Source: Candidatus Cloacimonadales bacterium
GTDB taxonomy: Bacteria; Cloacimonadota; Cloacimonadia; Cloacimonadales; JAIOQZ01
DNA length: 64,000 nt
NCBI GenBank assembly: GCA_963662655.2
Contig: CAXXTU010000002.1
Coordinates: forward strand, 672,001 to 736,000
Reading direction: 5' to 3'
The notes below the pieces were generated by a model. The model was not told the origin of the DNA. It ran no database searches and worked only from the letters and a program-made list of their open reading frames with translations. Shown here piece by piece: positions 1 to 64,000 of this stretch; positions within the stretch are counted from its first letter, which is position 1, and every line of letters starts with the position of its first letter. The translations under genes and the position numbers were made by a program.

Positions 1-390
1 GTGGAGCTGGAGAACCATGCGCTGACAGCATGCCGTGTCGCGCTCGAGATGCGGGTCGTGCTGGATAAGCTGCAAGACAAATGGCGACAGGAAGGCAAGC
101 AGATATTCGAGATCGGTATCGGCGTGAACAGTGGCCCTGCGACGGTTGGAAACCTGGGTTCGGAGCAGATATTCGATTACACCGCGATTGGCGACAACAT
201 CAATCTCGGTGCGCGCCTGGAAGCCCTGAACAAGGAATACGACGCCGAACACAAGATTATTTTGAGCGAAAGGACCCTCGCGCTTGTCAAAGATGACGTC
301 GATGTGCGTTACCTTGGTGAGGTGAAGGTTAAAGGTAAAGAGGAAGCGGTGAAGATTTATTCGCTGATTGGCCTGAAGGAATCGAGCTAG
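1..390 (+). CDS. Class III adenylate/guanylate cyclase, C-terminal part (truncated by window start)
   Basis: Motifs IGIGVNSG...VGNLGS..IFDYTAIGDNINLGARLE and VKVKGK. Confidence 0.9.
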   Translation: MELENHALTACRVALEMRVVLDKLQDKWRQEGKQIFEIGIGVNSGPATVGNLGSEQIFDYTAIGDNINLGARLEALNKEYDAEHKIILSERTLALVKDDVDVRYLGEVKVKGKEEAVKIYSLIGLKESS

Positions 391-402
391 ACTGGAGATG
401 GA

Positions 403-876
403 ATGTACGATAAAATCAAGAAACTGCATGAATTGAAATCATTGTTGGAACTGCACGATGGGAAAAGGGTGGTCTTCACGAACGGGTGTTTCGACATCAT
501 CCATATCGGGCATGTCGTGTATTTGAGCGAGGCGAAGTCGTTGGGCGACATCCTTGTGGTGGGTCTGAACAGCGATGCTTCGGTGAAGCGATTAAAGGGT
601 GAGGAGCGTCCCGTGAACAACGAGCGTGACCGCGCAACGGTGCTTTCCGCGCTGCAATCCGTGGATTATGTGACGATCTTCGACGAAGATACGCCCTACG
701 AGCTTATCAGCGAGCTGATCCCCGATATTCTGGTTAAGGGCGGTGACTGGGGAATCGACCAGATCGTGGGCGCGGATGTCGTCATGAAGAACGGCGGGAC
801 GGTTAAAAGCCTGCGATTCGTGCAGGGGAAATCCACTACGGATATCATCAACCGCATCAAGGATAAGGGTGAGTAG
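403..876 (+). CDS. rfaE2: D-glycero-beta-D-manno-heptose 1-phosphate adenylyltransferase (RfaE domain II)
   Basis: [44 protein letters not shown]. Confidence 0.9.
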
Positions 877-878
877 AC

Positions 879-1304
879 ATGCAAATGGACGATGGAATTG
901 AAAAAGGGATTGTGAAGAGCTGCGAGAACGGTTTCGCGACGATTATTGTGGGCAGAACGGGCTCCTGCGACAGTTGCATGATCAATGGGTTGTGCATGGG
1001 CAAGAACAAGACAATCGAGCACAAGATCAAGACGGACTTGCCTCTCAAGGCCGGCGATTGCGTCCATCTGGAGATCGCCCCGGCGTCGAGGATCATGTCG
1101 TCGTTCGTCGTGTTCATCTTCCCGATTCTGATGATGATGGTTTTCTTTGCGATCTCGCGATACGCGTTTCACCTTGCGGAGGCGATGAGTATTATCATCT
1201 CTCTGGTCGGGCTCATCCTGAGCGGTGTTGTCATATACTGGTTCGATAAAAAGATGGGCGACAAGATCAGGGTGGAAATTATCGAGAAGCTGGAGGAAGC
1301 ATGA
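879..1304 (+). CDS. RseC/MucC (SoxR reducing system) family membrane protein
   Basis: CDSC...GLC cysteine cluster, 'GDCV.LEI', two C-terminal TM helices. Confidence 0.75.
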   Translation: MQMDDGIEKGIVKSCENGFATIIVGRTGSCDSCMINGLCMGKNKTIEHKIKTDLPLKAGDCVHLEIAPASRIMSSFVVFIFPILMMMVFFAISRYAFHLAEAMSIIISLVGLILSGVVIYWFDKKMGDKIRVEIIEKLEEA

Positions 1305-1657
1305 AGGTACATCTCAACAATATGATTTTCTACGGTTACCACGGCGTGCATCCCGAAGAACGCAAGCTGGGGCAGCGATTCATCGTTACGCTCACGTTCG
1401 AGACGGATCCCGAGCTCGATACCAGTATCCAAACGCTGGAGCAGACGGTGGATTATACCCGGGTGTTCGACGATGTGAAGCATATCATGGAGACGCATCA
1501 GTTTTACATTCTCGAGAAGTGTGCGAATGAAATCCTCGATGTAATTTTGACGAACTATCCCAAGATCGTCAAGGCGAACATCAGCATCCGCAAGCCTTTT
1601 GTTGCGATCAACGCTTCGCTGGATGGCGTGGAAGTCGAGATGGAGCGGGAGAGGTAA
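1301..1657 (+). CDS. folB: Dihydroneopterin aldolase
   Basis: FYGYHGVHPEERKLGQRF...TVDY...LE...KP. Confidence 0.93.
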   Translation: MKVHLNNMIFYGYHGVHPEERKLGQRFIVTLTFETDPELDTSIQTLEQTVDYTRVFDDVKHIMETHQFYILEKCANEILDVILTNYPKIVKANISIRKPFVAINASLDGVEVEMERER

Positions 1658-1668
1658 CGCGTACGAAG

Positions 1669-2124
1669 ATGATAGCCTACCTGTCGCTCGGATCGAATCT
1701 GGGAGATCGTGAAGAGACTATTTTGCATGCGATCCGGCAGCTTTGCGAGATACCGGATGTCGCACTTGTCGGGCAAAGCAGCATCGTCGAGACAGAACCC
1801 TGGGGCTATACGAAACAGCCGCAGTTCTTGAATTGCGCTGTTTCAATCGAGACAACGCTTTTGCCCGGCGAACTCCTGAAAGCCTGCCAGCAAATCGAGA
1901 ACATCATTGGCCGCAAAAGGGAAATCCACTGGGGGCCGCGAGCCATCGACATCGATATCGTGTTCTACGGCGACAGGATCATTCAGGAGGAAGCGCTGAT
2001 CATTCCACATCCTCACGCGCACGAAAGACGGTTTGTTCTCGATCCGATCGCCGAGATCGCCCCGGATTTCGTTCATCCGCTCCTGAAGCTTACGATTGCC
2101 GAAATGATTCGGCGACTCGGTTAG
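1669..2124 (+). CDS. folK: 2-amino-4-hydroxy-6-hydroxymethyldihydropteridine diphosphokinase
   Basis: AYLSLGSNLGDR, ETEPWG, WGPRAIDIDI, PHP..HERRFVL. Confidence 0.95.
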   Translation: MIAYLSLGSNLGDREETILHAIRQLCEIPDVALVGQSSIVETEPWGYTKQPQFLNCAVSIETTLLPGELLKACQQIENIIGRKREIHWGPRAIDIDIVFYGDRIIQEEALIIPHPHAHERRFVLDPIAEIAPDFVHPLLKLTIAEMIRRLG

Positions 2125-2138
2125 CTTCAGCTTACTCT

Positions 2139-3011
2139 TTATTGCAAAACTGCACGATACTTTTCCACCATTCGCATCGGCTTGTACGATTGCTTTGCCT
2201 TGCGCAGGCCTTCGATACCTAAATCGCACTCCCGATTCACGTAGGTGTACTGGCTCCACTCGTTCTTCAGGAATTGCTGATTGATGAACTGGTACAATCC
2301 ACGGAAGTCGTCATTGGCCTTTTCTATGTGGATTACCACCATGTCGTCCGTGATGGGTTCGCCAAAGGTAAATGCCTCGATTTTACCGTTCACCTCGATG
2401 TACGCGCCCACGTAATGGAGCTTCTCGAATTGCTCGAGCGATCTGATGATGCCGATCTTCTCGCGATGCAGGTCAGCAAAGTGTTCGCAGTTGCGCCGGT
2501 TGCACCACTCCAGTTGAGAGTGGATGACTTTCTGCGTTGTCTCTGGCGTAAGGCGATGGTACTCGAACTGGTAGTCGCGCTCGAATCCGAGGATGAAATT
2601 ACGCTTGTTTCGGTACTTCCGACCGGGGAGATCTATCAGTTCCTGCACCGAGAAGATGTAGTCGTCGCGATCTTCCGTATGCGTGAACTGGAATGCGCCG
2701 GGCATCGCCTCTTCCAGCCTGTTCTTCATCGATTCATCAAGGCACCGCAAAACCAGCGGCTCTGGGCCGTGCTCTTCCTTCAGTTTATGGATTAACTGCG
2801 TCAGGTCGCCGCTTCCGATCGGGAAGAAGTAGTCATGTGCCTTGAGTCCCTGGCGAATGACCAGGAAGCCGTCCATTTCCCTGTAACGCATGTCCTGACC
2901 CACCTGCCAGATGTACAGGTTGGTAAAATTCAATTCCGACGTTTCCGTTTCCAGCTCCGTAAGGTAGCTGTTGATAATCTCTTTATCTTCTATCTCTATG
3001 GGTTTCCACAT
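2139..3011 (-). CDS. DUF2156 / phosphatidylglycerol lysyltransferase C-terminal-like protein
   Basis: SELNFTNLYIW, DYIF...L..L.GRKY..KRN, HIEKA, YVNRECDLGIEGLRKAK.SY.P. Confidence 0.8.
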   Translation of the reverse strand: MWKPIEIEDKEIINSYLTELETETSELNFTNLYIWQVGQDMRYREMDGFLVIRQGLKAHDYFFPIGSGDLTQLIHKLKEEHGPEPLVLRCLDESMKNRLEEAMPGAFQFTHTEDRDDYIFSVQELIDLPGRKYRNKRNFILGFERDYQFEYHRLTPETTQKVIHSQLEWCNRRNCEHFADLHREKIGIIRSLEQFEKLHYVGAYIEVNGKIEAFTFGEPITDDMVVIHIEKANDDFRGLYQFINQQFLKNEWSQYTYVNRECDLGIEGLRKAKQSYKPMRMVEKYRAVLQ

Positions 3012-3144
3012 TTTCTGTCTCCATCTCTGTATCGGGATGTAGTTTTCTGGAATTATTTCATGATGTCAAACAATATCTTCAACGAATGTCGTTTATTCAT
3101 CGATAGGGAATAAGCACCGACGTGAATCGTGAGCTGACGACCCG

Positions 3145-3322
3145 GCGGGACGGCGCTGTCGCTTCGCGACGGAACATTTCCTATGTTGTTTTCTATAACG
3201 AACAACATAGGAAATGTTCCAGGAAACCCTCGAACAAGTCCCCGCGACATGCGTCAGTTGGCGGTTGTTATCGGCGTATGGTGCATGTCGCGGGGACGTT
3301 CGGGTTTCCAGCGCCGTCCCGC
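3145..3322. repeat. Intergenic palindromic element folding into a four-way junction (REP-like or structured ssDNA/RNA)
   Basis: Outer stem 3145-3157/3310-3322; hairpins 3158-3170, 3171-3220 (perfect 20-bp arms) and 3222-3309. Confidence 0.75.
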
Positions 3323-3342
3323 GGACTGGTCTGGCGAAAAAA

Positions 3343-3367
3343 AGCGGCAGACGTATCGACTGCCGCT
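3343..3367 (-). terminator. Intrinsic terminator of the C10 peptidase gene
   Basis: AGCGGCAG/CTGCCGCT stem followed by a T-run on the minus strand. Confidence 0.75.
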
Positions 3368-3386
3368 CTCTGATGGTGCAAAGACT

Positions 3387-6377
3387 TTATTTGATGAGCA
3401 TCATTTTCCGGGTGGTGCTTTGCGAACCAGCGTCGAGGCGATACAAGTATATGCCAGAGCCTACCTTCCTGCCGTTTCGGTCTTCGCCGTCCCAAACAAT
3501 CTTGTGCACACCTGATTGGTATCCGGTAAAGTCACGAATCAGTTCGCCCTTCAGATTGAAGATTCTAACTTTCGCCGTATCGTTCTCCTTAACGGTGAAC
3601 AAGATGGTTGTCGACGGATTGAATGGGTTCGGGTAGGCTGCTTCGAGCTTGTTTACCAGCACAACCTCCGGCGTTTCCTCGTCCGATTCCGAATACTGCA
3701 CCGTAACGGAAACCGGACCATATAGCTTACTCGATCCGTCCAGATTCACGCCTTGAAGCCAGTAATGAAAGGTCGCATCGGACGTGACATCAGTATCGAG
3801 ATAGTTGTAATCCGCTCCGTCCGGCTCGTTCTGAGAGGGAATCATCTGTAGATTGACCTGAAGAGACTCATCCAGCACGTCGGTGACGGATCGCAAGACG
3901 TTGTATCCTGCCATTTCCGATTCAGATTGCGTGATCCACTCGAGCTTCACGGCTTCTTCAGAGGTTACGATCGCTGAAAACGATGATAGCTCCACAGGCA
4001 ATGTGTGATTCGCACCACCACTCATGGTGAACTCGCTGAAAGAAGTCGTGTTTGCGTAGAGGTAATCGTCCAGATCGCCGTTGATGTCGTTGTTGTCATG
4101 ATAGAACAGATTCCCGAGCAGCGTGAAATCCCCACTCAGATAGTCGCTACGATGCCACAGTTGAATCCCGGTATCCGTATCGTTGTCCATGGTGAGGAAG
4201 AGGGATGTGTCGATTCCGCCGGAAGAGATTTGATTGAGCTGATCGACGTTGAACTGCAATTGCCCGTTCAAGAAGGTGAATCCCGTGTTGTTCGTGATCA
4301 CAAAAGAAAAATCTGCCGGATTGGGCGCAGAAAGGAACGCGATTCCAGGTTCCTGTGGAGCTTCTTCAATAACGTCGATTGTGACATCGTTGGTAATAGC
4401 CCCGGCAACTCCCGTGAAATTGATATCCAGCCCGGTTGTCGGGAAGGGCACGATTCCGTCTGCGGCTGTCTGCGTACTTGTTCCTGTGGGTGGATAAACG
4501 TCCGTAATGAAATCAACGACAGGCCCGAAGCCGAAAAGACCGCTGCTGTTGACCGCGTAAGCACATGCATTGTAACGCAAGCCCGGCGCAAGACCGGTCA
4601 GGATTATAGAGAATGATCCCACATCCGTACCGGTAGCCGGCACGAACAATCCGGAAGAAGGCACATTATTGTAAGGTGCGTAGCAAATACCGCGCTGAAT
4701 GAGGCTTGCTCCGCCATTGTCGGTGACGGTTCCACCCAGAGTGGCGCGATGATGAAGGATTGCAGTTGCCGGATCCGTTGCTGAAACCGTAGGATTTGTG
4801 ATAGGCGAGGACTCGATCTGCAAATCCTCCAGGAAGATGTAGTAGTAAGTGGCATCGTCGGTTCCCGTTGTCTTGAATCCCAGATAGATCGATTGCCCGG
4901 CATAGTTGGATAGGTCGAAGCTCGACTGAGACCAGCTCGTTCCCACACCGATGGTTCCAAGTTGCGTGTTGAAATCCGTAGTGTAGTTGTTGCCGGTTGT
5001 GGAGATGTAGACGTTGAATCCCTGGTTGAAGGAGTTGAGCCTGTTCGTCCAAAGCGTGAATGTGTCCTGCGTGTTTGATGGCAGCGTGATCTGCGGAGAT
5101 ATCAGCCAGACATTGGGGTGCTTCGCGCCGAGATAATGCACTCCCGTATGAGGGTTCGAGTAATAATACAGCCAGTCATCGGTGGAGTCTCCGTTGTAAT
5201 CGAGATTCCATCCAGCAACATCGAAGCCGTCCCACGAAGTGAACAGAGGGTAGGTGTTGGTCGATGTACTTGGCTTGATGCCTATAATAATGTTGTTGCT
5301 TGAAGAATAATTATGCGTCCCGGGATTCAAGCTCCCAATGGCAAAATAGCCATTATAAGCCCCACCCCAACCCCAGTTGAAGTGGAAATAATCACTGTCG
5401 TTGTATCCGTCGCACACGAACGCGTGTCCGCCGGTTCCCGATCCGGCATAGAGCACGGGGCGACCCGCGTTGTGCTCAGCCTTGAGCATGTTCTTCCACG
5501 AGGTCAGATCGCTGTATTCATGGTAGGTCAGGCCGTTATCGTAGTTGAAGAACATGACCAGCGCTTTGAGCGCGCTTCCCATCTGTGCGCCGGATCCGGT
5601 AGGACCGAAATTCATATCGACCGATACCGCGCAGTCGTAGATCAAGCCTTGAACCGCGTTTTTCTGAGTGGTAGTCGATCCGCTGGTTACTGCGGTGGGC
5701 ATGTTGAGCCAGCTATAGGTTGTCGAACCGAAATTCGCGGATTCGGTACCGTATGCTGAAGTGTAGGAGTGCGAACCGTAACCGACCGCGGGATGTGAGT
5801 GGTAACGCATGACTTGCGCCATCGCTGTCGCGACACAACCTGCCCATACATTATTGTTACTCGCTGTGGACGTAATATCGTAGGGGCATTGCTCGTTGTA
5901 GTACTGTCCCTGGTTCCATGTGGTTGTGACGAGCGCGTTCACGCCCCTCGAGAGCGGATAATGCGAGAACTGACTGCTCTCGATATCCTGCCATAGGGGA
6001 AGAGTGCCTTCGTTGGTGAGTTTTTCGTTCATGAACTGGTCGATCTGCCGGTGATAGTCTTCAAACCATTCCTGAACTGCCGGATGCGTGATATCGCTCA
6101 CGGCGACGTTGGTCTCCGAATACCCCAGAACTGGAATCACACTGTCGTCGGCGGGAATGATAACGAATCCCCCCTCGGAAAAACTAACGATGTAAAGACT
6201 AGTGTGACCTTGATAGTCAAGCGTTGTAACGTCGGATGCGGTAGCTCTGGCGCCTTTGACGTGTGTAAGCCAGTTTGATGCGATTACCTGTGCTCGCTCC
6301 ATCGATACGGATGCAGCGAACACCTGGGTAATCAAAAGGAGAAGGAGAAAAAACCAAGCGCAGCGTTTCATAATCAT
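3387..6377 (-). CDS. Secreted C10 (streptopain-like) cysteine peptidase with Spi/I69 prodomain, adhesin-like middle region and FlgD/T9SS-like CTD
   Basis: Signal peptide; WNQG.YYN..CP, AGCVATAMAQVM, GHAFVCDGY, FHFNWGWGG; C-terminal YPNPFNPST. Confidence 0.88.
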   Translation of the reverse strand: MIMKRCAWFFLLLLLITQVFAASVSMERAQVIASNWLTHVKGARATASDVTTLDYQGHTSLYIVSFSEGGFVIIPADDSVIPVLGYSETNVAVSDITHPAVQEWFEDYHRQIDQFMNEKLTNEGTLPLWQDIESSQFSHYPLSRGVNALVTTTWNQGQYYNEQCPYDITSTASNNNVWAGCVATAMAQVMRYHSHPAVGYGSHSYTSAYGTESANFGSTTYSWLNMPTAVTSGSTTTQKNAVQGLIYDCAVSVDMNFGPTGSGAQMGSALKALVMFFNYDNGLTYHEYSDLTSWKNMLKAEHNAGRPVLYAGSGTGGHAFVCDGYNDSDYFHFNWGWGGAYNGYFAIGSLNPGTHNYSSSNNIIIGIKPSTSTNTYPLFTSWDGFDVAGWNLDYNGDSTDDWLYYYSNPHTGVHYLGAKHPNVWLISPQITLPSNTQDTFTLWTNRLNSFNQGFNVYISTTGNNYTTDFNTQLGTIGVGTSWSQSSFDLSNYAGQSIYLGFKTTGTDDATYYYIFLEDLQIESSPITNPTVSATDPATAILHHRATLGGTVTDNGGASLIQRGICYAPYNNVPSSGLFVPATGTDVGSFSIILTGLAPGLRYNACAYAVNSSGLFGFGPVVDFITDVYPPTGTSTQTAADGIVPFPTTGLDINFTGVAGAITNDVTIDVIEEAPQEPGIAFLSAPNPADFSFVITNNTGFTFLNGQLQFNVDQLNQISSGGIDTSLFLTMDNDTDTGIQLWHRSDYLSGDFTLLGNLFYHDNNDINGDLDDYLYANTTSFSEFTMSGGANHTLPVELSSFSAIVTSEEAVKLEWITQSESEMAGYNVLRSVTDVLDESLQVNLQMIPSQNEPDGADYNYLDTDVTSDATFHYWLQGVNLDGSSKLYGPVSVTVQYSESDEETPEVVLVNKLEAAYPNPFNPSTTILFTVKENDTAKVRIFNLKGELIRDFTGYQSGVHKIVWDGEDRNGRKVGSGIYLYRLDAGSQSTTRKMMLIK

Positions 6378-6446
6378 CCTCTCTTTCTTAATGATGTATT
6401 ACGAAACAATGATAGCGCAAGAAATGCGATCTGTAAAGTTTTTCCT

Positions 6447-7655
6447 CTATTCGTGATGAACTTTATTCACTATTAATCCAAGGTCGTAGCCCACTTCGAT
6501 GAATCGCCCGATCGCCTTGCCGATCTGCTCGCGCGTGTGCGCCGCCGAAAGCTGGACACGGATGCGGGCCTTACCCATCGGAACCACGGGATACGCGAAT
6601 CCGATCACGTAGATGCCATGTTCGAGCAGCATGTCCGCCATTTTGAGAGCCAGTGGTTCGTCGTAAATCATCACGGGAACGATCGCCGTGTGTCCATCGA
6701 TGAGGTCGAATCCAGCGCGCTTCATGCAGTGCCTGAAGAAGATCGCGTTATCCACGACTTTGTTGCGCATGGCCGTGCTCTCTTCCAGGAGTTCGATCGC
6801 TCGAATGGTGGCGGCTGCGATGACCGGAGCCAGCGAATTCGAGAAGAGGTAGGGTCTGGAGCGTTGGCGAAGCATGTCGATGATTTCGCTCCTGCCCGAG
6901 ACGCATCCGCCGGAAGCGCCGCCAAGCGCCTTTCCGAACGTTGTTGTGATGATGTCGACACGGTCCATGACGTCGTGATACTCGTGGGTGCCGCGTCCGG
7001 TTTTTCCAATGTATCCGGTGGCGTGGGATTCGTCTATCATGACCAGCGCGTCGTATTTGTCAGCCAGATCGCAAATCTCGTCCAGCTTGGCGATGTCGCC
7101 GTCCATGGAGAAAACGCCGTCGGTGGTGATAAGTTTGTATTTGGCCGAAGCTGCTTCCTGGAGGCACTTTTCGAGTTCTTCCATGTCGGAGTGCTTGTAA
7201 CGCAAGCGCTGTGCCTTGCAGAGGCGAACGCCGTCGATGATGGAGGCGTGGTTCAATTCGTCAGAGATGATCGCCGAATCGCTACCGAGAAGCGGTTCGA
7301 AGACGCCGCCGTTCGCGTCGAAGGCGGATGAGAAGAGGATGGTGTCTTCCATCCCGAGGAACTGGCTGATCTTGACTTCAAGCTCCTTGTGGATGTCCTG
7401 CGTTCCGCAGATGAAGCGGACGGACGAAAGCCCGAATCCCCAGCGATCGATCGCTTCATGCGCCGCTTTGATGATCTCGGGATGGCTGGAGAGTCCCAGG
7501 TAATTGTTCGCGCAGAAGTTAAGTACCTTGCTTCCGTCTCTCAGCGTGATTTCGGGATTCTGAGGAGATGACAGAATCCGCTCGTGTTTATATAATCCCC
7601 TGGCCTTCAGTTCATCGATGGTGGTTTGCAAATCCGATTTCATGTGTGTAAACAT
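6447..7655 (-). CDS. kbl: Glycine C-acetyltransferase (2-amino-3-ketobutyrate CoA ligase)
   Basis: [58 protein letters not shown]; start moved to ATG 7655 after an AAGGA. Confidence 0.93.
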
Positions 7656-7886
7656 CTTTCGCAATTCCTTTGTAATATTTTTCCGTCTTAAAATACCCGG
7701 AAGGGTACTTTGTAAAGGATTTTCTGTGGGATTAATACCATTTCCGCTTTGACGATTCATTAATCAGAGAAACAGAGAATGCGGAAATGGTTTCCTTGGG
7801 TCGCTTCCCCGATTCGACATGTTCAATTTTATGGTTCTTCACTCGGGATATCGTGTCGTTGAGCACAATTCAACGGTCGCAAAAAG

Positions 7887-7917
7887 AACCGCAGGAAAGG
7901 ATGTGCTTCCTGCGGTT
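7887..7917 (-). terminator. Intrinsic terminator after the cold-shock gene
   Basis: AACCGCAGGAA/TTCCTGCGGTT stem, T-run on the minus strand. Confidence 0.65.
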
Positions 7918-7953
7918 TATGCATTAAACGGAGATGGGGAGGATCAGCCGTTG

Positions 7954-8172
7954 TTATACAGATGGGTTCAAGCGAATGATATTGATCGCCTGGACTCCTT
8001 TATCGGTATTCATAAGATCAAATTCAACGTCTTCGTTGGGATTCAGAACCTTGAGTTCCGTTGGGGTCTTGGTCACAATCGATTTCCAGTGTACAAAATA
8101 CTCCGTGTTGTCGTCCGACAGAATGAACCCGTATCCCTTGTTGCTGTTAAACCACTTTACTTTGCCTTTCAT
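7954..8172 (-). CDS. Cold-shock domain protein
   Basis: MKGKVKWFNSNKGYGFI...FVHW (RNP1/RNP2); AGGAG RBS. Confidence 0.92.
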   Translation of the reverse strand: MKGKVKWFNSNKGYGFILSDDNTEYFVHWKSIVTKTPTELKVLNPNEDVEFDLMNTDKGVQAINIIRLNPSV

Positions 8173-8241
8173 GATGCTCCTTAGGTTGATTACTCTTTGC
8201 AAATACAACGTCGGGTAGGAACCGCCGTTACGACAATTATG

Positions 8242-8271
8242 AAAAAAAGCCCGGGAGGTTTGCTCCCGGGC
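8242..8271 (-). terminator. Intrinsic terminator of ppdK
   Basis: GCCCGGGAG/CTCCCGGGC stem plus T7 on the minus strand. Confidence 0.8.
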
Positions 8272-8280
8272 GTTCGTTAT

Positions 8281-11019
8281 TTATTTCGTTTGATCATCTT
8301 CGATTGCTGCCTGAGCGGCTGCGAGACGTGCGATCGGCACGCGGTATGGGGAACAGCTCACGTAATTCATGCCCACGCGGTGGCAGAACTTGACGGATGA
8401 CGGTTCGCCGCCGTGCTCGCCACAGATACCGACCTTGAGGTCCGGACGTACAGAGCGTCCCTTCTTCGTTCCCATCTCGACAAGCTGGCCAACGCCTTCC
8501 TGGTCGAGAACCTGGAACGGATCGTGCGCAAGGATACCCTTCGAGGTATAAACCGGCAGGAATTTGCCGGCATCGTCGCGCGAGTAACCGAAGGTCATCT
8601 GGGTGAGGTCGTTGGTACCGAAGCTGAAGAACTCGGCGTGCTCTGCGATCAGATCGGCAGTGAGCGCAGCGCGAGGGATCTCGATCATCGTACCGATGAG
8701 GTATTCGAGGCGGCGTCCGGCCTTCTCGAATTCTTCTTCAGCCACGCGTTCGATAATCTCTTCCTGCATGATGAACTCTTCCTTGGTACCGATAAGCGGA
8801 ACCATGATTTCCGGGAACACCTTGATGCCCTTGGCAGAAACGTTCAGCGCGGCTTCGATGATCGCGCGCGCTTGCATTTCGGTTATTTCTGGGTAGGTGA
8901 TGCCCAGGCGGCATCCACGGTGACCGAGCATCGGGTTGAATTCAGCCAGCGAATCGACGATGCTTCTGACTTTGTCCACGGAGATTCCGAGTTCGTCGGC
9001 CATCTCTTTCTGGTTCTCTTCCTCGTGAGGTACGAACTCGTGGAGCGGCGGGTCCAGAAGACGAATGGTCACTGGAAGTCCGTCCATCGCTTCGAAGATG
9101 CCTTCGAAGTCTTCGCGCTGGATGGGCAGAAGCTTGTCGAGGGCTTTGCGGCGTCCTTCTTCGGTCTCGGCGAGGATCATCTCGCGCACGGCCTTAATGC
9201 GGTCGCCTTCGAAGAACATGTGCTCGGTACGGCAAAGGCCGATACCCTGCGCGCCGAATCCGCGAGCGACTTTCGAATCGCGCGGCGTGTCGGCATTGGT
9301 GCGGACGTACATGCGGGTGTATTTGTCGCTGAGATCCATGATCTTACCGAAATCTCCGCTGAGCTCGGGATCGCGGGTCTCGACTTTACCTTCGTAGACA
9401 ACACCGGTGGAGCCGTTCAGGGATATCCAATCGCCTTCCTTGAAGGTCTTGCCGTCGGCTTCCATGGTGCGGGTCTTGTAGTTGATCTTGATTCCGCCTG
9501 CGCCGGAGACGCAGCACTTGCCCATGCCGCGAGCTACCACAGCCGCGTGCGAGGTCATACCGCCGCGCGCGGTGAGGATACCTGCCGCGACGTTCATGCC
9601 GCGAAGGTCTTCAGGGGAGGTCTCGATACGCACGAGAACAACCTGCTTGCCTCCTGCGACCCATTCTTCGGCTTCGTCTGCGAAGAACACGATCTGGCCG
9701 GTTGCAGCGCCTGGCGAGGCCGGCAGACCCTTGGCGATCGCGGTTGCTTTCGCGAGGGCGTCGAGATCGAATACCGGGTGAAGCAGCTCGTCAAGCTTAT
9801 TGGGTTCGACGCGCATGAGGGCGGTCTTCTCGTCGATGTATTTCTGATCGAGCATGTCGATGGCGATCTTGACCATCGCAGCGCCGGTACGCTTTCCGTT
9901 ACGGGTCTGGAGCAGCCAGAGCTTGCCGTCCTGGATGGTGAATTCCAGGTCCTGCATGTCTTTGTAATGATCTTCAAGCTTCTGTTGGGTGGCGTCGAGT
10001 TCCTTGTAAACTTCCGGCATCACTTCTTCGAGTGACGGGAATTTCGCCTTGCGCTCGGCTTCTTCGATGTTCTGAAGTTTCGCCCAGCGACGTGAGCCCT
10101 CGGCTGTGATCTGCTGCGGTGTACGGATACCCGCCACTACGTCTTCGCCCTGCGCGTTGATCAGGAATTCGCCGTTGAAGATGTCTTCGCCGGTTCCGGC
10201 GTCACGGGTGAAAGCAACGCCTGTCGCGCTGTTGTCGCCCATGTTTCCGTAGACCATCGACTGCACGTTTACCGCGGTTCCCCAGCTTTCGGGGATGTGG
10301 TTGAGCTGACGATACAGGATCGCGCGCTCGTTCATCCAGCTATTGAACACGGCGAAAACCGCGCCCCAGAGCTGATCCCACGGGTTGGTCGGGAAGTCCT
10401 TGCCTGTGTTTTCTTTCACGGCTTTCTTGAAGCGTGTGACCAGTTCCTTGAGGTCGTCGGTGGTGAGGTCGATGTCTTCTTCGACACCCTTTTCTTCCTT
10501 CACCGCTTCGATGATCTCTTCAAACGGATCGATGTCTTCCTTCGAAACCGGTTTCATATCGAGAACAACGTCGCCGTACATCTGCACGAAGCGACGATAG
10601 GAATCCCAAGCGAAGCGGTCGTTGCCGCTCTTTTTCGCGAGACCTTCCACCACCTCTTCATTGAGTCCGAGGTTGAGAACGGTGTCCATCATGCCGGGCA
10701 TGGAAACGCGTGCGCCGGAGCGAACCGAGAGCAGAAGCGGATTGACGGCGTCTCCGAATTTCATTCCCATGATTGCTTCGGTTGCCGTGATCGCCTTCTT
10801 TACAGCCGGCTCAAGCAGTTCTTTCACTTTATCCTGGCCGAGTGTATTGTATTCGGTGCATACTTCGGTTGTAATCGTAAATCCAGCCGGAACAGGAACG
10901 CCAATCAGGTTCATCTCGGCGAGGTTGGCCCCCTTGCCGCCCAGCAGGTTCTTCATTCCGGTGCTGCCTTCAGCTTGCCCATTACCGAAAAGGTAAATTC
11001 GTTTGCGGTCTTCGTTCAT
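8281..11019 (-). CDS. ppdK: Pyruvate, phosphate dikinase
   Basis: LLGGKGANLAEM, SVRSGARVSMPGMMDT, GGMTSHAAVVAR, FSFGTNDLTQ, GICGEHGG. Confidence 0.97.
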   Translation of the reverse strand: MNEDRKRIYLFGNGQAEGSTGMKNLLGGKGANLAEMNLIGVPVPAGFTITTEVCTEYNTLGQDKVKELLEPAVKKAITATEAIMGMKFGDAVNPLLLSVRSGARVSMPGMMDTVLNLGLNEEVVEGLAKKSGNDRFAWDSYRRFVQMYGDVVLDMKPVSKEDIDPFEEIIEAVKEEKGVEEDIDLTTDDLKELVTRFKKAVKENTGKDFPTNPWDQLWGAVFAVFNSWMNERAILYRQLNHIPESWGTAVNVQSMVYGNMGDNSATGVAFTRDAGTGEDIFNGEFLINAQGEDVVAGIRTPQQITAEGSRRWAKLQNIEEAERKAKFPSLEEVMPEVYKELDATQQKLEDHYKDMQDLEFTIQDGKLWLLQTRNGKRTGAAMVKIAIDMLDQKYIDEKTALMRVEPNKLDELLHPVFDLDALAKATAIAKGLPASPGAATGQIVFFADEAEEWVAGGKQVVLVRIETSPEDLRGMNVAAGILTARGGMTSHAAVVARGMGKCCVSGAGGIKINYKTRTMEADGKTFKEGDWISLNGSTGVVYEGKVETRDPELSGDFGKIMDLSDKYTRMYVRTNADTPRDSKVARGFGAQGIGLCRTEHMFFEGDRIKAVREMILAETEEGRRKALDKLLPIQREDFEGIFEAMDGLPVTIRLLDPPLHEFVPHEEENQKEMADELGISVDKVRSIVDSLAEFNPMLGHRGCRLGITYPEITEMQARAIIEAALNVSAKGIKVFPEIMVPLIGTKEEFIMQEEIIERVAEEEFEKAGRRLEYLIGTMIEIPRAALTADLIAEHAEFFSFGTNDLTQMTFGYSRDDAGKFLPVYTSKGILAHDPFQVLDQEGVGQLVEMGTKKGRSVRPDLKVGICGEHGGEPSSVKFCHRVGMNYVSCSPYRVPIARLAAAQAAIEDDQTK

Positions 11020-11404
11020 GAAAGTTCCTCCTTGTGATCTATCTGTGTATATACTTCTGATTCTTATACGAAATTATTTCTTTGCATCATGACCCTAAAA
11101 GTTCCGAATGGTCATTCATGTCAAATCAAAATTAGAAGTAGATTTTCAGTCAATTCTAACGATTATGGAATTGCTGATTGTGTCGTCGCTTAGACAAAAC
11201 TGCCCGGTACGACATCTGGATGATTTACAGGTATAACGCAGAATTGCCTTCTTTGTTTCAACATCCGGCTGATGAATATAACGATTGAATGAACCTGTTG
11301 TAATGAAATTCTGTAACAGTCCAGACTTGGGGTGTCGTTTCAGTTCCAAAATCCGTAATGTGTTTGAGAATAATCCATTGATAAAGTAACCTGCAATTTC
11401 AATC

Positions 11405-11433
11405 TTGACAAAAAATATTGTAATGGATATAAT
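11405..11433 (+). promoter_or_regulatory. Consensus sigma70 promoter upstream of the GNAT gene
   Basis: TTGACA-17 nt-TATAAT, perfect match. Confidence 0.8.
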
Positions 11434-11598
11434 AAAAATACGACTCTCCCAACGATGTACTCACGGAGAATTTACCAATGCGGCGGTCATGGCAACCTCA
11501 CTGCTTCAGGCGGGAATTGCTTCCCGGATCATTAGAGAGTATGGTTATCAATCGATATGTTCAAGAGCTATTATACATTATGTGGAGTACGAGCTAAA

Positions 11599-12177
11599 AT
11601 GAAATATAAAGACTATTTCAAACAAGTACCGGTTCTTGAATCGGAGCGCCTTCTTCTTCGTCCATTCCGAGACGAGGACATTGATCAGTATCTTGGGTTC
11701 TTCCGAGAGGAGGAAGTTCAAAGGTATCTTGGATCGATTTTGATACCCAAAGATCGGGAGGATGCTATGCGCTGGATACGAAATTTGAATGGGCGATGCT
11801 TGAAATCGGGCTTGGTGTTCACATGGTGCATCGAATGGAAAGAAAGCGGTGGAGTTATTGGACGGTGTGATCTTGGGGGATTTGTGAGGAAATCGATGGC
11901 AGAAGTGTCTTATTACTTATCCCCTGACATGTGGAAAAAGGGTATCATTACGGAGGCTCTGAAGCTTGTTCTTTCTTTTGGATTCGAGGATCTGAAACTA
12001 AACCGGATTCAGGCGTGTGTCCTTCCCGAGAACGCAGCTTCTCTTCGTGTCCTTGAGAAGAACGGATTTCGGCGGGAAGGTTTGCTCAGGCAATACGATT
12101 ACGGCAAGGAATTCCATGACGTCCTCATGTATTCCATCATAGCGCAAGAATTCCTGCCTGAGAAAGAAACTGTTTGA
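11599..12177 (+). CDS. RimJ/RimL-type GNAT N-acetyltransferase
   Basis: LESERLLLRP, AEVSYYL...W.KGI.TEAL, N.ASLRVLEKNGFRREGLLR. Confidence 0.88.
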   Translation: MKYKDYFKQVPVLESERLLLRPFRDEDIDQYLGFFREEEVQRYLGSILIPKDREDAMRWIRNLNGRCLKSGLVFTWCIEWKESGGVIGRCDLGGFVRKSMAEVSYYLSPDMWKKGIITEALKLVLSFGFEDLKLNRIQACVLPENAASLRVLEKNGFRREGLLRQYDYGKEFHDVLMYSIIAQEFLPEKETV

Positions 12178-12231
12178 TTGATGCTTCATCTGATTCGGAA
12201 AAGAAAAGTTCCATTGCTTGAGACGCGGGGT

Positions 12232-15200
12232 TCAATCCTCCTCATCCAATAACAACTCTCTGTACTTCGCGGCTTCGTTGAACATATCGAGTCTCTCCAG
12301 AACTTCCACCAGCGATTGCAGGGAATCTTGCGTATAGGGATGCTTCACGCCCAGCGCTCTCATGAAGACATTGAAGCCTCGGATAATGAGTTCGATTCCT
12401 GAATCGGGTTGGTTGCCAGTCGCTTGCAGGATACCGAGATTGATCATGCTCATGGCGGTATCCGGGTGATTCTCGCCATAGACTCTCGACCAAGTCTCAA
12501 AGGCTTTCTGGTAATGCTCGAGTGCTTTTGTTTTATCGCCGATCGTATCGTAAATGACCCCGAGATTGTTATGGTACGTTGCGGTCTCCGGGTGCTTGTT
12601 TCCTTGCGTTTTCTGCTGGATTCCTAGGGCTTTAAGGTGCTGCTCGAGCGCTTTCTCGTGATTCTCCATCGCTTCGTGAATGATTCCCAGATTGTTCAAG
12701 TACTTCGCAGTCTCCGGGTGATTCTCGCCCACGGCTTCGACCTGGATATCATACGCTTTCTGGTAGTATTCAAGCGCCAGGTCGATATCCCCTTGGGCGT
12801 CGTGGATGATCCCAATATTGTTGTAGCATCTTGCCATTGCGGCATCGTGCTCGTTCAGCTTCATCTGAATCGCCTGTGCCTGCTTGAAATAGTCCAGCGC
12901 TTCGTCGTACCTGCCCATGGAGTCCAGCACGATTCCCGTGTGGCTCAGGCTGATCACGATTTGATAATGCGCTTCTCCCAACTCCTGCTGCCTTATTTTC
13001 AGCGCCTTGAGGTTGTACGCAAGCGCTTTATCGTAGTTGCTCACCGTGTGATGAATGCTTGCTATTTCCACATAGAATTTGGCTGTTACGATATTGTTTT
13101 TGCCGTGATTTCCGATACTGAGCTCGAGTCCTCTTTCATATAGAGACAGGCTCTTCTGATATTGGAAAATCTCGTTGCTATAGTTAGCTGCGCGGCTGTA
13201 GTAATGGATTGCCTGTTTCCAGTTACCGGCTTTGTCGTAGTGGATGGCGATCTCCTCCGCGTGTTTACCGAGCTTTTCGGCAAAAACTCTTTCCATTGCT
13301 TCCGCGGCGATCCGATGCAGCTTGTGAAGCTTGGATGTGATCATCCGCTGGTAGATGATATCCCGGATGAGAATGTGCGAGAAGATGTAGCGAATCTCGT
13401 CCAGATCGCGCCATATCCTGTTGCGCACGCCTTCCTGAAGCTCCTCGTGCGGTTCGGCGCGCAACATGTTCGAAAGAACCTGAATGTTGAATTCCATTCC
13501 CAGCACGCTGGCGTTGTTCACGCACTCGCGTACATTCTGGGTGAGGCGATCCAGGCGACTGCTCACGATATCGATGATGTTGAATGTGCTGAAATAACCG
13601 ATCTCGGAAACGATTTTTCCGTGCACGTCCACGATGCCGTTCTCACGGAGATACGTGGTGATCTGCTCGATGAACAGCGGGTTTCCCATTGATTTCTCGC
13701 GGACGAGTTTCAGCGTCCTGAATGGAACGCGCTCCACACTCAGCAGGTTTGAGACCAACTCAACATTCTCATCGTCCCGCATGATGTCGAGTTCAATGTC
13801 GATTCTCTCGTGCTTCGCGAGCTTAAACTCGACCATGCTTCCGTCGGAATTGTAGCGGCAGGGCGAAACAACGATGAATGGCGCGATCTCCGCGTCGCTG
13901 AGTAGCTGGAGGATCCTACGGCTTTCCTGATCGATCCACTGGCCGTCGTCAAGCAGAACGACAACCGGCTTTTCCAGACACAGTTTTCTGAAGAATTGAA
14001 TATTCGCCCCGCGTAACTGACGCGGTTTCTCGGAAGCAGGGAGCAAGCTCCACACGGAATCGGGCCACTTGTAGCCGAGAAGATACGCGATCATCGATTC
14101 GATGCGCTCGATCTCGTGATCGCCGCCGGCAAAGGTTTCCCAGGCAGTTCGAAATTCATCGATCTGCTCGTCTAGGTTTGTCGAAGTCGAAACGGCGAAG
14201 TATTGTCTCAACATCTGTGTCACAACAGACCACGCGGGTTGCGTGAAGGCGTCGCATTTCGTGTGAAAGAAGTGGTATTCTCCTGCCTCGTGACGCGATA
14301 AAGCTTCGCGAGCCAGTCGGCTTTTTCCGATGCCGGGATCGCCCGAGATATAGATCACCTCGTTCCGTTTCTGCGACAACGCGCTATCGACATGCGATAT
14401 AAGCTTTTCAATCTCCTCTTTGCGGCCGATGAATTTGCTCTCCTGAAAGGTGGCGATAATCTCGATCCGCCGCATTAACCGGTAATGTCGTATGGGATCG
14501 GACAGCCCTTTGAGGTTCAGTTTCCCCAGGTAGCTGAACGAGAAATCATTGTGCAGATTCTGCCAGAGGTAGGTGTCGGCGATGATTTCACCAGCCTGCG
14601 CGATTTCCATCAGCCGGGCAGAAAGGTTGACCGGATGCCCGAGCGCGGTGTATTCACGGGTCGCGCCGCTACCGATGTATCCGGCGAACACGGAGCCGCA
14701 ACTGATCCCGCAGGCGATTTCCGGTATCTCGTCGATTGCCTCCAGCGCGAAGTTGCATATCCTTTCCAGCGTATTGCCGGCCGAGCGGGGGATGCCGAAC
14801 AGAAAAATCGCGATGAGTCCCTTGTCGGTCGCGTCGAGCTTATTGATGAATCCACCGTATTTATCAGCCAACCGCGCGAATTTCTCGATGGTTTCTTCGA
14901 TCGACTCTTCCGGTATGTCTTGCAGATTCGCGAAGCTGAAGGCCGCGCTGCGGATTTCGTTGGCAGGCTTCTCGTTGCGAAGCGACGCGTGGAGGAAATC
15001 GCTCCTTGTATCGCTTTGGATATTGAACTGAAGAGGCTGTGGGGCAAGTTCGAATGCAAATGGCGTGTCCCTTGGGGAATAACCTGATGGAGACTCCTCG
15101 AAACGCTCCACGCCGATGGAACGAACAGCCTCGGGTGAGAAGATGATGTCCTCTTTGCGTTGAGAGAGCTGCGCCATTTCACGAAGCGTATCGCCATAGA

Positions 15201-15633
15201 ATACATACTCGTTCTGGACATCGTTCCGGAATATACGCCAGGAGATTTTCCCCAGAACTACCGTCTGCCTGATTTTCACATCGAAGTCGCCAAGCAGGGT
15301 ATGAAAGCGGTTGTGCTTCTCGAAATGATTGCGGATCGAAGTAACGGCCTTCAAGATGCTCTCCGGTCTTGCGTTAGGGAAGATCGCGCACACTGCGTCA
15401 CCTGCGAAAACACTGACGAATCCGCCGTTGGCTTCGCTGATGGAAATGGGGATGTGGAACACTTCATCCAGAAATCGGCTCAATGCCTCCGCGCCTTCCT
15501 TGCCTCGCCGCTGCAAGGATGTCGCAATGCTTGTAAATCCTGCGATATCCGTCAGTAACGCGTACCCGTCGAGCGTTCCATGCAGGTTCCCCTGCTCGTA
15601 TTGTTGCAGTATAAACGACGGTGTATAGCGCAT
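12232..15633 (-). CDS. Tandem class III nucleotidyl cyclase domains + P-loop AAA/STAND ATPase + TPR repeats
   Basis: TDIAGFT...FAGDA; EYTALGHPVNLSARLM; GDPGIGKSRL; LDDGQWID; SMGNPLFIEQ; repeated HPETA..(L/H)NNLG TPRs. Confidence 0.88.
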   Translation of the reverse strand: MRYTPSFILQQYEQGNLHGTLDGYALLTDIAGFTSIATSLQRRGKEGAEALSRFLDEVFHIPISISEANGGFVSVFAGDAVCAIFPNARPESILKAVTSIRNHFEKHNRFHTLLGDFDVKIRQTVVLGKISWRIFRNDVQNEYVFYGDTLREMAQLSQRKEDIIFSPEAVRSIGVERFEESPSGYSPRDTPFAFELAPQPLQFNIQSDTRSDFLHASLRNEKPANEIRSAAFSFANLQDIPEESIEETIEKFARLADKYGGFINKLDATDKGLIAIFLFGIPRSAGNTLERICNFALEAIDEIPEIACGISCGSVFAGYIGSGATREYTALGHPVNLSARLMEIAQAGEIIADTYLWQNLHNDFSFSYLGKLNLKGLSDPIRHYRLMRRIEIIATFQESKFIGRKEEIEKLISHVDSALSQKRNEVIYISGDPGIGKSRLAREALSRHEAGEYHFFHTKCDAFTQPAWSVVTQMLRQYFAVSTSTNLDEQIDEFRTAWETFAGGDHEIERIESMIAYLLGYKWPDSVWSLLPASEKPRQLRGANIQFFRKLCLEKPVVVLLDDGQWIDQESRRILQLLSDAEIAPFIVVSPCRYNSDGSMVEFKLAKHERIDIELDIMRDDENVELVSNLLSVERVPFRTLKLVREKSMGNPLFIEQITTYLRENGIVDVHGKIVSEIGYFSTFNIIDIVSSRLDRLTQNVRECVNNASVLGMEFNIQVLSNMLRAEPHEELQEGVRNRIWRDLDEIRYIFSHILIRDIIYQRMITSKLHKLHRIAAEAMERVFAEKLGKHAEEIAIHYDKAGNWKQAIHYYSRAANYSNEIFQYQKSLSLYERGLELSIGNHGKNNIVTAKFYVEIASIHHTVSNYDKALAYNLKALKIRQQELGEAHYQIVISLSHTGIVLDSMGRYDEALDYFKQAQAIQMKLNEHDAAMARCYNNIGIIHDAQGDIDLALEYYQKAYDIQVEAVGENHPETAKYLNNLGIIHEAMENHEKALEQHLKALGIQQKTQGNKHPETATYHNNLGVIYDTIGDKTKALEHYQKAFETWSRVYGENHPDTAMSMINLGILQATGNQPDSGIELIIRGFNVFMRALGVKHPYTQDSLQSLVEVLERLDMFNEAAKYRELLLDEED

Positions 15634-15706
15634 TCAGCCTCCCGGTCAATGATTCGGATTCAGGTTCAAAATTCCGTGGCCGGAGCTGGTGTCAAGGGAA
15701 AACCGG

Positions 15707-18064
15707 TTACGATTTGCCCATGTACTTCTCCAGGAATTTCAGATATTCCGCCAGGAGATGGAGATGCGTTTCCCGCGCTCGATAGCTGTGATCTTCGAGG
15801 GGAAGCTGGATGTATCGGCATATCCCGCCCAGTTGTGAAATCGCGTCGAAGAGACGCTCGCTTTGCATGGGATAGGTTCCCGAATTGGTGTCTTCCATGC
15901 TGTGGATGAGAAGCAGCGGCTCGTTGATCTGATCCGCATAGAGGAAGGGGGAGACGTTCAGGTACAGATCGCGGTTCTCCCAGAGCGTTCTGCGCTCGCT
16001 CTGGAATCCGAAAGGTGTTAATGTACGATTATAAGCTCCGTTCTTCGCGATTCCGCAAGCGAATTTATCGCTGTGAGCCAACAGATTCACCACCATGAAA
16101 GCGCCGTAGCTGTGACCCATGACGGCCACGCGCCGGGGATCGATAATGCCCAGGCTGTCCAGGTAACTCACGGCGGCTTCCGCGCTGGATGTCATCTGCT
16201 GGATAAAGGTCTCGTTGACGGTCTCGGGATCGCCGATAATCGCGATTTTCGCTCCGTCGAGAACGACATATCCCTGCATACACAGGTAGAGTGGGGATTC
16301 TCCCCAGAGCCAGGTGTAGCGATTCTCGCGATTGACGCTCTGGCTCGCTACGTCCTCACCGGTGTACTCCTCCGGATAGGCGGTCATGATCATCGGGTAG
16401 CGCTTTCCCGGCTGGTAATCGGGTGGAAGGTAGAGCATTCCATCCAGATCGATGCCGTCGTCGCGTTTGTAGCGAACGAGTCGCTTCTCCAGTTGATTTG
16501 CCTCGCGGAAGGGATCGTCGAAGTCCGTCAACTGGCGCGAGGTATCGTCCTGGAAGGAATAGAGAAAATAGTTCGGGGCCTGGGATGGGGATTCGCTACG
16601 GTAGACAATTTCATTAAATCCGCGATAGAATCCGGTCGGTCGTTGATAGGCGTCCGTGGATGACTGCCAGATGCGTTCCTTTTCCCACGTATCGAGGTTG
16701 ACCTTGTCGACAAAGGGGAAGGTGCCGTCTTCCCGATAGCCCATGCCATCGAGGTAGATCGAATGATCGTTGAGGAGGACGACAGAGTTTCCGTGCTCGT
16801 CATTAACCATGACGAGGTTGCCGGGATCGCGGTATTTCTCGGAGACGCTGAAATCGTAGTAGACGTGCTTGTCCCCGGTTTCCAGATTCAGGTGGTAAAT
16901 CGTTTTCCAACGCTTCTTCCAGTCATATTCGTAAACGATGATCTGGTCCCGGGAGATGAAATCCGTACCCTGGAACCGTTTCACCGTACGAAGGTATTCC
17001 TGCGCCGGCTCCGGGTAGTCGCGATACACCAGTTTATCACGGTACTCGACTTCCATATCAGGATCGCCGCCGTCGAGCGTCTCCGGCATGAGCATCCTGT
17101 GAGGATAGAACGGGTGCCAGTAAATGTAGCGATGTCCCGTCTGTACTCCGCCGAGGGGGAGGTTTTCACGCGTGGGCTGTTGAACGAGGGTTTCGAGGCT
17201 TTTTCCCTTGCTGTCCCACATCTCGTAGCGGAACGGAAATCCCCAATAGGGCAGCTTGCGCGAGAAAGGTTTGTCGATCAGGCGAAGAAGAATATACTTG
17301 CCGTCGGGTGAAGGCTGGATGCTTCGGATCAAACCCGGCTCGCCGAAAGGTTTGCTCTTGCCATTTCTGGCGTTGATTTTTACGAGCTGCGTCATGCCGT
17401 AAAAGGTGAAGAGTTCATCGTCGAATTCGTTGTTCAAGAGGTGGCGGAAGGTGCGCATCTGCTTCTTCTCGCCATTGGATTCGAATACGATGGGGCCAAC
17501 CGGCAAAACCGGCGGAGAAGGAGGATTGGTGTAACCTTCGGGAACGGTTCTCAGGAGGAAATTCTCTCCATCCGGAAGCCAGATGAATTCGGAATCGAAG
17601 GCCTGGTTGCATTCTCCGGTATAGATCGGATCGATAGCTCCGGTCTTGCTGTCCCATCTCCATACGGTAATGCGATCCGGTTCGTACTGGTTCATTACGG
17701 CATAGCGCTCATCCGGCGAGAACGACGCACCTCCGAAGTAACCGTTGAGACCCAAATCGGTGATTTCTCCGGTGGCGATATCCATGACGCGAGGGTTTTT
17801 GAGGAAGGAGCTGCGAATGTGCGCGCGATTCTGCGGTGTGATCTCGATTCCCGCGAGCTCGAATTTCTCCAGCGCCAGAAGCTCCAGGGGCATGTAGCTT
17901 TCACGGTCGTAGATCATGAGTTTTCCTGATTTTTCCAGGTAGTTGACGACGGGCGGCCGCGGTCGGTCGAAAATCTCGACGATGTCTTCGGAAGGCAATT
18001 CGTAAGGTATCTGGGCGGAGAGAATTGCTGCCCAAAGCGCGCAAAACGTAATGAACCATTTCAT
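15707..18064 (-). CDS. Secreted S9 family (prolyl oligopeptidase / glutamyl peptidase-like) peptidase
   Basis: GHSYGAFM nucleophile, GAYNRTLTPFGFQSERR, Asp (D.NSGT) and His (EDHSY). Confidence 0.88.
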   Translation of the reverse strand: MKWFITFCALWAAILSAQIPYELPSEDIVEIFDRPRPPVVNYLEKSGKLMIYDRESYMPLELLALEKFELAGIEITPQNRAHIRSSFLKNPRVMDIATGEITDLGLNGYFGGASFSPDERYAVMNQYEPDRITVWRWDSKTGAIDPIYTGECNQAFDSEFIWLPDGENFLLRTVPEGYTNPPSPPVLPVGPIVFESNGEKKQMRTFRHLLNNEFDDELFTFYGMTQLVKINARNGKSKPFGEPGLIRSIQPSPDGKYILLRLIDKPFSRKLPYWGFPFRYEMWDSKGKSLETLVQQPTRENLPLGGVQTGHRYIYWHPFYPHRMLMPETLDGGDPDMEVEYRDKLVYRDYPEPAQEYLRTVKRFQGTDFISRDQIIVYEYDWKKRWKTIYHLNLETGDKHVYYDFSVSEKYRDPGNLVMVNDEHGNSVVLLNDHSIYLDGMGYREDGTFPFVDKVNLDTWEKERIWQSSTDAYQRPTGFYRGFNEIVYRSESPSQAPNYFLYSFQDDTSRQLTDFDDPFREANQLEKRLVRYKRDDGIDLDGMLYLPPDYQPGKRYPMIMTAYPEEYTGEDVASQSVNRENRYTWLWGESPLYLCMQGYVVLDGAKIAIIGDPETVNETFIQQMTSSAEAAVSYLDSLGIIDPRRVAVMGHSYGAFMVVNLLAHSDKFACGIAKNGAYNRTLTPFGFQSERRTLWENRDLYLNVSPFLYADQINEPLLLIHSMEDTNSGTYPMQSERLFDAISQLGGICRYIQLPLEDHSYRARETHLHLLAEYLKFLEKYMGKS

Positions 18065-18068
18065 ATAA

Positions 18069-19382
18069 TCAGTCCTCTTTTACATATAATGACCAGGCGT
18101 CCCTGCAAAGGTCGCACTGATGATAACGGCAGAAATCGCTGTAAAGCTGGATGATTCCCTGCTGATGCACATTGCTCATTTTACCCGGTGACATCCCGGG
18201 CAGGAATGAACGCATCGTGCGGATCACACGATTCTCGTCAAGCGGCGGGTATTGTCCAAAACTTTTTTCTATGGCCGCCTGTAAATCCTGATACCCTTTC
18301 TGGCGACTGAACAGCAGCATCAGAGGTAAGAGGATGTTGACGATGAGCGCGTCGATCCGCGAAGCTCCCATGTGATATTTTTCCGGAAGCCAGCCTTGAG
18401 AATCGGCAAGCAGTTTTATAATCCGTTCCCGTACAGTGGAAACGCTGAATGAATCGATTGGTTGCGAAAAACATTTCACGAACAGGTGAAACAGTGAGGT
18501 GTCGAAGGAATCCCACAAGAGCTGGGCTACTTGCATCAACCGTAGTGCCGGGTGATTAATCGGGCGTTGCCGAAAGAGCTTCCACTGGATGTGAATTGGG
18601 ATTTCGGCAGGCTCGGCGAGTTCCCGCCATTTCGCGATCCATATCATTGGGTAGGTAGAGGGGAGATGCTCCAGAAGGCCGGCGTTGCCGAGGATTGTCC
18701 CCAGCATGGCGTCGCGGGATTTCCCCTGCGTCTTGAAAGTCTTCAGGAAGTCGTACGGGACGGCTCGTGCAAGCTCGAGCATCTGGAACTTGTTCTTGCT
18801 GTATCCAAGGGATTCCGCGAGCCCCTGCCACAGCACCTGGTCGAAATCGTTGAAGAGGAGTTCGGTCGCGAAGCGGTTGCTTTTTTTTATCAGTCGCACC
18901 ATCCCCAGGTTTTCGAAAAAGGTGTGGGGATCGGTGAGGTTGCCCAGCAATTCGCAGGATTTGTCAGATGGCTCGAATCTCTCATCCGTATAGCGAGCCG
19001 CAAGTTTTTGCAGGGACTCATCCATTTGCCGCTTCAACGGGAGGATGTCGATTTGCCTACCGTTGGGTAAATCTGTTGAATCGCTGGCTGTATCGTGGTC
19101 CAGAACGACGTGCAGAATGACGTGATGGTATGCGGGATTTTCGCTGTGCTTGTGTGAAATCCAGTCGGAGGAGCGAAGATGGATCTCGACATCGCCGTGC
19201 AGGACTTCCGTATCGATCCGGACAACGGCAGCGAGGAAATCGGGGCCTTCGTCCGTGTTCCACTGCCCCGGGAAAAGTACCTCGATCTCCTTTCCGGAAA
19301 CGGTCTTCAGCTTGTGGCGCAGATGCCCCGTATCCCAGATGTGATACAAAAACCGTTCCCGGAAGGAGTGAGTGTTACGCAT
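18069..19382 (-). CDS. DUF2851 family protein
   Basis: PG.WN..GPDF..A...GDVEIHLRSSDW..H.H..NPAY..VILHVV; RP.NHP..R; C-terminal C..HQC..C. Confidence 0.75.
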   Translation of the reverse strand: MRNTHSFRERFLYHIWDTGHLRHKLKTVSGKEIEVLFPGQWNTDEGPDFLAAVVRIDTEVLHGDVEIHLRSSDWISHKHSENPAYHHVILHVVLDHDTASDSTDLPNGRQIDILPLKRQMDESLQKLAARYTDERFEPSDKSCELLGNLTDPHTFFENLGMVRLIKKSNRFATELLFNDFDQVLWQGLAESLGYSKNKFQMLELARAVPYDFLKTFKTQGKSRDAMLGTILGNAGLLEHLPSTYPMIWIAKWRELAEPAEIPIHIQWKLFRQRPINHPALRLMQVAQLLWDSFDTSLFHLFVKCFSQPIDSFSVSTVRERIIKLLADSQGWLPEKYHMGASRIDALIVNILLPLMLLFSRQKGYQDLQAAIEKSFGQYPPLDENRVIRTMRSFLPGMSPGKMSNVHQQGIIQLYSDFCRYHQCDLCRDAWSLYVKED

Positions 19383-19391
19383 GGATATCTA

Positions 19392-22300
19392 TCAAATTTC
19401 CTTGAGGATTTCCTCGATGGCTCTTTCGAGCTGCACATCGTCTTCATCGATGATCTGCTGCGGCGTGGGGTCTACGAAGATGTCCGGCTGAACGCCGTTG
19501 CCTTCCAGGTTCATGCCGTCCAGCGAATACCATCCGTTCTTCGGCATGCGCATGCTGGAGCCGTCCATGAAGGTTTTTTGTCCGGTTCCGATCACCGAGC
19601 CGCTCGTTGGCATTCCGATCACCTTGCCCAGCTTGAGCTCCTTGAAGATGAAAGGGAAAATCTCACCGTCGGAGAAGGCGTTTTGGTCGATCAGCAGCAC
19701 GATGGGCTTATCCCAGAGGTTCCAGGGGGTCTTGTGCAGTCTGTTATTGTAATGGCGCGATGAAGAGAGGGCATACGGCTTGCGTGTCAGCGCTTCGAGC
19801 ACGTAATCGTGGATCCAGCCACCACCGTTTCCGCGGAAATCGAGAATCAGGGCTTCCTTATCGTAATTGAGAACGTAGAGGTCGTCCATGAACTTCTCGT
19901 AGTTGTCCCAGTTCATGCCTGTGACATGGACGTACGCGACGCGATTATCGGTTCGTTCGGCGATGATGTCCGCGCATTCGTAATCTTTGTTTTTCTCGCG
20001 GAGATGGTAATTCGCCCAGATGCTTATGCCTTTGATGCGCGCTTGCTTCACGCCGCCGTCCGTATTGAATTCCAGATCGATCTTTTTGCCAACCTTGCGC
20101 AGAAGCAGGGCTTCGATATCCGTGTCTCTCTCGATCTCGACACCGTTGATTTTGAGGAGGACGTCGCCTTCGCGGATTCCGAAGGGTTCGTAGAGTTTGC
20201 TATCGCGGTAAACCTTCTGTACGCGAATACCGTTGTTCAGTTGATTCCGGTAATCGAGCTCGATGCCGAGGCAAGCCGGAGAGGAGTATTGGAAATTACC
20301 GTCTTCTCTGGGATAGAAACCCGTGTGGGATGCGTTCACGTCTCCGATCATCTCTTCGACGATCAAGCCGAGCATGTCCGGCGTAATGGCGTATTGCGTA
20401 TAAGGCTTATACCGCTTGTAGGCATCGTCCCAATCGACACCGTGCATGTCAGGTGTGTAGAATCCGTGACCGAATTCTTCCCATACTTGCTCGAAGATAC
20501 TCTGGTTCAGTTGATGGTTGTTCCAGGTGTACTGGAGACTGTTCTTCACGAGTTCTGAGCTCTTCGAAGAGGGATCATAGCTGGAGAGTGTCGTTCCGTC
20601 CTTGAAAAAGAATTTACCGGGGTTCTCGTAGTAGACGATGTCGCCGATTCCTTCGCCGATGTCGCCGATCTTCTCGTCTTCTTCACCCCTGGAATCGGAT
20701 TTCCTCAGGGTGTACTTGTCATCCAGGATGTTGCAGTAGTAGAAGGTGGAGTCATCGATCACGTGGACGACGATGTTGTCGCCGCGACGCTTGATGATGA
20801 GCGCCTGGCGGTTGCGAATATCATCCAGCTTGTATTGAACCGGCGTCTTGCCCGATTCCTCATCCTCGGCATCCTCGTCTTCGGAATCGTCATCCGTTTC
20901 GGGATCGAGGATATCCTTCCAGGGGTCTTCCTGCTGGTAGTAATCGTCCTTGGGGAAGAGATCGAGGCGGTAGATATCGGAATCGCGGGTGTAGTAGGCG
21001 GTTTTGCCATCCAGTCCCCACTTGATTGCGTATATGTATTCGCGCAATGTCATGAGAGTCACGTCTTTCTTTTCCTGTAGATCGTACAAGTGAAACTCGC
21101 TGTAATAAAACTCTTCTAACGATTGCGTGTAAATAAGGTAGCGTTCGTCAGGACTGAGGCCCGAAACGCTCTGCACCGAGCGCTCGACGATCACGTCGAT
21201 ATCGCTGAGGGCGCTGTCGGCCAGCGCGAGGTAGTTTCGCTTGTCTTCGATGGAGAAGGAAATCAGAAGCTGGTTGTTCGCCAGACGCTTGATTTGATTG
21301 ATATATCGATCTTTGCTCCAGCGAATGTGCTCGGTCTCGCCGGGTGTTTTCACGCTGGTCTTGTAAAGCTGGGGGAGACCTTCATTGTACGAGATGTAGT
21401 AGACCGTCGTGCCGTCGTTCATCACGACGATGTCGTCGATACCGGCCTGATTTTTCGTGAGCTGCATCACGTCTCCGCCGGCGAGAGGCATCGCGAAGAG
21501 GTCGTAGGCCACGCTGAAAGCGATGAGCTTGCCGTCGGGAGATATCCCGTATTTTTCGAAGCAATTGTTGTATGCTCTGGTGACCTCGAACGTATCGTAG
21601 AACTGCTCTTTGATCTCGATCGGGACTGCCGCGGTTTTGCCGGTCTTGGGATCGTAGGTTTCGAGATGATCGAACAGCTCGTACACCATGCGATCGTTAT
21701 CGTGCGCGATTGAAATGTCTCGGGGCGACCAGTGGTCGTAGCTGGTAAGCTGCTCGCGCTGGCTCAAATCGCTGATCGGAGCCTTGAAGAGTTGGAAGTT
21801 GTCTCCGTCGGAGTAGGAGAAATAGACCACATCCTCGGTCTTCGAGCAGACCGGGTAACGCTCCGTAAGTTGGGTGTCGGTTAGGCGTGTGTATTCTTTC
21901 GTCTTGGTATCGATTTTCCAAAGTTCGCCGTTGATGCTACCCTCGTATTTCTCGCGGAATGCCTCCCCGCGGTCGCAGTAGATGATCGCGTCGCCGTCTT
22001 TGGTGAAACTGGCGAAATTCCCTCCGTAACCAGCGAATACCTCAGGGCGTCCGCCGTCGATGTTCACACGGTAGAAAGTCTGCCAGGACTTGCTTCCCTG
22101 ATAAGCGAGAAGCAGCGATTCGCTGTCCGGAAACCAGTCGATAACGAAGGAAATTCCGGTCGAAATCCTTTTCGCGGTTCCGCCGTCGGATGGAATAATG
22201 TAACTTGCCGGGTATCCCTCAAAAGTACTCTGGAAGGCGATCCATTTTCCATCGGGTGAGTAGACGGGCTCCATTTCCTTTCCTTCCGTGGAGGTGAGCC

Positions 22301-22466
22301 TTTTCGCGTCGCCGCCGGCAAAGGGGACAGACCAGAGGTCGTCCATGTAAACGAAGCAAACCGTTTCACCGTCCGGTGAAATTGCCGGATCGACCATAAA
22401 ATGAGGTTCGTATGCGGATAATACATTCAACACGAGCACGATAGCAATCATCAGGTTCCATTTCAT
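19392..22466 (-). CDS. S41 family tricorn-like protease (PD40 propellers, PDZ, S41 domain)
   Basis: PAISPDG/YSPDG repeats, NASHTG, ILDFRGNGGG, AFSDGEIF, LEGNGVQPDI. Confidence 0.88.
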   Translation of the reverse strand: MKWNLMIAIVLVLNVLSAYEPHFMVDPAISPDGETVCFVYMDDLWSVPFAGGDAKRLTSTEGKEMEPVYSPDGKWIAFQSTFEGYPASYIIPSDGGTAKRISTGISFVIDWFPDSESLLLAYQGSKSWQTFYRVNIDGGRPEVFAGYGGNFASFTKDGDAIIYCDRGEAFREKYEGSINGELWKIDTKTKEYTRLTDTQLTERYPVCSKTEDVVYFSYSDGDNFQLFKAPISDLSQREQLTSYDHWSPRDISIAHDNDRMVYELFDHLETYDPKTGKTAAVPIEIKEQFYDTFEVTRAYNNCFEKYGISPDGKLIAFSVAYDLFAMPLAGGDVMQLTKNQAGIDDIVVMNDGTTVYYISYNEGLPQLYKTSVKTPGETEHIRWSKDRYINQIKRLANNQLLISFSIEDKRNYLALADSALSDIDVIVERSVQSVSGLSPDERYLIYTQSLEEFYYSEFHLYDLQEKKDVTLMTLREYIYAIKWGLDGKTAYYTRDSDIYRLDLFPKDDYYQQEDPWKDILDPETDDDSEDEDAEDEESGKTPVQYKLDDIRNRQALIIKRRGDNIVVHVIDDSTFYYCNILDDKYTLRKSDSRGEEDEKIGDIGEGIGDIVYYENPGKFFFKDGTTLSSYDPSSKSSELVKNSLQYTWNNHQLNQSIFEQVWEEFGHGFYTPDMHGVDWDDAYKRYKPYTQYAITPDMLGLIVEEMIGDVNASHTGFYPREDGNFQYSSPACLGIELDYRNQLNNGIRVQKVYRDSKLYEPFGIREGDVLLKINGVEIERDTDIEALLLRKVGKKIDLEFNTDGGVKQARIKGISIWANYHLREKNKDYECADIIAERTDNRVAYVHVTGMNWDNYEKFMDDLYVLNYDKEALILDFRGNGGGWIHDYVLEALTRKPYALSSSRHYNNRLHKTPWNLWDKPIVLLIDQNAFSDGEIFPFIFKELKLGKVIGMPTSGSVIGTGQKTFMDGSSMRMPKNGWYSLDGMNLEGNGVQPDIFVDPTPQQIIDEDDVQLERAIEEILKEI

Positions 22467-22478
22467 AAAAAAATCCTT

Positions 22479-25190
22479 TTAGTATGTAATTTCTTGTACT
22501 TGCCGATTCTTATGCAATAACTGTGCCTTGATTAACTGTCCTTCACCGAAACCGAAGTGAAGAAACTGGCTGTTCTGGGAAGTAGTACCCTTCGCGCTGG
22601 ACAGCTCTCTCATGATCCGGTATTTACCGATCTGTGGATCGTTCACGGTCAGCACGATGCGAGCGCCGAGAAGAGGGGAATTCGGCAGAAAACGCTTCCA
22701 TCCGCTTTGAGGGACCATCGCGGGGGTGTTCTCATTCCAGAAAGGCTTGAACGATATCGAACGGTTCGGATTCCGGGTAACGTTATGGAAAAGCTTCACG
22801 CCGCTCCCGCTGCCCACACAGATATCCAGCCGACCGTCAAGGTCGATGTCCGCAACGGCGTTACCCCAGCCGTTGTAGACCCGGCAACCGCTGAGCCAGG
22901 TGATGTCTGAAAACGTTCCGTCGCCGTTGTTACGGTACATGTAGGAACGGTCGTTTTGGTAGATCGAGGTGATGTAGAGATCGAGGTCTCCGTCGTTGTC
23001 GGCGTCGAACCATGTCGGATCCGAGTGAAGCTCGTCGTAGGCGATACCGGCCTCTTCGGTCACGTCGGTGAATTGGGTGTATTCAATCGTTTCTCCGTCG
23101 ATCACGCGCCAGGTCTTGCCATCGTTGCGGAAGAGGACGCTGATGTCCGAGAATTCGATGTAGCGCGGATGGGCGAGATTCGCGATGAAGAGGTCGAGGT
23201 CTCCGTCGTTGTCGTAGTCGCCCCAGTCGGCCCCGATGCTATGCCCGTACCATCCATCGACGTTGTTTCCCGCAAGACCTTCCAGCGCGGCTATGTCGGA
23301 TAGCCTGCCGGTCTGCGGGTCGTAATCGAACAGAAAATTCCGGTCCAGCCGGTAGTTGCAAACCAGGATTTCCTGAACACCGTCGTTGTCGTAATCCGCC
23401 GGCGCAATGCCTCGTCCCGCCTGCGCGTTCAAGGAATCGTCGTACATGGTGCGGATTCCTATGATTTCGCTGGTATCGATGAGATTTCCGCGGTTGTTGC
23501 TGAAGAAGAAGTCGGGGAGACCGATGTATTTCCCGCCGATCTCGTAGCTGGCGAGATAGAGCTCGGGGTAGCCGTCCAGATCGAGATCCGTCCACGCGGC
23601 TCCCTCGGTGGGGTAGGGGTCGCTGATTGTCGTGTCGGCCTCGGGGAAGAATCCCGTCCCCATCGCCTTGTATAGGACGTCGGATGGCGCTTTGTCCGCG
23701 TGGGACGTCACGGCGATATCCAGATACCCGTCCATGTTGCAGTCGGCCCACAAGCCGCCCGATGCTCCATTGGGTTGCAGACGTGATTTCTCGGTGACAT
23801 CGGTGAAGGTCATGTTGCCGTTGTTCCGCCAGAGTTTCCTGCCGGAGAGGAGCAAATCTTCGTCGCCGTCGTTATCGAAATCTCCAAAGGCAACGCGCGA
23901 TTCACGGCTTTCGGAGAGGCCGGCCTCGATGGTGATGTCCTCAAAAACGATATCGCTGTAGCCTGCGATGTTCCGCGCCCACAGCATGATGTCGGACTCG
24001 ATCCCGAGTTCCTTGTGGATATCTTCGAGGATATCGAAAGCCTTCTCGTCGTATCGTTTACGTGGCGCGCCCAGAGCCAGGCATTGAATGAGTTCTGACG
24101 CTGCTTCGAGCTTTGTGTCGCCGTTTCCGCTCATTGCGAGTAACCGTCCCTTCCAGAAGGCGACCTCGGCTTGTTCGCCTGCGTCGTTGTTCTTGTAATG
24201 GATGGCTTGCAGCGCTTCAACGGAGCGGCGGATGTTGCCTTCGATCTCGTCCTGGGCAATCAAATCGTACTTCAATCGCAAATAGGTAAGTGTCGCCTGG
24301 AGGAGTGTGGCTTTTCTGCGAAAGTCCTCCGGGGAAAGATTTTGATACATGAAGCGGACGCTGTCCCGGTTCGAAAGCGATTCGAGAATCTGGTTGTTCA
24401 TGAACTCCGCCTGATCCAGAAATCGCCTCAGCGCGCTTGGATCGTCATCGGCGGCCAGGTAATCCAGAAGATCGCCGTTCAGCATGGCTCGAACGGATGC
24501 GTAACGACGGATATTGCTCGTTTGTCGTATGCTCGAAAGCGCGTCGATCACCTGTGCGTACTGCTTGAGGTTTGTCATCGCCGAAACGCGAAAGTACTCG
24601 AGCGATGGCGTCCACTCTGATTCCGGGAGGATTCTCAGGAGGCGATCGATCATCTCGATGCGTAGGCTGTCGTTGCGCTCTACGGCGATCGCGTCCACCT
24701 TTTCTTTAGCGAAATCGGCGAGAATCTCGTTCGCGGTTCCGTATGCCGAAAGGAGTTTCTCGATCCGGAGTTCGCGCAGGGAATCCGGCAGCTCTCTCTC
24801 CATCGCCAGGATGAGCGTTTGGGAGATGTCCTCGCGTGAGAATTCGATGTCCCGCAGGAAGTCGCATTGCGCCCGGTATTCGTCGTTGTTCAGATCGAGA
24901 TGGATATACTGGTATGCAGCCGGGAGGTCGTGCAGCGTCTTGGCCTTCTGGAAGAGCATGCGCGAGTAAGAGATTGTATCGCCCTTCGCGCGGTAGTAGT
25001 CCATGAAAACGGTGTAGAAGTATGGATTGTCTGCCGATTCTTGCATCATGATCGAGACCGGATCGATATTTCTTTCGAAGATATGCCACAGTTCTTTCTG
25101 ATGAATGAAACGCAAATCATCCATGTTCAAGGACGAAAGCGTCGAGCCCGTGAGCAGAAGCAGACCAATGATGAGGACGTATGTTCGCAT
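22479..25190 (-). CDS. Secreted FG-GAP/VCBS repeat protein, CRTAC1/ASPIC-UnbV-like
   Basis: Multiple GDFDNDGDEDL / DYDNDGDLDL repeats; C-terminal SQNS..LHFGFG. Confidence 0.8.
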   Translation of the reverse strand: MRTYVLIIGLLLLTGSTLSSLNMDDLRFIHQKELWHIFERNIDPVSIMMQESADNPYFYTVFMDYYRAKGDTISYSRMLFQKAKTLHDLPAAYQYIHLDLNNDEYRAQCDFLRDIEFSREDISQTLILAMERELPDSLRELRIEKLLSAYGTANEILADFAKEKVDAIAVERNDSLRIEMIDRLLRILPESEWTPSLEYFRVSAMTNLKQYAQVIDALSSIRQTSNIRRYASVRAMLNGDLLDYLAADDDPSALRRFLDQAEFMNNQILESLSNRDSVRFMYQNLSPEDFRRKATLLQATLTYLRLKYDLIAQDEIEGNIRRSVEALQAIHYKNNDAGEQAEVAFWKGRLLAMSGNGDTKLEAASELIQCLALGAPRKRYDEKAFDILEDIHKELGIESDIMLWARNIAGYSDIVFEDITIEAGLSESRESRVAFGDFDNDGDEDLLLSGRKLWRNNGNMTFTDVTEKSRLQPNGASGGLWADCNMDGYLDIAVTSHADKAPSDVLYKAMGTGFFPEADTTISDPYPTEGAAWTDLDLDGYPELYLASYEIGGKYIGLPDFFFSNNRGNLIDTSEIIGIRTMYDDSLNAQAGRGIAPADYDNDGVQEILVCNYRLDRNFLFDYDPQTGRLSDIAALEGLAGNNVDGWYGHSIGADWGDYDNDGDLDLFIANLAHPRYIEFSDISVLFRNDGKTWRVIDGETIEYTQFTDVTEEAGIAYDELHSDPTWFDADNDGDLDLYITSIYQNDRSYMYRNNGDGTFSDITWLSGCRVYNGWGNAVADIDLDGRLDICVGSGSGVKLFHNVTRNPNRSISFKPFWNENTPAMVPQSGWKRFLPNSPLLGARIVLTVNDPQIGKYRIMRELSSAKGTTSQNSQFLHFGFGEGQLIKAQLLHKNRQVQEITY

Positions 25191-25252
25191 GTGTTTTCTC
25201 CAAATGCATCGTAACCGGTTATGGGAAGAGAGATACTCTATAAAAAAACAAA

Positions 25253-25272
25253 AGGCGGTTCGAAAACCGCCT
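25253..25272 (-). terminator. Intrinsic terminator after the ferredoxin gene
   Basis: AGGCGGTT/AACCGCCT stem, T-rich tail on the minus strand. Confidence 0.65.
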
Positions 25273-25298
25273 CATGTCAATTTTTTTTTAATTCAGGA

Positions 25299-25472
25299 TC
25301 AACCGCCGTTTCCGCGTATCGCGTCCACCGGGCAGATTTCCTGACATTTTCCGCAATCGATACATGAATCTGTGATTTCGTGCATCCCGTCGCCTTCAAT
25401 AATTGCCGAGACGGGGCATACGTCGACACATTCACCGCAGTTTACGCATTCTGATGTTATCACAAAGGGCAT
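25299..25472 (-). CDS. 2[4Fe-4S] ferredoxin (57 aa, absent from the ORF track)
   Basis: Manual translation MPFVITSECVNCGECVDVCPVSAIIEGDGMHEITDSCIDCGKCQEICPVDAIRGNGG; two CxxCxxCxxxCP motifs; GAGGA RBS. Confidence 0.93.
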   Translation of the reverse strand: MPFVITSECVNCGECVDVCPVSAIIEGDGMHEITDSCIDCGKCQEICPVDAIRGNGG

Positions 25473-25481
25473 AGGGTCCTC

Positions 25482-26036
25482 TTAGATTTCCATAATCTCT
25501 TTTTCTTTGTGATCAGCAGACTCGGAAGTCTTCTCGATCCATTTATCCGTCAGTTCCTGAATGTCGGTGAGAACCTTCTTCTCATCGTCTTCAGTAATTT
25601 CACTATTTTTCTTCATCTTTTTGGCCGTTTCATTGCCATCTCGACGAATATTGCGAACCGATATCTTGGTATCTTCCGCAAGCTTGCGAATCTGTTTCAC
25701 GATATCTTTGCGCTTCTCTTCGGTAAGTTGAGGGAAGGGCAGGCGAATCACATTGCCATCGTTGTCGGGCGTGATGCCAAGATTGGCAGCCAGAATTTCT
25801 TTTTCGATGTCGCCGAGGGTCGTTTTGTCCCAGGGCTGAATCACGATCAAGCGCGGCTCGGGTATCGAAATATTACAAAGCTGTTTGATAGGTGTCGGTG
25901 AACCGTAGTAGTTTACCTTGATATCATCGAGTATCGCGACACTTGCTCTTCCTGTGCGAAGCTTGCTGAATTGATGGAGAAGGCTTTCGTGCGTTTTCTG
26001 CATCTTCAGTTCAAGTTCTTTTTTCAGCTTTTCCAT
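25482..26036 (-). CDS. frr: Ribosome recycling factor
   Basis: LRTGRAS, YYGSPTP, IQPWDK, P.LTEE.RK, RNIRRD. Confidence 0.96.
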   Translation of the reverse strand: MEKLKKELELKMQKTHESLLHQFSKLRTGRASVAILDDIKVNYYGSPTPIKQLCNISIPEPRLIVIQPWDKTTLGDIEKEILAANLGITPDNDGNVIRLPFPQLTEEKRKDIVKQIRKLAEDTKISVRNIRRDGNETAKKMKKNSEITEDDEKKVLTDIQELTDKWIEKTSESADHKEKEIMEI

Positions 26037-26055
26037 ATCTTACTCCTGTTTCCTG

Positions 26056-26775
26056 TTACGGATGAATAAAGGTACCCATCGTCTTAGACATTATCGCCTT
26101 CTGGAGACTTCCGGCCTCGTTGATGTTGAACACCTTGAGAGGAATCTCGTAATCACGGGCAAGCGAAAACGCCGTCATGTCCATTACCTGAAGCTTGCGA
26201 GCGAGAATCTCGTCAAAGGTAATATCGGGAATGAATTCTGCATTGGGATTCTTCACCGGATCGTCGCTGTAAACGCCATCGACTTTCGTGCCCTTCATCA
26301 CCAGATCCGCGTTGAGCTCCGTTGCACGGAGGACGGCCGCAGTGTCCGTGGTGAAGTAGGGATTACCTGTTCCGGCGCAGAAGATACAAATCTTGCCTTC
26401 TCGGAGGGACTTCTCCGCCCGATCGTGCGTGTAGAACATCGCTACCTTGTCCATCTGTACGGCAGAATAGATATCGGCGTGGTAGTTGCGATTGCGAAGA
26501 TACTCGGCGAGAACGAGCGCGTTCTGAACCGTCGCCAGCATTCCGATGTGGTCTGCCGTGACGCGCCGCACTTCGGCGTCCGCCTGGCCGCCGCGGTAGA
26601 TGTTTCCACCACCGAGAACCAGCCCGAGGCTGAGGCCTTCACGACGAACCTGAATGATATCTTCGGCAATACGAACCAATACGTCGTTATCGTAACCGAA
26701 AGACTTACCGCCGGCGAACACTTCTCCGCTGACTTTGACTATTACGCGATGTACTTTTTCCGGTGAGTAATTCAT
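26056..26775 (-). CDS. pyrH: Uridylate kinase
   Basis: KVSGE, GGGNIYRG, GTGNPYFTTDTAA, KVDGVYSDDP. Confidence 0.96.
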   Translation of the reverse strand: MNYSPEKVHRVIVKVSGEVFAGGKSFGYDNDVLVRIAEDIIQVRREGLSLGLVLGGGNIYRGGQADAEVRRVTADHIGMLATVQNALVLAEYLRNRNYHADIYSAVQMDKVAMFYTHDRAEKSLREGKICIFCAGTGNPYFTTDTAAVLRATELNADLVMKGTKVDGVYSDDPVKNPNAEFIPDITFDEILARKLQVMDMTAFSLARDYEIPLKVFNINEAGSLQKAIMSKTMGTFIHP

Positions 26776-26777
26776 GC

Positions 26778-27374
26778 TTACGCCTCGCCTAAGGACCAGC
26801 GTACGAAACGTGCGACCTGGATGTTCTCTCCGAGTTTGGCGACTGCGTCGGTTACGATGTTCCCAACGGTCTTGTCAGGGTCCTTTACGAATTCCTGTTT
26901 GAGGAGGCAGTGCTGCTGTTTGTACTTGGCAACCTGGCCTTCCACGATGCGATCGACGATGTTCTCAGGTTTGCCTTCGTTGAGGGCCTTGTTGCGATAA
27001 ATCTCGGCTTCCTTTTCGATGAGAGCCTGATCGAGACCGTTCTCGTCAACTGCCAGTGGGTTGGTCGCGGCGATGTGCATCGCGATGTCCTTGCAAAGGT
27101 CCTGGAAAGCGTCGGTGCGTGAAACGAAGTCTGTTTCGCAGTTGACTTCGACCAGCACGCCGATCTTGCCGTTGGTGTGAATGTATGAGTAGATCAAACC
27201 TTCGCTTGTCGAGCGTTCGGCTTTCGCCTCGGCTTTGCTGATGCCCTTTTCGCGGAGGTATTTGATCGCCTTTTCCATATCGCCGTCGGAGTGGGTAAGG
27301 GCCTTTTTACAGTCCATCATTCCAACGCCGGTTTTCTCTCTTAATTCTTTTACCATTTGTGCTGTAATGTTCAT
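26778..27374 (-). CDS. tsf: Elongation factor Ts (short, 198-aa form)
   Basis: VKELREKTGVGMMDCKKAL, EVNCETDFV, KLGENIQVARF. Confidence 0.96.
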   Translation of the reverse strand: MNITAQMVKELREKTGVGMMDCKKALTHSDGDMEKAIKYLREKGISKAEAKAERSTSEGLIYSYIHTNGKIGVLVEVNCETDFVSRTDAFQDLCKDIAMHIAATNPLAVDENGLDQALIEKEAEIYRNKALNEGKPENIVDRIVEGQVAKYKQQHCLLKQEFVKDPDKTVGNIVTDAVAKLGENIQVARFVRWSLGEA

Positions 27375-27447
27375 GAATCCCCCATTATCAATAAGGATAT
27401 GTTTTATAATTTCAAAGGTTCCGCTCTTGGGCGGATATTATACAAAA

Positions 27448-27468
27448 GGGAGAGACAGCGTCTCTCCC
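27448..27468 (-). terminator. Terminator-like hairpin between rpsB and tsf
   Basis: GGGAGAGAC/GTCTCTCCC stem, TTTT on the minus strand. Confidence 0.6.
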
Positions 27469-27475
27469 TCAAGGA

Positions 27476-28396
27476 TTATTCGCTGACCTCAACAGGCGTG
27501 TCTTCACGCTTTATGCGCTTGGGCTTGACTGTTTTCTCGCGAGGTTTCTTCTCTTCTTCGTCTTCTTCGTCCGTTTTCTTGCGGGCACGCTTTTTCGACT
27601 TGTCATCCACATCTTCGGAATCGATTTCGACTTCTGTTTCTTCCGATTCTTGGCCAAGAAGCTCGGCGGCTGAATCGGGCATTTCCGCTGCGTCGATAGC
27701 GCCTTCAGCGCTAATCTGACGACCTTCGAGAACAGCTTGTGACATGATTCCGGCGATCAGGTGGATCGCGCGGATCGCGTCGTCGTTCGACGGGATCACG
27801 TAGTCTATTGGATCCGGATCGCAGTTGGTGTCGACCATACCCACGATTGGGATACCGAGGACTTTCGCTTCGTGTACGGCAATTTCTTCGTTCATCGTAT
27901 CGACGATGAATACAGCGCCCGGCAGGCGATCCATGCCACGGATACCGCCGAGTGATTTCTCGATCTTGTCGTGCTTGCGGCGCATGCGGGTCGCTTCAAG
28001 CTTGGTGAAGTTCTTGATCGTACCGTTTTCTTCGATTTCTTCGAAGTATTCCATGGTCTCAACGCTGTTGCGGATGGTCTTCATGTTGGTGAGCATTCCG
28101 CCGTACCAGCGATTGTTTACGAAGAAGGCGCCGCATTTCTTGGCGCTTTGCTCGACGGCGTCGGCAGCTTGCTTCTTCGTTCCAACAAAGAGGATGTAAT
28201 CGCCCTTCGCCGCTGTTTCTTTCAAGAACATGTAGGCTTCGTTGATGGCATCCACGGTCTGCTTGAGATCAAGGATGTGAATACCGTTTCTCTTTATAAA
28301 GATGAACTTCTTCATCTTGGGGTTCCACTTGTGAGTCTGATGACCGAAGTGAACACCTGCTTCCAGCAATTGTTTCATGCTGACTACTGACATCAT
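27476..28396 (-). CDS. rpsB: 30S ribosomal protein S2 with charged C-terminal extension
   Basis: MKQLLEAGVHFGHQT..WNPKM, FVGTKKQA, VDTNCDPD..DYVIPSNDDAIRAI; AAAGGAG RBS. Confidence 0.96.
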   Translation of the reverse strand: MMSVVSMKQLLEAGVHFGHQTHKWNPKMKKFIFIKRNGIHILDLKQTVDAINEAYMFLKETAAKGDYILFVGTKKQAADAVEQSAKKCGAFFVNNRWYGGMLTNMKTIRNSVETMEYFEEIEENGTIKNFTKLEATRMRRKHDKIEKSLGGIRGMDRLPGAVFIVDTMNEEIAVHEAKVLGIPIVGMVDTNCDPDPIDYVIPSNDDAIRAIHLIAGIMSQAVLEGRQISAEGAIDAAEMPDSAAELLGQESEETEVEIDSEDVDDKSKKRARKKTDEEDEEEKKPREKTVKPKRIKREDTPVEVSE

Positions 28397-28559
28397 TTCT
28401 CCTTTGATACGGTTTCTTCCAGGAAAAGGATTTCCGCAATACAATCCCCGTTCAGAGGGACACCGCTTTGCAACTCCCTTTCCGACTCTTTGTTCGTATT
28501 AACGCTTGAAAAGACTGGTCAATCCGCCGCAGGCATGCCGCAGCGAATCCAGCTACGTA

Positions 28560-28946
28560 TTAACGTTTCGAGAATTGGAAGCGCTTACGGGCTTTCGGAC
28601 GCCCTGGTTTCTTACGTTCCACCATACGTGGATCACGAGTGAGCAGCCCGTTTTTCTTCAATACGCCCCGGAGCTCTTCGTCATATTTGCATAAAGCGCG
28701 GGATATCCCATGACGAATTGCGCCTGCTTGCCCTGACAGGCCACCGCCTGCCACGTTTACGCGAAGATCGAATTTCTCGGACATACCGATCAGCTTGAAC
28801 GGTTGTTCCACGATCATTTCCAAAATTTCACGGGCAAGATATTCCTTCATCGGCTTGTCGTTTACAAGACGTTTGCCGGTTCCAGGGGTTAAACGAACGC
28901 GAGCTACTGCATTTTTTCTTCTGCCTGTTGCATCGAAATACTGCAT
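28560..28946 (-). CDS. rpsI: 30S ribosomal protein S9
   Basis: [52 protein letters not shown]. Confidence 0.97.
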
Positions 28947-28957
28947 TCAATTTCCTC

Positions 28958-29386
28958 CTACAGTTCCCAGACCTTCGGCTGCTGTGGCGCGTGCGGATGG
29001 TCGGGTCCGGTGTAGACTTTGAGTTTCTTGTAGATTTTTCTTCCTAAAGCGTTCTTGGGGAGCATCCCCTTAATCGCGTGCTGAATTACGTGTTCCGGTT
29101 TCTCTTCCATCATACGACGGATCGGGGTTTCCTTCAAACCGCCCGGGTAACCGCTATAGCGTTTGTACTTCTTCTGAAGCAGCTTGTTACCGGTAAGTTT
29201 AACCTTTTCCGCGTTGATAATGATGACGTGGTCACCATTATCTAGATTGTGAGAGAAGAACGGTTTGTGCTTACCACGCAGGATTGCAGCGACCATAGAG
29301 GACAATCTTCCCAAAACCTGATCGGTGGCATCGATCACGTACCAATTGTTTTCCAACTGGCTGAGTTTCGGTGTAAATGTTCTCAT
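28958..29386 (-). CDS. rplM: 50S ribosomal protein L13
   Basis: WYVIDA...LGRL, LRGKHKP, GD.VIIINAEKV.LTGNK, GMLPKN.LGR, HPH..QQP; start ATG 29386 after AAGGAG. Confidence 0.97.
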   Translation of the reverse strand: MRTFTPKLSQLENNWYVIDATDQVLGRLSSMVAAILRGKHKPFFSHNLDNGDHVIIINAEKVKLTGNKLLQKKYKRYSGYPGGLKETPIRRMMEEKPEHVIQHAIKGMLPKNALGRKIYKKLKVYTGPDHPHAPQQPKVWEL

Positions 29387-29560
29387 TTCTACTCCTTTTG
29401 ATATTATGAACAATTCCGTATTATAATGTATATAGGCGAGTTGCCTTGATACACACGGATATTGCTGTACACGTGATTTTCTTTTCGGCGCTACGTTAAC
29501 TAACGATGTACCAACGAGAAAATCATAATTACACGAAAACGTGACAAAATATTGACAGTC

Positions 29561-29579
29561 AAGGATTCGTGTCAAGTTA
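29561..29579 (+). repeat. Left att-like direct repeat AAGGATTCGTGTCAAGTTA
   Basis: Identical to 33010-33028; flanking bases differ on both sides. Confidence 0.85.
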
Positions 29580-29731
29580 TTCACGATTAATCCACGCGGT
29601 TTCCACAAATTATCCACATTCCGGGCGTCCCTCAAAGCCTTTCATGACAGGTGTTCAATATCGTTTTCCACATATCCACAGCGCTTATTATTACTATTAT
29701 CTCTAAAAATCTTAATCGTAATAGTAATAAT
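29577..29731 (+). promoter_or_regulatory. DnaA-box array and oriC-type unwinding module
   Basis: Boxes at 29577, 29588, 29599, 29610 (TTATCCACA perfect); overlapping pair TTTTCCACA/ATATCCACA 29664-29680; GCGC; then TAA/TAG trinucleotide repeats on the bottom strand 29685-29699. Confidence 0.78.
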
Positions 29732-29805
29732 CAGTGGAATATTAACCGATAATAGGTTTACACATGTCTCAATGTGTCAACATTTCGAAATGAGCGAGGT
29801 AACGC

Positions 29806-30375
29806 ATGAATCTAGTTCAACCACTACGTGAGCGCCGTCAGATCGATCTTGTAAAAACCTACCTTCGGAACCACCCACGAAATTCGAAATCTGCCAATCC
29901 ACTTCGCTACTACATGCTTTTTATGCTCGGTATCCATACAGGGTTACGAATATCCGACATCCTGCCGCTGCGCGTGCAGGATGTCATGTACCGTACCCAC
30001 GTTGTAGTCCACGAGCGAAAGACCGGGAAAACGCGTCTCTTCCGGCTTTCGAGCTCATTGCAGCTTGAGCTCGAGGACTATTGCCGCGAGATGAGCCCAG
30101 AAGATTACCTTTTCGGCAACTCCCAAGGTGGTCACCCTCTCGAGACAAATTGCCTGGCAAACTCTGCATGATGCGTGCCGCGCCGTCGGGATCACCGACG
30201 CGATCGGCACGCATACCCTGCGAAAAAACCTTCGGCTATCATCTCTACCAGCAAACCCACGACGTGGCTTTGCTGCAGATGATACCTCAACCACTCGCAT
30301 CCAGCAACAACGCTTAGGTACATAGGAATCATTCAAGATCGAATCGATTCCGCAATCCAAGGACTAGCTCTATGA
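29806..30375 (+). pseudogene. Minimal (catalytic-domain-only) tyrosine recombinase with three +1 frameshifts (real or sequencing error)
   Basis: Reconstructed: MNLVQPLR...GIHTGLRISD...ERKTGKTR...LSRQIAW...GTHTLRK/TFGYH...LQMI/LNHSHPATTLRYIG; R, K, H-x-x-R, H and Y catalytic residues all present across three frames. Confidence 0.88.
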
Positions 30376-30566
30376 ACCAAAATACGGCCCATAAACTCAT
30401 CAATCCCATTCCAACCTGTGAATCGTGCAAACGCTACACTCCAGTCAATCACTTCAGCGGGATCTGCTCCAGATATCCTTCAACGAAACGAGATCACGTC
30501 TGCATTCTGAACTACTGCGAACACTGGATCGATCGCAAAACCGAAAAAACGAGGTTCCAACGATGA
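30372..30566 (+). CDS. Small Cys-rich putative Zn-binding protein (64 aa)
   Basis: ATGA overlap with the integrase stop; CESC..Y...C...C..W pattern. Confidence 0.6.
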   Translation: MNQNTAHKLINPIPTCESCKRYTPVNHFSGICSRYPSTKRDHVCILNYCEHWIDRKTEKTRFQR

Positions 30567-30856
30567 TAGAACGCTGCTGTCGCACTTGCTCACATTGGGC
30601 ACGTCAAAAGGATCCTGATAGCAAATATTGGTGCCACATTCACAAAGCTTATACGTATCGATCGTCATATTGCCCAAAGTGGCAAGAGCGCCAGGCGCTG
30701 TCATTCGATCCGATTTGTGGTTTCTGTGAATTCTGGGACCGCTCGAGCGACCAGGTTAACCGTCACTGCAAATATCACAACGAGCATACCAACATCGGAG
30801 ATACCTGCCCGGCATGGTTTCTCATCCCAACACTCAAACAATCGGAGGAATCTTGA
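30563..30856 (+). CDS. Small Cys-rich protein with two tandem CxxCxxW...C..H...CxxW modules (97 aa)
   Basis: GAGGT RBS, ATGA overlap; CRTCSHW..WCHIH..YCPKW and CGFCEFW..HCKYH..TCPAW. Confidence 0.65.
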   Translation: MIERCCRTCSHWARQKDPDSKYWCHIHKAYTYRSSYCPKWQERQALSFDPICGFCEFWDRSSDQVNRHCKYHNEHTNIGDTCPAWFLIPTLKQSEES

Positions 30857-31044
30857 TTATTAAAATCTGGCACACTGAACCGAACCGAAATCCATATGTA
30901 CAGAATTACCCGGATTACGAAGGATTCGTCGTTATCCCGCCCGACGAACCGTTCGGCGGCACCGGCTGCCGCATCCGGATCGTCGGCTGGATCCGGGAAG
31001 GCCCCACCGGCCAACATATCCACATGACGGAGAAATCAGCATAA
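30853..31044 (+). CDS. Small hypothetical protein, paralog A (NYPDYEGFV...RI.GW)
   Basis: TTG start after GGAGG, overlapping the upstream stop; paralogous to 31134-31352. Confidence 0.65.
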   Translation: MIIKIWHTEPNRNPYVQNYPDYEGFVVIPPDEPFGGTGCRIRIVGWIREGPTGQHIHMTEKSA

Positions 31045-31133
31045 GAAACCCCCGCGGCGGCCGGGATGCTAAGCTTCTTGACAACTCTGCATCCCGTCCG
31101 CCAAATTCGAACATCATGACAACGGGGGTTAAC

Positions 31134-31352
31134 ATGATCGTGAACATCTGGAAAACAACTAAGGAATCACACTTCTCAGATAACTACCCAGACTACGAAG
31201 GCTTTGTAGAAGTGAAAGACTCTTCAGGCTCAGAGCACCGTATTCGAGTTATCGGCTGGTATCGAGAACGAAGTGACGGCAATCATATTCACATCGAGAC
31301 CAAGCCAGGCTCAGGCTTCGAAATCTTCGCGAGATCGAACGATAATCCTTGA
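31134..31352 (+). CDS. Small hypothetical protein, paralog B (NYPDYEGFV...RIRVIGW)
   Basis: MIVNIWKT...NYPDYEGFVEV...RIRVIGWYRE...HIHIE aligns with paralog A. Confidence 0.65.
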   Translation: MIVNIWKTTKESHFSDNYPDYEGFVEVKDSSGSEHRIRVIGWYRERSDGNHIHIETKPGSGFEIFARSNDNP

Positions 31353-31455
31353 ACCATGTGAAGACATGGCTTATTGTTCGTTTATGATTTCTCGCGGCGT
31401 ATGAGCCCGCCCACCCGCCCATCTCACGCCGCGAGGCAATCATAAAGGAGATTTC

Positions 31456-31590
31456 ATGACTCGAACAAAACAGCAATTCTCGACGATGAAGTACACGACG
31501 ATGAAGTACACGACGCTGAAGTACACGACGCTGAAGTACACGACGCTGAAGTACACGACGATGAAGCAAAAGGCCCACGGCTTACGCTAA
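31456..31590 (+). CDS. Repeat-containing small ORF (reading frame uncertain)
   Basis: AAGGAG RBS then ATG; reads MTRTKQQFST(M/L)KYTT x5 as given, or (D/A)EVHD repeats ending at 31661 if one A is missing at ~31470. Confidence 0.4.
   Translation: MTRTKQQFSTMKYTTMKYTTLKYTTLKYTTLKYTTMKQKAHGLR
31481..31566 (+). repeat. 15-bp tandem repeat CGACG(A/C)TGAAGTACA, about 5.7 copies
   Basis: Units start at 31481, 31496, 31511, 31526, 31541; partial unit at 31556. Confidence 0.95.
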
Positions 31591-32383
31591 AACTAGAACT
31601 AGGTGCCGCTCCTCGGCCACCCAGGGAGAAGGGAGCACGCAGCACACCCCGTAAAGGTTGAATGACGCGCCCCCCCTGAAACCCCCACGGCACACCCAGG
31701 CGCTCAGCCTACCTGAGTCTTTCAGCATACTGAGTCGGTACCCCGAACGCTCCGCCGCAATTGATTGGTCGCTACGCTCCTGAGAGATGCGGCTACGCTG
31801 AAGCGGTAGGGCTCTGTGCGCCCGGCTTCGGCTCGCCCCGTCGGCGGCCTTAGCTCGGTACGCATTACTGAACAGGACAAAGGAGCAGGGGGGCGCTTGC
31901 CTGGCATCGCTTCGGGCGGCAGCAAGAAAGCGCTCAGCGCGCTGCTCTCCCTCAGCGGCCAGATACGGGAGTTCCAAACCTGCGCTTCAATCGCCAGCGC
32001 AGGGGCTGCGTGCTCCCTTCTCCCCGGGTGGCGCTCGATCACGTCAGCAGCTCGCCATCCCTGGCTTCGCTGCCGCGAGGGTCACCTTCTGCAATCGTAC
32101 TGTCCAGCGCGCCCGACTCCCTCACCCCGCGCGTACTTCTTCCAGCGCTGGCCAGTCCCGGTCACGCCGTCGCCCTATAAGGGGCGCAGGCGTTCCCGGG
32201 CTCATCGACTGGTGAATCAAAGGCGGAGCGGATCACGCCCGACCTCTCTCCGTTCGGCGGGACGAAAGCCGCGCCTCGCTTCGTAATTTCAAAACTCCGG
32301 CCAACGTCCGCCGGCAAGCCTGTACCCGTTCCACGGAACCCGCTTATAACGCGATTTACGCCTACACAGAATCCGAATATCGC

Positions 32384-32412
32384 TTGTTTTTTTATCTATC
32401 TTTGCTTATCTT
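32384..32412 (+). promoter_or_regulatory. Putative sigma70 promoter for the ORF at 32433
   Basis: TTGTTT-17 nt-TATCTT, then AGGAGG at 32421-32426. Confidence 0.45.
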
Positions 32413-32432
32413 CTGCCAAAAGGAGGTTAACG

Positions 32433-32675
32433 TTGGACAAACGAAGAAAGCCACTTCCGCCGATCGAGGACGTACGCCTGATCCTTCAGGTTGGTACGTA
32501 CCCGGAAAGAACACGTCGCCTTGTTGGTGAATGCATCCAGCTTTACCACAGCACGGCATATCCTCACCGCGAAATTTGTCACCGCCTCAACAAAATCGGT
32601 TCAAGGACTTCTACGGGCTTGTCTTGGACACCGAACCGCCTCAAGTATTACGTCCGCGGTCTTCGAATTTCTTGA
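32433..32675 (+). CDS. Small DNA-binding protein resembling the stand-alone 'Recombinase' (PF07508-like) HTH
   Basis: Strong RBS with TTG start; HREICHRLNKIGSRTSTGLSWTPNRL fits the I...LN..G.RT..G..W pattern. Confidence 0.6.
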   Translation: MDKRRKPLPPIEDVRLILQVGTYPERTRRLVGECIQLYHSTAYPHREICHRLNKIGSRTSTGLSWTPNRLKYYVRGLRIS

Positions 32676-32733
32676 CAATCTCTTCTTCGAGGATCCGGAA
32701 TTGTACCAGGTAATCCAAAGGAGTTGTATCGTG

Positions 32734-32937
32734 ATGTCCTTAGCACCTCTCATCGAGCGCCTGGACAATGTCGGGCGTTCAACACGCGAGTACGGCGTTT
32801 TACTCGCGCACGTCGCAAACTTCGATAGTCAGGGGAGCATTCCGGATCTCATAGCCGATGAAATCGACGCAATTTCATCGAAACTGTCAGATGTGGATAA
32901 CTCAATGGCCGTTAACGTCGATTCTCCAGTAACTTGA
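32734..32937 (+). CDS. Hypothetical protein (67 aa)
   Basis: AAAGGAG RBS before GTG/ATG; helical, acidic sequence MSLAPLIERLD... Confidence 0.4.
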   Translation: MSLAPLIERLDNVGRSTREYGVLLAHVANFDSQGSIPDLIADEIDAISSKLSDVDNSMAVNVDSPVT

Positions 32938-32997
32938 GGGTATTATGAGCCGGAATGTGTATAAACGCTGTGAACTGCTGTGGATAGCTGTGCATAA
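32892..32997 (-). promoter_or_regulatory. Right-end DnaA-box array (opposite orientation)
   Basis: TGTGGATAA 32892, TGTGTATAA 32956, TGTGGATAG 32979, TGTGCATAA 32989; degenerate TGTGAACTG 32969. Confidence 0.75.
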
Positions 32998-33009
32998 ATC
33001 TTGCCAAAA

Positions 33010-33028
33010 AAGGATTCGTGTCAAGTTA
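33010..33028 (+). repeat. Right att-like direct repeat AAGGATTCGTGTCAAGTTA
   Basis: Identical to 29561-29579. Confidence 0.85.
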
Positions 33029-33074
33029 AATGCAATGATTTACGGCTTTAAATCCAAATTTGCATAAAAAAGCG

Positions 33075-33590
33075 CTATTGATAGAAGCTCATTCGGAACG
33101 AGTAGCTCATCTTTCCAACAACGTCCAGGTGCCATGATTTTACGATTTCCTTCACTTCGGAAACAAATGAATCCGTGAATTGGGCGTCCGAGTCCTTCTC
33201 GATATCAGCCGATTCGACATCACCATTATCCGCGAAAACAACCGTGATCTTCAGGCTTCCCTGCATGGGAACCACTTGGGAGCGCGACTTGTATAGCCTC
33301 TGTATCCTCGGCTTGAGCGCTTGGATGTATCTCGGGAGGTCGTCCTTGGTGATGATCCCAGTCTTTCGGACTTCGGTCGCGCTTCTTGCGGGCTTTGCCT
33401 TGGCTTGCTGCTTCTGCTTTGACGCGTTTACGTTGGCTGGCCTGTCGATATGCTTCACAACCGCCTTCTGCTCGGTCTTGACAATCGTCGTATCAGCGGA
33501 GGATGCGTTTGATTCTTTCACATTCTTCTTGCAGCTGGTGATCATAAGGGCTATTATCAATCCGAGAAACAATATATTGAGGTATTTCAT
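33075..33590 (-). CDS. Lipoprotein with TonB-C/AgmX-PglI-like C-terminal domain
   Basis: Lipobox ITSC; IQRLY...QG.L.I.V....NG.V.SA.I...VK.W pattern. Confidence 0.55.
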   Translation of the reverse strand: MKYLNILFLGLIIALMITSCKKNVKESNASSADTTIVKTEQKAVVKHIDRPANVNASKQKQQAKAKPARSATEVRKTGIITKDDLPRYIQALKPRIQRLYKSRSQVVPMQGSLKITVVFADNGDVESADIEKDSDAQFTDSFVSEVKEIVKSWHLDVVGKMSYSFRMSFYQ

Positions 33591-33645
33591 GCTTACTCCG
33601 TATATATTAATATGAACAAATATGGATGATGTGCTTTACAAGGCT

Positions 33646-34731
33646 CTACTGGGCCAAAAAGATTTTCACGATTCTCGATGCTGTCTTACCATCCCATTTT
33701 TCGGGTACCGAGCCCTCCTTGGCTTGACCATCCATTATTTTCTCGATCTCGTCGATAATTTTCCGTTCATCGAGTGGTACGAGCTGATTTGTCCCTTGCT
33801 TAATCGTGATTGGACGCTCCGTGTTCTCGCGGACAGTCAGGCATGGAATCCCGAACACCGTCGATTCCTCCTGCAACCCGCCCGAATCGGTAATAAGGAG
33901 CTTTGATTGGGTCTGGAGCTTCATGAAGTCGAGATATCCCAGAGGAGGCAGCATCATGGTGCATTGCTGGAAATCCTTTAGCAGATTGTATCTCTCCATG
34001 TTATTCTTCGTTCGTGGATGAATGGGGAACACGATCTTCAGCTTGTCCGAGGCATCGCGGAAGATGTTAAGCAGTTTTTTCAGATTCTCCTCGCTATCTA
34101 CGTTGGAGGGACGATGCAGCGTAACCAGGATGTATCTCTTAGGATCGAGCTTCAGCTCTCGCAGGATGTTTGATTTTTCGAATTTCGACCTGTGGTTCCG
34201 AAGCGAATCGATCATAATGTTGCCAACAAATCGAATTTTTTCTGACGGAACGCCCTCACGCATGAGGTTTTCGTTCGCGTCCAGTGATGGCGTCAGCAGC
34301 AAGTCGCTGACCGTGTCCGTGACCAGGCGATTGATTTCCTCCGGCATGCGGCGGTCTCCGCTGCGTAAGCCAGCCTCGAGGTGAGCGACCTTGACATGCA
34401 GCTTCACACCTACGATCGCACATGCAGCCGTCGAGTTCACGTCTCCGGCAACGATGATCCAGTCGGGGCGATCTCGCAACACTACCTCTTCGTATGCCAC
34501 CATGATGCGCGCGGTCTGCACAGCGTGAGATGCGCTGCCGACATCGAGGAAATCATCGGGAACCGGCATGCCGAGATCGTCGAAGAAGAACTTGCTCATT
34601 CTTTCATCGTAGTGTTGACCCGTGTGGATCAGTTTGACCTCGAAGCGATCAGGGCGCTTCTTGAACTCGTCGTACAGGGGAGCCATCTTCATGAAATTCG
34701 GGCGCGCCCCCACGATTAGGTGTATCTTCAT
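33646..34731 (-). CDS. wecB: UDP-N-acetylglucosamine 2-epimerase (non-hydrolysing)
   Basis: VGARPNFMK, HTGQHYD, HLEAGLRS, MPEEINR, TDSGGLQEE, RENTERP. Confidence 0.93.
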   Translation of the reverse strand: MKIHLIVGARPNFMKMAPLYDEFKKRPDRFEVKLIHTGQHYDERMSKFFFDDLGMPVPDDFLDVGSASHAVQTARIMVAYEEVVLRDRPDWIIVAGDVNSTAACAIVGVKLHVKVAHLEAGLRSGDRRMPEEINRLVTDTVSDLLLTPSLDANENLMREGVPSEKIRFVGNIMIDSLRNHRSKFEKSNILRELKLDPKRYILVTLHRPSNVDSEENLKKLLNIFRDASDKLKIVFPIHPRTKNNMERYNLLKDFQQCTMMLPPLGYLDFMKLQTQSKLLITDSGGLQEESTVFGIPCLTVRENTERPITIKQGTNQLVPLDERKIIDEIEKIMDGQAKEGSVPEKWDGKTASRIVKIFLAQ

Positions 34732-34819
34732 TACGTTCTCCGTTATCGAGTGAATACAATGACGTCATGTCAGCCATGTATTGCTGCCGGAAGCCGGTTC
34801 TGTGTCAAGCGTAAAAGAC

Positions 34820-37774
34820 TTACTGGCGGATAACCACCACTGTGAGCGGCTCCAGGATCATCTTGTTTTTCGATACGACCTCGAATCCGGTCGGATCGTA
34901 GATCGGATCGGTTCCGGCCTTGTCGTGGTCCACGATCACTTCGCCCTTGGTGAGATCGACGTTCGAAACGAATTCCCGTTTGCGGCTGTCGCAGTTCACG
35001 ATCACGTGATACTGCGTACCGTCGGTTGCCTTGCATGTATAAGCGATCAGCAGGTCGTTCGGCTTGATGCTGCTGCTCTGGATGCGCTTCACGTTGCGGG
35101 ATACGAGGTCGGCCGAACCAAGACGGAAAGCGTCTGTGGAGCGGCGGAGCTCGATCAGGCCGCGCGTGTATTTCATGGTCAATTGTTGCATGCACGGTTT
35201 TTCAACCTTATCCCAGTCGATGCGGTTGATGATATCCGACGAATCGTAGGAATCGTGAATGAACCAGGGGTGATGGAATCCCGAGACCATGGTGCCCTTG
35301 TCCTGCGGTTTTCCGTCCGCGAGCCACTGCTTGGTTCTTCCGTATTCCTGACCCGCGTGCAGGAAGGCGATCCCCTGGCTGGTGAGAACGAGCGCGTTCC
35401 CGAGCCTGATACGCTGCTGGATATTGTATTCGTTCTGCAGGATTGCCGGGTCTTTCTTTATAGATTGCGCGATCACGTCGTGCAGGGTGAGGTTATCGTG
35501 CGCGGCGATGTATTGAACCACGTCGCCCGGGTCATCCGCCTTGGAATTGCCCGGCCTGCCGATGAGGTTGTTGAAGATCACCTTGATGCTTCGGGCTCCC
35601 CCTGTGATGAAGCGAGGCTGGCCTTCGCTACCGAAACCGGACTTCAGTTCGTTACGCAGTTCGTCCGAGAAACATGCCGCCGCGTCCGAATGGCTCATCC
35701 AGTCCTGGTCCGCAGGAACGCGATGGTCGCCGTCGTCGCCAACGTACGTTCGCCAGCCTTCACCAACGAATACCATGTTCGGATTCAAAGCGGATGCCTG
35801 ATCGAAAGCCATCTGAACGGTCTCGGCGTCCAGGTCTCCCATCAGATCGAACCGGAAGCCGTCCACCTTGTACTCTTTCACCCAGTAGACAATTGAATCG
35901 ATCACGAGCTTGCGTGTCATGGCGTGGGTGGTTCCCAGGCGTCCTCCGCCGTAGCTCGATTTGGGGTTGCCGGACGCGTCCATGAAGTGGTAGTAGCCGG
36001 GGACAATGTCCTCGAAGATGGAGATTTTCGCGGTATGGTTGTATACGCAATCGAGGATCACGCCCATGCCGCGCTGGTGAATCGCGTCGATGAGTTCCTT
36101 CAACTCCGTGATGCGCGATTCGGGGTTGTCTGGATGCAAGGAGTACATCCCCTCTGGCGTGAAATAGTTATGAGGATCGTAGCCCCAGTTGTAGTTGTTG
36201 CCTTGCGATGAGTACTCGAGCTCGCGCACGCCGTTCTTCATCTCGTTGCCGAAATAGTAGTTCATGACAGGCAAGAGCTGAATATGGGTGACGCCCAAGT
36301 CCTTCACGTAGTCGAGCTTCTCGATCATCGCCTTGTAGGTTCCGAACTGCGCTTGCGTCTGGATATCCGGGTCGGAAGTGAAATCCCGCACGTGGATTTC
36401 CCAGATGATCGCGTCTTCGCGCTTTGTGTATCCGGGAATCGAGGCATAGGTAAGTTCCGGGCCGATGATTGCAGGGTCCACAACGGCCGCTTTTCCTACG
36501 GGATCGGAGCCGTCGTTGGCGGCCATCGATTTTGCGTACGGATCGAGAACGGTCTTTGTTTCACCGTTGTTGGTTACGTCGAAGGAATAGTATTGATTGC
36601 GAAGGTCGCCCGGCACAATTCCCTGCCAGACGCCGCTTTTCGTGAGTCCCAATTCGATGCTCTGTGTCGGCTTGGTGTCGTTGCCCTTGTTGAACAGATT
36701 GAGCAAGACCTTTGATGCGAGCGGCGCCCAGAGCTTGAAGGTCGTCTTCTGCGGCGTGTAGAAGCAGCCGAGTTCGCCTTCGTAGGCGTAAACGCCGTCG
36801 ATGCTCTGCCATGACACGGAGGTCGCGGCTTCCATATCGCCGCTTCGGATGAGATAGGAACCTGCAACGCTCAGCGAGGCATTTGTCGTGACGATGCAAA
36901 CGTTCTCCTCCGGCCACTCGGTCTTGACGATCGCCAGTGAACGATCGTCCTCGAAAACCTGAACCGGCTGGTCGTTCTTCATGCGGAACTCGACGCGGAT
37001 TTCGTTGTCCCCGGCGAGGGTCGCTTTGATTATTTTGTTTCCCATATTCTTCTTAGCTTCCTCGAAGTTGGTATAAGCTGTCGCGTCTTCCGTGACGCAC
37101 CATATTTCCCTGTTGCGCACCGGACTTGGGTAATAACGGTCACCATCGGGATCTTTCTGATCTCCTTTGTGGATGATGAATTTTATGTTACCTGCGCCTC
37201 TGAAGGGGATATCCCAGTAAACGCCGTACTGCGATGTTCCCGATGGGGAAAGAGGTTGATTCCAGTCAACCGTTTTGCCGCCAAAGCCGGTGCCCCAGGC
37301 GTGAAGTCCCCAGCCGGCATAGTCATTGTCGAATCGGAAGTAGTTAAGCTTCAGGGTTCCGGGAACGAGGTCCGCTGACGAGATTGCTCCGATGAAATTT
37401 TCTTCGGCTTCCTGCCGCGATAGATAAGCCATCGGATCGTCCGTTACGGTCCAAATTTCCTTGTTCAAGGCAGGGGAGGGGTAGGTGCGGTCACCATCGG
37501 GGTCTTTCTGATCGCCCTTATGGATGATGAACTGGATGCCGCCGGTTCCCTTGTAGGGGATTTCCCAGAAAACGCCGTAATCGGTGGTGCCGGCAGGCTG
37601 GAGCGGTTTTCCCCAGTCGATCGCCGTTCCATCGAAGCCATCGCCCCAAGCGTGCAGGCCCCATCCGCTATAATTGGCGTCGTCGCGATGGTAGTTCAGC
37701 TTCAGCATTTCCGCCGCGAACAGATTGACGGATAGCAGAAATATAATAGCGTAAAGCAACCAATGTTTTCTCAT
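34820..37774 (-). CDS. Secreted pullulanase (GH13) with two N-terminal CBM41-like repeats
   Basis: Signal peptide; duplicated WGLHAWG...FIIHKGDQKDPDGDR; YNWGYDP, VYNHT, GFRFDLMG, GEGW, AAHDN. Confidence 0.9.
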   Translation of the reverse strand: MRKHWLLYAIIFLLSVNLFAAEMLKLNYHRDDANYSGWGLHAWGDGFDGTAIDWGKPLQPAGTTDYGVFWEIPYKGTGGIQFIIHKGDQKDPDGDRTYPSPALNKEIWTVTDDPMAYLSRQEAEENFIGAISSADLVPGTLKLNYFRFDNDYAGWGLHAWGTGFGGKTVDWNQPLSPSGTSQYGVYWDIPFRGAGNIKFIIHKGDQKDPDGDRYYPSPVRNREIWCVTEDATAYTNFEEAKKNMGNKIIKATLAGDNEIRVEFRMKNDQPVQVFEDDRSLAIVKTEWPEENVCIVTTNASLSVAGSYLIRSGDMEAATSVSWQSIDGVYAYEGELGCFYTPQKTTFKLWAPLASKVLLNLFNKGNDTKPTQSIELGLTKSGVWQGIVPGDLRNQYYSFDVTNNGETKTVLDPYAKSMAANDGSDPVGKAAVVDPAIIGPELTYASIPGYTKREDAIIWEIHVRDFTSDPDIQTQAQFGTYKAMIEKLDYVKDLGVTHIQLLPVMNYYFGNEMKNGVRELEYSSQGNNYNWGYDPHNYFTPEGMYSLHPDNPESRITELKELIDAIHQRGMGVILDCVYNHTAKISIFEDIVPGYYHFMDASGNPKSSYGGGRLGTTHAMTRKLVIDSIVYWVKEYKVDGFRFDLMGDLDAETVQMAFDQASALNPNMVFVGEGWRTYVGDDGDHRVPADQDWMSHSDAAACFSDELRNELKSGFGSEGQPRFITGGARSIKVIFNNLIGRPGNSKADDPGDVVQYIAAHDNLTLHDVIAQSIKKDPAILQNEYNIQQRIRLGNALVLTSQGIAFLHAGQEYGRTKQWLADGKPQDKGTMVSGFHHPWFIHDSYDSSDIINRIDWDKVEKPCMQQLTMKYTRGLIELRRSTDAFRLGSADLVSRNVKRIQSSSIKPNDLLIAYTCKATDGTQYHVIVNCDSRKREFVSNVDLTKGEVIVDHDKAGTDPIYDPTGFEVVSKNKMILEPLTVVVIRQ

Positions 37775-37827
37775 ATCGTAACTCCTTTCCGTATTAAAAG
37801 AAACGGAATAGTTTTTCAAGTAATTTA

Positions 37828-39111
37828 TTAACTCTTTGGCGAGTCGCTATCAGCTTTTTCTCTCAAGTATTTTTCTATGATATCGATTTCCTGTTCTCGT
37901 GTGGAAACGCCGTCATCGATCCTCTTCATATAGAGAAGGTCGAGCAAGTAACCGAGGTCGGGGCCCAGCTCCACGCCAAGATCGAGGAGATCGCCGCCGT
38001 TGAGAATGATCTGATTGTCCCGATGGGTTTGAATGTAGTCAAGAATAACCTTCTTATTCAGCTTGCTTTGCAGGAACCACAGCGCTTCCGGTATAAGCGA
38101 GCGCATGACGAGCGCAGCCTGGCCGTCTGTCATACGCGCCCATGTTGTTTCTGAAAGAAGACTTAGATTCTCAAGCTTGCGCGCGGTTCTGGCGTATATC
38201 CCAGGCATGCGGAGCTTCCCGGAGATTCTGTCCCGGGCATGTTCCGGCAGGTGAGCGGTCAATGCCAGAAGGTAAACGAGCCAGCTCTTCCACCTGTGCT
38301 TGGGGAATTCATTTCTGAAGGGACTTCTGAATGCCTGGACATTCTCGATGACCTTTACAATGTCATCGCTCAGGACAAGATCACGGTCAATGTGTTTGAG
38401 GATTTCAAATCTATCGAGCAATCGGAAGAATAATTCCGGCTCATCTTCCATGCTTCCCTTTTCCAGCTCTTGAAAGATGCGCTCGCCCGAGACCGTATTC
38501 AGGGCGTTGTCGTTCACGGCGTGGCGAAGGTATTGGAGTGTTTTGCTATCGATATCGAAGCTGAAACGGGTTGCGAAGCGGACGCAGCGGAGTACGCGCG
38601 TCGGGTCGTCGATGAAGCTTTTTTCGTGCAGGAAGCGGATGATGCCGTTCTGGAGGTCGAACATCCCCTCGAAGGGATCGTACAGCCTGCCGAAATCCTC
38701 CGCGTTCAGAGACATCGCCATCGCGTTGATGGTGAAATCGCGACGGCGGAGGTCGCTGCGGAGGTCGGAGTTGGTTACCACCGGCAAAGCGCCGGGGACT
38801 GGGTAGCCTTCCACACGGGCGGTGGTTACGTCGACGTGGACTTGTTCGGGAGTGATCATCGTGGCGGTGCCGAAGCGTGGGAAGCAGTAGTATGCTCCGC
38901 CATTCTCGTTCACGAAACGTCGCGTGAAGGTAATGCCGTTGCCTTCGATGGTGATATCGATGTCCGAAAGCTCTCGTTCGAGGATCAGGTCGCGCACAAT
39001 CCCTCCGACCGCGAATGTTCGCACATCGAGGCTTGCGCCGTGCGCGCCGATTTTCTCCAGCAATTCCAGCGTTGCTTTCGGGATGAGGTCCGTCAGGTAT
39101 CCATTATGCAT
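37828..39111 (-). CDS. cca: CCA tRNA nucleotidyltransferase / poly(A) polymerase family
   Basis: VGGIVRD, DIDI, DLRRRDFTINAMA, SFIDDPTRVLR.VRF. Confidence 0.85.
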   Translation of the reverse strand: MHNGYLTDLIPKATLELLEKIGAHGASLDVRTFAVGGIVRDLILERELSDIDITIEGNGITFTRRFVNENGGAYYCFPRFGTATMITPEQVHVDVTTARVEGYPVPGALPVVTNSDLRSDLRRRDFTINAMAMSLNAEDFGRLYDPFEGMFDLQNGIIRFLHEKSFIDDPTRVLRCVRFATRFSFDIDSKTLQYLRHAVNDNALNTVSGERIFQELEKGSMEDEPELFFRLLDRFEILKHIDRDLVLSDDIVKVIENVQAFRSPFRNEFPKHRWKSWLVYLLALTAHLPEHARDRISGKLRMPGIYARTARKLENLSLLSETTWARMTDGQAALVMRSLIPEALWFLQSKLNKKVILDYIQTHRDNQIILNGGDLLDLGVELGPDLGYLLDLLYMKRIDDGVSTREQEIDIIEKYLREKADSDSPKS

Positions 39112-39901
39112 AATAAAGCATCTTCTCAAGTATTTCGAGAGCGTTCCACCTCAATGTCTTGTGCAGGTTTTCTTCCGCGTGCAGCCGCACGATTCGATTC
39201 ATCGTGCGGAAAATATTCGCGGGTATTTCTATCTCGTCAAGGTAATTACCGATGATCGGGATCTTTTCGATTAATTGGCCGGTTGGGACATCGATGTCGA
39301 TCAGGTATCCCTCCATCGCCGGTTTGTAGCACGATCCGCAAATCATTCCGTGCAAGCGGGGATAGTAAGCCACCAGATGGTTTCCGGTCTGCTCGCACAT
39401 GGCGCAGGAGGAGAAATCGAGCGGAACGCCCATCAGCCGGAACACGGCCAGGATGAATCGCCAGTATATCGCGATAACGTTCCTGTTGCACTCCGGGACG
39501 TAGTTGAGGTAATCGAGGAGCAGGCTGTAAAAAATCTCGTGATCGTCCTCCTCAATCATCATCTGCATGATCAATTCGAACGCGGCCTGAATGACGACGT
39601 TCGCGTAGGGGTCGCCATGAAAATTCCTGATGAAGCTCCCCGAGCGGTAGTACCACCACTTCGATTCACCGGTCTTGTACAGCGTCAATTCGAGCTGGTT
39701 GCCGGGCTCGATCAGTCCGGTGTTCTTGTTGTTCTCTTTCTTGATTCCCTGCGCGATTACGGGGATGATACCCAGGTTTTGCGAAAGGACATCCAGCATG
39801 ACACTCGACTCCTTGAGCGGTCTGCGAAACAGAATCACGCCTTCAGTCACGTACAGCCGTTGCCTGTCGTCCTTCTTCGTCCACGCGCTCGATTGTGTCA
39901 T
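39104..39901 (-). CDS. recO: DNA repair protein RecO
   Basis: N-terminal OB fold TEGVIL....KESS; CAMC...CGSC zinc motif; 265 aa. Confidence 0.75.
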   Translation of the reverse strand: MTQSSAWTKKDDRQRLYVTEGVILFRRPLKESSVMLDVLSQNLGIIPVIAQGIKKENNKNTGLIEPGNQLELTLYKTGESKWWYYRSGSFIRNFHGDPYANVVIQAAFELIMQMMIEEDDHEIFYSLLLDYLNYVPECNRNVIAIYWRFILAVFRLMGVPLDFSSCAMCEQTGNHLVAYYPRLHGMICGSCYKPAMEGYLIDIDVPTGQLIEKIPIIGNYLDEIEIPANIFRTMNRIVRLHAEENLHKTLRWNALEILEKMLYYA

Positions 39902-39914
39902 GATATCTCTTTAT

Positions 39915-41753
<1,839 letters not shown>

Positions 41754-41755
41754 AG

Positions 41756-43834
41756 TTAATCTCCTTCAGTGAGTTGTCGAAACTCGGGTGCGACTCTCGG
41801 GTTCAGCTTCATGAACGCGTAAAGCAGTCCCGCGAATACAACCGCGAGGATCGAGAGCGTTACCCAGGATATCTGCCCGTTGGTGAAGAGCAGGTTATAG
41901 CCGGGAAGGTTCTCGCCGTATTGCAGCAGTAGCACGACGATGAAGTTGTTCATGAAATGTGCCAGCATCGCGATGAAGAAGCTTCCCGAGCGGACCATCA
42001 GGAACGCGATCCACATGCCCAGCATCGAAGCCGGCAGCAGGCGGAACGGATCCAGATGCATGATGCCGAACATCACCGACGAGATGATTACCGCGGCCGG
42101 TATGCCATACTTGCGGAATACCCTGAACATGTATCCGCGATAAACGAATTCCTCGCAGATGCCGGGCAGAACAGCCACAATCAGGATTTTCATCCAGAGG
42201 GAGGAGCCGTTCATGCTCATCATCTCCGAGAAGCGCGAGATATATTCTTCCGGAATGGGGTAGATCATGTTGATCGTTTCCACCACTTTTCCGGCGAAAA
42301 GATACGCGGGCAATGACATCAGGGCAACCAGCAGGAAATTGAGCGGGTTGGTGCCCTGCATCTTGAATGTCTTGGGGATGTCGACCTTCCCAACGCGGAG
42401 TATCAGGTATGTCGGCAGGAGGAACAGCAACAGGAGCGTCTTGATCAGCCCCATCGCCGGATCCTTGGCCTGCCACGAACCGCCGATGTAGAAAAGCGCC
42501 AGCAGTTGCAGCACGAAGATCAGAAAGGCGAAACCGGGCTGGAAGATGTTCTTCTTGTTCTTGCCCCAGAATTTCATCGTCTTTTCCTCTTCCACGCGGA
42601 ACAGGATGCCTTCGCGATTGAACAGCTTGACTGTCACGAAGATCATGACGATATCCAGCACGAGCGTGGAGCTGACGGTCACCAGGAAATTCACCATGCT
42701 GAACTGATCGAGCATGATTTCCTTGAAGAGCAGCGCGATGTTGATGATGGGGATGATGGCGAAACCGATATTCAGTTCGACGCCCGGAAGCATACTCACG
42801 AACGACATCAGGATCGTGATCATGATCACGGGGGAGAGGTAGGTGTTGGCTTCGCGCATGTTGCGGGAATAGGTCGAGATCGATATGAGGATACCCGAGA
42901 TCAGCGTGATCAGCGGGATCATTGCCAGGAAGATGAGCGAGAAATTGGATATCGGAAGCTGCATCTCCGACATGTTCAGTCCCGCTTGCGCCATCATGTG
43001 ACGGATGGAAAGGTACATGCTGAATAGGTTGAGGATCACAGAAACGAATTCGAAAGTCATCACGGTGAGGTATTTTCCAATGACGATCTCCGTGCGGTTG
43101 GCTGCGCTGATGAGCAGCGTCTCCAGGGTTCCGCGTTCCTTTTCGCCGGCGATGATGTCGGTGGCGATCACCGCGCCGCTGCTGACGGTGAGGATGATCA
43201 GCAGGTAGGGCAGGAACCTTCCAACCACCAGCCCGAGCATGCGCTGCGAGGACGCGATGTTCTCTGAATCGACCTCGATCGCCTCCAGGATTTCCTCCGA
43301 GACTTTAATCGCCTCCAGACGGTGCCCGACGAGCTGTTTCTCGGTGTCGCTCAGGATCGTGGATACCCTCCCGAAGCCTTCGGAGCTGCGGTCGTCCGCC
43401 TTGTCGTAGATCACCCGCACGGGATAGATGGGGAATGATCGTTTGTTACCGAGCGAGTCCTCTTCCTGCTTTTTGATGATGATCACGGACTGGAAGAAAC
43501 GGTCGTTCAACCGGGCGCGGAAATCATCTTCGGTAAGGAGCGTCGCGTCGCTTTGATCGACGTCTCTTTTGGGATAGATGTCGAACGACTTGTCGTTGGC
43601 GAAAGCATTGTAGATATGCTGTGAAAGCGTGTCCCTGACGGTATCGTGGATGTACATGCGTACGGTTTCCGCATCCAGCTTTTTCTCCTGTCGCATCATG
43701 AGCGACGAGAAAAGGATCATGATGATGGGGTAGAACACGATGGGAAGCATGATCGACGTAATGATGGTCCTGCGGTCCCGCAGGAGGTCTTTCAGTTCCT
43801 TCTTGTATATGGTGAAAACTTTATTCGCATTCAT
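41756..43834 (-). CDS. NatB-like ABC-2 permease fused to a CPBP (Abi/CAAX) intramembrane protease domain
   Basis: KKELKDLLRDRRT, AGEKERGTLETLL; C-terminal PGICEEFVYRG...FGIMH...AHFMNN. Confidence 0.85.
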   Translation of the reverse strand: MNANKVFTIYKKELKDLLRDRRTIITSIMLPIVFYPIIMILFSSLMMRQEKKLDAETVRMYIHDTVRDTLSQHIYNAFANDKSFDIYPKRDVDQSDATLLTEDDFRARLNDRFFQSVIIIKKQEEDSLGNKRSFPIYPVRVIYDKADDRSSEGFGRVSTILSDTEKQLVGHRLEAIKVSEEILEAIEVDSENIASSQRMLGLVVGRFLPYLLIILTVSSGAVIATDIIAGEKERGTLETLLISAANRTEIVIGKYLTVMTFEFVSVILNLFSMYLSIRHMMAQAGLNMSEMQLPISNFSLIFLAMIPLITLISGILISISTYSRNMREANTYLSPVIMITILMSFVSMLPGVELNIGFAIIPIINIALLFKEIMLDQFSMVNFLVTVSSTLVLDIVMIFVTVKLFNREGILFRVEEEKTMKFWGKNKKNIFQPGFAFLIFVLQLLALFYIGGSWQAKDPAMGLIKTLLLLFLLPTYLILRVGKVDIPKTFKMQGTNPLNFLLVALMSLPAYLFAGKVVETINMIYPIPEEYISRFSEMMSMNGSSLWMKILIVAVLPGICEEFVYRGYMFRVFRKYGIPAAVIISSVMFGIMHLDPFRLLPASMLGMWIAFLMVRSGSFFIAMLAHFMNNFIVVLLLQYGENLPGYNLLFTNGQISWVTLSILAVVFAGLLYAFMKLNPRVAPEFRQLTEGD

Positions 43835-44588
43835 CTTCATCGCCTCCTTCGCATTTACTCTGTTCCACATGGAAGATGAAGATATCGTCGAGGTCCTGCT
43901 TGCCGGTGGCTTCCTTGAGTTCGCCCCAGGTTCCTTCCGCCAGGAGTTTCCCCTTGTGGATCATCACGATGCGGTCGGCGATGCGCTCCGCTTCCCGCAT
44001 GATGTGCGTGGAGAAGAGGACGCATTTTCCGTCGTCACGGCATTTGCGGATGAACGAGACGATGTTGGATGCGGTGAGGATGTCCAGCCCCGAGGTCGGT
44101 TCGTCGAAGATCATCACGGGGGGATCGTGGATGATGGAACGGGCGATGGAGACCTTCTGCTTCATTCCGGTGGAGAGGAAGTCGATGCGGCGATCGAGGA
44201 AATCGTGCATGGAGAGGAAATCCGCCATGTTGTTGATGCGCTGATCGATGGTGTCGTCCGGGACGTCGTAGAGTCGCCCGAAATAGCTGATCATCTCTCG
44301 GGCCGTCAGGCGTGCGTAAAGTCCCGTGTCGCCGGAGAGGAAGCCGAGGTTTCTTCGGACGTTCCTCGGATCGGACTTGGTGTCGAAGCCTTCGATACTC
44401 GCGGAACCGCTGGTGGGCTGCAAGATGGTGGAGAGCATTCGCATGGTGGTGGTCTTCCCAGCGCCGTTGACTCCGACCAGCGTTACGATCTCTCCCTTTT
44501 CCACATGGAAGGAGAGCTGATCGACGGCGTTGAAGGTTTCACCCTTCTGTTTCTTGAATTCCTTTGTGAGATTTTTAACCTGAATCAT
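43821..44588 (-). CDS. NatA-like ABC transporter ATP-binding protein
   Basis: GVNGAGKTT, LSTGMKQKVSIAR, FDEPTSGLD, FSTHIM.EAE. Confidence 0.9.
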   Translation of the reverse strand: MIQVKNLTKEFKKQKGETFNAVDQLSFHVEKGEIVTLVGVNGAGKTTTMRMLSTILQPTSGSASIEGFDTKSDPRNVRRNLGFLSGDTGLYARLTAREMISYFGRLYDVPDDTIDQRINNMADFLSMHDFLDRRIDFLSTGMKQKVSIARSIIHDPPVMIFDEPTSGLDILTASNIVSFIRKCRDDGKCVLFSTHIMREAERIADRIVMIHKGKLLAEGTWGELKEATGKQDLDDIFIFHVEQSKCEGGDEDECE

Positions 44589-44792
44589 GAACAATCCTTG
44601 TGTTGATTGATGAATAATTTCCTGTAACGAATTTATTTTTCACACATTTTTTTGTTGACGCCATTCTATGCTTCTGTGAAATATATAGTTGCGAGTGACA
44701 TGAATTCCTTATGGAATTCAGGCGGATTTCTGTCGACGGATGGAAATCCGCTTTTTTACACTTTGCTTTTCAATAATCTGTGGATGAACGAG

Positions 44793-45407
44793 TTACTCTT
44801 CTTTGCCTTTGCTTTCCGATTCTTCCTTATCGTCGTCGGTGTAGAAGAATCCCTCGATCTCCCATTTCATCCCGAGCGGGAAGTAAATCTTCTCCGACAC
44901 CGTGATCGCCAGACTCAAGGCAAGGTAAATGAACAACCCGAACTCGAATTCCTCCAATATCTCGCCGGGAGCAGGCATGTTGCCTTTCGTCGCGAAGGCT
45001 ACGATGACGAAAAGCGCGTACGCCACGGCTCCCATGAGGGCAAAAGGGATGCTCTTCAGACGCATGGCGTTGGGACGCATCCAGAAGATGTCCAGAATCA
45101 AGCCGCTTGCCAGGAATAATCCGATGAACGTCACGTACAGCGGCAGGGCGTTGCCCATAACCTGCATGAGAATGAATGCGACGGCCGCTCCCAGCACGAT
45201 TGATACGATCACGATGACCGTCCGCGAGAAGAAGCGTGCCACTGCGTATAAAACGGGAAGCGTTACACCCAGTATCAGCAGTTCGAAGCCTTTGATGGCC
45301 CCGGAGAATATATCCATGTCGATCACGAGCCCGGCCAGATAGGAGACGATCAGCGAAAGGGCTGTGGTTATCAGCAATACGAACAGGCGAAACCATTGAT
45401 TCTTCAT
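44793..45407 (-). CDS. Hypothetical integral membrane protein
   Basis: About six hydrophobic segments; GAGG RBS. Confidence 0.7.
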   Translation of the reverse strand: MKNQWFRLFVLLITTALSLIVSYLAGLVIDMDIFSGAIKGFELLILGVTLPVLYAVARFFSRTVIVIVSIVLGAAVAFILMQVMGNALPLYVTFIGLFLASGLILDIFWMRPNAMRLKSIPFALMGAVAYALFVIVAFATKGNMPAPGEILEEFEFGLFIYLALSLAITVSEKIYFPLGMKWEIEGFFYTDDDKEESESKGKEE

Positions 45408-45419
45408 CGTAACCTCTCG

Positions 45420-47318
45420 TTAGTTCACGAACTGCCAGTACAGGGTAAAATTATAGTGCGTATCGCGCGCGAGATTGTCAAACAGGTTTTCCTCGCCGGT
45501 CAGGTTGTACGCCTCCAGGTTGATCTGGAACTTTTTCGTGATCTGGATGCCGAACCATCCGTCCAGCATGCGCGTCATGGGGATTTCCTCTCCGAGCCAG
45601 TTGGTGTAATCGGTTGTGTACAGATGCCTGAAGCCAAGCTTGAGCGCGTTGTTGTGGTGGACATCGTAGGCGAATTCGAGCTCCGTACTGCTCTTGAGGG
45701 CTGGAAGCTCCACGACCTCATCCGTGTCGCGGTACTTGATCTTCGAGCTCAGGAGGATGGTGAGACGGCTGATATCCGCCTGGATCCGGGTGAAGAGGTC
45801 CACGCCGGGAACATCGGGTGTTTTCTCGTTGTAGTTCGTGAGGTATTCTGCGACTCCGATATTCTTGAATTCAGATTGCGTGAAGCGCCAGTCCAAATCG
45901 AAATGAAGCCGGGAGAAACGCTTCTTGAAGCCGATTCCACCAAACCAGCCTGACTCCGTGAATTCGTAAAACCGGTTCCCGTACTCCTGACGGTCCCTTT
46001 CCACGCGGTACCCGGCGAACACCGAAAGCGTGTCGCCCAGCGCGATCCGGAAGGATTTCAGCGGATCGTAGCCGTCCTCGCGAAGAAACATTGCCTGCGT
46101 GTGGAACCTGTAGATATCCAGATGATGCTCCGCCATCCAGGAATCGTGCTCGAAGTCCCGTGATTGCGCGGTGATGTCGAAACGCTGGAAGAAGAGGCTG
46201 TCCCCCGCGTGGAGAACATAATAGCCGCTGGTGTCGTCAATCTGGTCTTCGGGATTGTTGTCGATCCGGTAAACCTTGCGCTGGTATTTGTATCCCACAT
46301 CGAGCCAGGGATTATCCCAGAAAATGCTGTGATCCCAAAGCCTTTCGTTTACCATCTCTTCACGCTGCGGCTGATAAACCTTCTCCAGCTTTTTAGACGA
46401 GATATCGTGATTGAAAATGTCGTTATCGAAGCGTATATCACCCAGAGAGGTATGCCAGGTAAGATGCGTGAGGAAGTCGCCGGTATGCTCGCTCTCCTCG
46501 AACATCTTTCCTTCGTACGCCATGTACTTCAGGTTGATATCGACAGGATCGAGTCCGAGAAATTGCCCTTTCCTGAAATTCACGTAGGCATGGTTCATCA
46601 GGTTGTCGCCGGTTCCGAGTTGCGCCTCCGCAAGTGCGACAGGGCAACGGTATTCGGAAACCTGAAATCGGTAGAAATTATCCACGCCTCCCACAGGATA
46701 GATCGTTTTCATCAATTGCAGCGCGTGGGCTCCGCTGATGGGGAGTTCGGACTGGATGAAGCCGTTCCTCGTGTAATAAACGGTTGACTGATATGGCGCA
46801 TACAGGTGGAGATTTTCCTGAGCGTACACCTCGCGCGTATCGCGGAAACGATTCAGATAATGCTCCCTCATCTCGCCGAGATTTTCTTCGACGATCTCTT
46901 TCAGCTCCGCGATGGTCATCGATGTGTCGACAATCACGGATTCATCCACCGAAGAATCCGCCCCAAGCAATACCACGTTGACGATGATCTCCGATACGAT
47001 TGGCTCGCCGTTTTTCATCGCCGGCGAGAATTTCCAGTCCGAAAGACTGGCAATCACGAGGGTGTCGAGGATCCCTTCGCCCGGAACGCTCACGGGAATA
47101 ACGTTTCCGAGCGTGCTGTCTGGCAGTACCTGGACGTTCAGGATCGCGATGCGTCCATCAAAGACCTGGTGCTCCGGTTCTTCAAGCATGCATGGATTCT
47201 GCAGGATCGCTTGCGCTTCGAACGTTAGTGAATCGTCGATTCGTACATCTTCCTGCGAGAAAAGCAGAGCTGCGGTCAGTAAAAGTATTGCTACAACCAG
47301 TTGTTTTCTATATACCAT
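45420..47318 (-). CDS. Putative outer-membrane beta-barrel protein with N-terminal TonB-C-like segment
   Basis: Signal peptide; WKFSPAMKNGEPI; C-terminal amphipathic strands AYNLTG...YNFTLYWQF. Confidence 0.6.
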   Translation of the reverse strand: MVYRKQLVVAILLLTAALLFSQEDVRIDDSLTFEAQAILQNPCMLEEPEHQVFDGRIAILNVQVLPDSTLGNVIPVSVPGEGILDTLVIASLSDWKFSPAMKNGEPIVSEIIVNVVLLGADSSVDESVIVDTSMTIAELKEIVEENLGEMREHYLNRFRDTREVYAQENLHLYAPYQSTVYYTRNGFIQSELPISGAHALQLMKTIYPVGGVDNFYRFQVSEYRCPVALAEAQLGTGDNLMNHAYVNFRKGQFLGLDPVDINLKYMAYEGKMFEESEHTGDFLTHLTWHTSLGDIRFDNDIFNHDISSKKLEKVYQPQREEMVNERLWDHSIFWDNPWLDVGYKYQRKVYRIDNNPEDQIDDTSGYYVLHAGDSLFFQRFDITAQSRDFEHDSWMAEHHLDIYRFHTQAMFLREDGYDPLKSFRIALGDTLSVFAGYRVERDRQEYGNRFYEFTESGWFGGIGFKKRFSRLHFDLDWRFTQSEFKNIGVAEYLTNYNEKTPDVPGVDLFTRIQADISRLTILLSSKIKYRDTDEVVELPALKSSTELEFAYDVHHNNALKLGFRHLYTTDYTNWLGEEIPMTRMLDGWFGIQITKKFQINLEAYNLTGEENLFDNLARDTHYNFTLYWQFVN

Positions 47319-48271
47319 TGATAGGTCTCCCTTAGGGCATCACGAATATCGTACTCAGGTCTCCAGCCGAGAATTTCCCGGGCTCTTTCGGAGGAGCAAA
47401 GCCAGTGTTTTCCGGTGAAATCACCGATGCGCTGGAAATTGAGGACTGGAATTTTCCCGAGAAATCGTCCGGCGATCTCCGAGAAGAACGTGGCCGGATA
47501 GATGAAGATGGCTGGAAGATAGATTTTCAGTGCAAAGGTTTTCATCGCTTCTTCGATGTAGCGGACAAAGCCGGTGAAGGAGTATTGTTTGCCATCGGAA
47601 ACAAAGAACGTTTCCCCGTATGCGTTGTCGTTGAGGGGAAGCATTCCCAGGAATTGAACGAGGTCCCTGCTGTAAATCGCGCTGAAGCTGCGTTCGCCAG
47701 AAAGAAGGACTGCGACATGCTTTTGAACCATCCTGAAATAGGAAAGAAAGTCTTTGTCCCCAGGCCCAAACACAGACGCCGGGCGGACGATGGTACAATG
47801 GATTCCTTCGGCGCGACGAACCGTTTTCTCGGCAGCTCGCTTGCTTCTTCCATAGCCGGAAACGGGTCGGCAGGGATCGTCTTCGCATTTGAAATCGTTT
47901 CCGCAGCAAGATGTTCCCGACACGGCTTGCGAGCTGAGATAAATGAAGTGTTTCATCGATTCTGTCTTCCGCGCCGCTCCAAGCAGGATGCGGGTGACAT
48001 CCACATTGGCCCGGTACAACTGCTTCCTGCTCCATGCTTTTGTCATGCCGGCAAGATGAAAGACCGCGTTGTATCCCTCGAGGGCTTGTAACACCTGCTT
48101 CTCGTGGCGGTAGTCTATTCTAGCGATGTTCGGATGCAGTTCTTCGGGGATCAGGCCGATATCCGAAGAAGCTCGTATCAGGCCTTTGACCTCATAGCCG
48201 AGTTGGTTCAGATGAACCATGAGTTGGCATCCGATGAATCCATTCGCACCCGTGACAATTACTTTTTTCAT
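47291..48271 (-). CDS. NAD-dependent epimerase/dehydratase
   Basis: VTGANGFIG, VFHLAG, YGRSK, RPASVFGPGD. Confidence 0.9.
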   Translation of the reverse strand: MKKVIVTGANGFIGCQLMVHLNQLGYEVKGLIRASSDIGLIPEELHPNIARIDYRHEKQVLQALEGYNAVFHLAGMTKAWSRKQLYRANVDVTRILLGAARKTESMKHFIYLSSQAVSGTSCCGNDFKCEDDPCRPVSGYGRSKRAAEKTVRRAEGIHCTIVRPASVFGPGDKDFLSYFRMVQKHVAVLLSGERSFSAIYSRDLVQFLGMLPLNDNAYGETFFVSDGKQYSFTGFVRYIEEAMKTFALKIYLPAIFIYPATFFSEIAGRFLGKIPVLNFQRIGDFTGKHWLCSSERAREILGWRPEYDIRDALRETYQWYIENNWL

Positions 48272-48732
48272 GTAGATGAAAATCGAGAAATGCCGAGTTT
48301 CAGTCAACTGATTTATCGAATTGATCTAAAATGTGCGAGTGAATGGAATTGGCATAAATACGATTTCCCGATTGTAGAATCGTCAAATGCAAAGTGGATA
48401 ATCAGGATATCGTTCCCGGAGAGCCATTTCCGTATTATTTTTCTCTCCGATTCATCAATCGTCAATAAGGAAATGGCGTTACGCCGGTACGGTTTTCTGG
48501 ATATTTGCATCGCAAAATCTTACAGGGGATTAGATACCGGTTTTTTAAGGAAAAAATGATTGCCGGATTTCCCCCCTTTTAAATAGATTGTATATAATGC
48601 GATTTCTCCAGGATCGGAGATGCCTGAGGTATTGGCGGCGAAATCGCAAAACCTGATTTTCTATGTGGCTGTAAACGGGATTCGATGGCAACTCATGGGA
48701 AAATCGAAAAAGAAAATGGAATGGAAAGTGGC

Positions 48733-49431
48733 ATGAAGAAAAACGTTTTACTGATCATCCTTACGGTTCTTGTAGCTCTATCTGCGGGTCTCATCACTTA
48801 CAAGCTCATGTTCTTCAACAAATCATCGAACGTTGTCCCCAAAATGACGCATCTGAACCTCGGTGAAGCGGAGGAGCTCCTGAAGCAGCACGGCCTGAAC
48901 TACAAGGTCACTAAAATCGACAACACAGAGCCGGGACAGGACGATCCGGTGCTGAACCAGAAACCCAATCCCGGGACGAAGGTTTGGGAGAAAATGATCG
49001 TCGAACTGGTCGTCGCGAATCCGATGAAGGAGCTTCCGGATATCGATTCCCTGGAAGTTGCCGAGGCAGTCAGGATCGTGGTAGAGAAAGGTTTTACCGT
49101 TACGGATACGGTTTATTGTTACAACGAGTATATTCCGGCAGGATTGGCAGCCGGATACGAAGGCCAGAGCAATCACACGATACTGGACAAGCCGGTTACG
49201 ATCGTTGTTTCGAAAGGTCCGCAAATGGCGTATGTGCCGGATGTGATTGGTTTGCATTTCTCAAAAGCGGAGAAGATGCTGCAGGAAGCTGGATTCTCGA
49301 ATTTCGAGTATTCCCGGATGAGCTCGAAAATCATCCCTTCTCAATGCGTTGTGGATGTCGATCCCAAGGAAGGTCTGGTAAAGCGCAGCGCAACGCTCCA
49401 TATTTACATATCTTCGGGAAAGGGGAAATGA
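48733..49431 (+). CDS. Membrane-anchored PASTA-repeat protein with no kinase or PBP domain
   Basis: N-terminal TM; VP.M....A..LL...GL, VPDVIG....A...L..AGF, V..Q.P..G repeats. Confidence 0.8.
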   Translation: MKKNVLLIILTVLVALSAGLITYKLMFFNKSSNVVPKMTHLNLGEAEELLKQHGLNYKVTKIDNTEPGQDDPVLNQKPNPGTKVWEKMIVELVVANPMKELPDIDSLEVAEAVRIVVEKGFTVTDTVYCYNEYIPAGLAAGYEGQSNHTILDKPVTIVVSKGPQMAYVPDVIGLHFSKAEKMLQEAGFSNFEYSRMSSKIIPSQCVVDVDPKEGLVKRSATLHIYISSGKGK

Positions 49432-49470
49432 TCAAGGTCATTTAGATCCCGAAGGAGAGTTGAAACAAGA

Positions 49471-51681
49471 ATGAACAGAGTATTGATTATCGAAGACGAA
49501 CCCTTGATGCGGGACCTTTACAAGAGCCTGCTGGAGGATCAGTTTTACGAGCTAACGGAAGCCGAGAACGGAACGCAGGCCCTCGATATGGCCCAAGAGA
49601 CACCGTTCGATTTATACATCACGGACATCATGATGCCCAAGATGAGCGGCCTGGAATTCCTGAGAGAGCTCAAGAAAATCGATCCCAGCGCGCATGTGAT
49701 CATAGTGACGGGTTACGACGATATATCATACAACCGCAAGGCGATCGAGTATGGCGCCTGGCGTTATCTGGTCAAGCCGGTTGCTCGGTCGGAATTCCTG
49801 AACGTTATACGGGCGGGTTTGATCGAACACAACAGGCTTATCGATCCCGATTTTGCCGGTTTCGACATGCCTGCTCCGAAGGCGGAGCCAGAGGCGCAGG
49901 CGGAGCCGGAAGAAAGCGCAGGCATCGAACCGCTTCTCAAAGATATCGCTTTCAGCAAGCTCAAGCTTTTGAATGCTGAGGATGCGCTTTCAGCCTACAA
50001 TGAGAACGCCGACGCCATCTTCGAGTACGTCGAGCAGCCCATGCAGAACCTTCTGCACGAGATTGCGAGGCAGTTACCCGAATATATGCAATCCCTTCTG
50101 GAGATCGAGGAGAAGCTTTTCGAACCCATTAAACGTAAGCAGATGAAGAAAGAGTTCGCGGTCGATTACTACTACGGGGCCTTCTATCCCAAAGGCGGAA
50201 ATCGTTCGCAGGATGGTCAGCTCTACATCGCGATCAACGAGGACCGTTTCGAGTACGGGTTCATCGTTGGCGAGTACGGGGACGATCAAAGGCTCGTGTT
50301 TATCGGTAACCTTCGCAATCACAAAGACAAGCTAATCGAAGACTTGAACGACATCATCAAGGATGGTGCGATCATCAAAGGTACTTTGCTGGGCAAATTG
50401 CTCGATATCGACGAAGAAGACCTGAATAAAGCCGAGCCGATTCTACCGACTCCCATGAGCAGTCCGGGCGGAACGCATGCTTGCTACCAGATTCCACGCG
50501 AAAAGGCGGTAACGTTCAACCAGGAATCGATGGTGGAGATGGTTCTGCGAGGATTCCAAACCTTGTATCCGCTTTTCGTGCTAACCACCGGAAGCGACGC
50601 GATCGAGAAGCTCAACCGGAGTTCGCAGTACATTCCGTCGCAGGAAGAGCTCGAGCAATGGCTCGAGACGGAAGTGAAAGACGACTCCTTCCCGCAGAGT
50701 CAGCAGCCCAAACCAAGTGTGACGGAGTTTCCGACCCTAACTCAGGCACAGCCTGAACCTGCTCCCGAACCCGCGTATAAAGAGAATATTCCTGCATCTG
50801 CATCGGTGGTTCCCGAAAGAAGGCGTGAACCTGTACGCAGGATCATCGAGCACGTACCTGTGCGATCGGAGACTGTGCAGGAAAGCAGCTATCTATTTTA
50901 TCAGCCGAGATTTTACGCGGACGAACAGCAGCCGGTTCCAGAGCCGTCCAAGCGTTGGAAATCGCTCTTGAAGCGTAGGCGTCAGGTGTATATTCGCGGT
51001 GAGGCCGATGTGGAGATGCTGGCTGAAAACCTTGCGAGAGCCTTCATTCAGGGAACAGAAGGATTCCGCGATGCGCTGGTTCTACATCCTTCGCTGAAGT
51101 ATAGCGATCTGGTACGTCAGCCGAAATCCATTTACCCGGATGGCTTTTTCCCGCTGTTTTTCGAGGCTGCGGTGTCCATCGATGCGCCGTGTGTGCTGGT
51201 CTTGAACCACTTCGATACCTGCGACCAGCTCGAAATTCTCGGCGAGTATCTTTATCTTTTACAGAACCGCGGGACCAAGCTTTCGATAACGCGATCCAGC
51301 GAGTTCCTGGTTGTGCCGGAAAACGTGTATGTCATTGCGACCGGGAGCAAGGAAATCGAGGAAACGAGAGTGCGGCAGGTGTTTGCGCAAATCGATTACC
51401 AGCCCGATTACTCGATTCTCCTGGAGTTACTTCCCGAAGAGAAGGCCGAGGAGTTCCTCAATCTCTTGAACGAGTTCTTCGAGATGCAGCCATCGCTGGA
51501 GAATCACGTGGGTGTGGTACCGTTCCTGCGTGAGAAGGACGATCTGGAAGAAGCGATGCCGGATATCTGGGACATCGATGTATTGCCCCTTGCTGCTGCG
51601 ATGCTACAGAACAAAGGAGTGAGGCCTTCCGATTTCACTTGGGAGAAACTCCTCGAAACGAAACTGAAGGCCTGGACTTAA
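49471..51681 (+). CDS. Response-regulator receiver domain fused to a degenerate McrB-like AAA+ domain
   Basis: IIEDE, TDIMMPKMSG, TGY, YLVKP (intact REC); C-terminal McrB-like scaffold lacking catalytic motifs. Confidence 0.75.
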   Translation: MNRVLIIEDEPLMRDLYKSLLEDQFYELTEAENGTQALDMAQETPFDLYITDIMMPKMSGLEFLRELKKIDPSAHVIIVTGYDDISYNRKAIEYGAWRYLVKPVARSEFLNVIRAGLIEHNRLIDPDFAGFDMPAPKAEPEAQAEPEESAGIEPLLKDIAFSKLKLLNAEDALSAYNENADAIFEYVEQPMQNLLHEIARQLPEYMQSLLEIEEKLFEPIKRKQMKKEFAVDYYYGAFYPKGGNRSQDGQLYIAINEDRFEYGFIVGEYGDDQRLVFIGNLRNHKDKLIEDLNDIIKDGAIIKGTLLGKLLDIDEEDLNKAEPILPTPMSSPGGTHACYQIPREKAVTFNQESMVEMVLRGFQTLYPLFVLTTGSDAIEKLNRSSQYIPSQEELEQWLETEVKDDSFPQSQQPKPSVTEFPTLTQAQPEPAPEPAYKENIPASASVVPERRREPVRRIIEHVPVRSETVQESSYLFYQPRFYADEQQPVPEPSKRWKSLLKRRRQVYIRGEADVEMLAENLARAFIQGTEGFRDALVLHPSLKYSDLVRQPKSIYPDGFFPLFFEAAVSIDAPCVLVLNHFDTCDQLEILGEYLYLLQNRGTKLSITRSSEFLVVPENVYVIATGSKEIEETRVRQVFAQIDYQPDYSILLELLPEEKAEEFLNLLNEFFEMQPSLENHVGVVPFLREKDDLEEAMPDIWDIDVLPLAAAMLQNKGVRPSDFTWEKLLETKLKAWT

Positions 51682-52872
51682 CTACTTAATCAGATTGGCC
51701 TTCTCGATCTCAATTTCCTCCAATTTACCGTCAACTTCCCGCGTAATCCTGATCGATTCGACTTTCGGATCGTAGAGCCACAGGCGGATCTGGCGATTTT
51801 CCAGCTCCACCATTCCCAAGCCGTTCACGGCGGTGATTTTATCTTCGAGCGCGATTCCGGCTTTTTCGGCGGGAGAGTTCTGCCAGATTCCCATCACTTC
51901 AAGCGCTTTGCCGGTGTTTACGATGTTCAGTCCGGTGGAGAAAAGAATGGATTGCTCCTCGCCGTCGCAAGGCTGGAACAGTACTTTGCGCTTCGGGTAG
52001 TCCATTGTCACAAGGTAATCATCCATGAAGTCTTTACCGATCAGGATGGTTTTCTCATCGATCATGCCCGGAAGGTCCGCAAACAATACGGGAACGTCGC
52101 TGAGCACGATATCGCCAATTCGTACCTCGTCGAGAACGGTCATGACGTTCCGGGTCTGGGTTGTAAACGGCCACTTGGCGAAGAAACCGGTAGCGCCGAT
52201 TGATTTCTGTCTGATGTGCTCCGGCATGTCTTCCAAGCGATCATACGGTAGGACGAAGGCGTAGTTCAGGCCGGTATCTATAAGCCCATTGAATTTGAGG
52301 TCGCCGTTGATGACGGTTTTCACGGATGGGAAATAGGGGAAGAGAATCTTCATGTCCATGAGTACATCGGAGTCGTTTTCTTTCACAAGCTTCGAGGAGT
52401 TCCTGAACAGAATCTCATTTCGCCGATAGTCGAATGCGACCTGAAAGAAGCGAAGGTAATCGGATCCCACCATGCCCTGAATGGAGTTCTTGCTTAGCTT
52501 GAAAGTGTCTCCAAAAGGCATGATGACCGCTTTCAAGTCGTTTACTTCAACTTTTGCAAGCTTGAGGCTGGCGATTTTCGCAAGTGAGACGCCTTCCTGC
52601 GGGGACTCGTGTTTCTCGAGCTGAAGGGAATCGGCCAACGAGTTTTCGAGCATCGTCATGCCCCCGGTGTCGATAATAACCGGCAATGTGTGGTCATCGA
52701 AATCCGCATCGACTAAAATGACATGCGAGCCTTGCAGTGTAAACGGTACGGTGAGTTCGTTTTCAATAGCTTTCGGGACTCCGCCCTTGAACTTTTCAAA
52801 CATCTTTATCTTGGTGTTCGTGCATCCTGTTGCGGCGAGAATTAGAATGGCCAATATGAGAATGTTTCTCAT
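51682..52872 (-). CDS. Lipoprotein with two retropepsin-like aspartyl protease domains and PDZ
   Basis: Lipobox ATGC; IIDTGG and LIDTGL; NSPAEKAGI..EDKITAVNG. Confidence 0.85.
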   Translation of the reverse strand: MRNILILAILILAATGCTNTKIKMFEKFKGGVPKAIENELTVPFTLQGSHVILVDADFDDHTLPVIIDTGGMTMLENSLADSLQLEKHESPQEGVSLAKIASLKLAKVEVNDLKAVIMPFGDTFKLSKNSIQGMVGSDYLRFFQVAFDYRRNEILFRNSSKLVKENDSDVLMDMKILFPYFPSVKTVINGDLKFNGLIDTGLNYAFVLPYDRLEDMPEHIRQKSIGATGFFAKWPFTTQTRNVMTVLDEVRIGDIVLSDVPVLFADLPGMIDEKTILIGKDFMDDYLVTMDYPKRKVLFQPCDGEEQSILFSTGLNIVNTGKALEVMGIWQNSPAEKAGIALEDKITAVNGLGMVELENRQIRLWLYDPKVESIRITREVDGKLEEIEIEKANLIK

Positions 52873-53489
52873 GATTCCTCCGTTGCGTGGGGTTTGAGTA
52901 ATGTGTGCAGCGCTTGATAGATTTTTTCGACTTGCTCATCGTGATCGGATTCACAGTCGAATTTATGGAGTACCGACATCCCTTCCACGATACCGTGGAG
53001 TGTGATCGCCAGTGTTTCTGGGTCCACATCGTCGCGAACGATTTTCTCTGCTTGCGCTTTGGCAATGGCGGAATGCAGAAAACGCTGTGTTTGCTTGAAG
53101 ATTCGGTCGATCTCCATACGGATTTTGCCGCTGTCGCGAGCGAGCGCACCGCAGAGATCGTTAAATCCCATCGTAAACTCCTCCGTAGGCTCGACATCGA
53201 GAAGCATACACTCGATCCTGTCGAAGACCGGGATGGATGTAATGACGAATCGCAGATATTCGTCAAAAGTGGTGAATTTACTGTGCTGCCCTCTGGTCCA
53301 AGCTGTCACCTTTTCTTCGAAATAGGCGATCACACTCTCCGCGAGGGATTCCTTGCTCTCAAAATGATGATAGATCGCAGGTTTGGTGATTCCGACTTCA
53401 TCAGCGATCATGTTCATCGACGTGCAGTCGTAGCCGTTCCTAAGGAACTTCTCCAGCGCTTTCCGTACAATGATTTCCTTCGTTTCCAA
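52869..53489 (-). CDS. TetR/AcrR family transcriptional regulator
   Basis: F...GY..TSM..IA..VGITKPAIYHHFESKE.L; TTG start after AAGGAGG. Confidence 0.9.
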   Translation of the reverse strand: METKEIIVRKALEKFLRNGYDCTSMNMIADEVGITKPAIYHHFESKESLAESVIAYFEEKVTAWTRGQHSKFTTFDEYLRFVITSIPVFDRIECMLLDVEPTEEFTMGFNDLCGALARDSGKIRMEIDRIFKQTQRFLHSAIAKAQAEKIVRDDVDPETLAITLHGIVEGMSVLHKFDCESDHDEQVEKIYQALHTLLKPHATEES

Positions 53490-53498
53490 ATTAACCTC

Positions 53499-53514
53499 CT
53501 TACCGGTAGGTAAG
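53499..53514. promoter_or_regulatory. Putative TetR operator palindrome CTTACC-GGTA-GGTAAG
   Basis: Inverted repeat between a minus-strand TTGACA (53537-53542) and the TetR RBS. Confidence 0.5.
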
Positions 53515-53591
53515 TAATTTCGATGTGTCATTTTTCTGTCAAAGAATTTTTGTTCGACTTGCCGTTAGCTTGATAATGGTTGCACAATCCA

Positions 53592-53707
53592 GCGCGGCGG
53601 GGCGGCGCCGTAAGCCCTGAAGGTCTTACGGCCTGCTTCTGTGATGTCTTGTAAAGACATCACAGAAGCAGGTTAGTGCGCGTAGCGCACGCGCCGCCCC
53701 GCCGCGC
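53592..53707. repeat. Second intergenic four-way-junction palindromic element
   Basis: 17-bp outer stem 53592-53608/53691-53707; hairpins 53609-53630, 53632-53672 (perfect 19-bp arms, GTA loop) and 53676-53690. Confidence 0.75.
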
Positions 53708-53747
53708 GGACGGTGGTCGCTCAACTTGAGAATGCTGGATCGGTAAA

Positions 53748-55730
53748 CTACTTGAGAAGCAGGGCTTTCTGCGTGATGGATTTTCCGGGCGATTTCAAGC
53801 GGATCAAATACACACCACTGGCCACTGATTTGCCGTGATTGTCCAGGCCGTCCCAGTTGGCTGTATGCCGACCAGCCTCGGTCAGTCTGTTGTGAAGCGT
53901 TCGAACTTGCCTGCCTTTGACATCGAATACGTCGAGAGTAACCTGAGAAGTTTTAGCAACGGAGAAATGTATCGTCGTGCTAGGATTGAATGGATTAGGG
54001 TAATTGAATAGTTGCCAGCCGAATGACGGCTGATCTTCATTTCCAGAGGCCATTGGATTAACTTGAACGCTCCAGGAGACTTCAACCGTGTCATAGCCGT
54101 CGTCGACCTCGCACCGAACGGTGACATCGCCCTCATTTTCGAAAAGGATATCAATCTCGGACGACGTGGCAGCCTGCTCAACTTCATCGACGTACCACGC
54201 GTAGGTCAGCAAATCGTAATCTTCATCGGTGGCGTCAACCGAAAAAGTCTCAGATTGACCTTCCGTGATCTCAAACTCACTTTCCTCGGGAATGAAACTC
54301 AATATCTCTGGTAGCGCGTTTCCCACGGTAATATAGTTCTCCCGGACGATCCACAGGGTGTCCTCGCCGTCGTAAACCTCGAGCTTAACGGAATAAACGC
54401 CTTCCTCCATGTACTGGTAGACTGGATTCTGCTCCTGCGAGTCGAATACGCCATCGTTCTGGAAATCCCAGTTCCAGCCGGAGGGTCCATGCAGTACTTT
54501 CTCCGTGAAAGCGACCGGCTGGAAGATGTGCGGAGTCTCGTCACTGACTTCGAAATCGATCTCACATGGGAGGTCGATGTTGACGATAATCAGAGAATTG
54601 TAGGCAAACGTCGCGGTGTTTTGCTGATAGTCGAGAATGGTTTGTTCATCAGGGGTTTCCTCAAACCACTCATCGAGATACTCGTCCGTTTGATCGAAAA
54701 TCACGTTCTCCGCAGCGAACACCTCGTGCCAAAGACCCATGCCTTCCACATCGCGAAGCTTGTATGTATCTACGAAATAAGATCCTTCGGGGCAGTCATA
54801 AATTGCGGTTCGTTTCTCGTTGGCAAGATTGCAGAGAGGGGAGGAATCGTCCGTGTTGGCTTCTGCTGGTGGAGGTCCGACGGGGAAGATCGGGATTGCG
54901 ATTGCTCCGGCAGGCTGACCGAGCAACGTCCACATCACCGTGAGTTTGGCCGGCTCTCCCGGGAGTACACCTCTGAATACCGCTGCAGATCCGTTGTTCT
55001 GATTACTGATGCTGTTCACCGCGGGAATGTATCCCCAGGGAATGTTCGTGTCATAATGCCCGGTGAACGGAACGCTGAGAGGCTGGCTGTTCGAATCGGA
55101 ATAGTCTCTCGTGTGAACCTGAATGATGTGTCGGTAATCGATCTGATTGTTTTCATACAGCTCAGCGAGAATATCATGACTGCGGTTGAATTGAGCAAGG
55201 CCGCTGGATCCGCCGCCGTTTTCAGCGAAATTCGTGCGAATGATGTAACCGTAAGGTGCGTCGGTAGTGTCGTACTTCCAGTACTCGGTCGGGCCAACCT
55301 CGTACATGGCAGCTGCGCCGGTGCTGTCGAACACCGCAAAATTGCCGTGCGTATCGCGCCCGACCTGATTCGTGCTGTCCAGAATCGCCTCGAAATCGGC
55401 CAGCGTCTCGCAGATGGGAAGGCAGAAAAGCATAAGATCGCCATTGCCCATGGGTCGCCCTAGGTCGCTTGATAAGGCATTGCCGATGACAAATCCTTTC
55501 TCGTTCACGCCCATCCAGAAGTATTCGGAATCGGTGCTGCCGACGCCGACAAAACGATTGGGGCCTTCGTCGTTATATTTGACGACCTGGCTTCCAGATA
55601 CATCGCGATTCTTCCACATGAGCGGTCGCCCGTCGGAAGTGGCGCTTCCAGAAGCGATGCCGATTGTACACGCGAACGAAAGAGATACTCCAATAATAAA
55701 CAGTAGCGAAATGATTCCTTTTCCTTTCAT
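53748..55730 (-). CDS. Secreted Ntn-hydrolase (C45/choloylglycine hydrolase-like) + PKD + FlgD/T9SS-like CTD
   Basis: Signal peptide then CTIG nucleophile, DGRPLMWKNRD, MGVNEKG, IRTNF; WDFQNDG PKD; YPNPFNPST. Confidence 0.8.
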   Translation of the reverse strand: MKGKGIISLLFIIGVSLSFACTIGIASGSATSDGRPLMWKNRDVSGSQVVKYNDEGPNRFVGVGSTDSEYFWMGVNEKGFVIGNALSSDLGRPMGNGDLMLFCLPICETLADFEAILDSTNQVGRDTHGNFAVFDSTGAAAMYEVGPTEYWKYDTTDAPYGYIIRTNFAENGGGSSGLAQFNRSHDILAELYENNQIDYRHIIQVHTRDYSDSNSQPLSVPFTGHYDTNIPWGYIPAVNSISNQNNGSAAVFRGVLPGEPAKLTVMWTLLGQPAGAIAIPIFPVGPPPAEANTDDSSPLCNLANEKRTAIYDCPEGSYFVDTYKLRDVEGMGLWHEVFAAENVIFDQTDEYLDEWFEETPDEQTILDYQQNTATFAYNSLIIVNIDLPCEIDFEVSDETPHIFQPVAFTEKVLHGPSGWNWDFQNDGVFDSQEQNPVYQYMEEGVYSVKLEVYDGEDTLWIVRENYITVGNALPEILSFIPEESEFEITEGQSETFSVDATDEDYDLLTYAWYVDEVEQAATSSEIDILFENEGDVTVRCEVDDGYDTVEVSWSVQVNPMASGNEDQPSFGWQLFNYPNPFNPSTTIHFSVAKTSQVTLDVFDVKGRQVRTLHNRLTEAGRHTANWDGLDNHGKSVASGVYLIRLKSPGKSITQKALLLK

Positions 55731-55833
55731 GATTCCCCCTGATTAATACGCCAAACGTAGTTGTCTGAATCGTATATGGCAAGGAAAAGTTTAAGACAGC
55801 CCGACCGGAATGCGGATCGCAATCAGAAAATTC

Positions 55834-55877
55834 TTGACAGAGATATCGAACTTGGGGAATAGTGGTACTGATTAGTA
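55834..55877 (+). promoter_or_regulatory. Promoter and TACT-N4-AGTA palindrome upstream of the TrmB-family gene
   Basis: TTGACA 55834-55839, AATAGT -10-like, TACTGATTAGTA 55866-55877. Confidence 0.45.
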
Positions 55878-55894
55878 ACACTCATGGGGGCGGA

Positions 55895-56758
55895 ATGAAA
55901 CAGATGCAACGGATTGACCTATTGATCGAGCTTGGATTCACGCAGGTGGAAGCAGCCGTATATTATGCACTGCTCGAGAATTCTCCACAGTCGGGGTACG
56001 GAATAGCCCGGCAAATCGAGAAATCACGGTCCAACGTGTATCAAGCGCTCAAATCCCTTGAAAACAAAGGCGCGATCGTTCAGGTGCAAGGCTCTTCGAA
56101 CAAGCAATATCAAGCAGTCGCTGTCGAGATGATGCTTGAACAGAAGGAGCGCGAGTTCAAAGCGAACCGGAAACGGGTAGCGGATGCATTCAGGGATATG
56201 GAGCAGCAGGAAGATATCCAGGCGATCTACTACCTCCAGAGCATGGAGCAGGTTTTCGTAAAAGCAAACGAGGTTATCAACCAGACACGTAAAATCATAT
56301 TCATCGAAGCCGAATCACACCATTTCGCCAAGATCGAGCATTCTGTGCGCGACGCAATCTCCCGGGGGGTGATTGTCGCATTATACACTTCGGATATCGA
56401 AAGCTACGAAGGGGCGGAGATAATCCGATACAAGCCATTGAAGACCAGCGAGATGGTTCCCGAGTGCTGGCCCATCAACTGGTTTACCATGGCCGGTGAC
56501 GCCGAGCAGTTCATTATTTGTACCACCAAACGCAACACCGACGAACTGATCCATGCGCTTTATGGCGGTAATCGCTATCTTTCCGGCTGGATATACAGCG
56601 ATATGCTCTATCAAATCGGCTTCTCGAACATTGTTGGAATGTTCAACGACGGCCTTTCCCGAGAAGAAATCTGGCAGGAAATCCAGTCGTATATTCACCG
56701 GTTTGTCGATAAGGCCCCGGGAATTCTCGATCTGAAAAAGGAGTATCGGGATCGATAG
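55895..56758 (+). CDS. TrmB family transcriptional regulator
   Basis: LGFT.VEA.VY.ALL...SGY.IA.....RSNVYQAL.SL..KG wHTH plus effector domain. Confidence 0.85.
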   Translation: MKQMQRIDLLIELGFTQVEAAVYYALLENSPQSGYGIARQIEKSRSNVYQALKSLENKGAIVQVQGSSNKQYQAVAVEMMLEQKEREFKANRKRVADAFRDMEQQEDIQAIYYLQSMEQVFVKANEVINQTRKIIFIEAESHHFAKIEHSVRDAISRGVIVALYTSDIESYEGAEIIRYKPLKTSEMVPECWPINWFTMAGDAEQFIICTTKRNTDELIHALYGGNRYLSGWIYSDMLYQIGFSNIVGMFNDGLSREEIWQEIQSYIHRFVDKAPGILDLKKEYRDR

Positions 56759-56788
56759 GTAATACGAAGAAACATAAGGAGTACTGAA

Positions 56789-59191
56789 ATGAGTATGAGC
56801 AAGCTCTCTTTGTTCTTGTTCCGGACGAAGAGTTACCCTTTGCTTGTTTTAACGGTTGTACTGGCAATGCAATCGGCCTTACTGTTCGCGGACGCGATGT
56901 TCGAGGAGGTGGTCCTCTTCGAGGACACGAATGGCGCTTGTGCCATCGCTGCTGCGGATTTCAATATGGATACGCACCCTGATTTCGTCTACACGTGCAA
57001 TCCGCTTGGGCATATCAAGTGGATGGAGAACGACGGCGCGATGAATTTCACGGAGCACATGGTCATCGAGGGATTCACCAACGCGAAGTCGATCGATACC
57101 GGGGACATCGATCGGGACGGTTACCCCGATTTCGTCGCGACAGCCTACGGCGCGGATAAAATCTCCTGGTTTCACAACAACGGTGACGGTTCGTTTACCG
57201 AGCGCGTTGTGTGCGATACTTGGGATCGGCCTGGCTGGGCGCTTGTCGGCGATCATGTCCAGAATCTTCCCGTCGATATCAACTCGGACGGAGAGGTGGA
57301 TATTCTGGCCACCTCCTGTGAAGAAGGGATCCTCGGCTGGTTCGAAAACGACGGCGAGGAGAATTTTACCGAACACATCATCAAGGATAGCTGGACCAAG
57401 GTAAGCTGCGCCAATGCTGTGGACATGGACGGCGACGGCGATACCGACATCCTCGCTGCCGCACAGACAGCCGGGATCGTGTGGTTCGAGAACGACGGCA
57501 ACGAAGTCTTCACCGAGCACTTCATCTTCGGAGACTGGGACCGTCCCAACTGGATTTGCGCCGGCGATATCAACGGTGACGGCAACATGGATTTCGCCGC
57601 GACAGCGTGCGGAAACAGCGATGCCATCGGCTGGTTCGAGAACGATGGGGAAGAGGAATTTACCTTCCACTTACTCCGTTCCCAATACAACGGAGCACGC
57701 TGTCCGCTTCTCTCCGATATAGACGGCGATGGCGACATGGACATCTTCGGAATAGCCTGGGTTTCGGGCCTGGGGACATTCTTCGACAACAACGGCAACG
57801 CGGAGTTTACCGAGTACACCATCAGCGATGACGCGGTGGACATGCTCAAATACTTCGTGGTCGACCTCGACGAGGATGGCGATCTGGATCTTCTGGCCAG
57901 CACAGCGGTTTACGAGCCGCATCATATACGCTGGTTCAAGAATCTCGATTCCTTCATCGACGGCGATTTCGCGAACAATGTCTCCAGCGGACACTATCCG
58001 CTCGAAGTCGGGTTCTCCTACGACGCATACGCGCATCCGGCTGTTAATAGCTGGCAGTGGGACTTCAACAACGATGGAACCACCGATTCCACGGATCCCA
58101 ACCCGACCTTCGAATACCAGTCGCCCGGCACGTATGACGTCAGGCTGGATGTGTCCAATGGCATCGACACGGATACCATCATAAAGGAAGGTCTCATCCG
58201 GGTCTTCGATGGAGAAAGCTCGATCGAGTTCGATTCCAACAACAGCAGCATCAATGTGCCGGCGGAGAGCGGCTTGGAATTGGGCGAAGAATTTACCCTC
58301 GAAGCCTGCTTCCACGCGTACGATTACGGGATGAATCCCGCGCTCGGGAATGGAATGATCTTCTACAAGGGCAGCATTTCGGCCTACCTGAACAACGCTT
58401 ATCCCCTGTACAATCAGATGACGTTGATCGTCAAGATGACGCACCAGGATGAGACGCAAAGCGTTGTCGCGATGCCAGCTTTCGGGATTTTTACTGATAC
58501 GGGCTATCATCTTGCCATAACGTATGATGGGGATTCGAATCTGAAGGTATACTTGAATGGCGTCGAACAGAGTCTGACCGTCTATACGGCACCGTCGGGA
58601 CCGCTTCAGGACAACTCGAATCAGGCCCTGACCTTCGGCAACAACGGAACCAACACTTCCGCTTTCAAGGGGTATCTGGATGAACTGCGCGTCTGGAACG
58701 TCGTGCGTACTCCGGACGAGATCAACGCAAACATGGCTGATTATCTCAACGGAGACGAGATCGGCTTGAATGGATACTGGAAGTGCAATGACGGAAGCGG
58801 AGACACGCTTGTCGATGCAACCTCCAACCGCTATGATGCTGCGGTAGTGTACTGTCACTGGCATCAGGGCGATCCCTTCAGTTTTCATGCGGTGGATGGC
58901 GAAGAAATCGTGCAGCCGGAAGCGATTTCCCTAAGAAACTACCCCAATCCCTTCAATCCCGAGACAACGATCACCTTTGAGCTGTCTGCGGTTCAGAACG
59001 ACAACATCACGCTTGGCATCTATAACCTGAAGGGCCAGATGGTGAGATTGTTCTCGGTGGCTCCCGATTGCAGGAGCGTTGTCTGGAACGGAAGGAACGA
59101 TGCCGGGAAATCGGTGTCGAGCGGCCTCTATTTCGCAAGATTGAACGCAGGTGACGAGAGCGCAGTTCGGAAGATGCTTTTGATGAAATAA
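56789..59191 (+). CDS. Secreted FG-GAP propeller + PKD + LamG + FlgD/T9SS-like CTD protein
   Basis: DIDRDGYPDF / WFENDG repeats; WDFNNDG; HLAITYDG...YLNG...FKGYLDELRVWN; YPNPFNPET. Confidence 0.85.
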   Translation: MSMSKLSLFLFRTKSYPLLVLTVVLAMQSALLFADAMFEEVVLFEDTNGACAIAAADFNMDTHPDFVYTCNPLGHIKWMENDGAMNFTEHMVIEGFTNAKSIDTGDIDRDGYPDFVATAYGADKISWFHNNGDGSFTERVVCDTWDRPGWALVGDHVQNLPVDINSDGEVDILATSCEEGILGWFENDGEENFTEHIIKDSWTKVSCANAVDMDGDGDTDILAAAQTAGIVWFENDGNEVFTEHFIFGDWDRPNWICAGDINGDGNMDFAATACGNSDAIGWFENDGEEEFTFHLLRSQYNGARCPLLSDIDGDGDMDIFGIAWVSGLGTFFDNNGNAEFTEYTISDDAVDMLKYFVVDLDEDGDLDLLASTAVYEPHHIRWFKNLDSFIDGDFANNVSSGHYPLEVGFSYDAYAHPAVNSWQWDFNNDGTTDSTDPNPTFEYQSPGTYDVRLDVSNGIDTDTIIKEGLIRVFDGESSIEFDSNNSSINVPAESGLELGEEFTLEACFHAYDYGMNPALGNGMIFYKGSISAYLNNAYPLYNQMTLIVKMTHQDETQSVVAMPAFGIFTDTGYHLAITYDGDSNLKVYLNGVEQSLTVYTAPSGPLQDNSNQALTFGNNGTNTSAFKGYLDELRVWNVVRTPDEINANMADYLNGDEIGLNGYWKCNDGSGDTLVDATSNRYDAAVVYCHWHQGDPFSFHAVDGEEIVQPEAISLRNYPNPFNPETTITFELSAVQNDNITLGIYNLKGQMVRLFSVAPDCRSVVWNGRNDAGKSVSSGLYFARLNAGDESAVRKMLLMK

Positions 59192-59246
59192 AGCAAGAAT
59201 TTCAATCCTCACTCTCTCCAAAGTCCCTCCTCGGGACTTGAGTACC

Positions 59247-59282
59247 GGGAGAAGCCGGCCTGGCTGGTTTCTCCCGTTTTTG
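59247..59282 (+). terminator. Intrinsic terminator
   Basis: CGGGAGAAGCCGG/CTGGTTTCTCCCG stem then TTTTT. Confidence 0.7.
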
Positions 59283-59335
59283 ATAGAGACAAGGAGTTTG
59301 TTTACGTTAGAATATCCTCGATTTTCGCAACTCCG

Positions 59336-60709
59336 TTAAGACTCCTGATTCCCCATGTTATACCAGTCGATTTTCCGTGTAAGGAACATGATAATCGTGA
59401 GGATGACGAAAAGCGCGATGCTACCCACAAGCAGCGCGTTCTCCTCTAGATTCATCAGAATGTAGAGTAAGCCGTATACGACGGACAATATGATGGAAAT
59501 CAGGAGGGCGAAAGCGTTTCTTCTCAACGCGCCAAGGCTGTACAGCCCTATCGATGCAACCGTTGCTGCGGCTGAAATCAGGTACGAAAGCCCGAAACCA
59601 ATATGTTCGCTCAGCGCCAGGAGAAGCAAGTAGAAGAGGATCAGTGAAAATCCGACCAACAGGTACTGGATCGGGTGAATCCGGCATTTGAGCATGATCT
59701 CACCGATGAAAAACGAGAGAAATGTCAGCCCAATCACGAGAATCGCATACTTCACAGCTCGATCGACCTTTCCGTAGTGGTTCACCGGCTGAATGAAGCT
59801 AACCCCGAAGTCGGCGTTCGAGATATTCTGCGATCCACCCAAAATCTGTGGAAAGCTTCGGTTCATCTCACCCGCGTTCCACTCAGCGGTAAAACCGTTC
59901 TCACTGATCTCGTGCGTTTGCGGGACGAACGTACCGGTGAAACTCGGGTGCGGCCAGTCGGATGTCATTTTGAAGGACGATTCTTTCCCGATCGGAACCG
60001 CGTGTAATTCCCTCGTTCCTCGCAATTTCAGCTCGATTCGGTATGTCATTTCACTTGCCAGAATTCCCGGATTCAATTCTACATGAAAGCCTTCTTTTAC
60101 CCCTCCGACTCGTGAGCGGATGATGTCGCCTTTCAAACCCCCTCGTACTGTGGTGGTTTTTTGGGGCACACTCACGAGTTCGTCGAAAGGAATTCCCGGA
60201 TGCGCTTCGTACTCCTGCCCATTGATGATGACCCTGGGTTTTCCAATGAAGCCACTGTTGTCCGACAGATAGAAAGCCAATTGAACCTTTGTCAGCTCTA
60301 CGGGGTTCTCGGAATGCCAAATCTCATCGACCGAATATGCGGGGAACACTCCCTCGATCGCAATATCCGAGGTATAAACCGGTACCTTGAAGATGCTTCG
60401 TTTTCTCGACTCCGTCTTGACATTGCAATCGATATCCAGCACGTCGGGCAGCAGGAACCTGTCCTCGGCGTCGGTTTTCTGAGCCTTTCCTTCACTTGTT
60501 TGCAAAAGGGTACCCTTCGTTGCGAGGATAGGCCCGGATATCGCCTGGGCATCGCCCCATTGCGAAGCGACCTCTTGCACGACGTTCTGTTCTCTGATAC
60601 CTCGCTCGACAATCACTTCCAGTATGAGCGCGGCGGGTATCAGCAGTAAAAGAGAGATGGTTGTGATCAACGCCAGTTTGACTCCGGGCGATTTCAGGCT
60701 GACTTTCAT
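59336..60709 (-). CDS. creD: Inner membrane protein CreD
   Basis: LLLIP....I.ER, WG..Q.ISGP, SDWPHPSF.G, RAVKYAIL, IHPIQYLLVG, LLLALSEHIGF, TRKIDWY. Confidence 0.92.
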   Translation of the reverse strand: MKVSLKSPGVKLALITTISLLLLIPAALILEVIVERGIREQNVVQEVASQWGDAQAISGPILATKGTLLQTSEGKAQKTDAEDRFLLPDVLDIDCNVKTESRKRSIFKVPVYTSDIAIEGVFPAYSVDEIWHSENPVELTKVQLAFYLSDNSGFIGKPRVIINGQEYEAHPGIPFDELVSVPQKTTTVRGGLKGDIIRSRVGGVKEGFHVELNPGILASEMTYRIELKLRGTRELHAVPIGKESSFKMTSDWPHPSFTGTFVPQTHEISENGFTAEWNAGEMNRSFPQILGGSQNISNADFGVSFIQPVNHYGKVDRAVKYAILVIGLTFLSFFIGEIMLKCRIHPIQYLLVGFSLILFYLLLLALSEHIGFGLSYLISAAATVASIGLYSLGALRRNAFALLISIILSVVYGLLYILMNLEENALLVGSIALFVILTIIMFLTRKIDWYNMGNQES

Positions 60710-60912
60710 ATTCGCTCCTTCATGATGGTTTCTTAAGTAAAACGAAGCTCAACGTTTATTGTTTCAATCGAGTAGCGAAGTAATGCTTGTACATCGCCCG
60801 ACTCATCGATACGCCCCGACATGTCGTGGTAGTCGGGTTACATAAAGAATTATCTTGAGTTGAGAGAGTTCTTCTGAAATGGCAACCAACTAAATATGCA
60901 ACAGAATAAAAA

Positions 60913-60940
60913 AAGCCGCCTACATTTCTGTAAGCGGCTT
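60913..60940 (-). terminator. Intrinsic terminator of the second C10 peptidase gene
   Basis: AAGCCGC..TAC/GTA.GCGGCTT stem, T-run on the minus strand. Confidence 0.75.
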
Positions 60941-60957
60941 CAAGATGTATGCGAATT

Positions 60958-63597
60958 CTACTTGATCAACATCATTTTGCGTGCAAAGGTATCTCCACCC
61001 GCTTGCAAACGCATCATATAGATACCCGAAGCGAGGGATTTTCCGGTCTCGTCGGTACCGTTCCACACAACCGAGTGACTGCCCTGGGTCATGCGTGAAT
61101 TCGCGAGCGTCTTCACTTTCTGACCGCGGATGTTGTAGATACTCAGGGAGACATGGGAGTCGTTTGCCAGGCTGAACTGGATGCGTGTCTCGGGATTGAA
61201 CGGATTCGGGAAGTTGCCGGCGAGAGCCGTCGTGAAGTCCGGGACTTCGGTTGGCTCGTTCGCGTTGGTTGGATCCATCACGAAATCCACATCGTCGATA
61301 ACCTCTCCGGCCGTAATTTCAATGCCCTCGATCACCTCGGGATCGCAATCCGTGAAGGAGGCGTAGATATCGTAGGTTCCGGCTGGGAGTTCAAGGGAGT
61401 AGTAGCCGCTGTCGTCGGCGTGAGCAATGAAGTTGCCTGTTCCGACCATCGCGTCCCGAAGTTCTCTGGTATCGTCAACGGTAATCTGCCCGTTGATTGT
61501 CCCGTAATCCACTGCGGAAATCACGGCGTCGATATTGAAATTGAAGTCCTGCGCAGTTGTGAGATTGACCCAGCTTGTCGTGCAGATCAATGCGCCTTTC
61601 CCCGTCACACGTGGTCCGTTATCGTGCCAGGCTACGTTCCCGTTCACAGCGTGGATGTGGTAACCGACGAAGTATTCCTGTGCAGGATCGATCAACACGT
61701 ATGGCTCGACTTCGACCTCATACCATTGGTTCGCTTCGAAAGACTCGAGCACTTGCTCCGCGATGATCTGCTCGCCCATCCAGACCTCCGCCGTTATTTC
61801 ACCTTCTTCGCTCGATATCGGGGTTTTAAACCGCACCGCGCGGATCGCTTCGCCCTCGTGTCCCGTCAGGTCGTCCTGACTCAATCGGATTCCGCAACTG
61901 AGCGTGTAGTCGATGCCGATGGAGAAGATTTCATCGGGCGTTCCGCTGAATCCGACGCCCAGTTTTCCTTCGCGGAGTGTCATTTCCACGTCGGTATCCT
62001 GATCGTCGGCAGTTAGCGTGAACTCGGCGCTTCCGAAGTATCCGTCCCCGGCGCTCGCGCTGAGGGTGTATGTGCCCGGAAGGATTTCGGGGAAGCTGAA
62101 ATTGCCGTATTCGTCGGCGTAATCGATACCGAGCAGCCGCCCGTCTTTGTAAAGGCAAACGCCTGCGCCGTCAGTTGCGACGCTCGCGTTGACCTGGCCG
62201 GTGAGGGCTTCGTAATTGGCAAGATCGAAATCGATGTTCGTGGTGTTTTCATCGATGGTTATCTCGAATTGGTCGAAGTACATTCTGTTTCCGAGAGTGG
62301 CCGTCGCTGTATAGGTGCCGGGGAAAATCGCCGGTATGTCGTAGGATCCTGAAGCGTTGTCGACGTAGACTTCGAAATCGTAGTCTCCGTCGAAGAAGAC
62401 ATAAGCGCCTTCCGCGGAAGAGCCATCGACGTTTACGTTACCGCTGATATGCACGGGATGCTCTCCGCCTTCGATATTGTAGACCATGCCTGAAACAATA
62501 GTGTAACCGCTGGGCATTCCCTCCGGCAAGATATACCAGCACGAGCTGTCCGATGATCCCCAACCGAAGTTCAGGTGGTAGTAATCGTCCGTGTTGTAGC
62601 CGTCGCAGTTGATCGCGTGACCGGAATCGTAATCCGGCGTGTTGATGGAAAGTTCGGTTGGTCTGGCGTATTTCATTTCTTCGGCCAGCATGTCCAGCAG
62701 GCTGTAGCTCCAATCCATATAGAAAGCCGAATCGTAATCGAATTTGTTTGGGAGGGCCGAAGCGACAAGCTCCGTCCAGCTTCCGCTTCCATCGGAAGAA
62801 TAGGACATCTGAACGCTGATACCTGCTGCGAAGTTGAGTGCAGCATAGTCCTGCGCAGTCCAATCGATTCCTGCGTCGATGTGGTCACCAAGTGTGTCGA
62901 GGTAACCGTTAAGCTCGCTAAATGAAGGGAAATCGTGTTCTTCATGGTCTCCGTCAATCGCGATTCCGTTCCACCAGCCGGAGACATACGCGTCGGACTG
63001 ATCGAACGACACATCGCCGATGTGCTGGTGGTAGTATATCAGCATGGACATCGCTGTCGCCACGCAACCGACGACAGAACGCTCTCCGCCGTTATCGAGC
63101 GGACACATGTCGTTGTAAACGCCCGATTGATTCCAACGGGTAAGCAGCCAGCCGTCCGTGGTGGTCGAGCCATCCGCAGGCCATTGCTGGAAACCCGGAT
63201 CGGGGCGGCTCATTGTCAACATCGTTTCCCAAGTTGGGTCGGCTTCATTGATTCCCTGATCCGCAAACCAGGCCATCCGGTTTGCGATATCCGCGTTGAT
63301 CATGCTAACGAGCGGGTTCTCGGGGTCGTTGATGAATCCGTGCTTGAATGAGTACGCGAGAACGGGGGGGAGCTGGTTGTCTGCGGAAACTATGATAAAG
63401 CCAGGCTCATCGAGCTGATAGACATACGCGTTTGGCGCGGCTCTGTTCCCGATGGTTTCCTGATCCATAATATGTTTATCGACGCCGCGAATCTGCAGGA
63501 AACTCTCGGCGACATCTCTCGAAACAGCTTCTTCTACCGGCGCTGCAAACAGAAGCAGGTTCAGGCATAGAAGCATGATAATCGTGGTAATCCTCAT
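60958..63597 (-). CDS. Second secreted C10 peptidase with carboxypeptidase-regulatory-like repeats and FlgD/T9SS-like CTD
   Basis: WNQSG.YN..CP, VGCVATAMS, GHAINCDGY, YHLNFGWG; PGTY repeats; FPNPFNPET; start set at ATG 63597 after GGAGAG. Confidence 0.87.
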   Translation of the reverse strand: MRITTIIMLLCLNLLLFAAPVEEAVSRDVAESFLQIRGVDKHIMDQETIGNRAAPNAYVYQLDEPGFIIVSADNQLPPVLAYSFKHGFINDPENPLVSMINADIANRMAWFADQGINEADPTWETMLTMSRPDPGFQQWPADGSTTTDGWLLTRWNQSGVYNDMCPLDNGGERSVVGCVATAMSMLIYYHQHIGDVSFDQSDAYVSGWWNGIAIDGDHEEHDFPSFSELNGYLDTLGDHIDAGIDWTAQDYAALNFAAGISVQMSYSSDGSGSWTELVASALPNKFDYDSAFYMDWSYSLLDMLAEEMKYARPTELSINTPDYDSGHAINCDGYNTDDYYHLNFGWGSSDSSCWYILPEGMPSGYTIVSGMVYNIEGGEHPVHISGNVNVDGSSAEGAYVFFDGDYDFEVYVDNASGSYDIPAIFPGTYTATATLGNRMYFDQFEITIDENTTNIDFDLANYEALTGQVNASVATDGAGVCLYKDGRLLGIDYADEYGNFSFPEILPGTYTLSASAGDGYFGSAEFTLTADDQDTDVEMTLREGKLGVGFSGTPDEIFSIGIDYTLSCGIRLSQDDLTGHEGEAIRAVRFKTPISSEEGEITAEVWMGEQIIAEQVLESFEANQWYEVEVEPYVLIDPAQEYFVGYHIHAVNGNVAWHDNGPRVTGKGALICTTSWVNLTTAQDFNFNIDAVISAVDYGTINGQITVDDTRELRDAMVGTGNFIAHADDSGYYSLELPAGTYDIYASFTDCDPEVIEGIEITAGEVIDDVDFVMDPTNANEPTEVPDFTTALAGNFPNPFNPETRIQFSLANDSHVSLSIYNIRGQKVKTLANSRMTQGSHSVVWNGTDETGKSLASGIYMMRLQAGGDTFARKMMLIK

Positions 63598-63819
63598 AAT
63601 TCTCTCTCCAAAGTCCTTTTGTATATAATATTCCATTATATATAGCATGCACATTTTATTCCAGTAATGTTTCACTGTGTCAAATATCGATTCTGTCATC
63701 GAAGCGGCCAGATTTTAGTTATCAAATTGAAACAACCCAAGGTCTTGCAGAAAAATGGGGGTATGCGTGAATCTCTTTCAATGTTGACACAGAAAAGCGC
63801 TTTGGATTAATCTGCCGCC

Positions 63820-64000
63820 ATGAGAGCATATATATTATTCATGATTGCCTTCATGTTGTTTCTGGGGGCGTGTTCTGCCAACCGCCACGAGATAACGGAA
63901 CCCCTGCCCAAGCCGGGTAAATGGCTCGATCCGGAGACCAACATCCGCTTCACGATCGTGCAGAAGGGCGATCGTATCGTCGTTACGGAAGCAAAGGACA
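63820..64000 (+). CDS. Putative lipoprotein (truncated by window end)
   Basis: Manual translation MRAYILFMIAFMLFLGACSANRHEITEP...; lipobox LGAC; frame open to the window end. Confidence 0.65.
   Translation, partial: MRAYILFMIAFMLFLGACSANRHEITEPLPKPGKWLDPETNIRFTIVQKGDRIVVTEAKD

Follow-up and report, generated by a model that had tools for sequence, protein, structure and literature searches.

The window (the whole analysed stretch of 64,000 nucleotides from a Candidatus Cloacimonadales bacterium) harbours a 3449 bp integrative element without a recognisable Rep, which is one of five related elements of 3.4 kb to 3.7 kb occupying four loci in three species of a single Cloacimonadales genus. 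That these elements constitute a mobile family is virtually certain, and in our preferred reading, which we hold to be probably correct, the circular form of the element would be started by host DnaA. According to this reading, a tyrosine recombinase consisting of the catalytic domain only would insert the element at intergenic palindromes, and on excision the right end, with its array of reverse DnaA boxes, would come to lie next to the forward boxes and the DnaA-trio module of the left end. The resulting junction would represent a mimic of the host oriC of about 250 bp with attP in its middle, which host DnaA would open and from which the host replisome would copy the circle. Integration, in turn, would shift the reverse array 3.2 kb to 3.5 kb off, lower or abolish firing and so spare the chromosome an ectopic origin.

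The boundaries of the element are formed by an exact 19 bp direct repeat (29561-29579 and 33010-33028, spacing 3449 bp), just as described in the first-pass annotation; no further copy with up to three mismatches is present on contig C2, which carries the element, and a single copy with two mismatches lies on contig C1. This 19-mer had also been taken for the att site, an assignment that has to be revised as the actual recombination site consists of two hexamer arms flanking a 6 bp overlap which follows the target and differs between elements. In attL (29552..29579, plus strand), whose anatomy was derived from the empty sites of the genomes G001 and G002, the host arm TTGACA (29552-57) is followed by the overlap (29561-66) and the element arm TGTCAA (29570-75), while attR (33001..33028, plus strand) comprises the element arm (33001-06), the overlap (33010-15) and the host arm TGTCAA (33019-24). 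The targets are intergenic palindromes with TTGACA-like arms. The overlap 6-mer is identical at both ends in four of the five elements and, at three sites of genome G003, the overlaps of the elements resemble the 6-mer of the empty site; matched ends together with overlaps of this kind would fit an element that excises and re-enters repeatedly. On the minus strand, the element arm of attL forms the -35 hexamer of a probable rplM promoter, a hexamer left unchanged by integration. A second recombinase-type palindrome (hexamer-12 bp-hexamer; 29757..29780, no strand assigned) is located just upstream of the integrase gene. It occurs in each of the five elements, where its arms and those of att vary together, and it probably functions as an autoregulatory operator or as a resolution site.

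Comparison with related genomes, on which the first-pass annotation had made its model depend, revealed eight empty sites at three of the four loci, all of them holding no or one DnaA box and devoid of box arrays; no empty site was found at the fourth locus and no syntenic one for locus L027. Both integrated junctions are confirmed by two contig sets of one sample (X1 records 4 and 8). Neither a circle junction nor raised depth was seen in these two sets, which at a depth of 2 to 5 constitute a weak test. Known members of the family are limited to three genomes of a single genus: among candidate stretches for close relatives, 0 of 178 from JGI metagenomes and 0 of 498 from IMG/VR were confirmed, and in GTDB, with four of 53 candidate stretches confirmed, no close relative was found outside the genus.

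Just inside the left end, a distal array of four forward DnaA boxes with an 11 bp period (29577..29618, plus strand) starts at 29577, 29588 and 29599 (two mismatches each) and at 29610 (perfect). It is followed by a basal unwinding module (29664..29709, plus strand) in which two tandem proximal boxes starting at 29664 and 29672 (one mismatch each) precede a 4 bp GC spacer, five DnaA-trios and the start of an AT-rich tract (29710..29756, plus strand); within the latter the trio run recurs in inverted orientation, giving rise to a 16-nucleotide inverted repeat (29684-29699 and 29719-29734). At the opposite end, an array of reverse boxes (32956..32997, minus strand; starts at 32956, 32979 and 32989 with one mismatch each) occupies the non-coding 60 bp in front of attR, and a perfect reverse box starts at 32892 within the 3' end of a conserved small ORF of 67 amino acids (32734..32937, plus strand). 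This is the only reverse box placed outside non-coding DNA; in the other four elements the box of this ORF is oriented forward at a nearby offset, and their non-coding reverse array equivalent to 32956..32997 contains four boxes. Counting boxes with at most one mismatch, three lie inside the left end and four inside the right end of the window element. In random 140 bp windows of the genome at least three such boxes occurred in 5 of 20000 cases and four in 1 of 20000, and upon shuffling of the 70 bp right arm the observed number of reverse boxes was reached in 4 of 5000 trials. The arrangement put forward in the first-pass annotation, with forward boxes and an unwinding module inside the left repeat and reverse boxes inside the right one, is confirmed.

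All five elements are split alike, with forward boxes and the tandem-box/trio module on the left and three to four reverse boxes on the right. The distal forward array numbers two to four boxes, with matching offsets in every element, and the box spacing is kept to within 1 bp although the identity of the shared blocks ranges from 67% to 98%. Columns within boxes exceed their neighbours in conservation (145/216 versus 66/150 in the right arm, 181/324 versus 171/402 in the left arm). The left end displays the attributes of a bacterial basal unwinding system, namely tandem proximal boxes, a GC spacer, at least three trios and, at least 44 bp upstream, a distal box in helical phase (54 bp to 55 bp away, within the array of 11 bp period). 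Judged by its sequence, the module very probably is a DnaA-driven origin.

The close resemblance of this module to an oriC, amounting to 87% identity with the host module over 46 nucleotides, might indicate a chromosomal oriC interrupted by an insertion. The GC-skew analysis, named in the first-pass annotation as decisive in this respect, left its model standing: at C2:2.767 Mb the skew minimum falls together with dnaA and a cluster of five boxes with trios, while the element is situated at C2:0.70 Mb, about 2 Mb from the host oriC and 105 kb from the skew maximum. The element module neither marks a skew switch nor lies beside dnaA nor occurs in all relatives. With the empty sites free of box arrays and the module travelling with the element to four loci, an interrupted oriC, like a chance cluster of boxes, is refuted for practical purposes. 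The likeness to the host origin extends to the layout. Reverse boxes lie upstream of forward boxes in 12 of 12 Cloacimonadota origins, and joining of the element ends creates this order of reverse array, forward array and trios, whereas the integrated form does not possess it. The natural junction sets the reverse array on the same helical face as in the host (phase score 14 to 15 at shifts of 0 to -2, compared to 0 to 5 at half-turn shifts), although the best score of 24 is obtained at a shift of -12 and not at 0, and attP takes the position of the -127 reverse box of the host origin. Patterns of boxes plus trios were found twice in genome G000, once in G001, twice in G002 and four times in G003, which amounts to one for each host oriC and one for each element, while the other 228 of the 232 genomes contain at most one. 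The proposal of an origin assembled on joining is backed by its recurrence in five of five elements with the order and phase of the host, but not by a circle junction in the low-depth contig sets.

The split is probably what gates the origin. The role of recombination as an on/off switch has to be stated more cautiously than in the first-pass annotation because the integrated left end retains a distal box 54 bp to 55 bp upstream of the first proximal box and one such box suffices in incC of Bacillus subtilis. Here, minimal incC requires one distal box at least 44 bp from box 6, boxes 6 and 7, and the trios; in vivo a single in-phase distal box plus the proximal pair is enough (for this and the following, PMC6669920), and the distal box remains functional at a distance of 462 bp. 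If B. subtilis is taken as the standard, the left half, with its two to four distal boxes, might be a working origin by itself. The right boxes would then do no more than enhance efficiency or copy number of the circle, and silencing in the integrated state would come about otherwise, either by the recombinase or a helix-turn-helix (HTH) protein at attL and the internal palindrome, two recombinase-type sites which bracket the left module 205 bp to 220 bp apart, or by traffic from the rplM promoter. We regard this alternative as unlikely, as in the bipartite origins of B. subtilis and Helicobacter pylori both halves are essential in vivo (PMC6669920), all 12 host origins retain the reverse array, and this array is conserved, phased and non-coding in every one of the five elements.

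Slightly less likely still, DnaA might serve mobility rather than maintenance, by promoting synapsis, by timing excision to the cell cycle or by DnaA-started local synthesis through which the exchange of one strand would yield a circular copy (copy-out, a mode seen in SE or Tn554-type elements), in which case the circle would not be maintained. The boxes do flank att symmetrically and the low-depth contig sets of the one sample yielded no circle; moreover, overlaps which differ among close relatives point to relaxed homology and perhaps to replication-assisted resolution as outlined for Tn1549 and SEs (PMC5871717, PMC10214605). Yet, a full trio module in host geometry exceeds the needs of an architectural site, and SEs have unlike end 6-mers and four core genes, while here the ends match in four of five elements and one recombinase is present.

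The recombinase gene (29806..30375, plus strand; Pfam PF00589, phrog_216) encodes a catalytic domain only, which comprises 188 amino acids in relatives. Its presence between the repeats had been recognised correctly; the window copy, though, is disrupted, as three single bases are inserted in it compared with the relatives (near 30135, 30223 and 30284). All segments of the frameshifted gene show purifying selection according to dN/dS calculated with locus L026 left out, and none of the listed pieces of the sample contig sets covers the frameshifted stretch 30049-30285. In the four intact relatives, Arg48, Lys72, His136, Arg139, His162 and Tyr171 are invariant, so that the family combines a recombinase bearing the catalytic residues with an adjacent att site, as is characteristic of integrative elements. 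Integrases of about 180 amino acids from Firmicutes phages and plasmids (phrog_216) are 43% to 56% identical and share the loss of the same domain. One member of the protein cluster sits on an 8864 bp contig. The search for DnaA-box arrays beside homologous integrases, suggested along with the model, was positive for the five elements of the family, but within the fetched flanks the box-plus-trio module was present at 0 of 159 loci of wider homologs (the best 80 of 562 and 79 of 568 confirmed) and at 0 of 10 distant Cloacimonadota loci.

The assertion that the remaining tiny ORFs include no Rep, primase, relaxase or capsid gene held up, since the six other conserved ORFs matched no such family in Pfam, PHROGs or NCBIfam; a very divergent Rep may nevertheless escape such scans. 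Two Cys-rich ORFs without assigned family, of 64 (30372..30566, plus strand) and 97 amino acids (30563..30856, plus strand), are kept in all five elements. They are followed by an ORF for a probable single-stranded DNA-binding protein (30853..31044, plus strand), a relative of which weakly matches phrog_18154 (E 7e-4), and by its paralog (31134..31352, plus strand), whose Atlas neighbours are hypothetical phage proteins; one neighbouring cluster contains DUF736 in 10% of its members, which is a lead only. A search for this SSB-like family retrieved three proteins, all from element-bearing genomes. The HUH-like motif 'HIH' of the two paralogs is unlikely to be a sign of a Rep, as a tyrosine occurs in one member, the proteins measure 56 to 75 amino acids and the family matches are to SSB. 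Further downstream, a stand-alone DNA-binding domain of Recombinase type (PF07508-like, 80 amino acids; 32433..32675, plus strand) is confined to the five elements among the 8 family genomes and returned no significant match in a PDB sequence search; this HTH protein is a candidate directionality factor or repressor.

The middle of the element contains about six copies of a 15 bp tandem repeat (31481..31566, plus strand), which the alignment did not reveal in the other four, and a GC-rich region lacking a conserved ORF (31616..32032, no strand assigned) which is closed by a 28 bp long-range helix. A helix of 18 bp to 28 bp is present at the equivalent place in all five elements, its sequence differing each time, and 13 of 24 pairs are changed on both sides among three aligned elements. 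Folding z values of the region are -4.5, -4.4 and -2.1 in the three elements tested. A type I toxin is unsupported, as the 44-codon ORF that two elements possess in their middle region lacks conservation in the window. Candidate roles are a single-strand origin, a structured RNA or an RNA primer. Furthermore, the GC skew keeps a single sign over almost the entire length of every element (-0.06 to -0.11) and does not correspond to the two-sided pattern of bidirectional firing. Together, the conserved long hairpin, the SSB-like genes and the skew to one side suggest that a single-stranded phase may exist; the oriC-mimic model does not explain such a stage, and local 200-nucleotide folding scores failed to identify the single-stranded strand. 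These features would also fit a middle region acting as the real replication or transfer origin, be it a single-strand origin, an RNA primer or an oriT mimic served by a helper, with the DnaA module as an accessory or a DnaA-titrating decoy, all the more as islands with only integrase and oriT are common elsewhere (bioRxiv 10.64898/2026.01.13.699239). We consider this improbable. The region has no Rfam match at E≤1, matches no plasmid in PLSDB and is not repeated in G000, and searches with a few families revealed neither VirB4 nor a coupling protein in four of four genus genomes and no Zot or PF03432 relaxase in G000. The phasing of boxes across att would be left unexplained. The middle region may nonetheless provide a route between cells alongside a DnaA-started circle.

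If the DnaA arrays are indeed joined and parted at att, structure alone would allow the element to replicate in the free state and do no harm in the inserted one, and it would be a natural minichromosome missed by Rep-based plasmid typing. With the five natural variants, half origins could be compared with whole ones to learn what the distal array of opposite orientation contributes to an oriC, and origin function would for the first time become accessible in a phylum that has received little study. Should the boxes be only regulatory, the finding comes down to a further variety of small integrative element. Promoters and split genes are known to be switched by circularisation, and where an integrative element has a free replicating phase, the control is to our knowledge exerted on a Rep or relaxase gene. 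We see an even chance that the family represents a new mobile class, an initiator-less integrative minichromosome with an oriC assembled across attP, for which excision would be the replication on-switch, re-entry would occur at promoter -35 palindromes without overlap homology, and spread from cell to cell would involve a single-stranded form with its own hairpin and SSB-like proteins.

A literature search brought up no element of such architecture. Relaxase and mating-pair genes of ICEs and IMEs are absent from the families matched, as are capsid, packaging, primase and Zot-type genes of prophages and satellites in the PHROGs and Pfam scans. Salmonella Genomic Island 1 and its kin likewise are tyrosine-recombinase islands with a plasmid-like free phase and DnaA boxes in the origin, whose firing within the chromosome was proposed to be harmful; SGI1, however, possesses RepA, iterons, an intact internal oriV and a helper-induced transcription switch (PMC7826253), while our element has no Rep match, no iteron array near the origin and an origin which straddles attP. 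Tn916 and Tn1549 (PMC5871717) share the inverted arms, the variable crossover of about 6 bp, several targets and the circular intermediate (presumed for our element), which differs from them in lacking conjugation genes and relaxase, in its catalytic-domain-only recombinase, its TTGACA-type arms and an overlap usually identical at both ends. SEs, GInts and Tn554 resemble it in their small size, their tyrosine recombinase, an apparent lack of mobilizability, imperfect inverted repeats at the termini and a spacer of 6 bp; SEs carry intA, tfp, intB and srap and the donor 6 bp footprint at one end, in contrast to a single recombinase, matched ends and an oriC mimic here (PMC10214605, the main text of which does not contain the term 'DnaA'). 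Neither intA-tfp-intB-srap, tnpABC nor unlike end 6-mers characterise the family. The Firmicutes integrases of phrog_216 are alike as proteins, but their tested loci are free of the box-plus-trio module. Contiguous DnaA-box arrays with trios do occur on mobile DNA, namely in 13 of 19 IMG/VR loci (L071-L091) classed as viral, known here from sequence and some perhaps pieces of chromosome; one phage contig (L072) even shows the contiguous layout reverse-gap-forward-trio, in the order of the joined element. The origins on these contigs are contiguous as assembled, and none of the 19 loci has a relative of the element integrase within 4 kb. In tandem boxes, short GC spacer, trios, AT-rich tract and phased distal boxes the module agrees with the basal unwinding system of bacterial oriC and B. 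subtilis incC (PMC6669920; PMC8287927), and the sequence that it matches most closely is the oriC of its own host. It departs from these origins by residing on mobile DNA, far from dnaA, with a recombination site that parts its arrays on integration.

The exact 19-bp direct repeat that the first-pass annotation had claimed to enclose the element is present at 29561-29579 and 33010-33028, the two copies being spaced by 3449 bp, and the element lies between rplM (TIGR01066) on one side and a lipoprotein-like gene on the other. The arrangement proposed for its ends is likewise borne out. Forward DnaA boxes (+ strand; 29577, 29588, 29599, 29610, 29664 and 29672) lie inside the left repeat and are followed by a 4-bp GC spacer, five DnaA-trios and an AT-rich tract, while reverse boxes (- strand; 32892, 32956, 32979 and 32989) lie inside the right repeat. 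Boxes were called with the DnaA-box consensus. At no more than one mismatch the left end contains three boxes and the right end four, counts in excess of those in random 140-bp windows of the genome, where at least three boxes occur in 5 of 20000 and four in 1 of 20000. An intergenic copy of the 19-mer with two mismatches at C1:126265 is a possible unused target site.

The host genome (3.81 Mb in two contigs, C1 and C2; 98.95% complete) possesses a single dnaA at C2:2766490, beside which a five-box cluster, trios and the GC-skew minimum are found (C2:2767608-2767830), whereas the element, at C2:701561, is some 105 kb away from the skew maximum. The reading of the element as the chromosomal oriC, which a skew flip at this locus with no other oriC would have favoured, is therefore rejected. 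Elsewhere in the genome, the best match to the unwinding module of the element is that of the host oriC (87% identity over 46 nt). Two further box-containing regions were observed: five DnaA boxes within 180 bp and without trios at C2:2417561-2417740, 350 kb from oriC, presumably a datA/DARS-like site, and a 91-bp repeat in three copies, each with a DnaA-box-like 9-mer, at C2:606626-606816.

A DNA search of 31 genomes revealed the rplM site to be empty in two relatives of the same genus (G001 and G002) and filled by a related element in a third (G003), with three further elements at other places, two in G003 and one in G002. From att to att the five elements measure 3449-3714 bp, and they share blocks of 67-98% identity in a mosaic pattern. 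In line with the model of the first-pass annotation, empty sites in relatives (eight in total, covering three of the four loci) contain 0-1 boxes each and no array; at the fourth locus, L027, a syntenic empty site was looked for and none was found. Among 232 genomes of the phylum, the integrase finds a match at E<=1e-15 in 13, with more than 65% identity only in the host genome (G000), G002 and G003. The module of tandem DnaA boxes, GC spacer and trios matches 12 of the 232, namely twice in G000, once in G001, twice in G002, four times in G003 and once in each of the remaining eight; in G000-G003 these counts equal one oriC plus one per element. Separately, a stretch of about 124 bp lying between attL and the start of rplM (29405-29530), AT-rich with promoter-like matches, a 25-nt hairpin and no second copy in the genome, is missing from G001-G003. 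Short contigs of run X2 differ from the middle region of the element (31756-32223) at 6 and 16 positions, which suggests that the sample contains another member of the family. The elements at L025 and L026 (L026: ~3570-3610) have been entered by a REP-like host repeat containing runs of G/C, copies of which lie at many places in G001-G003.

The split-origin anatomy is real and recurs in all five elements. In each, the last 70 bp harbour 3-4 reverse and no forward boxes, and the first 140 bp 4-6 forward and 0-1 reverse boxes; the right-arm box count was equalled by 4, 0, 0, 0 and 0 of 5000 shuffles. Joining the ends in silico places reverse boxes at about -179, -166, -155 and -145 and forward boxes at -108, -97, -86, -75, -21 and -13 from the trios, positions which agree to 1 bp across the elements. 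Twelve host origins chosen by the trio pattern, which are related and not independent, all exhibit at least two reverse boxes at -195 to -105 and then a forward box at -105 to -70; the integrated left end retains only the forward part of this order. When the reverse array was slid against the host positions, the score proved periodic at 11 bp: it was 14-15 at shifts of 0 to -2, fell to 0-5 at half-turn shifts and reached its maximum of 24 at -12. The natural junction therefore sits on the host's helical face and is not a position-for-position copy. In an ungapped comparison of four elements, box columns are more conserved than their neighbours (right 0.67 vs 0.44; left 0.56 vs 0.43). A perfect box about 115 bp inside att, within the last ORF, is oriented in the window element opposite to the other four.

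Box arrays also occur in 13 of 19 IMG/VR viral-contig loci matching the box-and-trio pattern (within L071-L091), some of which may be chromosome fragments; near these 19 loci this integrase was not found. L072 displays the reverse-gap-forward-trio order of the joined element, but contiguously; L072/L084 mirrors the joined element, and in L073 two trio modules stand face to face. The 4558-bp contig L087 combines about eight DnaA boxes and the module (~2572-2900) with ORFs that, judged from their translations, are microvirus-like capsid and replication genes, and may represent an ssDNA phage in which DnaA serves to prime the second strand or to start theta replication.

Beyond the family, homologous integrases were not accompanied by the module in the flanks searched: it is present at 0 of 159 homolog loci among the matches listed and at 0 of 10 distant Cloacimonadota integrase loci (10 of 13 tested), and the origin is therefore special to this clade. 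On a metagenome contig, three tandem reverse boxes without trios are located just behind a distant integrase homolog (L120:4926-4952).

As the likeliest mechanism, we consider it fairly probable that excision would build an oriC mimic across attP, that host DnaA would copy the circle, and that integration, since it takes the reverse array away, would lower or stop firing; a function as replicating circle is what we infer. Silencing by the split alone is the main doubt. According to one report on Bacillus subtilis, a single phased distal box in incC is enough, even at 462 bp, and both halves of the bipartite origin are required in vivo (PMC6669920). In two contig sets from one sample of depth 2-5, a weak test, no excised circle was seen.

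The tyrosine recombinase proposed earlier is confirmed as a 188-aa catalytic domain (PF00589, phrog_216), matched by XerC/D-like PDB chains from residue 29; it shares 43-56% identity with a large family found on phages and plasmids of Firmicutes. The window copy contains three single-base insertions, its segments giving dN 0.07-0.17 and dS 0.8-2.1 against L024 and L027; none of 30 host genes tested is split, and sample contigs correct one indel in another part of the element, none reaching the frameshifted stretch. The frameshifts reflect either a local assembly error or very recent inactivation. Of six other ORFs, two are Cys-rich, two weakly SSB-like (phrog_18154, E 7e-4 and 0.02, a lead also given by protein-atlas neighbours), one has a PF07508-like DNA-binding domain and one is without assignment. 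In agreement with the first-pass annotation, profile searches at the sequence level matched none of the six to a Rep, primase, relaxase or capsid family, and the few protein families searched yielded no helper machinery.

The GC-rich middle region of all five elements contains a long-range helix of 18-28 bp which differs in sequence; across three aligned sequences 13 of 24 pairs are changed on both sides, and Rfam and plasmid matches were not found. At L024:3745-4352, three nested helices of 27, 24 and 20 bp build a stem of ~70 bp that encloses 415 nt; its sequence bears no relation to that of the helix in the four remaining elements. Regardless of flanks the integrase strand is C-rich in five of five elements (skew -0.06 to -0.11), a bias that suggests a stage as single-stranded DNA or replication in one direction, or that codon content may explain in part.

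When stacked, the ten junctions of the five elements show a central 6-bp overlap separated by 3 bp from hexamer arms, which are of the TTGACA/TGTCAA type except in L025 (TGAACA/TGTTCA); the direct repeats begin at the left edge of the overlap. The 19-mer does flank the element, but the att site is better described by arms around an overlap. The overlap differs in each element and is the same at both ends in four of five, with one mismatch in L027. The overlaps of all three elements in G003 resemble the host empty-site 6-mer (e.g. TATTGA vs TATTGG, TATAGA, TAATGA), whereas that of the window element is unlike the sites left empty in G001 and G002; in L024 and L027, ends that are nearly identical go with unrelated overlaps. 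The element would thus acquire its overlap from the target, with little need for homology, and rounds of excision and re-entry would later make the two ends alike. Each element has a second arm palindrome 205-220 bp further in, upstream of the integrase; its arms co-vary with the att arms, which supports the arms as predicted recombinase binding site. At rplM an arm coincides with the -35 hexamer of a probable promoter, so that integration preserves this hexamer. An opposite-strand host gene apparently starts ~60-170 bp left of attL at each of the four target loci (29386 in the window), which suggests promoter -35 hexamers as the target of the recombinase.

In full-text literature, judged by titles and abstract openings and with few subscription papers covered, we found no description of an integrative element that lacks a Rep and has a DnaA origin spanning att, and thus no printed precedent for the split-origin anatomy in the literature searched. 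The element lacks the defining features of ICEs, relaxase IMEs, SGI1-type replicons, SEs and prophages; from SGI1-type replicons (PMC7826253) it is set apart by the absence of a recognisable Rep and of an iteron array near the origin, and from SEs (PMC10214605) by its one recombinase and by ends that match in four of five elements. It may best be likened to an oriC minichromosome combined with a Tn916/SE-like recombinase of relaxed overlap (PMC5871717, PMC10214605).
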